Source of the DNA: Dimorphilus gyrociliatus
Taxonomy: Eukaryota; Animalia; Annelida
Length of the DNA stretch: 64,000 bases
Reading direction: 5' to 3'
Assembly: GCA_904063045.1 (NCBI GenBank)
Contig: CAJFCJ010000005.1
Span: 3,156,165-3,220,164 of the forward strand
Shown here: positions 1 through 64,000 of the stretch, piece after piece
How positions within the stretch are numbered: position 1 is the first letter of the stretch
Layout: the number at the start of each line of letters is the position of its first letter
Program-made: the position numbers and the translations under genes
Notes under the pieces: generated by a model
Told to the model about the DNA's origin: nothing
The model's input: the letters and a program-made list of their open reading frames with translations, nothing else
The model's database searches: none

Positions 1-170
1 AATAACTTTCATAAACAATTCATAAGTGAAAAATATAAAGTAAATGTATTGTATGTAGATTTTTTATCTTCTTTAACTTGTATGTTTCAAGATCAAATAC
101 TTAATATATATCTTTAAGCATTTAATCACTATCAATGATAAGGGGCGGCAAAAGAAAGACAATTGAAAGT

Positions 171-3100
171 TTAAGAATTGTTTTTTTCCGGTTCAACAGA
201 TCCAGTCTTCTTTCTACAAAATCGGCATCCTACTCTTCCAATAGCTTCAGCCTCTTCTAAAGTATCCGGCATTGGTTTCCCACTGGTTTCCGGTAACAAG
301 ACAGTTAGCGCAAATGATGCAAAACCAAAGACTCCAAATATTAACGCTGGAAGGTATTTTTGTACTTTTTGCTGTGTTTTAAGAGAAAAGACATAAGCGT
401 ATTAACCTAAATATTCCTGTTTATCAGATTAAAGACTCAGTATAGTATAGTATAGTATAGTATAGTACATATATATTAATATATATTAATATGTGTAAAC
501 TAACTAGACTTCCTCCAACATAGGGTGACGCCATCCCGCTTATTCTGGACACGGAACTACATATTCCTAGGGAGAGTGCTCTAATGGGCGTTGGAAATAA
601 TTCGGCTGATAAGACATAAGCAACGTCAAAAGAGACGGTTATGGACGCTTTACCCATCTAGAAAAATATGCAAATTGGTAAAAAAAATAATGGTAAAGAA
701 ATTTAAATATATCGACCATGCTTAGAGTTGTTTGTAGTGCTTGTGGTGCATTGAACGCAATCGCAAAAACGTTGGCAATAGACGTAACACCGGCGAAAAG
801 AAAAGCACCAGAAAAAGTGGGAACCCTTCCGTAGTATTTTAAACCAAATATGCATATTATATGAGCAGGAATTTCAACGATACCAGATAGAAAGGTATTA
901 AGGAATATGGATCCAGATAAAGTACCCGTATTCAAAGATAAGCCATAATAAACTAAACTATTAGTAAACCTGTTAAAATAAAAAATATATATATATATAA
1001 ATAAAGTTTATACTATGTACTTATCTGATATGTAATAAATAAGTAAATAAATAAAGTATACCATGCTATGCTGCATATAAATAGTTCCAAAGCAACTTGT
1101 CTGCTCTTTAACATATCAGAAAGGGTAACGGATTTCTCGTTAGCTTTCTCTGGATTGTCTGCTCTTTCATTTTCGTATATTGCTTTTAAATCTAAATCTG
1201 GTAGTGTTTTATTATTTATTCTTGCTACCTTTTCCAGTAGCTTTTTTGATTCTTCAAAACGTCCCTTGGAGAACAACCATCGAGGTGATTCTGGTAGAAT
1301 TAATAATAGGAGAAAGCTGGGCAGTATTGATAACGATAGGGTTAATTGCAATCTTTCTACTTGGCGTATAAAATAGGCTATTCCTGGTAAAATCATAAAT
1401 CCTATGGAGAAGAAGAATTGATAAAGTATTCCAGCTGATTCTCTGTAAATTGGTCCTATTAATTCCATCACTGTCAAACACAGAGCAGTATATATTTCAA
1501 TTTGGCCTAGATCGTACTTTTTTTTTAAATAAACATTGTTTTTGACAAGGAAAACAGATAAAAAACCTTGTCTTTTTACCTAGTACAAATCCTGCAATAA
1601 AAGTAAAATTTGATCCAATAGATTGGAAGAATCGAAAAATTAAGAAAAGAGCTGTATTTGGTGCGTATGCTCCACCTATCCCAAATCCCATATGTAAAAG
1701 GGTTCCTATACCCAAAACAACCTTTCGGCCAAATCTATAAATAGCCAAACATACGTAAAAACTTTTTTTAGATGGATATAAAGTATCGAAAGAAAGAAAG
1801 AAAGAAAGTATGAAAGAAGGAATAAAAGAAATTAAAAAAAAGAGAAATTAGAGCAATCAATTACGCTACAATAATATATAGAAATCTATAAACCTATCAG
1901 ACAGGAAACCGCAACATGAGCTTCCAATAAAAATACCTCCGATATAGACCGTCGAGGAAAATTGATTTAGCCAAGATTTCGAGCATACTTGATTATACTG
2001 AAAAAATGAATACTTATTTAAATAAAAGGCTAATTTAAATATTGATAATAGTCACTTCAGGATTTAAAATCATTGTCTTAATGGGAAAAGGCTTTCTAAC
2101 TTTTTGTATTTGTTTTAATATTATAAAAGGGATAAAATTAAGCAGGAATTGTAGATTTTGCTTTGAAAATGAATGTAGGCCGGGCACTGACCGATGCAAA
2201 CATGGCTGTAGACCAGGCTATTACGAGAGTGACAAGTTATTATGCGAACCTTGCGGAATGGGTAAATGGGGTTTTAATTGCTTGCAGAATTGTAGTACAG
2301 GGTGTTTAAGTTCTAAATGTAATAGGATTAACGGATTTTGTACAACTTGTACAAATGGTAACAAAACGGATAGATGCGAAACGTGTAATAATTCATACTT
2401 TCTTAAGGTTACGTCAAACTATCGAAAATGCGAACGCTGCAGTTCAAACTGTCGGTACAGTTGTAATGAAATAACAGGATATTGCTATGGTAATAAATGC
2501 CGTTCAGGTTGGACGGGACCGCGCTGTCTAGAAAAATGTAGGACGGGAACTTACGGTATAGATTGCAATAGAACATGCATCTCTCATCATTGTAAAGGAG
2601 GTAATACCTCTTGTCATCACGTAACTGGAGAATGTATAAATGGTTGCTCCTTTAAAAATCTTAATGTACCCTACTGCAGATGCGATCAATATTGTTTTAA
2701 TGACGGATTAAAATGTAATTGCGAGGGATTTCTTTCTCCTAAACTACTCTCTATAGTTCTGGTAGCAGCAATAGCAATTAATATAACGTTTACAGTGATT
2801 TTTTCGGTTACTTTAGCAGTTCTAAGGGTTGTTCACTGGGGAGCGATGAAAAAATTGGAAAGAGAGAGAATGTTAATGCTCCTTGATAAGCCTAAAGGTA
2901 CCTTCGGATCACCGGTTTCTTCAACCTTATCACTTTCCGAAACCAATCCTAAATGCTATATTGATCCAACCGGGCAGCCAACTAAGGATCGATTAGTTGA
3001 TAAATCGACAGATTGGTGTAAGCTAGGTAGAAATGGAAAATTACAGATCGATTTCGTACAAGTGCGATCAATCTTTTATATCGACACTAAAGAGAGCGAG

Positions 3101-4025
3101 GAAGAAATATCGGAAAGTCGAAAAAAATCTACCATTTCTATGACGTTGACTGACGATAAAAGATATTCCAATGCACTTTTAACACAGAAGACAGAACGGA
3201 TTAAAATCGGCTTAAGGGATCAAAAACAATCTAATACTCTAGTGGCAAACGTTTTAAATTCTCATAAAATTACGGCAACTCGTAGTTCTTTTCAAGATAA
3301 TATAGAAGAAGGTTTTGTTCTTGTTAATAAACCAGAAAATATCGATTTAACAAAAGTCCCTGGTAAAGGCATACTCAAGGTTTTCGAATCATTTCAATTG
3401 CAAAATGAACCATCGTCGTATGAAGATGAATCAGAAGATTTCTTTATGAGAGAATACAGCGCACTTGATGTAAATAGGCCTTGTACTTAGGGCGTAATAC
3501 TACCTTAACGAGGTGTACACTTGGGCTGTGCTCTTTTGAACATTGAGAATCAATGCCGAAAGCATTATTTTACGATGATGACGGGTGGGGATGGTAATTA
3601 CTACCAGTAAGAAAGGAAACGCCTACCTTAGATAAGGTTGTTAGTATAAACTGACTCTGATCAAAAACCCAATCATTCGGGCAATTTATTCTGGATGCAT
3701 TTGCCTGGAAGTATTTCCGATCCTCTTTCGTCCATCTAAGAAGTTCGTCATCGGTATAACTTGTATAATTAAGATTGAATACTTGACAATAGCTCCATTT
3801 GTCTTTTGTATCATCATCAGGCACGGCTATAAGACGTTGACGTTCGTGGGAAAATTTCGATAATCGTTCAATTTTGCACCAGTGAGGTTGATGGCCTCCA
3901 AGAAAATTCACAGATATATTCTGATAGCCATTATAAAATGATACTATGCCAATAAGACAGTATGCTAATAGTTGATAGACCCCGAAATGGCCAATTTTGT
4001 CAAATATTTCGTCAAAGCGTTTCAT
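171..4025 (-). CDS. SLC22 family organic cation/anion transporter (7 exons; intron 1 is about 1.6 kb)
   Basis: Exon 1 is 4025-3627 (MKRFDEIFDKIGHFGVYQ..PHWC, large extracellular loop). Exon 2 is 1997-1894 (YNQVCSKSWLNQFSSTVYIGG..LSDR). Later exons give FGRKVVL, ELIGPIYR, LPESPRWLFSKGRFEE, YYGLSLN, SAELFPTPIR and LLPETSGKPMPDTLEEAE, with stop TAA at 173-171. GT-AG junctions are in phase where checked. Confidence 0.95.
437..466. repeat. (TATAG)n pentanucleotide microsatellite in an SLC22 intron
   Basis: CAG TATAG TATAG TATAG TATAG TATAG TAC read directly from the sequence. Confidence 0.85.
2081..3490 (+). CDS. Intronless type-I membrane protein with Cys-rich EGF/laminin-EGF-like repeats (SCARF/MEGF10-like), nested antisense in SLC22 intron 1
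   Basis: The uninterrupted ORF starts at ATG 2081 (the track start at 2042 is TTG). It has a hydrophobic N-terminus, repeats such as CRPGYY..CEPCGMGKWGFNC and CRTGTYGIDCNRTC..CHHVTGEC, one TM segment (LLSIVLVAAIAINITFTVIFSVTLAVL) and a cytoplasmic tail of about 220 aa. Confidence 0.85.
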   Translation: MGKGFLTFCICFNIIKGIKLSRNCRFCFENECRPGTDRCKHGCRPGYYESDKLLCEPCGMGKWGFNCLQNCSTGCLSSKCNRINGFCTTCTNGNKTDRCETCNNSYFLKVTSNYRKCERCSSNCRYSCNEITGYCYGNKCRSGWTGPRCLEKCRTGTYGIDCNRTCISHHCKGGNTSCHHVTGECINGCSFKNLNVPYCRCDQYCFNDGLKCNCEGFLSPKLLSIVLVAAIAINITFTVIFSVTLAVLRVVHWGAMKKLERERMLMLLDKPKGTFGSPVSSTLSLSETNPKCYIDPTGQPTKDRLVDKSTDWCKLGRNGKLQIDFVQVRSIFYIDTKESEEEISESRKKSTISMTLTDDKRYSNALLTQKTERIKIGLRDQKQSNTLVANVLNSHKITATRSSFQDNIEEGFVLVNKPENIDLTKVPGKGILKVFESFQLQNEPSSYEDESEDFFMREYSALDVNRPCT

Positions 4026-4712
4026 ATTTACGCGATAACGATGAGTCTTATGTCCATCTGGGATTAAACGCTAGATTATTTTAATTATCAGATAAGGATA
4101 AGAAAAAAATAGGCGATAGACTGTATAATGTATTCGATAAATTTAAAAATAATTCTCAAATTCCTGTAACAACATTCCTTAATCAAAATTCCATTTTCTT
4201 CAAGTATATAAAACATGTCTATACAAATTATTCAAAGCACACACCGTGGAATGATATGGCCTATGTACAACACATTCACATCTTTTCCTTTCCTTTTTTG
4301 TTTTTTTTTACATGGCATTATTCATTCAGCCATTTATGAAAAAAAAACCTGACAGTCTCAAATAGTATACAAATTTTCAATCGTAGTAATTGCCTGCATA
4401 TTCAAAAGAATTGTCTCACTATCTCAATCTAAATACTCAAAACAAACGACGAACGACGCAAACAAACAGTCGATTAGCACTGTATATAAGAATCGATATA
4501 ATTTTTTGGGAAAAGGAAGGGACTAGAGAGATAGTACAAGCCCAAAAAAAGTATTGTCAAGTACACAGCTCACTAATCGTGGGGAAAAAATAGAACTAAA
4601 GGAAAAAAATGCAGTAAATAATTTTTATAAACAAGTTTGATGACGCCGCCTGCAGACATAATTCAGATTTTCACCATTGTCTTTTTTTCTACGCGAACTC
4701 AAGTGCAAATTT

Positions 4713-7700
4713 TCATTCGGATAAGAGCTTCTGCAGTAAACTGTGAGGACCTTGTTCTCCCTTCGGTATAGGTTCGCACCGAGGCTGAAGTGTTTTTAAA
4801 AAAAGAGCCGATTAATACTTATTAATTATGCAAGAAAGAAAATGAGTATTTGAATCAGATAAATCAACCTACCCTAGGCTCAGAGCTTTGTACAATTGAA
4901 ACTGGTGCTACCTGATTTCCAAGAGACGTAGTGACCATTAAACCTTGTTGGTTTGACGCCTGTAGTGGTTGAGATAGTTGCTTTCGAAAGAAATTTGTTG
5001 AGATGACATTAGCTCTAGAACCATGAGCTCCTAACTCTTCACCACGTAAGTGCATAGGATTAACCGTACAATGCGAAGGTCCTAAATCGTTTACGCCGCC
5101 CATTTGACGCATGCGTTCTGTATTTTTCTGGGATTCTGCCTTCTTTGAGGCAATGAATTGTTTTGCCAGCTGCGAAGTAAGCGGCGAGTTAGATTGCTGG
5201 CTGGTGAGTGAATTATCGTCTGTGTTAGTCTGCTGTGGTTGCTGAATTATTTCGTTTACTGCAATAAAATATAAAATATATTGACAAGAGTTGATCGTAA
5301 TACACTGTTTTCATAAACCAGAATAGCTTACATAGTGTGGTTATGTCATCTGGTAATTCACTCGAATCTTGTGATACTGGCTGATCGTTTTGTTGAACTC
5401 CTTGTTGCTTTCTATTACACAAGTTTCGTAATTCTTGTTTAACTAGAGTTCTCTTGTCTGTTATAGTGGATCCTCCAGTAGCAGAAAAATTGTTTTGTTG
5501 ACCAAGAAAATCGTCCAGATTTTGAATACCATTTTGCTGCGGATGGTCTGTTGAAGAAATAACTCTGCCACTAGTTGTTGTATGGCTGGCACGTTGGTCG
5601 AACTGTACCTAATAAATATGAGAATATATTCTAAATCTGACAGAAAGAACTTAGAATGAGGATAATAAAATTAGACTCTGTTGACAACAAATGGAGAAAC
5701 TCTATAAGCTTTTAAATCTATAATCTTCACACTGAAAATCGCATAGAAGCAAGTGTGTAGGCTGATATACATTGCCTACCTGCTGCGGTTGTAGGCGCTG
5801 CCAGCGAGGCTTTCCATACGATTGTGAAGGCTGCAGTGGTTGTGGTGGAAGAGGTGAAGGCAGCTGTTGTTGAGGCTGCGGCTGCGACTGTGTAACAGGT
5901 TGCATAGCACCCGAGTAAGGTTGTTGGTGGAAAGGACCATGTTGATTTGATCTCTGCTGTATTACACAACATTCAATCTAACTATCAAGCAAATATTTTC
6001 TTTCAACTAATTATTAATTACTAAAAGAGAAACGTATGAAACTACAGAAGAAATATTATCTAATATAAAACTAGTTTTGCAACAATCAGTAAACATGTTA
6101 TTTACTTAAAAATAATATAAAAAATATAGATTCTTTTTTTATCTAAACTTTCTAACTAACTCACCGGTACTGTAACATTCGGTCCAACTGCGTTCATCAT
6201 TTCATTCAAATTCATTAAAGATGTCCCATCAGCTGTATTACGCTATAGTAGTGGAAAAAAAAGCAAACATAAAATAAACACCTGTTTAATGTATAAATAA
6301 GAAAAAATATATAGTTTCGATAATAAATCATGACATACACTTGTCGTCGGCTGAATAATTATTTGCTGAAATTGTTGCTGGGATACGGCCGTAGTTTGAG
6401 GTTGTATATGTTGGCGCCGTTGCAATTCTCGCATCTTTTTGTGATTAGACTGAAGGAGAAGTCTATGACGAACGTTAGGGGCTGCATGGGGTATGTTTGC
6501 CTGAGGAACTTGACGGATCTGAGCAGCTTGATTTAATTGATGTTGGTTTGTCGCAACTGGTTGTACAATCATTGTCAATTGTTGCCCTTGTTGCTGGGGA
6601 GATTTTGCTAATTGGGGAACGGAAGCATGTTTATTTCCTTCCGAAATCAGCTCTTGCGTAATTTTATTAATAGCAATTTGCTCTGATTGTAATGAACTGT
6701 CTGAATTCAGAGTTTGAAGTATATCGGGATTGGCTGTCATCAATTGTTCTAACTGAGATAATATTTCATCTGTTTCAGACTGTTCAGTGAATTGAACTGT
6801 AGAACTGCTATTAGCACTATATTCTCTCCTCATTTCAGAAGCATCCTGCAAAACCTGCTGCAGCATCAAATCATCGCCAAAAGTATGCTCTGGTACATTA
6901 GATTGATTACCCACTGTTACTTGTGCTTGACTAACATCTATATCGAGTATACGGTCTTTACAAACGTGCATGGCTGGTGTAGCCGCTGGGTTAATGACTG
7001 TAGTGTTAACTATTGCATCTTTAGAAGTATCCTTTGATAATAATTTAGTTAGTAATTGGTTTCTCTCACGTAAGTTCTTGGGCCTAGAGGCTTGATTACC
7101 ATTATCAGGCTTATGTCGTTTGGCAGCAGGGCCAGAAGAAATTAGGTCATCATCTTGACCATCTTGATAAGATAGAAAATCACTTAGAGTCCTTGTGTCA
7201 TTGAAAGGAGTTGCTGGTGTTGCTGGAGTAACTGGTGTGGGCGGACCAGAAAAGACATTTTCAATATTCAAATTGGGAGTTTTTGGAGTCGTAAAAGACG
7301 TTTGCCGGCTAAAAGTTGACTGAACTTCATCTTCTTGGCTTAAAACAGATGATCTTCTATTCGATACTCTATTCTCTTGAATTTCCTCACTCCTTAGAAT
7401 ATCCTTCAAAAGATTCTTACTAGATTTCCTGCTGCTATTGCTCGAAACGTCCAAATCATCCTTCTCATTATTGAGCAAAGTTTTTAATATGGCGTTTCGC
7501 TCTTCTTTTTCTTCACCACAGTTAGAATACACTATAGTGATTAAGTTATAAAAAATTCAGTCAACTATTTGATTCAGCAAACAATTGAATAAATATAAAA
7601 ATCTTACGTTTATCGTTATCTGACAGTAGCTTTTTTAATATATAATTAGTACCCGTTTTAGAACTGGACGAATCAGGGCATTGAGCATCGTCTTGTTCAT

Positions 7701-10700
7701 TAGAATTAGCTGAAATAACCATTGGCGATAAAGCGGATGATTTACTATCGTCGTCTTGCAGTAGATTTCGTAATTTCGAATTACTTATTGACGTGAGGTT
7801 ACTCTTTTTCGAATCGGACGGCAAGGATTGTACACCTCTTCTTATAATCTTATGTGCCTCTCGCAACTTTCTATACTGATCCAGTGTTGCCGCTGGTACT
7901 GATGGCGTTGTTTTGCAGCCTGAAATAAGAGAAGGTTATGATAAAGCTCTACCATTCACACTGTATCTTTTAAGAGAAGTAAAACGATGAAAAGTTGAAA
8001 ACTTACCAGAACCCGAAAGGGGTTCGCCCAGAAGTAGTTGTAATTCAGACTCATGTGCTGAACTTACAGACACGTTTCTACATCCTACTGCGTAGAAAGA
8101 TAACATTATAGATAAGCAGAACATTATAGATTGTTTTGTCATTCTCACCTTGAGCAACTGGACTGGATAAAAAATTTGAAGTAGGTGGGGATGACACCGA
8201 CGCAGATGGAGGTGGTGTATGTACAGAAGAGGTTGTTGTTGCGAGATGTTTAGAAAAATGATCAATTGGTGATGAACCATGACCAACGTCAAGTACATCT
8301 GCTATGCTCACTTCTGATTTTTCAGGACCTACTGCACTAAGAAGTGTTGACAGAGATGATGAACCTGTATCCAGCATCGTCATAGAACCGCCACTACTTA
8401 ATTGTAGTGATGTATTTGTTGTGGATCTGGGCCTTATACCTCCGGTCGAAGACTCACGAGGTACAGCGACAAGACTTTTCATTAATGCAGTTCCTGCGCT
8501 ATTCTTCAGTTCGTGATCGCCTTCGCATTCTCGGACGACAGTATGCTCAGACATAATAAAAGTGTTTTGCCCCTGAAACTTTGTACTTTTCGTTCGAACG
8601 AACGCATATCTAGAATCGGCAAAACGTAATCTGTAAATATTACTTTGATCCGTGCCGTCGGTTAAAACTCTTTCGAAGTGTCTTATTAATAATTGTTGAT
8701 CGGCTGGTAAGCACCAGTCTTTAATATTACTTCCAATCATATCCGGATATTTCAAGTGAGTTGGATTCGTGTTTAGACTTTCAATATTTAAAATTTCACC
8801 TTTCTCATCTTGCTTAGTAATGAAAGAAACGGTACTATTAGTTGCTCTTCCCGCTTGAGCAGCTTTTTCCGGTGTGAGTCTTCGAGCAATACACACTAAG
8901 CATGATGATTGTTCTGAGTGAGGTGGAGGTGAAGAATCTTTCAATTGATTGTAAGACTGTACAACAGCCGCAATCTGCATATTCACGAAACTCGGTTGAC
9001 CTTTTATCGGAGCTTTTATATTCATGCGACAATTAAAGTTGCAACCCTCTTTCTTCGTTGTGGACGAAGGAGTCGATGAAGAACTGAGCAAAGACAGAGC
9101 GCTTTGAAAATGTTGGTATTCGGCTAAATGGACAAGATTAAACACAGTCTTTCCAATTAAATCGTCTTGATTGTATCCAATGTAAGCGGGAACATTTTCA
9201 GAAACGAAATCAATTCGACCGTTACTGTTTATCACCAGCAGAAAACCGTCTAATGCTTCAAGTACAACACCACCGAGAACTTCTGTATTTATCAACGTTG
9301 GTCGACTGCTGGATACTTGGGATTGCTGGACGTCTTCGTTAGTAGAGCACGCTGTTAAAAAAAGAATTTGTTTAGATGGAAAATGAAATAGGATTTTAAG
9401 TGTTTTAAAATGGTAATCAAGAAATATTCAGGCAATAAAAAGTAATAAACATTACGATATTAATAAAAAATAGTAAATAAATAACCGTTTTCTGTTGTAA
9501 TTTGCTTGATTTGGTTTACAGTCTGTTCGAGTAGAGCACTTTTATCAGGTTTCATATAAAATGTGTTCATATCCTTATTGGATAACAATTCCGCTAGCTC
9601 CTCGAAGTAGATGTTTTCCTGTTCTCTTCGGCGTTTCTCGTTCAGACATTTGCTACTGTACAATTAAAAAACGAAATTTTTTTTATTAAGTATAATTATA
9701 AAAATGCGTGAATACAAGTTGTAACAATGAAAAAATAATAATCAATAAGATTCTTGGTAGAGATATAATATAATTTTTATTTTACATTGTATTTTTTTTA
9801 TACAATTATTATTTTGATGATATAATTTTGATTTAAAATTGTGTAAAATTTCAGTAACATATTGTTGAATAAAGGCATTTATGAAAAGCACTAGTTTGAC
9901 TCGTTGTACAAGTATAATAGCAAGTTGACTGTAATACGCAAAAAAAAAAAAAAAAGGGGAGGGGGGAGAAAAGAATGGAATAGGAAAAAGAGGGAGTGGT
10001 AAACTGTCTATGAAAAGAATAAAGGAAAATGAAGAGGATAAAGATAAAGAGAGACAAGTATAGATAGACATTTATAAATGTATATTAGCATATAAAATAT
10101 AAAGAGAGAGAGAGAACAGATCGTAGTTCGAGAAGACGGAGGGAGGGAGGAGAAAAAAGAAATAGCGAAATACACTGAAGGGAATATAAACTAAAACCAT
10201 GTTGTTATATCTCTTTTATATGCGTATTGGCGTGTACGTATACATACGTAGGTACATAAATACAACAACTACGTCATTTTCTAAATCTTTTTATAAAGAA
10301 TAATATTTTGCTAGCGGAACTGTATGAATAGAAAAAAACTTGTACATAAATTGAAATATTTACGTCATGACTATTCATGAATAAAAATCTATACAATATT
10401 AGAATAGCACATAATTCAAGCTAATAGTAAGTAAAAAAAATATAGGCATATGGATATTGCTTTTGTTGCACATGGTCTCAATCGTTCTTTGGTATGAATG
10501 CAATGAAACGTGCGAGTACACGCACTTGCGGAACGCATTACAAGTGCCACGGACATAAAACATCCACGGCACAGAAAGATCGATAACAGAGACACCTGTC
10601 AAAATCCTTAATGAAATGTGCGAAATATATGGATGGGACTTGAATTTTTAGCAAAAATAGGCAAAAAAATTCTGGGTTACTTATGGTAAAAAAAAGAACA

Positions 10701-11447
10701 AAAAATACCCTATAAGGTTAATAGCATAGAAAGATTAATGACGTAATACCTTAATTTTTACTGTTTGCGAGTAAATTGTCGAAATCCGATGTAATTCCGC
10801 CATTAAAATGACTAGAATTATAGAGAAAAACGCCAAAAATTAAATATAAAAATATTCCGTGTTGTTATGAGGAGGAAACTGTAAAGTTTACTCTCAGATA
10901 GCCAATCATAGCCGTCCGTTCTTCTCTGTTACGTAATCGGCGCCATTGCGGCGTACATTACTGCCATCTATTGTACCTTCCCTGATTTTTATTGCACCTT
11001 AAACCCCCTCTAGGCTCTTACCCTTCCTTAACATTCTTTAAATGGCATCGTAGTCTCAGAATTTACTATGGAACATTTCTATTCTTCTTAGAAAACCACG
11101 CTTGTTTGAACATAGAGAATTGCACAAGCCACTGCGCTTGAATAGAGGCATAACAATGTTGGAATTGAACGCATTATTGAGTGCAACGGCGTAGTTGAAG
11201 TATTATATTATTCAAGTATTGGGCTTCGTAAAATATTCAATATATTTCCTAGTGCTCGTTACTAATTGTAGCGAGAATAAATTGGAATTGGTCCATATAA
11301 AATTTTACCCGAGAAGAATAAAGGCACTTACGTTTGAGATTGAGGTTTATTTTGATGCGAATTAGAAGACGTACTTGTTACGCAATTTCCAGCTATCGTC
11401 GCATCCAATTTTGAATCGTTTTGCAGTAGATCGCTTAGTGTATTCAT
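4713..11447 (-). CDS. NCOA: Nuclear receptor coactivator p160/SRC family (taiman-like bHLH-PAS)
   Basis: Exon 11447-11332 ends KPQSQ and splices in phase to the bHLH exon ([32 protein letters not shown]). PAS-A ([24 protein letters not shown]) and PAS-B follow, then several LxxLL motifs and Q-rich exons. The C-terminus is SLLQKLLSE*, with TGA at 4715-4713. The true 5' start may lie slightly further upstream. Confidence 0.93.
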
Positions 11448-12099
11448 TACCAGCAACCAATTCTATAAAATAGTTGATTTACATCCTTTCGTAGTCCTGC
11501 AAAGATTATTCGATTACTTGCTTCCGCTAATTAGGACTACCCCTCAAATGAGCATTTATTAAATCGACGTGGCGGCGGCAGCTGACGACACATACCACTA
11601 TTATCAAACTACAATTACCAGCTGTAAAAAGGACAAAGTCCTTTCAAGTGTGATAAAAAAATTGATATGAGATTCATATCTACTGATGAACGAAAGACTG
11701 TCGTAGTTTTTCTAAAAATTCAATACTGCTTCTTCATGTCTCGTGAGAATGATTAAGCAAACACGTTTATTCTTTTCTGTAGACCTATTCAATTGTTTTT
11801 ACATATACCTGATATGCACGAACAGCTGAGTGACATCAGTAGGTCCCTACATAATTTCGACAATCAATGCATAGTCTTGCATAATATCCATTAAATTTAC
11901 AGTAGAAGTATGACTACGTCGATCTATGGCTTACAGATCGTTAAGTTAATAAGAAGTATTAGGATTAAGATGGCCTACTGAAGTGTAATTTAAACTGATA
12001 TATTTTCGTTGTTTAGACTTACGTTAGGTAGTAATTCAACTTCTAGAATCTTGAAATTTCCTTCAAATGAATTGTTAATCCAAAGTTAAGGCACAGATT

Positions 12100-12240
12100 A
12101 TTTAGACAACCCCGCCCTTTTGGGGTAACAAACCGAGAAAATTTAGTGAAAAACTGAGAAGAGGGCCGCCATTGAAATTAGACTCATTTGCATAATATAG
12201 ACGGGAATGCCTAGCAATATAAAACTTCGTTAGCAACAAA
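12100..12240. promoter_or_regulatory. Probable bidirectional promoter of NCOA and FBXO10
   Basis: GC box CCCCGCCC (about 12110), YY1-like GCCGCCATT (about 12165), octamer ATTTGCAT (12186-12193) and RFX-like half sites (CTAGCAAT, TTAGCAAC) lie between the divergent genes. Confidence 0.4.
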
Positions 12241-12770
12241 ATTTTAGCACAAAGTAAAAGTTTATTTTAAGAAATATTATCTGTAAAATAAAAACAAAAT
12301 TTTTAATTATTAGTTCTAAAAATAAATGGAAAGTACCTAGAATTAATATAAAATAATAATTTTGTCGCTTCAGGCAGATTTGGGGCTAAAATATGGTTCG
12401 ATCCTGTTGTTAATAGTTTTTTTCCCAATTAAAGAAATAATTAAAAAATAATTTTTACGTATTAATTTAATGAATTTAGAAAAACAAATTATGATAAAAA
12501 AGATGGACACCGTAAAACAAAGGTAGATCTAATTTCGTTGGATCCCTTAAAAGTAATCAAAGTTCTTATTTGTGCCTTTTATTGGTATAATTCGGACAAT
12601 ATAGCCAATGTTACTTGGAAAATCAAAAGATGTTATTAGTTATTAGTTTATAATCAATTCTTCATTTCTGGAAATGGATCCAATATTGAATATATTTTAG
12701 GTGCCTACCAATTTTGACTGGGATCCGTATATTCGTGTTGTTTGTTTTTGTTCAGAGTACCTTCTCGAAA

Positions 12771-15700
12771 ATGCTCAAATTGAAGGGTTATTATATTGAC
12801 AAGGTCAACCCTAGAGGAAGTTCTCAAGTTAATTGCAAATCAAATTCAAAAGCTAGTGAACGTCAGGAAATTCTCCAATTACCAGTTGAAATCTGGAGAA
12901 TAATATTTAATTTTTTATCCCCGTTTGATCTTTGTCGATGCGTATGCGTTTGCAAACAATGGAACACTATTATATACAGCTTAGATATCACAACGTGGCG
13001 ACGACTATTTCTTTCTTCTCACGAATGGCGCCATCCCCATTGGCCATGCGAAGAAGCCGAACCGACGAAGCCCTGGAGAATTCTGTACCGAGAAAATTTC
13101 CTTATATCAAAAATGTGGTGCCAAAAATCTATGCAAAGTGTCTCTTGTCTGCATGTATTTAAACGAAGGCGAGAACGAAAGATAATTAATGTTGGTTCTG
13201 GATTTGAACATGAAACCCTTCGCAGTGCTTTAAATGTAGCTTGTGAATATGATAGAATAACTTTACATCCCGGTGTCTACGACGAACAATTCGAAATGTC
13301 TTCAAAACTTCCTTTAGAATTAGTTGGTTGTGGGCCTCTTGGTTCAGTAGTGATCGTTGTTTGTATAGAACAAAATGCTCTTACTGGTCGATTATGTAAT
13401 TTGGTTCTCCGAGCCCCATGGTTCACAGGGTATATGCTGAAGATAAGCTTGGGGCATTTACAAGTAGATAATTGTCGATTTGAGGACGGCCAGATTCTAG
13501 TTCAAAATCCAGGTAGCTGCCTCATAAGGTACACAGAATTTGTTAGAGCCCACTTAGCATTACATCACGTTAGCGTAAGCGTAATTGAAAATTGCTATTT
13601 TTCAACCGATAATACTGCAATACAGGTAAGGTTTCTTGAAAATTACAAGGTTTCTTTACGTAATAATAAATTAATAGATACAAGGTCCGCCAAAGGAACA
13701 TAATGGTAATTGGACATATTACAATTTAATTCGACACAGCTACTCTAAACAATGTCGAAGGGATGATGGAGAGGATACCGTTTCAAATTATGCTGTCCCT
13801 TCCAGCTACAGTTGCATCCAACTTGGAAAAGTGATTTAATTAAATCTATTATTCTCTATTTTTTGCAATCAACCGTCTTGTTTTCTTTCATAGGCTCAAA
13901 ATGAAACAGTCAATAGTAACGTTCCAAATAAATCTGCGGCTGAATTCTGTATTGGTGGTGCGAGTGCCGCAGCTGCAAGTTGTTTTGTCGGCTCCTATAT
14001 TGATTGGGAGTCGGTCTTAGATTCTGATTCTGATCATAGTTACTCCACAGATACAGGTAATACCGATTTTCCAATTGAAATCAAGCTCTTTATGTTTTAT
14101 ATTTCTCTTTTTAGAATAGTAACTTTTTTATATTTATCAATTTTTTAAGTTTCTAAAGAGTTTAAGCTAATTTTCTTTTTTCAGAGTTTGATAACCAAGT
14201 TCCAGCCAGTAATACTTACGATAAAAAGCAACAAAATAGCTCAACTGTACCACACTCTGAATTATTTACCAGCGACGTCTCGTCAACCATAGATTCATGC
14301 GTAACTGTTAAGTATGGAAAATTGGGTTGTCAAGTAGATTTGTCTAATCTTTTAAGAGGAGAAAGTAAACTTTATGTTAGCAATTAAATTTAAAAATTCA
14401 ATGTCATAAAAATTTACAATTGATAAACTCTTTTGAACAGAGCGCCATTAAGCATACTATTGGTCCTGTCATTCGCTACTGCCTAATTGAGAAAGGTCAA
14501 GGTGGTATAAGTGTAACAGTTAGTGCTCAAGCGCATTTATGGTATAATCGTCTCTTGAATTTAACCTTTGGTGTTCGATGTTTGCAAAATTCTAAGGTTG
14601 GTTTCTTGCTTTCTTGTAAATTTTTTATCAACTGCTCGAGTTTACAGCCAGAAAACGGTTGATTTATTCTATTTAAATTATGGTAAATTTTTTCATTTAG
14701 GTTGTAATACTTGGAAATGAGATTAAAAACTGCAGGTCTTCCGGAATTTTTATGAGACTTCATGCTAATGGTATAATTGCAGGTCAGATATCATAATATA
14801 ATTAACATCCTATTAAACTATCACGATTCTTTACTCTTCATAAAATATACAGGCAATGACATTAGTGAAATGTCTGAAGCTGGAATCGATATAAGAAAGA
14901 ATGCTGATCCTTTGATAATAGTAAGGAAGTGCCAATTCGCAAAAAAAAATTCCAACTTTTTCCTTCGTTTATATGAAAATAAAATCTGTTTTTTTTTTTT
15001 GCATCTAACTTATTACAGTCAAACAAAATACACGGAGGAAAGCGATCCGGTATTGTTGTTCTTGGAAACGGTCGAGGGACAATAAAGTCAAATGATATAT
15101 ACGATAACAAAGAGGCAGCCGTTTATATATTGTTTAAAGGAAATCCATATGTGATGTTGGTTAAATCCTTATATTTTCCAATTTTTTTTTCACTTTTATT
15201 TCTTATAATTTATGATTTCGTAATAATAAAATAGCGAGAATAAAATATACAATGGATCAGCTAATGGGATAGCTGTTAGTGAAGATGGAAGAGGTTTCAT
15301 TATTAGTAAGGCACACGTCTTTGTTAATTATTGTCCTCTTTGCATTTATCCCGTCTTATTACAGACAATTTAATTAGCAACAACCGATGGAATGGAATCG
15401 ATATACGAAGCGGCGGAGAACCAAGAATAGTATCCAATCTTATATGTTCTAGTTATTGTCACGGACTTGTAATTGGACATAAATCAGTCGCATCTGTAGA
15501 AAACAACATTATATCTTGTAAGCCAGTTTTCGCTATTGCTCTAGTTTTTATTAATTTATTGAATTTCTTATTTTTATATAATCAGTTCCATCTTTCTCTT
15601 TTACATTGTATATTATTTTTATAGCAAATTACGGAAGCGGGATAGTAGTTTGTGGCGGACTACCACATATACAAGGCAATCAAATTTACAGTAATAGGGA

Positions 15701-17080
15701 ATACGGCATTGTATATATGCAATCAAGCAGGGTAATTATAGAAATCGTTGTGGTAAATTGGTGATAAATCAATCAGGACATGCAAATATTTCATATAGAT
15801 TGAAAATGAACCGTCAGTCTCATCAGCGGATGACAGCAGTGATTCTAGTAGTGATTCCGATCGAGCACACTCGCACTCCGAACGAACTAAAAGATGGCCA
15901 GATAAATCTGATTTTCATGTATCATCGGCGAATGTTCAATATAACACATTCTCTTTCAATCATCAAGGAGGAATTCGAATAGAATGTGCCTATCAAATAC
16001 GACTAACGGCCAATACAATACACGCTAATAGAGGAACTGGAGTTGTTTTTATGCAGCCATCATCCGTTTTATTACAGACTACTTCAATAACCTGCAATGC
16101 TGGAAGTGGGATCTGCGTTCAACGAGGAGCAAAGGTTAAAACAAATATTTTAAGAGGAATTCGTTGCAAGTTTACTTTATCCTCCTTTTTTTTATCCAGG
16201 CTGATATATCCGGTTGTGGGATATATGATAATTGCGGTCATGGGGTTGATATAAGTGGACAAGTTCATTTAACAGAAAGCGATGTTTTTAATAATCAAAT
16301 TCATGCTGTTTTCTTAAATGAAACTTCTGAGGCCATGGTTTGTACTTTTCTTTCATTTAAACAAGATAAAGAGTGGCAGTATCGACATAATGAAGAGAAA
16401 TTTTAATAAATCTAGATTAAAAGAGATAGGCGTTTATATATAAATAGATAGAGAATATTACGTATATAATATGCATATGTAAGTACATATTGTATTTACA
16501 CTAATTACTTATAATAAGAATAGATTATTTAGTAGGCTTGTCTATATTTTTAGCATTTAAAATAAATCAGTGTATGTTAATACGTTCACACTTCACAGAT
16601 CGAAGATAATCGTCTTCACGCCACACATGATTACAGTCTGGGCATGCGAGATGGTGCCAATGGATCTGTGAAATATAATCAAGTTTATAAGGGCAAATAC
16701 GAAGAACTCTGCACTCTTCCAAGTAACGGCGTTCGCATTTCATTCTCTAACAATTGCAGCAATCGAAAAGTTTTCGTGTAAGTCTAAACGTCATTGGTCT
16801 ATTGATTTTTGCCTTTTTATTTATTCTACCTCATTCCTGCAGCGAAAGAGGTTTAGAGTCTTATCTAGACGACCCTCCACCACGACCTCACGTAAGCAAT
16901 TTATTTTCCTTTAACTAGTGCTTACTATTTCCCCTTTATTCTCTAAAGATACACTTACCGAAGAGTATAAATCCGGTTACGCCTGCTCGGTATAAAACTT
17001 CTTGCAGCTTAGTGAAACCTATTAGCGGCAATGGTCAGTTTACCGGAACATACGGGAGTATGGTTTGTCAAATCCTCTGA
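12771..17080 (+). CDS. FBXO10: F-box protein 10 (F-box plus PbH1/parallel beta-helix repeats, C-terminal CaaX)
   Basis: F-box LPVEIWRIIFNFLSPFDLCRCVCVCKQW, then WRHPHWP, FKRRRERK, YDRITLHPGVYDEQ and RLCNLV, all matching recalled FBXO10 motifs. Many short PbH1 exons follow, then DDPPPRPH. The last exon ends MVCQIL*. Confidence 0.92.
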
Positions 17081-17715
17081 TGATGGATGATTAACTCATT
17101 CTTTACTCTATCGTTAATGAATTCGAGGAAACAATCTTATTGCATTTACTTACATGTGCAAGCTATTTTGTTGCTCACTGGAAAAGTCTAGTCATATTAT
17201 TCTTTTTAGTGTGTTCTATTTGTATTAGCTCTGCAATGTGTTTGCACATATAGGATAAAGCCGAATTGATTAATAAAATCTGTGGAGAATCTCTCTATAC
17301 CTCATTTTCCTGCTCGGCGACGTACGAATATTAACAAATACTTCAAAGAAATAGCGAATATATACAATAAACAAGAGTATAATATTAAATATTATTTATT
17401 ATTTTAATTTTATTTCGTTATTTTTTTTGCTGACAGGGTAGATAATAACATACGCAAGGATTATATATGTATTAACACACAACTTAGCCTTTTATACACT
17501 TTTTTCTTGTAGATAAGGATATAAAAAGACAGAAAATACTTTTAAATTAATAATTATATTATAGAAGTACCTTGCAATTGTTTATCTTTCCTTATTACTA
17601 TAGAAACGAATGTCAGAAGAATATGTCAGTTAGAGGAAATAAATACATTAGATTTATAAATTTTATATATACATCTTTGAAGAAGCAGTTGGATTATTTC
17701 GTGAAAATTCCTTTC

Positions 17716-20700
17716 TCAGCGAAAATGTGAAATTAGCTCAATTGGCAGGGGAAAGATGATTGTGGAATTTTTCTCGCTAGATATTGTTGATAGCGTTTGC
17801 TGTTGAGTATAAGAAAATGATATAGTATTAGATAAATAAAATTGATCCTAAGCTAAAGTAACTATTTCCTCATTCTTTCGTGAGGAAAAAAGAAACAGGT
17901 TTAGCGATGAAGAGGAAAGAGTCAAAGTTAAATATCTTTAACCCGAGGGTTTGCTGGGTTAAAACGTTTTTTCATTGGTTTTGCATCTGTAACTCTATTT
18001 CAGCTAATATATTCTATATTGTAAGTTACTTACGAGGTACCGTAGTTGTAAAGCTGCTGGACTTTCAGCCATTACATCAGCTGCCTCTTTCAGAGCTCTT
18101 GCTGAATCGTTCTCCCCTTCGGCGGCAATTACCTAAAAATACGGAAATTGGCCTCAAGTTTCTGAGCATTGATTAAAAGTAAAAAGAAGAGGAAAAGGAA
18201 AAATATGTTATTTCTTTTTGTTATTGGTTCATTCATACCTTGGCTCTAGCTTCCCTTGCGGCTTCCGCCTCAGCCGCCATGGCCCGTTGTAATTGAACCG
18301 GAAGCCGCACGTCTTTGCTGTTCATGTGCAATATCGAATATAATTAGGCGAGGGAAAAGGGAGGGTAGTAAAGCAAATGAATATGAGAAACATAAGTATT
18401 TGCTAAACAATTCCCTGTTTGCGCAATAACCCGTTACTTACATTTCAACCCGTTCCACCCGAATTCCCCAGTTATCCGTCGCATCATCGAGCGTTGACTG
18501 CATGGAATTACTGATAGTTTCTCTTTCGCTTAATATTTCACTTAAGTTTTTCGTTCCCAGAACATTTCTCAAAGTCGTTTGTGCGAGAAGACGGGTACTG
18601 TGATGGGCGTTTTCAACATTTGCCACTGAGACTGTTGCATTACTGACTCGGTAATAGACAACAGCATCGACCGACACCGTCACTGAATCCTTCGTTAAGA
18701 CCTCTTGAGGCGGAACGTCGAAGGAGACGGTCCTTAAGTCCACTTTCGTATAGCTTTCGATGCAGGGTAGAACAAAGAAAATGCCAGGTCCTTTAGCCCC
18801 TCCGGACAAAAGTCGTCCCAAACGGAAAATAACAGCTCGTTCATACTCTTGCACAACTTTCATACAAACGCATAGGGAGAGGGGAAACGTTACGAAGACC
18901 AAGAGCCATGAGAAGAGCGTTAACAACCACCCACAGCAACCTAAACCTTCTTTGCTGTCGTCGGCTGATAAGAGAGATTCTATTTTATAAGCTAATCTAC
19001 GTCTAATCCCCGAATAATCTCTTATATACTTTATAAAGAGGAAATACTAATCGATAAACGAGAAGACTTATTTATAACACCGGTATAGTTAAATGCAATT
19101 TATGAAATATATACAATATATAGTGTTTTACTTTAATTCTATGTACATCATAGTCCGTTAAGCATATATATATAATATAGTATATAATATATCTAATATT
19201 AGTTTAAGGATTAAATAAAAAAAATTATCTTTACCGTAATTGTATCCTGTTCTAGGGTTGAAGGTGGTCTTGGGAGCAGACCCATTATCTGTAATCATTT
19301 TCGGTTAGAAGGACGTCTTCACTAATATTAACCGCTTTAACTTTTGTACATGCAACTATATCCGTTTTTTTTTCCTTTTTGGAAAAAAGTCTAGAAGGGG
19401 TATTTAATTACGTTTACCTTGCAGCACGAGCATCTTAAGCGATGTCTCGAGAGCTGTGGTGAAATGTACGCTGTTTAATTAGCGATTTTCGCCCTCTATC
19501 GAGCGTTTTAAGTTTGATTGCAATTCCTCTTTTTTCTAATCTTATTAGAGAGGGGAGTGGAAAAACGTTGTCACAATCGATAAACGTTGTTTTGGTGATA
19601 AAAACCTCCTTAGTCATCCCAACCTAATAGCAATAAATCGGCCCGTGAACTTAGTACTAACCAGAATGCATAGGATTATTCCAATTCTCCTGCATTAAGC
19701 CTTCGTTCACGAACACTTTTAGCATATGATTAATTCATATTTTTAAATATACGCATTTTACCATTAACAATTGAACATATGTTTGCAATAATATTAACGC
19801 TTACATCTGTACAGAGACATCTCACAATAAAAATAATTATTCTGAAATAAGTTACAAATAGGCCTAAATGCTTTATTTATTAAAATATAAAGAGGGCATA
19901 TTTTAACGAGCATAAAAATAAAATGTTACTTTCTAGTTATCAGATGCTTTTAGAGTCATGTCTTATTTACGTATAGCTCAGTTGTTTTTTTGTCTGTTTT
20001 GCGGCCTTCTGTCAGTCAATAAGCCCGACGTTCACTTAGCTATTTTTCATTAAATAGGTAGCTAATAAATTCGATGAGAGACAAATAGACTGGATTATTC
20101 TCTCCATTTCTCTTTCTCTATCTCTTTCGTCTTCTTTTTATCTCTATTTTGTCTCGTACATGTCATTGCTATAATTTTACCCGTCCCCTACCAATTATGG
20201 TTAGCCCTGCAACACTCCATTTCCCATTTCCTTTTCCCACTCTACTTCAATCCTATTTTATCTAACATTTTCCATACCGTCAATTTTCATAGGTAATACC
20301 CAATTTGGTTTTTGCCGCATGGCGTCCAAACAATAATCTGACAATGTTATCATTCTGATTACGCAATTTAACAGTAACAGTGTATGCATTAAAATAATTA
20401 TCATCAATACGGAACGTAGCACAACTACTGAACGTATAACCGGAAATAAATTAGTGTACGTCAACACAGGAACGAGGGAGAAGAGAGATTTTTCCCATAA
20501 GTGTATTTATATACAGACTATACATATATATATATATATACGTATACATCTATGTATCTATACGCATATATGTATATAGCTATATGTTATAATATATTTT
20601 CTTATTCCTTCATTTCCCTAGTTACGATAGAACACCTCAGAAAATCACGCAAAGCCTCTTCCCTTCGACGTCCCATCGAATTGCGTTACCATAGAAACAA

Positions 20701-21260
20701 CGTAGTGACGTTTGATGGTAAAAGGCGTTCAAAAAGTATGTGTTCGTTAACGGGCCTCTTTTGTGGACTAGAAAAAACCTATCGATTTTTGGTAGTCGGT
20801 CAACTTTGTTCGTATAAACATAAATAATATAATATAAATAAAAATAAATGTGTTTCTTTGTCTATTTATATACCTAAATATATGTGTATATAGGTCTATA
20901 TACAGCATATACAGTATTTACAGCATATAGAGTATACACAGTATATACAATATAACAATATATGTTTATATGAACGAGGGTGAAAAAAAACAGTTGCATG
21001 CAGAGCACTAGTTAAGATTTCGAAATATTACTTTACATTTTGCATATAATATACAGTATATATATATATAGGATATAAATCTGCGCAAATCCCAGATATT
21101 ATAAGTGTTTATATAAATATATATCTATTACGTAACGGTAGCAAAATACATAATTATATATTCATTTAATAACTAAATCTATTTATGCGGCTAATTTCTG
21201 CATAAACACAAGGCATAATATATATATATACACACATACATATATATATAAATATATTAA

Positions 21261-21293
<33 letters not shown>

Positions 21294-21686
21294 GCTATAT
21301 ATATATTTATTTATATTTTTTCCCAAGATAGACAATCTATTAAATAATTCTTTCCCCTTTTGCAGTATTACCTTCTTTGCAATCTTTTAGCGAAAGTACA
21401 GTTTTAATTATTCAATCTTTATTAATATTGGGATATTGTTTTAAATGTTATGATTGTCTTCTAATGTGTATAAATATATACAGATATATATTTTAAGCTA
21501 TAGTATATGTGTGTCTTTTATATTTTATATTCATTCGTATTGAAGCATAAAGCGGAAAGTTTTATTACAGAATATATTAAATATGCATTTTTTGGTTTTA
21601 CCTCGTAGTTCGTCGCTCATCTCGATTTGCTCATTATTATGGTGCTCCATTAACGAATCTCCCTCACCAGCTTCCAATTCCGACAT
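17716..21686 (-). CDS. Stomatin / band 7 / MEC-2-like protein, paralog A
   Basis: Exons: 21686-21602 (MSELEAGEG.., phase 1), 19288-19235, 18964-18442 ([35 protein letters not shown]), 18317-18239 ([26 protein letters not shown]), 18132-18034 and 17799-17716 ([27 protein letters not shown]). All junctions are in phase. First-exon choice is uncertain. Confidence 0.93.
20685..20698. promoter_or_regulatory. RFX X-box
   Basis: GTTACCATAGAAAC is a perfect match to the X-box consensus GTHNYY-AT-RRNAAC. Confidence 0.5.
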
Positions 21687-21733
21687 ATCATCTCGCTGAT
21701 CGCACTTTTTTTCTCCTTTTGCATTTTGCAAAC

Positions 21734-21750
21734 TGCGCCACCTAGCGGCA
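21734..21750 (-). promoter_or_regulatory. CTCF consensus motif just upstream of the stomatin A first exon, next to a CRE (TGACGTCA 21761-21768)
   Basis: The minus strand reads TGCCGCTAGGTGGCGCA, a full match to CC(A/G)C(C/T)AG(A/G)(G/T)GGC(G/A)C. Confidence 0.55.
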
Positions 21751-22853
21751 CGCTACGTTGTGACGTCATATCGACGCCGACGCTATCTGTCGACGATCGT
21801 CTCCTTAGTTTTTATTTTTTTACCAAACTGAAAATGTTCACCAGACGATCAACTTTGTAATTATGAAAGAATCTTATAGAAGAGACAGTAAAGACAGCAT
21901 TGGTAAGTCTATAAATACCAAAAGAGTGTTTGTTTATTCTCTCGTATATAGTTTTGCAGAGGTGCAATAGGAAGTTGTAGGTTAAGCCCCAACAACTGCA
22001 AAATGCTCTACAGATAGATAAAATGTAGTATAAAAACGAATTTATTTACAAGTTTATATTTATTCTCATCCTTATTCCCTTTTACCGCTGAAGTAATAGA
22101 CTACCAAGAAAAAAGCCAACAGATTGAATTCACATTTCCCAAACATATCCTCTGCAAAAATCGATGTCTTCCAACTATAATAATTTGACGCAATAGTTTG
22201 TGAGACGCAAAAAATATCGTATATCGCGCTACTTTCTAACTAGGTCTAATATTAATATATATATATATATATATTTGTAGTGTAATATAACAAGGATAGT
22301 AAGTGCAAATTGACCGATAAAGGAGATGAATAAAAATTAGAAGACAAGCTTGATAGCAATGTAGACAGTTTTGTATAAATACAAATATATAAATATATGT
22401 ACAAACATATATTTGCAAATATATAAACATAGTTGTATGAGTATCTCTTCAATAATAAAGGCATATACTGTATACTAATATAAATATAGGAATATATATT
22501 CTGTATATATACAATATATACGTAGAGTTTACGAAAAATACTATGTTAAACATAATGTACAAGAGAGAGAGAGGCATGTGAACGCGTTCAAAAGCACACG
22601 TGTACTCAAAACATACATGTTTAAATGCGATATATGTTCTTTATGTACATATCTAAAACATTAGAGAGAACGTACACATTAGGCTCTCATAGTTCTCACT
22701 TTGCAGAAGCGTCAGTCATAGTTTACCGCCTATTTTCCGTTCTTCCGCTTTGATAGCCCCCTATCCTATCCCACTGATTTTGATATATCATACAAAAAGA
22801 AAAGGCCTCTATTTTTAGGTTTCGCCGGAAGGCAAGGGCACGACGACGAAGCA

Positions 22854-22902
22854 ATGATGGTTGGGCGTCGCGAGCGTCTAAGTTCTACTGGATACACAGT
22901 CG
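22854..22902 (+). CDS. Candidate alternative first coding exon of stomatin B (MMVGRRERLSSTGYTV)
   Basis: GC-rich 49-nt ATG-initiated segment ending at a phase-1 donor G|GTAAAT, compatible with the phase-1 acceptor at 24730. Confidence 0.5.
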
Positions 22903-23821
22903 GTAAATATTAAAAGAAAAAAATTTATAGATCTCTTTTGTCGTTCATAAATTGTTTATTTATTCTGTATTTGGTTTTTAAAAATCATAAATTATGCACG
23001 ATAATTGATTGGTTTATTTATACGTTAAGGATGAGAAGGAATATAAAAAGGACGACCGCGCCTTCGTTCGTTTTCTTCTCAGCCCCTGGGGAGGGTCGCA
23101 ATGCTTCCTTTCGCGCATCTGTAAATGAATTTAGCAAATGGTCTCTTCTTATTCTTTGTCGCCTGTTTGCTTTAGACATATTTCATTTTCGAAAACAATT
23201 GGCCAGCCTAATCGATTTCCAGTTGAATCGAAAACTTAAATACTAATTTTAACATTAATAAAAGCACAAGGCTTCAAGGTTGTTAGGGGTTAATTATAAA
23301 ATCTCAGAAGAGCGTTGAAAGAGTGTAATTTCAGAGTGGATAAAAATGAAATATAAAATGAAAAATAGACAGGAGGACGTAACAGGAAGACTTTCTTCCT
23401 TTGTTACTTCCAGAAAAGTGTCACTTCAATCAATTGGGACTTCTCGTCAGTAGAACATAAATTGTGCGTGAATGATAAACAGTTCTATAAATAGTGAAGA
23501 GAGACGTATAAATATATAACGCTACTCCAATAGGCAAAGAAATTAATCTATTCCAATCATTTTGAATTGCCTTTAACTACATATGAATTATGTAAAAGTT
23601 CTTCTAGTTAGTTTAACGTATTTTTTCGAAACAAGGAGATATTTTTACTTTTTTCGCGGAAGTTGCCTAGACGACCGAAATAAATGATCAGCGCTTGCGC
23701 ACGTAACGAAAAAAATAGAGTGAGAGACGCCTAGTATTCAAGCGCCTTAAGACTAGGCGTCACTGGCAATATTCATATGTCTAGCAACAGAATAGCTGAC
23801 GCTAGTGCATTAGACGCCAAT

Positions 23822-24128
23822 ATGCACCCCTCTTCAGGAGCATCCCACGAAAAAAGGATACAATTATGCTACGAAGAGGATGGAGGTATTAATATATATA
23901 TATATATACAGTAGATGTATATATATGTAAAGTTATATATGTATATATCGAATAGAAGCAATAGGAATAAAAGACTCATGAAACTGTCAAGTAATTTGCA
24001 ATTATTATATAGAAAAGAAAGAAACGAATTATAAAAGTTTAAGAAGAGACTAAGTGATCGAGAGAGAAAGAATGAGTCTGTATATGTTAGAGTGTCAGTG
24101 TGAGAGTAGGAGAGAGAGTGGGAGAGAG

Positions 24129-24159
<31 letters not shown>

Positions 24160-26081
24160 AACAGAGAGAGAGTAGGAGAGCCGTTAGAGAGGGTTTCATC
24201 GTATAAAATTATACGCCTTAACTCCTCCGATTTTGCCTGTAGAAATTTTTCTTCTGGAAGAAAAAAAAAGCCAGAAGAGAGAAAGTCAACCAATTCATTT
24301 TTACGACTGTTTGCAAGCTATAAATTATTGGAGGAAAATAGCAAAAAAGCATAAAAATCGTTGCACATTAGGGGAAATTTTCTATTTCATAACGACAATG
24401 TAAATACAATAGAAAACTTATTAATAATTTACATGTTTTTGTGCATTTAAACAAACGAGTATACGAAATAAACGTTTTACACATTAACAAGACGTACTTA
24501 TGCATAAATATATATATTTACCTTAAGTGTCTATGTATATATCATATACAATAAATTGGAATATAATATATATATATATATTAGTATATACATATTGCAT
24601 TTTATATTTTCTATGTTACGGAATTATAGCCGATAACTATGATTTACGATTGAAATGCGATAGGCTAGTGGAATATTCGAACTGATAATCAGTTTTTTTT
24701 AACGGCGTCTCTTTCTCTTTTATATGCAGCAACGGTGAACGAGGGAATCGGATGTTGCGGTTATATTCTAATGGCTATTTCCTGGTTTCTTATCATGATC
24801 ACATTACCGTTCTCTCTATGCTTATGCATAAAAGTAAGTCTGAACAGTTTGTTGGATCATCGTTGAATTAAAGTAGAAGTATTCAATTATCTTTATTGAT
24901 AAATGATCTGCGGTTTCCATTCGAAGAATGTAATATTGCTATACAGCTTGAAATCAATAACTTCTCTTTTTCTTGTAGGTTGTACAAGAGTACGAGAGGG
25001 CTGTCATATTTAGGCTGGGTAGGTACTCAAGATTACAAATATAATCCATCTTTGCTATTCTCTCCTTCGCCCGTAGGTCGCCTTCTACCCGGGGGAGCCA
25101 AAGGTCCAGGTTGGTAGAAAGATGATAAGTAAAGTTGACGGCGTTCCTTAACCGCTTTGACCCGCCTCTTTCTCTTAATTTCGTTTTCAGGACTTTTCTT
25201 TATATTACCATGCATGGATAGCTATACGAAAGTCGATCTAAGGACGGTCTCCTTTGATGTGCCACCACAAGAAGTAATTATTTAACGATTAATTCTGGGA
25301 TTACACCAAACTATAACTACATTTTGAAAATTGTAACAGGTACTGTCAAAAGATTCTGTAACCGTAGCTGTCGATGCTGTGGTCTATTATCGAGTACAGA
25401 ATGCGACAATAAGCGTTACAAACGTGGAGGACGCTGCTAGATCGACAAGACTACTTTCGGCAACTACTCTAAGGAATGTACTTGGCACCAAAAACCTTAG
25501 TGAAATTCTAAGTGAACGAGAGAATATTTCGAACACGATGCAGGCCAACTTAGACGAGGCAACAGATCCTTGGGGTGTCAAGGTGGAAAGAGTAGAAATG
25601 TAAGTTTCCTAATTAAGTTAGGGTTGACCTTCGATTTTCTCTGCAACTACCAATTTGAAAATCGAGTCCTTTCTGCAGAAAAGACGTTAGATTACCGGTA
25701 CAGCTGCAAAGAGCGATGGCTGCAGAAGCGGAAGCGGCTCGGGAAGCCAGAGCTAAGGTAAGTTAAATATCTAAACAATTTAAAAAAGACATTTCCTTCC
25801 AGAAGCTCGCAAGGCCACTTACAAGCTTCTCATTTTCTTAAGTAAAATCCAGAAGGATAATTTTTTTTCAAGGAAAATCTCTTTTTCCCTATTAGGTAAT
25901 AGCTGCTGAAGGAGAGCAAAAAGCGTCAAGAGCTTTAAAAGAAGCCGCTGAAGTCATGCAGGATTCGCCGTCCGCCTTGCAGTTGCGTTATCTACAAACA
26001 TTAAATACAATTTCGGCGGAGAAGAATTCGACTATTATTTTCCCATTGCCGATCGACTTGGTAAAAAACTTTTTAAAATGA
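23822..26081 (+). CDS. Stomatin / band 7 / MEC-2-like protein, paralog B
   Basis: Exons: 23822-23885, 24730-24833, 24979-25018, 25077-25109, 25191-25273, 25340-25599, 25679-25757 and 25896-26081. All are GT-AG and in phase. The SPFH domain is present and the protein ends [34 protein letters not shown]. Confidence 0.95.
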
Positions 26082-26421
26082 AAAGTCGTGTCTTTTTCCT
26101 GTGATTTTTTTTTCTTTTTTTTAATAACATCTTTTTCTGTTCTCCTTAAAACTTTAACCTTGTAAATATAATAAAATAAAAGACTACTTAGTGTTCTGTA
26201 AAATATGTCCATATATTGAAACAAACAAAAACTTTAATGAAAAGAGAATAATAATAAAAGAAGGAGCTCGATCTTCAAATCTTTTTTATTCTATTTTGTG
26301 TTTAATCTCGTGTCTAAAAGAACGTTCCCCGTATAATTCTAATAGCACGCTTCAAGAAATTCATTCGACTTTGATTAGCATCTTTAAGTTCATTTCATAT
26401 AAATTTCAGCATTTTGACTCT

Positions 26422-27193
26422 TTATTCAGTTTTTTCAGACTTTTCAGTCTTTTCAGTCTTCTCAGTCTTTTCAGCTTTAGCTTTTACTTTTGCCCTACCC
26501 AATGACACCAGCATCCCGGATGTTGTATACAACCAAACAACCTGTATGAAATGTATTAATATCATTTACTATTATTACTCATATGAATTGGACAAATAGT
26601 GGGCTCTTTTCCCCAGATACTATTATATTTAGTTACTTAGTTACACACAGTAGTCTACTTACCACAATTATCATTGCATGCATAAGTAATGGACCGGAAA
26701 ATGTAATAGATATAAATAAACCGTTACTATCGAAGTACTGTTCTTTCGAAAACAACCTAAATTTATTTGGAATTAATTAGAAGTATGTAAGCAAAGTTTT
26801 TGTTTAAAGAGAACTTACTTCCAATTAGCAGCTGCCCACTTGTTCACATTTTCAGCAAAATAAACCAGTATAACTGTAGAAGAGATTGCAAAATTAATAT
26901 TTATACTTCGACTATTAAGATTAAAATCTTCCTCTTAATAAGTTATCAATCTTGACTTACGGTATATGAAAAAGAGTGAGAATCTAGCGAGACCGTCTCG
27001 TTTCGTCAAACGCGTCAAGATAACAGCACCAAAGTGAAATGCGATCAATCCAATTAACCAGGGTTCGGTCCAATCGATCTGAATAATCGGACAAGGCTAT
27101 AAAAGTCATTTTTATAGGACGAAAGACGCATACTGTTGAAATATACGAGTAAAGACCAGTAATTTCTGGCATTTTTATAGGCCTTCTAGCCAT
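26422..27193 (-). CDS. TMEM18: Transmembrane protein 18 (5 small exons, not captured by the ORF track)
   Basis: Exons 27172-27134, 27078-26961, 26873-26819, 26756-26663 and 26541-26422 give [80 protein letters not shown].., about 140 aa. A second in-frame ATG lies at 27193. Confidence 0.93.
26425..26475 (-). repeat. Coding 9-bp minisatellite (GAAAAGACT)x5 in the TMEM18 last exon
   Basis: Encodes the C-terminal [16 protein letters not shown]. Confidence 0.85.
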
Positions 27194-27199
27194 GATATG

Positions 27200-27480
27200 G
27201 AAATAAAGTACGTGCTGTAAACAAGTGAAAAATGGCTTGTCACGTCAAATGGGCGATAATATACAAAACTCGTCTGTTGAGCTAACGGAGTCAGTTAGGG
27301 CGAGGAGAATTCTCTCTAAAATCAATTAGTATGAGATATATTCTTGGAAAAAATACACGTTTTGCATCAATCACGTTGCGCATGCGTAAAAGCGAAAATG
27401 AATACTTCCTAAAGGAATTGGCGCGGGTAGGAAACTGGGAATAGACTTTTTGGGTATATTTTGCAAGCTTTAATGGCGGC
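27200..27480. promoter_or_regulatory. Probable bidirectional promoter of TMEM18 and pericentrin
   Basis: CpG-richer island between divergent genes, with an NRF1-like TGCGCATGCG (27377-27386), an E2F-like TTGGCGCG (27418-27425) and a YY1-like ATGGCGGC (about 27474-27481). Confidence 0.5.
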
Positions 27481-28256
27481 TGCTGTAAACAAAATTAAAA
27501 AATCACAATAAAACTACTCACAAGTATTTTGTATTTTGTTTTTGCCTGCTTTCGTGCAGTTCTAAGTGCCTTAGCTTATTTATTTTTATTTCTACGTGAA
27601 AAGATTCTCAGGATCGAAGTACCTTTAAAAGTTTGTATTGCGCGCGTTTATTAATCAACGGCATACCATAGAATTTTTACGATTGCTATACGTTTATAGA
27701 TAGAGATAAGGATCATACGTTTAATAAATCGATCCCTATTATATTAAGGATTAAATTAGTCCTAAAAAATATTAAATAAAACCGGTGGATTTGTAGAAAG
27801 GCCTATAGAACTGCCCAGTTATAGCCTACTATGTTATTTGCAGAGCTATTTTTAAATATCTTGTATGGATGAATTCTGGCCTATTATTTAATTGTAGACT
27901 CGCATATCAAAGGTAAAATATTTCATACCTTAATAGACTTACTCAACTCGTCCCTAATTGAAGGAAATTTCTGAGTCAAATGCAAATATCAGGTGACTAT
28001 TTTTAGAGTCAATCATATATCACAATCTCTCTTTCTCTCGGAAGCGAGGAAGGATGAACTTCACTTTTAAATTCGAAAGCAATTTTTCTTATTAGATATT
28101 TATCTATTTGTTGAATAGTATACTAGTCATAATATAGTATATTTGTTGTAAATTATGATTAATGGGAAAATATATACTTTCCATTCATATCCCTTAATAG
28201 TTGTTGCAAAAATACTGTTTAGTACTTGCAGGTATTTCCTTCGAGAAATTTATATG

Positions 28257-28257
<1 letters not shown>

Positions 28258-28304
<47 letters not shown>
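28258..28304. repeat. (TA)n microsatellite
   Basis: More than 20 TA units in the pericentrin 5' region. Similar TA tracts occur near 21260, 37815, 47925 and 57500. Confidence 0.9.
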
Positions 28305-28319
<15 letters not shown>

Positions 28320-28406
28320 TAAGCTTAGATTAATAATTTCCAGTCTATTTGTCTTAATTAATAGACATTTTTATTATTCAAGGCTACTTTACCAAATGAT
28401 GAAAAT

Positions 28407-31400
28407 ATGGATAATTTAGAAAAGCGTTTAAAAAGTTATGAAGCTGAATTAGAAACTTCAGGAAAAAAGATAAGAGGCTTACTAGAGGAAAAAGAGGATT
28501 TAGGTAAGGAGATACAAGATTTGGAGAATCGTTTACGGATAGTCAGAGAAGAACATGAGAAAGAGGCTGAAGAAAAAAACTGTAAGTTGTTACCCTAATG
28601 TGTTTGTTAATAAAAAACAACCAATTTTAATGATAAGAAATCTAAAGAAACTCTTTTATACTGTATATAATGCCCGGGAAATATTTATTTATATTTTGTG
28701 CTTTTTTTTTCTCTCGCAAGCTACTAGCAGACTTTCTGTTTCTTTTTTCTTATTGCACAATTTTTAAGCTTTGTTCCATTTGATGAATTGGTTTTCTGAT
28801 ATATTCCGGCAATTCAATTTTTTTGTTTTCGTCAAGAATATTAAATTACAAAAATTATATAAAATATACACAATTTTTATTAGTAGATGTTAATATGTAT
28901 AGAGATGTGTAACGATATCTTCTATAATAGAAGGGGAAGTTTCTTTAATTAAGATTCGCCCGTATGTAATTTTTATTCACTTTCCTATGAACATATGGAT
29001 CTTTTGCAGAGCTGTTTGTGTTAAATAAGAAAGAATGATATTCGTGATATATTTCGTTTGCTGTTCCTTAATTCTCAACGTTATTTACATTCAGAGCCTA
29101 TATATTATTTAGTAAAAATTCAACTTTACCAGTCCTAGGATAAGATTTTCTATTTCTAATTTACGATGAAAGTTTCAATTGTTAATTTACATCATCAACA
29201 GTATCTGTTTTTGAAACTAATTATGCCAAATGGTCATACGTTACATTTAAATACGCGGTTTCTTTTTAACAGAAAAAATTATTGATTAACAAACTGAGAT
29301 AAGAGCCTATATACATAGAGTATATACTATAGGAAAACATTTTTCAGCGTAATGATTGTATGTTTAATAGTTTAAACTTGAAAAAAAATATCGATTGAGG
29401 ACCAGTTCAAACTTTTCTATTATAGATGAAATTGATCAATTGAAAAAGTCGCTTCAAGAAAGTCAAATTGAATTCCAAGCTCTGAAACAAACACTTAGTG
29501 GTATGGAGTCATCCGCATCTGATAAATTTACACGCGAATTTGTAGAAGATGCTCAAGAGATTTCACAGCAAGTCCTACCGGAACAGGAGTGCCTAATTGA
29601 AGATACATCAAAACCGCAAGCTAAATGGGATAGATTGTCCGAATTACTAGCAGAAAGTGTACAGAATATTATCTCCGTTGAAGATACGATTAATAAAGTC
29701 TTAAGTAGAGCTAGAAAAAATGAAGAAGATCATTCTTTCCTCTTTGACGAAGGCTTAGATCTCACTCAAAAATTAAGCGAAAGTGTTTTCTCTGGTGGAG
29801 AAATGGCTTCCGATGTGGAACAAATTGTTCAAGGTAGATTAATTATTTAGTCTAATTAGCATAATTAATTGTACTCATTGAAACTTTATTCTAATCTTTG
29901 AAATGATTTTAATCGCTAAGACTCAGGTTCACATTTGACAATGGCCATTGGCCGCTTAGTTGCACTCTACAATGATTCTGAATCTTCCTTGATGCAACAA
30001 GTCAAAACTGCACGAAACTTCTCTCAACAAGTTGAAAGGTTAAAGGAAGCTTTAAACGAAACAGAACTCAGAGCTAAGGAATTAGAGGAAGAGAGAAATC
30101 AATTGTCGATAAGTCTTCTTGAAGCCAATCAGTTATCAAACGATAAGGATGAGAAACTTCTACAGATAGAGGAGACTTTAAAGCTGATAAATGAAGAAAG
30201 AGGTATCTCCATACTTACATTTCAAAGAATTGTTTATATTATATAAGAAAGTAGACTGAATTTACCAAAGGATCTGTATATTTAGCTCTCATTTTATTAA
30301 TTGCACAGATCTGGCCGTCTCTGACTTAGAAAAGGTTAGTGGCCGTTTAGAGGAACTTCTTCGTGAAAGGGCAGAATTTGAAGAAAAGAAACAGATGTTT
30401 TATTTACAACAAAAAGTCATGGAAGAGAATGCGACTGACGAGGAAAGAGGTATGTCTTTATTAAATTTTGTAGTAATTATTACATTTTACAGTAATTAAT
30501 CATAATTTTTTTATTATAAAATTATATCAAAGTAACGAAATGGCGTTTCTGTAAATTGAGGTGTTATTAATTAGATAATTTAGAAATTTTTGCGATTTGT
30601 AATTGCAGTTACGACTTCTAATAACGGTGGGTTGTTTATTTGAAACTATTTTATCCAATAATATACAGTATATATATGGATTAATAAAGGAGAACTAAAT
30701 TAATCTTGCTAGCTTTCAAACTTAACTAATTGGGTTATTAGAGCAAAAAGTAAACAAAATCTATCACGTCTAATAAAGTTTAAATCATTTTATGTTTAAT
30801 ATATTATTATTTTGTTTTCTTTTTTCCCATGATAATAATATTAACGATCATCGCATGTGATTCTAAATGTTAATTTGCTTAATTAATCTAATAAATCCAA
30901 CGCGCTTTTTTATCAGGGGAATGAAACTTCGCTATATTTCATCTTTTTTTAACCTTCCAAAGCATTTACAAATATATTTTTCCTTAATTTTCTACTCTTA
31001 AAAAGGTATGATTGTTATTTTTTAACGATTAATAAAACAGGTCTACTAAATGCCTTTAACCGTTTGGTGGAAGAGACACAAGAAAAAGAAGTTGATTATC
31101 AAAGGTCAAGGAATGAGCTGGAAAATCGTATAAAAGAATTAGAAATAATGGTTGACGAAATGCAGGCCAACTTTGATCATATTTTGATAGAAAAAACGAA
31201 TGAAATTGATGACTTAAACAAACAACTAGATGCTAAAGATAAACAACTCCATTCTAGTACCAAATTTATGAAAGATCAAGCGGATGAGAGAGAACAAGAG
31301 AGAGAAGATTATGAAGAAGAGATATCAAAGTTAGAAAATAGCCTAAGAGATCATGAGAGAAGTAATTCTAGCCAGGATAGCTTACTCAAAGAAGTATATT

Positions 31401-34400
31401 TTATGGCATTTTCTATATAAAAGAACATAAGGTTTAAAGCTTTCCTTTATTCCCTGTAGATTAGAGATTTGGAAGGTCAGATAAATGAGTATAAAACTAA
31501 AGATCTTGAAAACAAGGAAACAACGAATCAATTAAAATTAGAATTACAAAAAGCTATAGAAAACTTACAGGTAAATAATTACATTTCAAAGGAAAAATTT
31601 TAAATTACTGTTTATATTTTCCATAAAAAAAGGAACAAAGAGATATGCATCGTGTTTTAGAGGAAGAATTAGACTCAGCGTCAAAGAATGAACATATCCT
31701 AAAAGATGTTTGTATTAACAACTATTTATCTTGCATTAACAGTAGTTACAAAAATTTACTCTCCTTAGAAAATATGTTTACTACAAGATGAGCTGGAAAG
31801 AGCTCAGCTGAAAACCGAGCCTATTAAAAATTCTTTTGAGGAAGAAAATAAATTGTCTCCTTCGCCGCAACAAGAACGAATTTTATCTGAATTACAAAAT
31901 GAGCTCGAAACTGCAAAAAGATCCGAGGAGAGTGCTCTAAAAAGGCTTAAAGAATTAGAAGATGAACTTAAAGTCGCTAGAAATAATGAAAAGATATTAT
32001 CTGCCGATAAGGATGCTTTGCATCATCAGTTATTGTCAAACATGAGTGCAATGTCAGAACTAAAGTCACAAGTGGACGATCTACGAGTTGGTTTTGTAAA
32101 CAGAGATTCTATGACCGAGGAAAATAGGAACCTAAAGGCTGACTTGTTAAAGGAAAGAGAAGAGTCAATGATAAAGCAAAACTATTTAGATCAATTGGAA
32201 TCAAAAGTTAAAGAATTAGAGTCCTCCCTTGGGGGAAAAGAGGAAAGATTTCAAGAAATTCTCAAATTGAGTGAAAAATCTGTTATTGATTTACAACAGA
32301 ATAAAAACCAATTACTGGACAAAATCGAAAGTCTTGAAACTGACAACGAAGATTTAGAGAGGCAAATGAGATCATTGAAAGAATCGTCTACCTTACCCGA
32401 TTTAACTCAAAAATTACTAGATGAAAAAAATCAAGAAATTGATGAACTTCGAGAAGATATAAATAATTTAAATGAAACTAGAAAAGAGGCTGAAAATCAA
32501 CTAGTTCAGAAGAAGGATAAGGAAATAGAAGATTTACGACTACAAATTAAGGAAATGCAAAATAGTATTGCAAAAGTTGAAACTTATAAAAAAGAATCAA
32601 CAGAACTTAAAGAGAAACTAATAGAGATGGAAGAATTACGCATTTATTTACAAGAAAATGAAAAGGAAAGAACTGTTTTGATTGAAAAAACAAATCAAAT
32701 TGACAAACTTTTGTTAAGTTTACAAGAACTTAAGAAGGAAAACTTGAAATTAAAGGAAAAGATTTTCGAAATTGAAGAACTGAAGCTGCTTAATACAGAG
32801 ACAAAGAAAGAAAATTTGCTATTAAAAGAAAACGTTGCTAAATTAACTGATATGAAAATTACTATTAAAGAATGTGAAGTAGAAAATAACGAATTAAAAA
32901 TGAGACTAACTGAAATGAAGGAAGTCGAGGTAGAACTCCAAAACAGAGAGATAAAATTACAGGAATTAATGGAGAGAATCGATAAAATTAAGGCTGAAAA
33001 ATCTCAAGAGTTGACCAAAGCCAAAGACGCTATAATTGAAATTAAGATTCAGTATGATAACACTATTAAAAGGTCTTCAGAACTAGAAGAAGAGTTACAA
33101 TTTACTCAAAATTGCTTAAAAGAAAAGGAAATTACTTTAAATAATGTAATGAAAGAATTAGAAGCTACTCGACCGTCTATTGTAGGCGCTGGTAGTGGAG
33201 ACGCCTCAAATATGCAGGAATTACAATCACAATTGAAGTTTCTTCAAAATGACTTGAATGGAAAAAGAACAAGAGTTGCATCTTTAGAAGAAGAATTAGA
33301 CGAAGCTAGTAACACTATAAGGGATTTGAAAAATCAACTAGGCTCTACAACGACCGCTTGCGATATCGAATTTGAACTTGAGTCAATAAAGAACGATTTA
33401 AAAAATAAAGAGGAGAATATCTGTAAGATAGAGCAGGATAATCTGGAAGCGAATAATATTATTAAAGAATTAACGGAAGAATTAGATTTAGCCAGAATAT
33501 CAACCTTAAATTTAAGCGATGAAATGCAATCTCTATTAGAAGTTGAACGTCATAAGGTGTTGTTATTGCAAAAAGAAAATAGTACCCTAAAAGAAAATCT
33601 AGTTGATTTGAAAAATGAATTAGAATATGTAAAATCTTCAAACTTAAAAGATTCTGGCATTGACGAAGACACTCAAACGCGTTTATTAACTTTAGAGAAA
33701 GAAAGAGACGAAGCAATAATTAAAATAAGAAATTTAGAAGCGGAATTGGAAGTTTTCAAAGACGATTTAGAATCACAAAAGTTTGATAAAGAAAATGCAT
33801 TAGAAGAATTGAGCTTTACGAAAAACTCTGAATTGGAAGAGCTTAAGCAAGATTTAGATGAAGCTAAAGCTGAGATTTTATTGCTAAAAGCTTCCCAAAA
33901 TTCAAATCATTCAGAACATATTCGAATCGATAAGCACGTCCGAGAACTTGACGGCATAAAATCTGTATATGAGCAAGAACTTAGTGAAGCTCGATTTAAA
34001 GTAAATCAATTAGAAAAACTTGTTGAAGCAAACCGAGAAAATGAGCAAACTCGGTCAGATATCAGTCGTTGTTTGTCGAAAGAGCTCGATCAGAGTCTCT
34101 CTTTAGACGCTCAATTGCAAGATTATCTTAGCATCGATAGCAGAGATGCAGATGAGAATGAAAGTGTTGAGGACGACGAACTCGATAGCAAATTACAAAA
34201 GGTTTTAAATAAGCTTATGTCCCATTCAGTTAAGGTTTTAACTTTGTCCGAAATTGAGTTCATATCCAAACAAAACTCAGATTCTGTTGTAAACGGAATA
34301 AAGAAATTAGAAATGAATGAAAATGTCACCGAAAATCACGTTGATGGTCTTATTTCGGCCGTTGATTCTCTTAGGGAAACCCTAGAAGATTTAAAATCTG

Positions 34401-37400
34401 ATAATGTAAATATTACTTTAAAGATATTCAATCAAATTCTTATCTTAATAACAAATATTATCATTTATTTAACAGCAACAAAACGATTGGAGAATGGAAA
34501 TTATACGTAAAATCTACGAAATTATTATAGCGGAGAAGAGAATTCTTCGAAAGGAATTATTGGCTTTTAGCCGCCCTACTCAATTAATCGAATTAGAACG
34601 ACGATTAAATAACACAATAACCGACCATAATAAAGTAATAAATGACTTAAAATCGACTGATAGAAAATCTTTATTAGACGAAATCGACGCAATACAATTA
34701 AAATTAACTGATTACGAAGAAAAAGAAAAGGACGAGATGACCAGAGAAATCTCTCAATTAAGGCGGCAATGTAAGCTATTTCCTATCCCGAGTTTATCTT
34801 CTTTAATTCTGTTTCCCTTTATATAAAAACTATATAGTGAAGTTGACCGAATATAAAGCTGACCAAGAAAAAGTTCAAACTGAAGACATTCGATTAACAT
34901 TGGCTGAAGAAAAATCAAAAAATAGAGATATAAGTGTTCAATTCTTTGCCGCCCAAAGCGAATTGACTGACCTAAAGTCGCAATATAACAACTGTAAGAA
35001 CGAGTTAATGAGAATTAGAGATACCTTGGAACTTGAAGAAGGAAAAGTAGTAACCGCAACGTAAGTACGATCAATACATTGTATTATACTTAATAGAAAA
35101 CTAAGAAAAGAAAGAGAGAGAGTGGGGCAGATGGTGATATCGCCTCGTTGTGAGGTTTAAATACTAGGCACTGCAATAAAAATGGCAATAAAGTAGAGAA
35201 TATATCAATCTAAATAGCTCTTTTTAGCAATCTTTTACGTAATTATTAATTTTGTTGCTTATACACTTTGAGACATATATTCTGTTTTATAACCTATTAG
35301 ATCTATCTTGGAACAATTATTGTAAGTTATTTCTATATGCATGATACCGAGAATGGAATATTCACGATGTTGTTTACGTCATCCTTTACAGTTGATACTT
35401 TCATTTATATTTACCCTAATGAAAATTCTTCTTGGTATCCAACATTTATGTTGTTAACCTTTTGTATTGAATATTTCAATGGATTTTAAAGACATATATT
35501 AATGTGATCCCGCTTCATTTAATAACCTTGTTTATTTTAACAGAAATTCTTTAGAAAGAGAAAGAAATCATGTAAGAGAATTGGAAACATTACTCCAAAC
35601 AGAAAAAGATAATGTCGATAAATTTAGCCTGGAGTTGAACGAGGAGAAAGAGAACTCTAAACGGGAAACTGAACGTTTACTTGCCAATTTTGAGTCTTTG
35701 CAGAAGGAAATCGAGAATGAAAAAATGGAACGAAAAGATACAGAGAATAGATTATATAAGGAAAAGAATCAAGTAGAATTATTGAAGAGAGATTTGGAAA
35801 ATGAAAAAGACCAATTAAGAGCCCTTCATAATAGATATAGCTCTCAATTAAACGATTCTAAAAAGAATATAGAAGATTTAAGAAGAGCTTTGGAAGAATG
35901 TCAAGGCACTTTAAACAAAGAGAGAAGTTTGACAATACAATATAAAGAATCTTTAGCAGAGGAGAGATCTACCAGAAGAAGGTTATCAGACAGAGAAACA
36001 ATTGTTTCAGAAGAATTGAAAACATCTCTGGAATTGCAAAAAGCAAAGGTAATTGGAAAGAAAATGTCAACCTTGCAGCTCATTTTTAATTATTATTCAA
36101 TGAATTTTTTTCCCTCATAATTTTAGGTTGAGAAGCTTGAAAGGGAAAATAACAACCTTAGAGATAGTCAAAGTCGTCAGCAAGAACTTATTAGCAAGTT
36201 GAAGTTTACCCAAGATGAACTTCGTAGGCGTCCACCGACGATAGAAATCGAAAAACTGCGACACAGAATAATTGAATTAGAAGCCCAGTCGCCAGCTGCT
36301 TACAAAAAGCGCTTAAGTACGACTAAGGAACAAATTAGAACGCTTTTAAATAGGAGCGAGGTCTCGCCCGATCCTAATATTAAGAATATGGCTCAAGATC
36401 TTATGGATGTACTGCAAGATTTGCAGAAGATTGAAGCAGATGTCCACGATCTGGGAAGCATAGATGATACAGTTGATTCGTCTCTTATTGAAGTTAATGA
36501 AGCCACAGCAAGATTGATAAGAGAATTAAAAGAGGAGGTAAAAAGCATGAAGATCACGGTTAGAGACTTATATTTTTTCAATGCTTTTACTGCAAATTGT
36601 TAATTAATTTTGTGTTTAAATAAAAACTACAGGTAAAAGATAAGGATGAAGAATTGCATAGGTTTAAGAAAAGGTACCGTAGCCAATTGACAGACACTGA
36701 AAGGTCGAAGTTAGAGAATGAAATAGTTATGTTGAGACGAGAATTACATATCGTAAAAAAACAGTTACATCATTGTGAACATCAAATGGAAAAGCAAAAG
36801 AAGAGTGACCCAGTAGTCTTTCGCCGGAAAATACGTGATGTTCATTTTAAGTATCTCAAAGCTGAGAGTTTAAGAAAATCGTTGGTTTATCAAAAAAAGT
36901 ATTTATTATTAATGTTGGGTGGTTATCAAGAAACTGAAGAAGAAACCCTACGCATTTTGGCTACTATGGGAGGGAGACCTGATAAAAAAACTTTAGTTTC
37001 AAAGCAAATTTCGCCTCGACACAGATTTAAGAGTATTGTTTGTGCTGTGTGTGCCATTTGGCGGCTAAAATTTTATGTTCGTCATTGGAAGAAGACAACA
37101 AGGAACGAGGGACAAGCTTTAAGTAGTGCCAATAATGGATATATACCAGTTAGTAATAGATAGTAAGTGTTGTAGATGGATTTTCTTTTTTTTTCCAGTT
37201 TAATTTCATATTCTCTTTTTTTAATGAAACTTCTTTATACATGCTTCTATATGTAGTCTTTTATGTGAAAAGATATTTTTTTATGAATATTAATCAATGA
37301 AGAAATATGAATTTTTATCTTGATTAAAAAAGAAAAAAACAAGCAAAACAAAATCGAGACAATACTTAATTTTCTCTCTTTAAAAAGAAATATAAAATAA

Positions 37401-37630
37401 TATCTTCATCACCTTGGTTACAACTACCCAATTACTTCTAAAGGCTCACCCCAATCATTGTAAAATACCCCAATTATCTATATTACTTTTTTAAATACAG
37501 TGAAGATGGAGAAGTTTGTTCTACTTCCTCTTCAACACCAACTATCTCGAGTTATCAAACAGATGAAGAAATGCATTCCTATTTGATAAGATTGGAGAAG
37601 TTACAGAAGAAATTACAACCCGTATTATAG
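28407..37630 (+). CDS. Pericentrin/AKAP9-family centrosomal coiled-coil protein with PACT domain
   Basis: About 14 exons of E/K/L-rich coiled coil, including the 2.6-kb exon at about 31770-34404. The conserved block MKDQADEREQERED is present. The PACT domain reads KYLKAESLRKSLVYQKKYLLLMLGGYQETE..RFKSIVCAVCAIWRLKF. The last exon ends SYLIRLEKLQKKLQPVL*. The 5' end is uncertain. Confidence 0.9.
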
Positions 37631-38234
37631 CAAAAAAACTTACAAAAAAAGACCAATTTGTGATAGTTCTTATCATTCTGTAGCGCACCAAAGTGTTTTT
37701 TACTATAGGTCACATTCTTTTAATCTTGTTATAAGCTTCTTGTTTTGTTTTTAATAATTTTTAAGTGCTTATAATGTATTCTTTTATGTCATTAATAAAT
37801 ATTATATTACATATATATATATATATATATATTTATAACTAAGTTATGCATTTTTTTAAATATATCGACTTTGTAAATACTGATGTTTTTTTCTCTATTG
37901 ATTTCGCTTTGATGTTTAACAGTGTTCTACTCTTAAATCTACTATGTTAAGCAATACGTTACAAATAGTTTGTTATATATGTTGATAGCTGTTGACTATA
38001 ATCGATTGCTTTATTTTTTAGCGGTATTCGTAGCTTTTATAAATAACGATTATGGGATGCTAAAAAAGTCTAAAAGCAAATTTTTTGCGGATCTCTGAGG
38101 AAATTCTTGGAATAGGCCTAAATGGAAAAGAAATATTTACATCATGAATAATATATTCCGTTTTATTGTTGTATACTAATAACTAACCAAAAAGGTTCTA
38201 TTTTCTAAATTCTTCTGTTTTGTTTTGTTTTGTT

Positions 38235-41227
38235 TTATTTTTTAGCTAAACGTTGTTTCAATTCAGTATTTTCCTTCTTCATTTCGGCGTAATCTTTAGC
38301 TATTTTTTCTAAATTTTCTTCAATTTTTTCTTGACTTTTACTCTCAATTTGATCTTCTAAAGTTCGAATCTCTCTTATAATAGCACCGGTTTCTTCTAGA
38401 GTTTTAATAATAATCTTGCAATTCTATTTACAAGAAAAAAAAGGAAAGAAATATATTTAGCAAGACACAGCGGTAGAATATATGCTACGTGCTTTCCACT
38501 GCATATATCCCAGATATGTAATTGCTAACCTCGTGCAATGCGGCTAAGTGCTTGTAAGATTTCCTAGAAGTTTCATCTTTTTTAGCATCCTAATAATTGA
38601 ATATGAAAAAATGTTGAGGATATAAAAAATTCTGACAGGCTTTAACGAGTATAAATTTACCCTGAATAATAACTCATCAGTAACGGTGAATGTCCTATCG
38701 AGCTTGCCTCCAATACTATTGACCTCTTTCTGAACTTCTTTAGTATCAATAAGAACCTATGCATAACGAATAGACTAATTAATAAATATATATTTATCAG
38801 GCTTACGATTCAAATGAGATTTCCTTACTTGATCTATGCCAGATTTTTGCTTTTTAATATTAGCAACAATCTCTAATATTCTCCTCGTGTATGCAGACCG
38901 ACTAACACTTTTTGTTAATTTCTCAACCTCATCACGCTTTACGAGCAAATATTTGCAGATAATAATTAATAAGTAAAAATTTTGTTTTTTTTGTATTTAC
39001 CAGTTGTTTTTGAGCTTCCTCCTTTATTTTATATTCACTAGTGACATCTTTAAAGTCTTGTTTAACTTTCTTCAACTCTTCAATTTTCTTTTCAGTTAAA
39101 GACTATAAAAGAAAGAATAGGGTAACAAACTTGTAAAGAGAAAAAAAAAGAGATGAAATACGATAATACAACAACAGTCTTTTTTCCCTTTATACGTTTA
39201 TAATAACATATACAGTATAAACAAAATATAGATAAAAACTTGTATAAATATAATTTATACCAACATCATTAAATCATTACTTACAGTAGTTTTATCTGCG
39301 GTTTCCTGTAATTTAGCTAACCTCTCTTCCAGAGGTTTCCTCCTTAATTCCCATTCTTTCTCAAATTCATCAATTTTCTCTTGCGTAGTCTTTACTTTTT
39401 TCTAACAGCGTGTATTAATATTAATAATATATAAGGTAGATTAGCCACTTGACTAGGGTAAAATCATATGAAATCCACATTAAATATTACCTCTAATAGT
39501 ATAGTATTATCTGATGCATTAGGCAATAAGTCGATTATTTTCTTTTTAATGTTATATTCTTCTTCTCTCTTCCTATTATCATCATCTAATCTATTCGACT
39601 TCTTCTTTAGCTTTAAATAAATCATATTAAATTATTATTTTTATCATTATTACTTTATATAGCTTTTACCTTAGGTAAAACTCCGTTATATTTGCTACAT
39701 TTCAATTCTAATTTCTCCATTTGTTTAGATATATCTAATAACTCACTACGTAAATTATCTAATTCTTCTTCTTTACTTATCGAACTCTTTACTTCTTTTC
39801 CTTCTTCTAATTGTTCAGCACTTTTAGGTGAATCCTATATCAATAATAAACATATCTACTTATTTAAATAAATAATATATAATTGTTTTAGAATCTATTA
39901 CATCATTAACATTTTCCTCATTTGAATGAAACAGTGTTGTCGTGTTTGAAATATTAATTGAACGATAATTCATCCAATCTCCATTTTGCATAGACTTTGA
40001 TTTGGCTTCTAAAATCGACTTTTTAACAATATTACCTAGAGCATCCTGACTCTTTTGCTGTAAGGATTATTTAAATATATGTACATAAATTTTTCTTTAA
40101 AAGTCATATATTGTAGGTTTACGTGTTTCGTTCTGATTGATTTCGATAATGAAAGCTCTTTTTCCTGTTGCTCAACTAATAAAGATGAATTAAGCTCCAT
40201 AAGCGAAGCTGGTAAATTTCTAACGTCCTTCAATTGTGAAGCAATAGGTTTCACGTCCGTCCCTTAAAATAGGAGGAATGTAATAAATTAAAAAGTTAAT
40301 TACGTAATGATCATAGATAAACAGTTGTTAAAAAAAAGCTTATAGTTATTACCATTCACTTCCGGAAGTGTCAAAGTCTCTGAGATGAATGGATGAGAAT
40401 GACTACTACCCTTTAGAGAGAAAAGTGGAAAATAGATAATTTCCTATTGATATTAAAAATTACAGAAATTATCTCGTCTATTATTACTTGTTTGTACCAT
40501 TTATCTCCTTTCCAGTAAATACCTCTTTTCTTTAGAAAACTCGGAATCCAAGGCAACTCTAACTGCTCTCGAATTTCTCTACCGATAGTGTGCTGCAACT
40601 GTTCATAGGCACCTGGAAATAATTAACTCTATACTATCCCATTTGATTCTCAACTGGTAATTTATTCTAATGTTTTTAATGTGTACTTAGTTTTCTATCG
40701 CTTGTTGTTGAACTTTCTTTCGGTAACCTTTCCACAAGGAACATAAAAACTTTCCTAATTTCAGTATCATTCGAATAAAGAAGTGTTTGATATCCTATTT
40801 CTCCTTTGTAACCGATACCCTGAAAATACCCATATTATTATTCAAAATACCATTATTATACTATAGTGTATAATTTGGCTACTTTTATTTCTTCAACTAA
40901 TTGAGTTCCGATGCGGAATTTGGTTGCCATATTAGGCGGAAGTTTCTTAGGCAAGTCATCTTTGCCTAGGATTATTTCTAAGCATTTAGCAACCCCTTCA
41001 ACTATAAGATCAACCGAAAACTCTGATAGGCTTTCTACGTGATCTTCAACGTCGCTGTTCAAAATAAGTAACATTTACTACAATTGCATATGAGAAAATT
41101 ATTTAATAGCTTTATTAATATGTTTTCGATCAGCTGTAAGCATAAAAATCGCGCCTTGTAAACAAACTAAGACATACCAGCCAATATTTTGTAGGGTATG
41201 TACTATTATTCTATCTACCTCCTCCAT
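38235..41227 (-). CDS. CCDC22: Coiled-coil domain-containing protein 22 (CCC/Commander complex)
   Basis: N-terminus MEEVDRIIVHTLQNIG, then LPPNMATKFRIG, IGYQTLLYSNDTEIRKVFMFLVERLPK and IREQLELPWIP. C-terminus NCKIIIKTLEETGAIIREIRTLEDQIE..NLEKIAKDYAEMKKEN..*. Confidence 0.93.
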
Positions 41228-41657
41228 ATTTTAGTCATGTGATCAACGGAATACTTGAAAACCAGTTTACAACAGCAACAATGTCAAGGCCGACATAGGC
41301 TTCTAAGAAATCCGTAATTTTTAGAAATTTCCATAAAGCCTATCATCATCTAAATTAGAGACTTTAGGATAGTACCTATACGAATAATGGTAGTTTCAAA
41401 AAGGCTACTGTAAAGAAGGGACTGAAAGGGACTTTCAGAGACTTTATTATATTATATATACAGTATATTATTTGAACTTTATTACATGAATAAATTCGAA
41501 TATAAAATCAATATTTAGTCTAAAAGAATAAATATGTAATAAAACTATTTAAGAAGTAGAATAAATTGTTATAAATTGATTAAGGAGACTTAAATGAAGG
41601 GTAAAAGATAGGAATATTGAAAAAATTTCATTTTCTCTTGCCATTTAATAAATCAAA

Positions 41658-43904
41658 TCATTTTCTCTTTTGAGAAATTAGGCACGTCTTCTTTCTCGGA
41701 CAGTAGCAACAAGCCCTTTAAAGGAAAGCTGATAAGATATGATATCGTATTGAATACAAACAAAAGTTTACCATGTTGGTACATGATTCTGGATGTACAT
41801 TCCAATTTGATGACCTATTTATAAAAAGTAGGTATGTAATAAACTAATAAGATATTTTCATAGATATATTAAATATAATTACCTTTATGACAACTTTCTA
41901 TGCATGGTTTACATATCCCTAGATGGAAATAGGAAGATGAAAAAAAATATATGAGAGCATATATCACCTATTTAATAACTTAGGTATAACTTGACACTTA
42001 CAATGAAAATTACATTGTTGACATGTAAAATAGTCCATAGACTCTGGGAATTCTTTGTCAAACGTTTGAGAAAAACAAACTTTTGGCTTGTCACTTAAGA
42101 GTTTTACCTCTCCGTATAATACTATTTTAGTACCAGGTTTCTGTTATTAATAACAATTTAATAGTTTTTATGTCAATTGAAAACAAATTCATACCAATCC
42201 ATACTGTAAAACTGGTTTAATTCCTGCAGGAATAACATGAAGACCGGCTACTTTCTTCTTTTCATTAATTACTAAATTAATCTGATCTTCAATATTTTTA
42301 AAATTTGAATCGGAAAATGGGCTATAAATAGATGCGATAAGTAAAATAAATATTGAAAATGACTGGGTGAATACCTTAATGAAAAGAATTTTGCAGTATC
42401 GGAAACTTCAATAATTGGATCATGCAACTTTTCCATTTCCTGATGAAGGATTCGTGTAAAGTCATTAATGCTGTAAAGAGCTTTCTATGATCATAATAAC
42501 TAATTGAAATTAATATTATTGATACCAACGTCGAATTTGGTTTTATAGTAATATCTTGTATGGAGATGTTTTTATGAAGAAGTATAAAAGTTACAGTAAT
42601 TGGTAGAACGGTAATATGCGGAATATGTTCGGATAGATATCTGGTAAGAAATAATCATATATACAGCAAAAACATAGAAATTAAGGTCCGTACATTTAAA
42701 ATTTATGAAATATAATATAGGTTTAATTGATAAAAATCTTTTCATTACCTGTCGTAAGCCTCCGATATCAGCCTAATAGACTCACTCTTTTCGAATTCAT
42801 ACCTATTTACTTGCGTTTCACGTTCCTCCTCAGTTTCGGTTGATAATGATCGCTTTCGCCTCTCGCATTCATCAATTATTAATTGACAGTATTTTTCATG
42901 GGCAGCCAAACCTTGACGTAAGTGTTCTTTAGAGATTGTTAAAAATTTTAATTAGTTATATAAGTGAATAATTCTGCTAAGATCATATTTTGAGACAAAC
43001 TTTTTAAAACCTCTTTAATTAGATTCTGACTATCTTTAACCTCTGAACCTGTATTTAAACATACATTTAATTATAAATTGTGTATATGTATATACATTTC
43101 CTATTTTTTATTCACCTAATTGACCCGCTTCGCTAATAATATTGTCTAGATAAGCTGCTTCTTCGTTTTTTTTCGCTTCCTGAATTGAGACTAGAATATT
43201 AAGAGAATTCTTACTAATAGGGATCAAATACCTAGAAATCAAATTTACTCACTAATTAATTCATTAAAACTTAAATCCCTAATTACGCTGTCAGGATTGA
43301 GAGACCCATTACAGCATGGACATTTCTGTCTCCTATCAATTGCTTCTATAATACATTTTCCACAAAATTTATGACCGCAAGTAGTGATGTGAACATCCTG
43401 TAGAATATTCATGCAGACTGGACATATGATATGATCTCCAAAGGTTGATAGCTATGTAACAATTATTTAATATAAAGCTTACACTATATGTTTTTTGTAT
43501 TTCATTTTATTTTAAGCCGAGTGATAATGAGTTAGTGGAAGGAAAAATATGGTTTTTTTAAATAAAAGTTAATCAATCGAGTTCTTACCGAAATTTTAAT
43601 ATTTAACTCTTCACTTTCCATTATATATTCTTGTTGGATAAATTCAACAAAATGATTTCAACAATAAAGACACAAATTGCTAAATTGTTAATCATAAACC
43701 TGAAAACAGAAAATACATTTCAGGAATCCTGTTCCTTTTTCAATTTTCTATATAAATATTAGTAAACGAATAGTTAACCAGTCACACACTATATATTTGT
43801 TAATAGGCGTATTTTGTTTCAATTTCATCACTTAAATAAAAGACAGATGACGGAGTTAGTTAGATTAAGATAAAAGGTAAGATTTACCTAAATCTTTCTT
43901 CCAT
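41658..43904 (-). CDS. Uncharacterised RING(C3HC4)-coiled coil-ubiquitin-like-UBR-box-like zinc finger protein (putative E3 ligase)
   Basis: About 11-12 in-phase exons. The RING exon is 43452-43253 (CPVCMNILQDVHITTCGHKFCGKCIIEAIDRRQKCPCC). The C-terminal region is CFSQTFDK..DYFTCQQCNFHWICKPCIESCHKGHQI..PTWACCYCPRKKTC, with stop TGA at 41660-41658. The start codon is uncertain: 43904 (MEERF) is phase-compatible, 43621 is not. Confidence 0.85.
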
Positions 43905-45737
43905 GGGGAAATAAAATGTTCAATTAAGAAGGAAAAGGTAGACTACTTTCCAAGGGAATTATTAACCTAATAACAGTAATCTAATGGACAAAATTTTTTA
44001 AGGTCTATTAATTTACTTTGACCTATATATGCTGTATATATGAATACCCTTTTGTTATAATTTATCTTTAATAGTAAAGGTACTATTTTATTATTCCCCT
44101 GGTCCAATTGTCTCTCAATTCTTTGTTCTATATTAAAAGTAATGAAGACAATTACCCTGTTCTATTTCTCTTTTCCATTTTATTTTATAACTTACATACA
44201 CGAACTTTAATTAATCTTAAAGGAAGCTATACTAATCAAACAAAACTTGATTTATGAAGATTAGAAAAATTGACAATAATTGAAAAAATTACAGTTTTCG
44301 CCTAGTTCTTTTCTTTTTTTTACATTAAAGACAAAGATAAATAGTCTTTTTCTTTAATTGAAAACGTTGAGATAGATGGATTAGATCAAAAAAAAAAAAA
44401 CATTAAAGGAAGAAGCCGATTGATACCATTACTCCCGAAACCAAAAGTAACATTTTACTTTTAAAAAAACATCTCTTTTCACTCTTGTTAGCATTTTAAC
44501 TATATTATATTTCTTTTCAAAATATCTTTAATTAAAAATTTTATCATTTAAAATATCCTTAACAATGATAACTATTGATAAACTTGAAATCAATGATGTA
44601 GACTCCCAAAGACGCCATAAAACTTCTCTCTATGGCATTAGTTGCTTTAACCAATTATCCTCATGTGAATTAACAATTGTGATAACCTTTTGAACCATCT
44701 TTTACCTCATTAACTTATTTTCAAAGGGGATAAAAGTTGTATGGTTAGCCATAGCCCATCATCTTATCATCAGTTTATGGAAAGTAATAAAGTAATAGTT
44801 TATAAGGAATATTTTAACCTTTCTATCAGATGTATTATATTCATTTTCAATCTGGGTAAAAGTTAAGAAAACTGTATGAAAAAAGAGTCAAGGCAATCAA
44901 ATGATATATTCTAAGTAGAGCATGTAATTTACAAAATTGTTTAAGCTTCCTTCGCAAATGGTTTTCTATTAGGAATCCATTCACGAATTTTTTTTAAATA
45001 CGCGTAATTTTTCATTTATATGGTTTTGTTCTTCGTCAACAATTAAGTAAGTTTGCTATTGCAAAAGATAGATCTGAAGCATTCTACTCATCTATACAAC
45101 TTGATGAGCTATTGTTTTCATTCCGTTTCAATCAAATGCAATTTGAGAAAGAATCTTTAAAGAAAGAAAGAAAGAAAGAAATACTTTCTTACAAAATCTA
45201 TTTACAAAATTATAAAGAAAGTAAGGAAATCGATCAAGTAGAATTAATGTTTTCGTTGTTTCCTATTATTCTAGAGAGAAATCTATAGAATTCTTTCTTT
45301 AATTGTTGCATATATGCCGAATACAGCTTATTTGGGTCGGGTCCAGATTTTTTGAAGAATGAATCAGAACCCGATTAAAAATTCGTGGAACCGGTGATTA
45401 CCGGTTTTTCTTGAAAACAATCTATTTTGCCCAGCAGAAATTAATTATCTGATTTTTTTTATTACTTAGCATCAATCGCACTCATAATTTTGATATTTTG
45501 GGAGGCATACAATTTGCCTATGATATATATATATTTTAAATCGGTTAGTTTTCAGTAGAGCTATTTCTTTACGCTTTCGTCAATATATTTTGAACCGGCC
45601 AGTTTGAAAGCATTCGGGTAGTAAAACTCTGGTTCCCGTTCCAATCAATCTCATCATCTGAACAACTTACAGCTTCAAGTTCGGGAAAGAGTAGCGATCT
45701 ATTATCGCCCAAGTTATTGTGACTCAATTATGATAAA

Positions 45738-48687
45738 ATGACTGAAGAATGCAGCCGTAAAAAAGGAAGGATCGAAGATAAAGTCCAAGTAAGTAATAGC
45801 TTTAGCATTTTTTAATGACATGACATTAAAATTTGTTTCAGGAATTACTTCAGCAGTTAAAAAATTGTACCAAATCAAGTGACAACAACGAAAACAATTC
45901 CGAACAGTTGCGTTACTTTATTTACTTAAAATAAAAAATTAATACTATTTAATTATGCAATTTTCAGGAAATCTCTACTAGTATCAATGCTTAAGATTAC
46001 AGCACAAAAACAATTAGGAGATGTAAGTTTCATTTCAATAAATGTTGACTTTGCTTGTATAAAATTTTCATAATTCTTTCTAGACTCCAAAATCTATTCA
46101 AAAATTGCTCTCTCAATTAGTGAAAACTGAAGACTTGAATTGCTTGATTGTGAACCTGCACCCTGGAAATGAAGGATACTCTATTCAGTACCCAAAAGTG
46201 GAAGATGCCGAAACAATTATTTTATCTTATGAAGTAAGGGAGAAAGAAATATTAAATAATCGGCATTTATAGCAATTTGAAAATATAAATTAATGAACTT
46301 GTTCTTTCTTGTAGGAATCAGACTTTTTAGAATATTTAGATTCTCAACAAATCCCACCGTTTATCCTTGATGTTCTTGACGAAGCACCAGTCAATCTTTA
46401 CTACGACGGCCACGTTGTAGTGGAACTGCGCGATTTTAGGCGAAATACCGTTCCAAAGGAATACCATACATCCTATGTTATTTTAAAGCCTTCTCAGGAA
46501 ACTTTAATAGCAGATGTTAACATGATAGCTAATCAAATTAGTCCTAGCCATGCAATATCTCAGGAAGATATGCTAAGGTTGGAGCAGAAAATTATTGAGG
46601 ACATAGAAGAGCCTATGTGCCTGGATCCGTCACCAAGCCTGGCTGTTGTCCAAAATATCCTTGAAAAAGATGTACTAAATAGTGAAGGCCTTGTAAGACA
46701 AGCTAGGAAATGGAATCAGGCATCGGTTGCTAGGAGACGAAAATATCTTTCACAGTGTTCTGGTCCATGTTTCTCCTCCCTCCACGATTTCCTTATCACC
46801 AAACGACAGACGTCTGGGTAAATTTATTTTACTGATCAAATTAATGAATCTACCATGATTTATCATGTTTTCTATTTATTTCAGTGTTTCTTCCCATCGT
46901 AAATTGCTCTCTGTAGATACCTTCAAGGAACAACCAATTCGACTTTCAGCCCCATCTAATCTAGAAGTTATGAAATATGTGAACATGTCTTATGAAAGAT
47001 TTCGGAACGTTTCCTATCAAGTAATTGAAGAATGGTCATTTGAAAGGGAAGATAGCTCTTGTAATGTTTGGAACAAACTTATCGTTAGCAAAAAGGGAAA
47101 TGTTTTCGTTTGTCAGCTTTCTGAATATAGGTAAACTAAACGACAGCACTAAATGTTGATAAACGACAATTTAATGTTTTTCTTTTATTCCTGCTGTATA
47201 GGGCAAACGTAGAAAATTCTTTAAAGAGTAAAAAAATTGAATTTTCAACGAGAGAAGAATTAGATAATCATGTACAACAGTTTGAGAAAGTTTTTACTGA
47301 ATCTTATACAAAATCTGCCATTATTACACATACTATAGCTGGCCAAGCACCAAAAATTACCAAAATTGAGGGTAAAGATAATGGTAAGGTTAACGACACT
47401 GCCTTCTCAAGATTGTCTGAGGGAAAGATAACCTTTCAAAGTTCGTTATTTTTCCATATCATAGCTTTTATTATGAAAGGAGGGGCTTTTCTATTCTAAA
47501 AGTCGACTTTATTCGGCCGATGGCAATATAGTTAATGAGGCCTAAAAAATTTATCTTTCCTTGCTAATACTACTATTTTATCGTTTTAACATATTTCCCT
47601 TTTGATTTTACAGTGCCCAATAGCAATATTCAAAAAGCTGCAATAAATGCTCAATTCATCCAAAGTATTCAGCAGCAGCAGCAACAATTACAACAGCAAA
47701 AAATTCCTGCTAATACACCACAGTTACCGACTCATAGACTGAGACAAATGGGTATTTTTGCGCACGTATCAAGGTTGGCATACTTATCAATAATTGATAT
47801 AATACTAATAACGCCATATATTTCATTCAGTAGATCAGGTACTCCTCTACCTCAAGTAAACTTAACGACTTGCCGTAAGTTGCAGACAATGCAGTGTACG
47901 TTAACCCTTACTAATTAATTGTAACTATATATATATATATATATATATATACAGTATATATACCAATATATATGAATATTTATATGTATTAGTATATGAA
48001 ATATTCAATGTCATTCATATATTGCATTCTCTTATATAATTAATGGGTATTTCTTTGAATTATTTTCGTTTTTCAGCACTAATTTAATGATATATAGTGA
48101 GATTTATTAGACTTCAATTTCCATTAGCTCATCTACCATCCTATACCCAGGCAACAGCTTTTCCAGCCAACCGATCTCCCGTATCATCAGTTGGCATTGC
48201 CCAAACTATAACAGTATCTGCTTCGCAATTGACCTCCATCCCTCATGTACAAGGTACATATCTCTAATAGTTGTAATGCTTTATTCTTAACGTTCTTAGT
48301 AATATCAGTTCGTTCATCGAATCAAATTTCTCCTACGTCACCAACCACTTTACAAGTGAACTCTATTGATAAAAAAGATGGAACAAACCGAACTGGATTA
48401 GTTCATTTAGGTACACAACTTAATTTAATTAAGCCTGTTCGAGGCGGGACACCGAACAGTAGTGGTTTATCTCTTTTGCAATTAGTTTCGCCCCCCCAGT
48501 TGTCTCCAGCAGGTAAATTTCTAATCAATATATGATAGATTAAAAGCCACGTATATAATATTTGATTGTTACTAAATGTACTTTTTATTTATCCGTTTTA
48601 GACTCGTTAAGCCCCTCAAGTTCTACTACTCAACAGTTGTATATCACAACAGTGCAAACGGCCAATCCTAATACGTCGTCTATATAA
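45738..48687 (+). CDS. SUPT20H: SAGA complex subunit SPT20 homolog
   Basis: LNCLIVNLHPGNEGYSI, YEESDFLEYLDSQQIPPFILDVL, GHVVVELRDFR, VILKPSQETLIADV and LEQKII..EPMCLDPSP are Spt20-domain motifs. A Q/P/S-rich C-terminus follows, with TAA at 48685-48687. Confidence 0.92.
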
Positions 48688-49359
48688 AGAGATACAAATA
48701 ATAAAAAAGATATTTTTTTCCCAACAAAATATTTTTCGTGTTCTTCATTTAAAAAGAAATAATTAGCAAACTATATTCTATGCTCTTGGTGAGGAAAAAC
48801 CCAAAACGCAAGCAAATACACTAATGCAAACTAAAATTGATCTTGAAAATGATTTAGGCCAACTGTCAGTAATATTTCGACATAAACAGATGGAAAAACG
48901 TTGTTTCTACTTTGGAATAACAGTCAATAAAACCGATTTTTTTCCCTCGGCTAATCCTATATCTTGTCCCATTTAGTATTAATTACTTTAGCAATCGAAA
49001 ACCGATAGTCATAAATTATAAGTCTTATTTTATAGTAAAAGCAAGAGAAAAGGAAAAATGTTATAAATAATTAAACTACAGGAAGAGAATATAACTATAT
49101 TGTATTTTCTGTATTCTCGTGGAAGAGTTTATTAATAATTTTAAGAATAATCACAGTAATTTAAGGAATGGTAATTTAATGAGAACACATTCGTAAAAGG
49201 TAATAAATAATAATGATATATATTATTTATGAAAAATATAAGTAATATGTTTGTAAGATTTATAGCATTTCACTAAAGGCAAAAATAAATGAGCATCTGC
49301 TACAAAATATTTCATAAGAAAAATAATAAAGTTTTGCTCTTCTGTCTCTTGCTTTCCCC

Positions 49360-49395
<36 letters not shown>

Positions 49396-49531
49396 CCTCT
49401 GATTCGTTTTGTGCCTACCTACTCTTTGATTTTTATCTATTCACAGATTAATAACTCCATCTATAGTTTATTTTTATACTAACATATAGATACAAATGGA
49501 CAATATATATATTTATATAAAATTTAGTATA

Positions 49532-51450
49532 TTAATTTATTTTTGGTGCATATGCTAAGCATTTATCTTTTAATAATTGCAGAGGACTTTTAACTTGGGT
49601 ATGATCTATATCGGATTTGGAAGAGAATAGTAACAATTTAGATTTAATTAGTTCAAAGGTCAATGGGAATAATTCAAATTCTTCATTGTCGATATTCAAC
49701 CAAGCTTTAGTTTCGGTCTGAAATGAAAAATGAAATAAAATAGGATGAAGTTCCTCTGTAAGCAATAACTGCTAATGGGAGATCGAAAGGCAGAATACAG
49801 AATAAAAATGATATGCACAGCAATCGATTGCTGTTAGTTATTTAGCAATATTAAGTTCAAGTTTCAGAAGAAAGACGCTAACCTCTTTTGGCATCTGTGG
49901 ATTTAATTTTAACGATTGAACATCAATCGATTTGCGTTTTATTAGGTTTAAATTTTGGTTTTTTTCCCTGGCCCAACCCTCTTTTATAAATTCCATCTTC
50001 TCAGGAGCATCATTTAAAATGCTAACTGCTATACTTGATTCGTTTAATTTAGCATGAAGTTCGATACCAGATATACTTTCATTGTGTTCAATACCGCAAT
50101 TTTCATTAACGATTTTACTATAATCAACAGCTGGAAGTTCATATTGGGGCTTCAGTAGAATATGCCACCACCTCCATTTAGGTGGTTCGAATTTAGGAAC
50201 GCATTTATTACAACCAGAGCAAGGTAATGTATACGTGATGTCAGCTTGTATAGTTGGCGGCCAAGTACCACGCAGTGTTGTAGCCAAATAAGCAACTTTT
50301 CTCTTTAAGGGACCATAATACCAATATCTAATATATCGTTACAATATTTTAATAAATAAATAGATAGAGTATTAATAATTAATTAAATAATTAATCATAT
50401 AAATAAATAAAATACAATATTAAAGTACAAACTTGTCGACTTGGGCGTGAGTGTCGCGAAATGTTCCCCATAGAAGGTCTGACAGAGCGAATACTGGTTC
50501 ACCTTCTTCAGCCTTGCAAATAATTGAGAGAAGAAAATATGTAAATTGTGTTAGATTATCTTAAGAATTATTATTTTTACCCGAATTTTCATAATATTTT
50601 CCTTTTTAGTAACACCTTTAATAATAGACATAGCGGCTTCCAAACAATTTAATACTTCTCCGGAATCCCCAAATATTTTGTTTGCTACAGTATTAGTCTT
50701 TCCTAATGGAATTACGCCTACTGGAATATTTGATTTCGAAGAGCGAAACAAGCCAGTTACAATTTCTCCTACAGTACCGTTCCCACCAGCAATTACAATG
50801 GCGTCTACTTCATCCGCTTCTATAACTTTTGCATATTGTTTACCTTGACCTTCGTATTCAGTCTACATTTGAAGAGTTAAATTTGAAGGGTTAATATTTT
50901 CTAACGATATCTCTAATTATAACAAGTCGTTTACCCTTATTAAACTGACTTGTAAGCCAGCCAAATGGAGAAGGGGCGCTACATTCTTTTCATATATACT
51001 TCTAGCTTTGCTATACGGGATAAACTAGCCGATAATTACGACATGAATTATTTAATGATGAACTTTTTACCCTGACTGAGCAGCGGGATTTAAGAAGACA
51101 ATAACTCTTCTAGGATTGCCCAAATTGCAACTGACAGCACCATATTTCTATGTTAAGATAATTAACTTGATTTTTAGATTAATTTTTCCAAGTAAATGTT
51201 ATTAATCAACACTTACCTGAGCTTCTTTGCAATAAACTGCCCTTAATAGACTTTCTCTGTAACATATTCAAAAACAACGTGTGGACGATATTAAAGGTAA
51301 TTATCAAAATTATAAGCCTGAACTAGGTTAATCTTATATTATAAAAGGTCACCTGTATTTTTTATCACCCCACCAAATACCACCTCCTGCAATGGCACTA
51401 AAAAATACAGTTTTCTTCCAATTATTTCTTAACACCGAAAATATCCCCAT
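49532..51450 (-). CDS. AGK: Acylglycerol kinase, mitochondrial
   Basis: N-terminus MGIFSVLRNNWKKTVFFSAIAGGGIWW, DAGKc-type motifs (VFLNPAAQSG, APLLHLAGLQV, IVIAGGNGTVGEIVTGL, PVGVIPLGKTNT) and C-terminal IDNEEFE. Confidence 0.93.
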
Positions 51451-52000
51451 ACTATCTATGACTTTGAACAAGTGTCTCCACCTATATTACAAAAACAGCG
51501 TTCATCATAGGCCTATATACAAGTAGAAAAATAAAATTTCTTTTATAGACTTATCAAACTTGAATAATTTATTCTAAAAAAAAAATGATTGAATTAGAAA
51601 TGTGAAATATTGGCTTTATTGTAATTTCTATGCAAATTACAAATATTATAACCTTTACACCTCTATATAAATATATTCTTCTGTTTATTATACTAGTTAT
51701 TCAAATATTCATACTCCTATAGACTTAATTATAAGAAGAGATGGCGTGTTTTTTTGAACATTATATACATTATAAATAGAAGGTTGACTATAGAACAAAT
51801 TAGATGAGTGTTAGAGTACGTCTAATTAATAAAAACGGAATATTTTCGCATCATTTATATTCATTTATTCGCTATGCTATTAACTAATAATTTATACTTT
51901 TTATTGACATTAACATGATAATTTTATCATTGGTTATTTGTTTAAAAAAAGACAATTAACGACAATAAACAGTTATGTTGGTAAACGATGTTTCTTTTAT

Positions 52001-52043
<43 letters not shown>

Positions 52044-55000
52044 TGTTCTCCTTCTCCTAATTTAATTCTTTATAAAATGATTGCGATCAATTATACTACT
52101 GTGTTCCTTTCTATTCGTGATTTCTAACTTCTTATATGAAAAGAAAATTAAAGACGAAAATGCGTTTCTTTTCAAAAAATACAGATGGCGTTAGAGGTTT
52201 AGTTATTGAACTTTTGTATACAGATCAATTGTATAAATGCATATATATATATACAGTATACTTTAGTCTATAATAAATTGATAGTATTATACAATTAATG
52301 TTCATATAATCTAACTATCTTTTTTATTTATTGATTACAAGGCGAGATAAAAAAAATTAACCATTCTTCTCTCAATTCTATTGATAAATGTCTTGAATAT
52401 GTATTATTCTTCATCGTCAAATGCTTCTTTTTCTTTTCTTCGACTTCTTCTTTCTTCTTCTTTCTTCCTCTTTTTATCACTTGACGAATGGCAGAATGAT
52501 CTTTATGCTAGTATTTTTTTTATCATATAAGAAATAAAGAATTTCATTAAGTTGACAACTGCTAAATATAATTTGAGAAATGGTCTATTAAAGAAAAGAC
52601 GAAATGTCTGCTCTTTTATATATTAATTACCTATTATTTTGAAAATAGACAATTCTTTAACTCTTATCAGTTGTTATCAGTACTAGGACCCCCTAAACTT
52701 TAATCCGATTACTACTTCTAAATTAACGATGTCGCCGCTAAAAATTAATTATAGACGCCTATGGCATGAACAAAAGTAACTCTAGAAAGCGCCACCTGTC
52801 GCCACTATTGCGTAATTAGCAAAGGTAAGTTTTAATAGATTTCGGTGTTACTTTGAAATAAAATACCTTTAGAAACAAATTAATATAAAAAACCTCTAAA
52901 TGATTGATTGAATTAATTAGTTTTGTTAATTAAAAGCCTAAAATGTTATTATTATAACTAATTAGTCAATTTATAACTTCTCAAAACAACAGTTCATATC
53001 ATCAGTATAAATTTCGAAGAGAAACATAACAAATATATATATAATAACCTATAAAACAGTGAAGTAGACCTTTTCCTTCGCCGTTTTATTATCTTTCTTT
53101 TCTGTTTTTTTAAAAAAACAACTAAAAGTTACAAATTAAAAAAGAAACAATGAAAATGGAAAGTTAGTTAAGTTAAGGTTATTGAACTATTGTTAGATAG
53201 ATACAGTATATGTATATATAGCTATTAGACTTTCAATGAAAAGAATTGAATTAGAATATTGAATAATTAAAAATCTAGCAAATGATTGATAAATGAGACA
53301 GAATAGAGAAAAAAAAGAGAGAAAGAAAGAAAAAAATTACAAGTTTATACTTATAAAGTATATCTAATCCGCTTAAATTGAATATTTTATGAGAATAAGT
53401 CACGCAAAGATTTCTATTTTGTTGTAGTCCTATAATAGAAATTGAAAGTACGATACATACAGTATACAATGTCTACTAAATGTATATATATATATATACA
53501 AAATAAGCATTTTCTACTTATTTATATAAATTAAAGTATATTTGATTAAATTTCTATTTATGTATTTAGTAGTGTCCTTGATAGATTTTGATTTTTACTA
53601 TAGAAAAATATAAGTAATCGCTTGTTAAATACTTGAAAAGAATTTGAAAATAGAAGGATAATGTGACGAAAAGGCCGACTTTTAAAGGTAAATTGAAACC
53701 TTTAGAGCTTCAAAGAAAAATAAAGGGAATTACGCGACTTTGAGTTAAGTGAAAGACAAGTAGGCGGCCTGACCTAACCAATTGGGAGCAATATGACTTT
53801 TTAAGAAGCGAAAAATGTTCCATTATACCGATTGCGTAACAAGTCCTTTAAGAGTTGTAAAAGAAAATGCGTATACAACTCCCATAAGCGTAGACAAGTG
53901 TGAAATTAGCCGCCATCTTTAACATTTCAATCGGCCACGAGATGATGGTCTATACGAGGCTCTCGACGCCTTGTTATGTAATCGTAAAAGCTAGCGTCGC
54001 CCCACTTTTAGAATTCGCAGTGCCCTATAGCCCTTCTTCAAAACTCTTCCCACCTCTTTTTTTTTTACGATATTTCAAATAAAACGTTCACCGCACGCTT
54101 GTGCTGAACGATTAATCGCAAGTGTATACAAATGATAAAGAGATCAGAGGATTTTAGAGAATTTTAGAGCCCTGCAGTTACATTTCATGATTCTCTTGAA
54201 TCTTTTTAGTCAATAAATAGTCGCTTTGACCTTTTTAGCGGATATTCATCGAGATAGCGTGCAATTGATAAGGTTAGCTAACACTTGGAGTTTTTTTTAA
54301 GAGGAGTTTTTAAAAAGGGGCGGGTTTTATTCATATATGGAGAAGGGGGAAGGGGGTGGGGTTTCTACTTTTTTCCATTCATCTATTATAATATTAATAA
54401 AGGGGGCAGGAATTTCTGTATAATAACATTAATAAAGATATAAAACATTACGTTTTGGTAACTAAACGATAAAAATGAAGAAAAAAAGACTTTTTTGACA
54501 TATGAAAGGTAATAAAATTAGTGAAATAAGCAGCTTTTTATCCTAATTGTACTATAAAAAAAACTTCGAAAGTTATTTTAATAGGAAAGTAAGAATGTTA
54601 ATTAAAATAAAATATGAATATTTATGACTTTTCCCCCTACTAGACGTATTATAAAAAGTTATGTCATCTATGACTAGTCTGAGAGTTTAATGATATATAC
54701 GCGTAATAATTGGTAATAAAAAAGTGGGAGTTGACGGATAAAAAGATAGAGTTCGAAAAAGCTGATGAAGATGATGAAGGGGAAAAAGTTACGATCTGAT
54801 GGTGCAATATTGGGAATGTCTTGTTTTTCTTTCATTGGTGACTCTTGAAAGAAGAGCGGTCCCTAAGTTCACGGTCCCATGCTGCTTGTATAAAAGATTC
54901 GTAATGCATACCGCCTTGTCTAATCAAATCACTTTTAAGTTATACAATATATGTATATATTCGTACAATTGAAGTTTTCTCCCTTAGAAACTTATTTAAA

Positions 55001-56480
55001 CCGAATTAGATGTAATTGTAGGTTAGAGGGGGAAATAATGGTCGTTCTCATTTAATGTATGAATAGATATATAAGGGATTCACGATCACCTTTCTCCACC
55101 TAAATAATATCAGTAAAATTTTATATATGCATGGCTTGATGGGTAATTTTAAAGTCTTTTTAAAACGAGACTAATGCGCACAGACACGCGGCTTCTTTAA
55201 TTCTTTCTTTTCTCTTAAAACTTATTTTACTTTTTCTAATAATTTTAGGGATCGGCTCCAAGATGGCCGATATTCACCCGATATTATATCCGCAAAACGT
55301 CTTATTAAAACTATTGTTAAATCGTTTTCTTCCGATATATGAGAAGATTTTATTTCTATGCCCTCAAAGGGCAAAGATTCCTTACTTCTTAGGCCTAAAA
55401 AGGAAAACAATATATTTCCAATGTATGAAATGTTTTTGTATGGTTTCATCTGACAAAAAGAGAGAGATTCTTTTTTGGATTGGACAGCGAATGGTGGTTG
55501 GAGAGAGAGAGAGAGACAGAGAGACAGAGAAAGAGATAAATAGTAGGGGGTAGGGAATTAGATAAAGGGGAAGGGCAATATCTAATCTCAGTGGAAATTC
55601 CTTAAAGCTTTTTCTCTTTTTTAATTAAAACTCTATGGTAATGTACGACATTTGAGGGAAAAAGAAGGGGCAATCTCAACAGACACAATAAACCAAATCA
55701 TTACCCAATACGAATGTGCTCAATTCCCATCCATCAATCACTAAAGAATGAAAATCATCCCATTCAAAAGTTAACCAGACTAACGACTTGGCGTGAGGGG
55801 CTGTATGAGCGGGAATTCCTTTTTTTCTCACAACATCAAAGGTAAAAAAACTGTACATAACTAGCCACGCCCCTTTGCAAGATCTCGATCCGATACATTA
55901 ATCGCTTATGTACACAGCATATGTTACGGATCTGACGACTCGTTATATCGATTTTAACGATTATGAAGCGCTACGGAAGAAAAAGCGACGCCAGCTGCCT
56001 TTTTTGGAAAAACTTGCTGTGCAACTCATTTGCATAATTGTTACCCCCTTACGAGAGGACGCCGAGAAAAATGTGTTGTTTACGGGAGGTAATATGGCCA
56101 GGTGTCGCCGTTACTTTTTTTTAACCTCGAATATTCTCTTTAAGAAAAGAAAATATTAATAAAAAGAAAATTCATAAAACCCGCATTTCCTCAATATTTC
56201 CTAGACGTCTATAGCGGTAAAGACGTGACTGGGCATGTGTATAGATTGGGCGAGAATCAGGGAACGCCACCTGTATAATTACATTGTTCATCTATCAGCG
56301 ACCCCCCGCGGAGTCTTTGATGATATGATGTGCGTACCGCTTGGTGGTCGTTGTAGGGCTTGTAATTTTTTTTTCAAGCGGCGTGAACGACTGTTTTCTT
56401 CTTATTCGGTCCCAAAAAAACCGTAAATTATTTATGCACTAAGCCACATAAATGGGTGAGGAGGCAGAAAGAGAGAGACA

Positions 56481-56484
<4 letters not shown>

Positions 56485-56523
<39 letters not shown>
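56485..56523. repeat. (GA)n microsatellite
   Basis: Perfect GA run. Similar GA/CT tracts occur near 24110-24175, 49365, 52010 and 60150. Confidence 0.9.
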
Positions 56524-56528
<5 letters not shown>

Positions 56529-57496
56529 CAGCAAAAGAAATATTCACTATTCAAAACCTATTGACAGATCAGCCTTGTAATCCGCTTTAACGTTTTATGA
56601 TAATATTTATGCTTGGTTGACTTAGTCGAGTGAGTGTATAGTCCATTGCGTAATTAAGCTGATTTTTTTCTTTCTTGTTTTCTTCCTCAACACCTCCATG
56701 TTTCTCTCTCTTTTTTTCTCTTTTTCTTCCGTTGTTCTTCTCAACTATATGCTTAACAAATCTATATCTTCATATTTTTCTTAAATACGAACATAGACAA
56801 AACACGTAGTACAAAGGAAAATACTTATAAATAATAATAATATACTCTAATAATATACTCTCTGAAAGGGGGATTTATTAATCTTTCATAAATTATACTT
56901 AAACAATTATCACTTTAATATATCTCTTTCAGTTGACTTCTCAAGGATTTTTATAAAAGAACAAACTTAATCTCTACCATTCTTTGGCGCCAATGATAAG
57001 AAAATTTATGGGAAAACTTTATATAAATCTATAAAAATCAAAATTAATGTTTCCTCTAAATAGAAGAAAAAAAATCTATTATTGTATTGAATATATTTTT
57101 TTTTAAAAAAACAAACAATTCAAATGTAAAAATTATGAAAAAGAAAAGAAAAATGATGAAGAAAAAGTGTTAAATAATTTTGAATTTATCAAGGTAAAAC
57201 CGTAGAAAATGTAACATTTTTATATAGAATCAAACGCGTTCCACGCGCTCCCGGTATTATGTTCTCTGTCACGCTGATTTGATCATCTGATATGTCACTA
57301 TATTCACCCACTTCAGAACGGAAGTGGAATTTTTATAGGAGCGTTCTTTTTACAACGTTTTTTCTTTATTCTAATCCTCTATTATTACAATTTATCATGA
57401 TATTTTTTTTTATATAGACTGAAAGCACTTTGCAGTTTGTTTATTGTTTATTTTTTTGCCTGTTAATGTAAGTATAGATATAAATACTCTATATAT

Positions 57497-57539
<43 letters not shown>

Positions 57540-60143
57540 CTTTTGTTTATTCTTTATTTACATATAAAATATATTTCACATTTTTTTTATAAAAAAAATG
57601 GGATTGGTTAATTATTTTTTTCTAACACTAAACCGGATATAGTACTTTTAAACCGTTATTGAAACGACGCCCACCTTCTCTTTCTATATAACGATTTTCG
57701 TTCAATCGCATAAGTGTTTACATAGTCTGGGTCTCTTGCGCTCTTCTTTTTTTCGATAATCCGATATTGCAGCATATTAACCCTCCTCTATTGAAAGGAA
57801 GAGAAACTTAATCCTTCAAACACATAAGATTGTGACTATGTTCTTTTTTCTTCTATTATTTTTAATATTTATATATTATTATTATTATTACTTTTAATAT
57901 TTACTTAGCTAACCATAGTTAGTCGTTTCTCTTTTACCACAAATTTACGGAATAAATTACTAATAAAATATTAAAAATCTACTCTTTGTAACGCCGAAAA
58001 CGGAAGCGTTTAAGCCGCATCCACCTCTTAGGAGATTAGGTCATAAACATTCTTTTATAGAGCGTACTCTTACAAAATTCTCTTGTTCAAGTATGTATAT
58101 ATTAGGTATTACATAATTTACACCCTAACTATTTTCTACGATTTACCCGACTAAACCCCTCCTTCCCAATTCTAAATATGGAAGAGAAAAAAGACAAAAA
58201 TCTGTCATTCTCTCTCTTTCATTCTTTCTCCCCCCCCCCCTACTTCGTTGTAGTCAGAGATTATAAAGGCGGTTTATTCAAGTTAATAGACCTCATATTA
58301 TAAAACAGGCAATGAAAAAAAGAGAGATTATCATAAAAATCGAATAGAATTAGTACGGAATAGAGAGAAAAGGAACTAGAAGAGTAAATTGACAAATATA
58401 GCCATATGTTTTGTATATATTTATATATATAATTGATGCCATATCCCATCATCGGCATTCTTTTTTTTCCTTTATCCCTCTTCTTTTTGACTCGTGCGGA
58501 CAGAAGCGGTCATATAATCGCCTCTTTTTTTAAGCACGCGAACGCGTTTTACGCGTGCAAATGCCTCCCCGTTGCCCTCTCTTTCTCTCTTGAATAGGTG
58601 TAAAAATGCTCTTTGTTCTTTTTCAAAAGTGGTAAAAAATAATCCATGTCCTATTATCATTAACTCTTCTTTATCGATGCCGACAAAGTTATACTTATCT
58701 ATTTAGAGTTTTTGAACTTTTTTCCCCTATCAAGGTATATAGGGAGAAAGCGAGGACGGGAAGGGAATTGATTATTGTAAGAGAAAGAATAAGTAGAAGA
58801 AAGAAATAGAAAGATATTATTAGAAATAAATCTTAATTGAATAATCGAAGGTTGAAGAAAAATAGAAAGAGATTTAAGGAGATCTTTTTTCTTTATTTGG
58901 TCGAATTATTTATAGAAAAAAATTATATCTTGTATCTTATTTTTTAATCCCTTAATCTGCAAAAGTTCAGCAGAGAGTTGATACTGGAATCGTAATCGTT
59001 TTCAAATAAACATTTACTCGACCTTCGATTCCATCTGATTACGTAATTGACGCGCACTAGAGTTTCCGGTTGATATACGCCTAATTTTCCCTTCAATTCT
59101 TCTCTTGACAATTCTATTCGGGAGGAGGTGGACTAAACTCATTTAAAGAATAGACCCATCAAGAGACCCTCGTTTTAGATACACTACCCTTTAACGATGC
59201 CAAATAATGTGGTTTATTGTCGTTTGGAAGGCAATTGGCCGGTGGCAATTTTAGGGTATAAAAATTATGCAACAACGTGATAAATCACGGTGCTTCATTC
59301 ATATCTTTCATTCGTTTCAATAGCTTAATTCTATTTCGAGATAATTAAAATATTTTCCCTCGATTTCTCTTTATCCTACTGATAAGGAACAATGTGGAAA
59401 GAGTAAAGATCGTTCAAGTGACCCACCGAGACTAAATATTAGAAGACTAAGTTCTTATTTTTTTCTGAAACAAGTATGAACGTGCAATCTAAATATAACG
59501 AACCAAAAGCGCTTTAGAAGCCGGAAAGTGATACGTATTTCCTTGAAAAGAAAGGTAAGTTTTATACCATCTCCCTGGGAAAATTATATTTTAGATTATT
59601 TTCAATGCCGACTGGTGCTATGAAGAAAGAGAGAGAGTTATACAAGAAGGAAGGGAAAGGACGATAAGCAGGATAAGGAGAGGGAGAATAAGAAGATACT
59701 AGATATCGATTATAAATTGTTACAAGAGACGTTTAAAATGTATATCATTCTTTTATCTCGTAGCTTTTCTCCTGTATACATATAATATATATGTAAAAGT
59801 ATATATATACCATATAGAATTCAATAAATTTAAAAAAGAAACATAAAATATCACTTCAACAATTGTCTTATTTTTTCAATCCTCTGGATAACTAGCACAA
59901 CCGAATAGACCAAAATAGTTATCTAAAAATAGAAATAAATATATATATATATGTATATATTTACTTGTACATCTATGTACAGTATATATATATATATATA
60001 TAAATAGACTTCATTCTTTTTACTATATAATATCGTACGTATGCTCTCTCCATAACGTAACTTTGTACATGATGATATGAAAGACAGATAAGCGGAAAAC
60101 AAATAAAACGAGAGATAGAGTCTGAGAGAATTGAGAGAGAGAC

Positions 60144-60175
<32 letters not shown>

Positions 60176-60474
60176 CATAAATACACTATGACAATAACAA
60201 AATTTTATAATTTAAATATAAAAAAGAAAAGAAAAAATAATTGAAAAATTCTGAACAGTTTTCTTTTCATTTCTATAAATAAATGAAATTTGAATGAATG
60301 AAACCAGAGAATATAGAGAGAAAAAAAATGAAATATAAATATAATGAAGAGAACATAAAAACAAAAAAAAATACCACTTCACAAATATTTGGATATAAAA
60401 GAAAAAAAAATATAGTTCACAATTTTTTGCTTTGTCTTTTTTTTAATGATTAAAGGTTTTCCTCTCCCGATTAA

Positions 60475-63400
60475 CTAGGAGAATGAAGAGTCAGTACAAA
60501 CGTCAATATCAGCGTCTGAACTATGTCCATCCGATTCTCCATCGGAAGGATGTGGAAGCGCGGTATCAGTTGGCATACATGCTGAAGTCTTCCAATGCGT
60601 TTTGAGACCAGAAGCGGAAATGTACTTCCTGGAACAACGTGGGCATTCGTATGGACGTTCGTTCGTATGTAAACGTCTATGCAACTTGAGGTGAACGAAC
60701 TGAGTGAATTTGGCCGGACATAATTTACAGACGAAAGGCTTTTCGCCCGAATGCAGTCGCATATGAGTTTTCAAATTGGATGTTGAGGAGAACCTCTTTG
60801 AGCAGACGGTACATTCGTGCGGTTTTTCGCCGGTATGAACTAAGTGGTGTTTTTGTAAATGGGCTAGTTGAGTAAAGCCCTTGGAACAGGTTGTACACGT
60901 GAATGGACGTTCACCAGTATGTGTTCGAAGGTGAACTTTTAAGTTGGATAATTGGCCGAACACCTTCTGACATACGTTACATTCGTATTGCATGCGACCA
61001 TCTTTTTTCTTTAATGGATATGGAAGTGTACGATGGCCACGAGTTCTTTCCTCTCTCTTTGTTGTAAGGTTTAAAGCTTCCTCCTCATGTTGCGATTTCT
61101 TCATTGGGAATAAGTTGTTGGAGAAAATTGGTGCCGGAGGAGGTAGGGCGAAGAGATTAGGGAATGGGTAGGGCGGAAATGGTAAGGGTAGAGACCAAGG
61201 TTTCTTTGATCGGAACTCGTCGAGGAAAGGGAATAAAGGTGCCGGCGGAAGCGGATAGTCGACCATAGACTTCTTCAACTCCGGGGGCAGGAAAATATTA
61301 TCGGATAATTGATTCTCCATCGCTTCCGACTTGACTACTGTTCAAAAAATAAAAGAGAAGAAAACGAATTATTATTGGTAAAGAATTAGTTTGGGGATTT
61401 GACATATTCTTTAATATCAATGGGATTTAGATAAGATAGAAAGTATGTCCGCTTCACCCTTAAATCCTTAAAGTGGGTACTCTCTACAGTAAAGGCCTAT
61501 ATCGTATTATAAATATCAATAATAGCTCTACTGAGCTCGAAAGTAGTTTGCTCATGCTCTCTAACTGACAAATAATTGTCTCGCAGTTGTATAAATTATT
61601 ATATTTTTGCCTCTTAAACAAGCTATACTATATACCTATTATTTACTTATATACGAACAACAAACAGGCCTATAAGACGAAGCAAATCACTATTATAAAC
61701 CACCAACCCCCTACTCTCTAATCTCTCTACTGTATAGAGTTGTTCGCTTTTCTTTATATAAATCCCAAAATATAATAGTAAACATACAAGACTACTTAAT
61801 GAAACGAATATGTAAATTATTAGTTGAATTTAAACAGGAAAAAAAATAAAACCTCTCTCCCTACTCAACATGGCGGGTGGTCTAAGATAAGTATAAGAGA
61901 AAAAATGGTTCTTGATAGCGACTAAAGAGTGCCAGATGCTTTTATAAATACTGTATTTCAATAAATTTATGTCCTCTCTTTATATAGAAATTCCTCTTTT
62001 TCACCCCTCTCTTTTCCCTTATGTCTTAAACTTTGAGATACAACGAAGACAATGGAGAAGGAGTAAAGGTAAACTAAGGGAACATGTTGGTATATCAAGT
62101 TTTCCATAATATTAATATACTCTATAGACTAAATATATATTTATCCAGTATAAAATTATAGGGTTAAAGAGTGTTTATAGTGAATTGAATTGACAGATGT
62201 TTCCCTTCTTCTCTCTATCCCTCTAGTTCAAGTACTTTGGCAGAGTTGACAGGAAAAAAATTGCCGAATCCGCTTATTGTATAATAAACATGGAAATCAA
62301 AACAGTCGTTTATTTATATAGTCGCCTTACAATATAGGATAGAGCTTAAAGTGAAATTTCTTTACCCCCACTGCCGAATAATTCTAAAGTTGAGGTGAAA
62401 GAAGACATCCTCCTACTTTTTTTTCTCTATTTCTTTCACTTATTTTTCTCTTTATTTAGAATAACGGAATATTCGAATAGCTGAACTAGTCAGAGCGTGT
62501 CTTAAAAGACGGACGAAAGAGAGCTGATAGGTAGTGTTGCAGCGCTTTTTAATAAATGAAAATCCTTTTTTGGATTAGTAGGCGTACAATTGAAATTGAG
62601 GCGGAAAAAACTCGATTGTCTCCTCTATAGATATTCGTCGTTTCGCTTAAACGCGTTCGAAAGACGAAAATACTGCTTTATTTTCATAATTAAACCGTTT
62701 AAAGTACGTTTTTTAATCTAGCCGGAGGCGATTAGGGAAGAATACTTAGTTCAAGTATATTCGAGAAGCAAATTGTTTTTAGTATGGTTTACTATTCCAT
62801 TTTAACACCCAGCTAACCACAAACTTCCCCTAGCATACTCCTCTCTTGCCCCCTACCCTTGCCTTCCACCACCCCTCGCTACAACCTCTTATTTCTAAAC
62901 ATATTTTATGTTCTAGACCTTAACACCGTGTCATTTTCTCTATGTAATCTACTACTCAAATATTATCCTGTTAGCAGCTTTTATATGATACATATACATG
63001 GATACGTATATACTGAATACATACTATAAAGATATGTTTAAGTACATCTACTTTAGAGGCTATTAATTAATTTAAACTATGACGTAATAGATGGAGAAAG
63101 AGTATTTTAGAAGCTTTTATAAGCTAATAATTCTATAAAAGTTACGTTCTGACGACAAATGTTAATTGTTTAGAGAACATAGTAATAAAAACGCCAAACG
63201 ACACTCTATAAATAACTTTATAGGATTCATTACTCTCCTTAACTTTAACAACCCTTAAACTTATCTCCACTTTTTCTCACGGCGGACTAGGGATTAGACT
63301 CTCGCAAAAGCGGATTTAGATAGAGCAATAACAAGTGAAAGCGTTCAACGACTAGTCTATAGACCAGTAGAATGAAATATAAATAATAATCCGTAGCAAT

Positions 63401-64000
63401 ACAATGCAACTTACCAGAGGAGGGCATGCAATGCCGAGTAGCAGCCATTAATAATTCACAATTAGCCGGAATGGGTTTAGTTGTGTAGAAAAAGATCTGA
63501 AAGTCCACCTGGCAGGCAACAACATTTTGCTCCTCTTCAGAACAAGCTATTTGCACGAAGCGCATCCAGTTAGAGTTTTTAGCTGCTACGTCAATGTAAT
63601 GATAGACGCGATTATCCGTTGTGAACACCTGCGTTTTTTTAAGGAAAATTTTTTTTTTGTTTAGTATAAAACATAATATATATTGTCCCGTTAATTGGGG
63701 ACGCGTGCCGAAAAGCTTACCTTCCAAAAGTGTCCATCTGATTTAGCTTCTGGGGGTACAATCTCACCCTGAAGCGGTCCGAAGCGGGTACCTTTTGGAA
63801 TATATTCTCTACTCCAAACGCCGGAGGGTTGCTGTGTTTAGTCAATGTCAAAATTAGTATATAAAATTCTATATACCTCTTTATTAAATAGATAAATAGA
63901 AATGGACGATAAAAATATTTAATAAATATTATTAATTTAATGTCCGTATCTTTATAAATCACTTATTTTCTATTACAGCTGGTATAAAAGAAAGATGCTA
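60475..64000 (-). CDS. PRDM1: Blimp-1 / PR domain zinc finger protein 1 (5' end outside the window)
   Basis: PR exons 63831-63721 ([24 protein letters not shown]) and 63628-63415 ([31 protein letters not shown]). A terminal exon from about 61340 to 60475 carries a proline-rich region and five C2H2 fingers ([42 protein letters not shown]). Confidence 0.96.

What the first reader, a model, noticed from the sequence alone, without database searches (positions are those of the whole stretch)
41658..43904. Unnamed E3-ligase candidate combining RING, ubiquitin-like and UBR-box-like zinc finger domains
Seen: about a dozen tiny exons, none shown in the ORF track, splice in phase into a protein of roughly 390 aa. 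It has an N-terminal C3HC4 RING, a charged coiled coil, a middle segment (LPITVTFILLHKNISIQDITIKPNSTINDF..PVLQYGLKPGTKIVLYG) and a terminal C-x-(F)xCxxC-x4-ICxxCxxxCHxGH-x-CxC-x5-C module. Established: that Cys/His spacing resembles the UBR box of N-recognins and FBXO11, which in UBR1/2 reads N-degrons, and RING domains recruit E2s. Inference: the middle segment has a ubiquitin beta-grasp pattern. A small stand-alone RING + UBL + UBR protein matches no named vertebrate gene I recognise, so it could be an uncharacterised single-chain N-degron-type ligase of invertebrates.
Basis: partly seen in the sequence, partly recalled or inferred. Interest (0 to 1): 0.75.

Follow-up and report, generated by a model that had tools for sequence, protein, structure and literature searches.

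The report
Unnamed RING–UBL–UBR-box ubiquitin ligase family
This is a real, transcribed 12-exon gene for a small ubiquitin ligase that combines a RING finger, a ubiquitin-like domain and a UBR-box zinc finger; it belongs to an old, unnamed family found from amoebae to sea urchins but not seen in vertebrates, and it probably does not read classical N-degrons.

Summary
A minus-strand gene (CDS 43621..41658) has 12 GT..AG exons. A 3110-nt transcript contig with no mismatches reproduces introns 2-11 exactly. The protein is 380 aa, not about 390, because the true intron 2 is 62 nt.

- **RING:** Pfam calls a C3HC4 RING in exon 2.
- **Family:** The RING exon led to more than 80 full-length relatives of 380-440 aa. 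All are "uncharacterized" or carry automatic misnomers. They occur in annelids, molluscs, a nemertean, echinoderms, hemichordates, sponges, a rotifer, a choanoflagellate, Amoebozoa (Dictyostelium DDB_G0270568), a ciliate, a rhizarian and stramenopiles including brown algae. No vertebrate, arthropod, nematode, fungal or plant member appeared.
- **UBR box:** A family profile of the C-terminal module hits the UBR boxes of FBXO11 (E 4.6e-6) and UBR4. An AlphaFold model matches only UBR4 (Z 9.0) and UBR5 (Z 8.2) among 48,161 chains.
- **UBL:** The middle domain folds as a ubiquitin-like beta-grasp (Z 9.8, TBCB/TBCE).
- **N-degron reading:** The Asp that anchors the N-degron amino group in UBR2 and UBR4 is Tyr here, and the loop is basic. 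A classical N-recognin role is therefore unlikely.

Verdict: a new architectural variant of UBR-box E3 ligases. The scan's notes hold no earlier finding of it.

The parts
43589..43700 (-). Exon 1: 5' UTR (about 79 nt) plus ATG at 43621, codons 1-11
   Evidence: The contig's first 112 nt precede exon 2. There is an in-frame stop upstream of the ATG. The N-terminus aligns with relatives.
43253..43451 (-). Exon 2 (aa 12-77), carrying the C3HC4 RING
   Evidence: piece 43253-43451. Pfam zf-C3HC4_2 E 8e-11.
43311..43424 (-). RING finger, aa 21-58 (C21 C24 C36 H38 C41 C44 C55 C58)
   Evidence: nearest solved RINGs: RING2, COP1, RNF4, TRAF6. All ligands are invariant in the family.
43116..43190 (-). 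Exon 3
   Evidence: Joints 43190/43253 and 43048/43116.
43001..43048 (-). Exon 4
   Evidence: joints.
42749..42926 (-). Exon 5 (charged helical region)
   Evidence: piece 42749-42926.
42625..43295 (-). Charged helical / probable coiled-coil region, aa about 64-183 (exons 2-6). It contains the family motifs 'KHLxxxL' and 'AYDxYL'.
   Evidence: 38% charged residues. Conserved blocks in the alignment. It was not folded here.
42530..42640 (-). Exon 6
   Evidence: joints 42640/42749 and 42470/42530.
42375..42470 (-). Exon 7
   Evidence: joints.
42195..42321 (-). Exon 8
   Evidence: piece 42195-42321.
42099..42618 (-). Ubiquitin-like (beta-grasp) domain, aa about 186-303 (exons 6-9)
   Evidence: AF2 model of relative P0012:224-420, pLDDT 93. 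VIA Z 9.8 to the TBCB UBL, 9.7 to the TBCE UBL, 8.7 to ubiquitin. Foldseek probability 1.0.
42002..42140 (-). Exon 9 (end of UBL, start of UBR box)
   Evidence: piece 42001-42140.
41883..41918 (-). Exon 10
   Evidence: joints.
41772..41814 (-). Exon 11
   Evidence: joints.
41658..41715 (-). Exon 12, with TGA at 41660-41658. The 3' end is not fixed.
   Evidence: The contig leaves this exon at 41682.
41673..42089 (-). UBR box, aa about 307-376 (exons 9-12): C311, C329, C332, C338, C341, C345, H346, H349, C364, C365, C367, C373
   Evidence: Local hmmsearch of the family Zn profile against the joined model, E 1.2e-33. Also.

Best explanation
The locus encodes an intact, expressed 380-aa member of an ancient, vertically inherited, so far unnamed eukaryotic family of single-chain RING ubiquitin ligases. 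The domain order is RING (C3HC4), a long charged helical region, a ubiquitin-like beta-grasp domain, and a UBR box of the UBR4/UBR5/FBXO11 subtype.

Most likely mechanism (inferred):
- The RING recruits a charged E2.
- The helical region probably forms a coiled coil that pairs two chains, as in TRIM, COP1 and TRAF ligases.
- The UBL and UBR box are predicted to form one rigid unit, and this unit is the module that recognises the substrate or partner.

The acidic residues that hold a free basic N-terminus in UBR1, UBR2 and UBR4 are replaced by Tyr and Lys/Arg. The box therefore probably reads a different peptide feature than classical Arg/N-degrons.
For: - **Gene structure and transcription:**
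- **RING:** (E 8e-11).
- **Family:** led to full-length relatives. Local phmmer of the joined model gave E 1e-93 to 1e-35. A profile search gave 91 proteins with E <= 1e-10, about 80 of them full-length members (the weakest rows match only the RING), and all are uncharacterised or misnamed.
- **Vertical descent:** the tree follows the species tree, with protists apart from holozoans and sponges outside the bilaterians. The mollusc, echinoderm and hemichordate clades have support of at least 96.
- **UBR box:**
- **UBL:**
- **Two-domain model:** pLDDT 93, pTM 0.79, and the linker blocks score 91-98.
- **Conservation:** all conserved residues are kept in the window protein.
- **Loss of the anchor Asp:**, read against PMC10687169.
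Against: - No biochemical datum exists for any member.
- The folds were computed on a relative (P0012, 39% identical) and on family alignments, not on the window protein itself.
- The coiled coil and dimerisation were not modelled.
- The Asp-to-Tyr mapping rests on sequence alignment bridged through the one member that keeps C-D-C (Adineta). It does not rest on superposed coordinates.
- Dictyostelium members lack the third Cys of CCYC, so the exact ligand register is uncertain.
Confidence: 0.72

Rival explanations
1. One reading: a compact classical N-recognin whose UBR box binds destabilising N-terminal residues (Arg/Lys/His or bulky hydrophobic) and whose RING ubiquitinates them.
For: The fold is closest to the UBR boxes of UBR4 and UBR5, both N-degron binders (PMC5606531 introduction). 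RING and UBR box sit on one chain, as in UBR1 and UBR2.
Against: The position of UBR2 Asp150 / UBR4 Asp1715, which binds the N-terminal amino group, is Tyr in 110 of 111 members that could be scored and in the window protein (Y366). The Asp153 position lies in a Lys/Arg run (PMC10687169). By sequence the box is nearest to FBXO11, which binds no N-degron (PMC5606531). UBR1 itself scores only E 1.2.
Confidence: 0.15
2. The UBL-UBR unit is not the substrate reader. Instead it is a regulatory or docking module: the UBL binds the proteasome or ubiquitin receptors, or folds back on the RING as in Parkin, and the UBR box is a structural zinc scaffold. Substrates would be chosen by the helical region or by partner proteins.
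For: The UBL resembles the scaffold-type UBLs of TBCB, TBCE and the USP DUSP-UBL. FBXO11's UBR box has no known ligand pocket (PMC5606531). There are conserved motifs in the helical region.
Against: The Zn module is the best conserved part outside the RING (44% mean column identity). It has invariant surface-type aromatics (Y326, W336, Y366), which fits a binding site better than a pure scaffold.
Confidence: 0.1
3. Not one gene: a chance chain of ORF pieces, a pseudogene, or two adjacent genes (a RING gene and a zinc-finger gene).
For: No exon is long enough for an ORF track. The only transcript evidence is an assembled contig of unknown strandedness, and that contig also runs on into the next gene.
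Against: One contig spans all exons with exact GT..AG joints and no mismatches. The frame is open throughout. More than 80 relatives share the same order and length. All conserved residues are kept.
Confidence: 0.02

Closest known systems
FBXO11 / UBR6 UBR box (PDB 7yrb, 5vmd)
   Same: Nearest by sequence: profile E 4.6e-6 and 1.3e-5. It shares the 'D-[FY]-[FY]-x-C-x-x-C ... I-C-x-x-C-x-x-x-C-H-x-G-H' pattern and has a Cys rather than His as the last zinc ligand, the subfamily 2 feature of PMC10687169.
   Different: FBXO11 is an F-box substrate receptor with CASH/beta-helix repeats that works inside an SCF complex. It has no RING, coiled coil or UBL. It keeps the C-D-C motif, whereas this family has C-C-Y-C.
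UBR4 and UBR5 UBR boxes (PDB 8j9q/8j9r, 8p82)
   Same: Nearest by fold: Z 9.0 with 68 of 73 residues at 2.5 A and 24% identity, and Z 8.2. All top Foldseek rows are these boxes.
   Different: They sit in giant proteins (about 5200 aa, and a HECT ligase). UBR4 uses Asp1715 and Phe1713/Phe1671 to bind N-degrons (PMC10687169). Here the Asp position is Tyr and the loop is 4 residues longer.
UBR1/UBR2 (and plant PRT6) N-recognins
   Same: A UBR box and a RING-type ligase domain on a single chain, which is the idea of a self-contained reader plus ligase.
   Different: They are about 200 kDa, with an N-terminal UBR box, a ClpS-like N-domain and an atypical RING. They are subfamily 1, with His at Zn2. 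The matches are weak: E 1.2 and Z 3.4 to PRT6. The acidic pocket residues are absent here.
RING-coiled-coil ligases (TRIM, COP1, TRAF6, RING1B)
   Same: An N-terminal C3HC4 RING followed by a long helical region and a C-terminal recognition module. The RING is closest to RING2, COP1, RNF4 and TRAF6. Databases auto-name relatives 'TRIM-like'.
   Different: There is no B-box between RING and helices, and no PRY-SPRY, WD40, TRAF-C or RAWUL domain. The weak zf-B_box hits fall inside the UBR box.
UBL domains of tubulin cofactors TBCB/TBCE
   Same: Best structural match of the middle domain: Z 9.8 and 9.7, with 83-86 residues at 2.5 A.
   Different: There is no detectable sequence relation and the context is unrelated. 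The family UBL carries a helical insertion and packs on a zinc finger.

Membership tests
RING finger, C3HC4 (PF13923/PF00097) | Eight Cys/His zinc ligands in cross-brace spacing, scoring above the Pfam cut-off | tested here: met
   Exon 2 by reference: 42 bits against a cut-off of 27, E 8e-11. The ligands C21, C24, C36, H38, C41, C44, C55 and C58 are invariant in the family.
UBR box (zf-UBR, PF02207) | Sequence-profile relation to known UBR boxes | tested here: met
   The family profile A2 hits FBXO11 at E 4.6e-6 and UBR4 at 5.8e-4. Pfam zf-UBR hits 6 of 26 relatives, best E 1.9e-6. The window protein fits A2 at E 1.2e-33 in a local script. The box is split over exons 9-12, so the window exons could not be tested singly.
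UBR box (zf-UBR, PF02207) | The UBR-box fold of about 70 residues | tested here: met
   AF2 model of relative P0012:340-420 (pLDDT 88). Only UBR4 (Z 9.0) and UBR5 (Z 8.2) exceed Z 5 among 48,161 chains. The test was on a relative, not on the window protein.
UBR box (zf-UBR, PF02207) | Eleven Cys/His ligands for three zinc ions; subfamily 2 has Cys as the last ligand (PMC10687169) | tested here: met
   There are 10 conserved Cys and 2 invariant His, and the last one is a Cys (C373). Actual zinc binding cannot be tested here.
N-recognins (UBR1/2/4/5 type N-degron readers) | Asp that hydrogen-bonds the free N-terminal amino group (UBR2 D150, UBR4 D1715) | tested here: not met
   It aligns with Tyr (window Y366) in 110 of 111 scorable members. 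Only Adineta has Asp. The register rests on sequence, not on coordinates.
N-recognins (UBR1/2/4/5 type N-degron readers) | Second Asp that selects Arg (UBR1/2 D153) | tested here: not met
   The corresponding stretch is P-[KR]-K-K (window P368-R369-K370-K371). The C-terminal 25 residues hold 6 Lys/Arg and no Asp/Glu.
N-recognins (UBR1/2/4/5 type N-degron readers) | Measured binding of peptides with destabilising N-termini | not testable with these tools
   This needs ITC, NMR or peptide arrays.
Ubiquitin-like (beta-grasp) domains | The beta-grasp fold | tested here: met
   Z 9.8 to TBCB, 9.7 to TBCE, 8.8 to ISG15 and 8.7 to ubiquitin, covering whole target domains. Foldseek probability is 1.0. 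There is no Pfam or PDB sequence hit apart from one weak UBL_UBAC1 hit.
TRIM (RING-B-box-coiled-coil) | A B-box zinc finger between RING and coiled coil | tested here: not met
   There are no Cys/His clusters between aa 59 and 310. Pfam finds no B-box there in 10 full-length relatives.
PRC1 RING1/PCGF (RING + RAWUL) | A C-terminal RAWUL ubiquitin-like domain | tested here: inconclusive
   The RING is nearest to RING2. However, there is no RAWUL Pfam hit and no RAWUL structure among the 50 best fold matches. PRC1 proteins have no UBR box.

The most novel reading that the evidence does not exclude
The family could be an eighth, ancestral type of UBR-box ligase: a compact self-contained terminus reader with a new specificity. 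A Tyr/Trp-lined, basic pocket might read acidic, modified or otherwise non-classical protein ends or short internal motifs. It would have been lost from vertebrates, insects, nematodes, fungi and plants, but kept in Dictyostelium, where it could be tested genetically.
Probability: 0.2. Interest if true: 0.8.

Novelty: new variant of a known kind. Interest (0 to 1): 0.55.

Why it matters
UBR-box ligases are normally described as seven mammalian types. This family shows another, much smaller architecture, RING-helices-UBL-UBR box. It is old, going back to a common ancestor of animals, Amoebozoa and stramenopile/alveolate/rhizarian protists, and it has been conserved as a single-copy gene. It has escaped study because the usual model animals, yeast and plants appear to lack it, and because databases label it only as a RING or "TRIM-like" protein.

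At about 400 aa, with a confident two-domain model, it is an easy system for asking what a UBR box of the UBR4/5/6 subtype binds when the classical acidic pocket is gone. Dictyostelium DDB_G0270568 offers a genetic handle.

Tried and rejected
1. My first splice model had a 17-nt intron 2 and gave 396 aa. It was rejected by the transcript joints and replaced by the 62-nt intron.
2. Pfam on single exons found only the RING. The UBL and UBR box are split by introns, so this says nothing about them.
3. The protein-atlas look-up of exon 9 gave RecG-wedge noise, and the PDB sequence search with exon 9 gave nothing. Both were discarded.
4. Pfam on 10 full-length relatives at E <= 0.1 showed only the RING. 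Scanning the C-terminal halves at relaxed E recovered zf-UBR in 6 of 26.
5. I first read the contig's junction into the neighbouring gene as an in-frame fusion with CCDC22. Recomputation showed a stop two codons after the junction, so that reading was rejected.
6. TRIM and PRC1 membership were considered and not accepted (see the membership test).
7. Literature searches for the architecture, for DDB_G0270568 and for UBR boxes in Dictyostelium found no description of the family.
Exons were searched by reference. The joined model was built only inside scripts from window coordinates, for local comparison with proteins the tools had fetched. Folds were run on relative P0012 and on family alignments.

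Full report
**What is there.** The finding lies on the minus strand. Three-frame translation and splice-site reading gave a chain of 12 short exons with GT..AG introns. The only public run that holds the stretch (X1) turned out to be a set of spliced contigs. One 3110-nt contig lies on the locus with no differing letters, and its joints reproduce introns 2-11 to the base, all CT..AC on the plus strand, which is GT..AG for a minus-strand gene.

Intron 2 is 43252..43191 (62 nt), not a 17-nt gap, so the protein is 380 aa. The contig starts near 43700, the first in-frame ATG is at 43621, and there is no transcript depth between 43707 and 43873. Intron 1 is the one joint the table left out. It follows from the record coordinates of exon 2.

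**Family.** Exon 2 is a C3HC4 RING (Pfam E 8e-11). Its nearest solved relatives are the RINGs of RING2, COP1, RNF4 and TRAF6. A phmmer search with this exon against 1.84 billion representatives returned many proteins of 380-440 aa with the RING at the N-terminus. Local phmmer of the joined model against them gave E 1e-93 to 1e-35 over the full length, at 24-39% identity.

A profile of 26 members then found 91 proteins with E <= 1e-10. About 80 of these are full-length members. The weakest dozen or so rows, including every vertebrate hit, match only the RING. Every member with a name is 'uncharacterized', 'hypothetical' or 'RING-type domain-containing', or carries an automatic misnomer such as TRIM39-like, PCGF6-like or LONRF3.

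The taxa are:
- Annelids: Owenia, Lamellibrachia, Paralvinella.
- A nemertean, and many molluscs.
- All echinoderm classes sampled, and three hemichordates.
- Five sponges.
- The rotifer Adineta.
- The choanoflagellate Salpingoeca punica.
- Amoebozoa: Dictyostelium DDB_G0270568, Pelomyxa, Balamuthia, Luapelamoeba.
- Stentor, Paulinella, Platysulcus and brown algae.

No vertebrate, arthropod, nematode, cnidarian, fungal or plant member appeared. Because the word-indexed searches are not exhaustive, this is weak evidence of absence.

A quick maximum-likelihood tree follows the species tree. Protists separate from holozoans (support 98), sponges fall outside the bilaterians, and molluscs, echinoderms and hemichordates each form a clade (support 96-99). 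The window protein sits on a long branch inside the bilaterians. This looks like a single-copy gene inherited vertically. Other agents' notes name the genome as probably Dimorphilus gyrociliatus. I did not verify that.

**C-terminal module.** In the family alignment the module reads C-[FY]...D-Y-[FY]-x-C-x-x-C-x-x-N-W-I-C-x-x-C-x-x-x-C-H-x-x-H...H-x-P-T-W-A-C-C-Y-C-x-K-K-x-K-C, with 11 invariant and 5 nearly invariant positions. Four lines of evidence identify it as a UBR box:
- A profile of it hits the UBR boxes of FBXO11 (E 4.6e-6 and 1.3e-5) and UBR4 (E 5.8e-4) in the PDB, and UBR1 only at E 1.2.
- Pfam zf-UBR matches 6 of 26 members, best E 1.9e-6.
- An AlphaFold model of the module (pLDDT 88) was aligned to 48,161 representative chains. 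Only UBR4 (Z 9.0, 68 of 73 residues at 2.5 A, 24% identity) and UBR5 (Z 8.2) scored above 5. Plant PRT6 scored 3.4 and B-boxes scored below 3.
- The 14 best Foldseek rows are all UBR5, UBR4 or UBR6.

The last ligand is a Cys. PMC10687169 gives this as the mark of the UBR4-7 subfamily.

**Middle domain.** A model of the whole C-terminal half (pLDDT 93, pTM 0.79) shows a beta-grasp domain followed directly by the zinc module. Confidence in the linker is high, which suggests one rigid unit. The beta-grasp part matches the UBLs of TBCB (Z 9.8, 86 of 86 residues) and TBCE (Z 9.7), kindlin F0, ISG15 and ubiquitin (Z 8.7). Foldseek and the ESM Atlas agree. There is no sequence-level relation to a known UBL.

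**Does it read N-degrons?** According to PMC10687169, the free amino group of the substrate is held by Asp150 of UBR2, which equals Asp1715 of UBR4 in the motif F-C-D-C. Asp153 gives UBR1 and UBR2 their preference for Arg.

The one family member that keeps C-D-C (Adineta) aligns its C-D-C with UBR4 C1714-D1715-C1716. The residue numbers derived from that alignment agree with those in the paper. In the family alignment the same column is Tyr. Tyr occupies it in 110 of 111 scorable proteins and in the window protein, as Y366.

The following residues are Pro-Arg/Lys-Lys-Lys. The last 25 residues of the window protein hold six Lys/Arg and no acidic residue. FBXO11, the closest relative by sequence, binds no N-degron and lacks a pocket (PMC5606531). 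The classical N-recognin reading is therefore not supported.

Two cautions apply. The register rests on sequence, because model coordinates cannot be read. Dictyostelium members have C-C-Y-D, so the ligand assignment in this loop is not settled.

**Most likely mechanism.** What is shown: an intact RING with all ligands, a conserved charged helical region of about 120 residues, and a conserved UBL-UBR unit. What is inferred: the RING recruits an E2, the helices pair two chains as in TRIM, COP1 or TRAF ligases, and the UBL-UBR unit selects the substrate or partner through a non-classical site lined by invariant aromatics (Y326, W336, Y366) and basic residues. I put this at about 0.7. I put the classical N-recognin at about 0.15, a purely regulatory or docking role for the UBL-UBR unit at about 0.1, and an artefact at about 0.02.

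**Comparison and novelty.** It works like a single-chain RING E3 with a C-terminal recognition domain. It is a member of the RING and UBR-box superfamilies. It is not a TRIM (no B-box), not a PRC1 RING protein (no RAWUL detected), and not demonstrably an N-recognin (the key Asp is not met).

I found no paper that describes this architecture or any member. Database entries carry only the RING annotation. I rate it a new variant of a known kind. It is of moderate interest and is readily testable in Dictyostelium.

**Unexplained.** The same contig leaves the last exon at 41682 and continues at 41067 in the neighbouring CCDC22 gene. The skipped 614 nt start with GT and end with AG on the plus strand, which is the wrong strand for both genes. 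In that form the protein would end ...RKKTCLF instead of ...RKKTCLISQKRK. The simplest reading is an assembly path through a spliced antisense RNA, but I could not test it.

Noticed in passing
window 41067-41682: The transcript contig joins 41682 directly to 41067, skipping 614 nt whose ends are GT..AG on the plus strand, while both flanking genes are on the minus strand. It cuts the RING gene's last exon (the protein would end ...TCLF*). It enters the CCDC22 gene 13 nt upstream of the expected exon-2 acceptor and skips CCDC22 exon 1. It may be a spliced antisense RNA captured by the assembler.
   Followed up: partly
window about 40200-41227, minus strand: The downstream neighbour is a CCDC22 (Commander complex) gene. 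Exon 1 'MEEVDRIIVHTLQNIG' starts at 41227. The next exon matches Pfam CCDC22_N at E 8e-12. Four further short introns are confirmed by the same contig.
   Followed up: partly
window 35581-37163, plus strand: Long coiled-coil ORFs end in a PACT domain (pericentrin/AKAP450 centrosome-targeting domain, Pfam E 5.9e-22). This is probably the 3' end of a pericentrin-like gene.
   Followed up: partly
window 46420-46821, plus strand: An ORF with an Spt20 SEP domain (Pfam E 1e-7), probably an exon of a SAGA-complex SPT20 homologue.
   Followed up: no
family members P0116 and P0160-P0165 (Dictyostelium), and P0088 (Adineta): Dictyostelium members have C-C-Y-D-E plus a terminal C-C instead of C-C-Y-C ... 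C. The rotifer member alone has the canonical K-C-D-C of classical UBR boxes. The zinc-ligand set of this loop therefore varies within the family.
   Followed up: partly
window protein versus the 15-billion protein collection: No protein more than about 40% identical to the full window protein was returned. The worm's own gene product therefore seems to be missing from the collection and may be unannotated.
   Followed up: no
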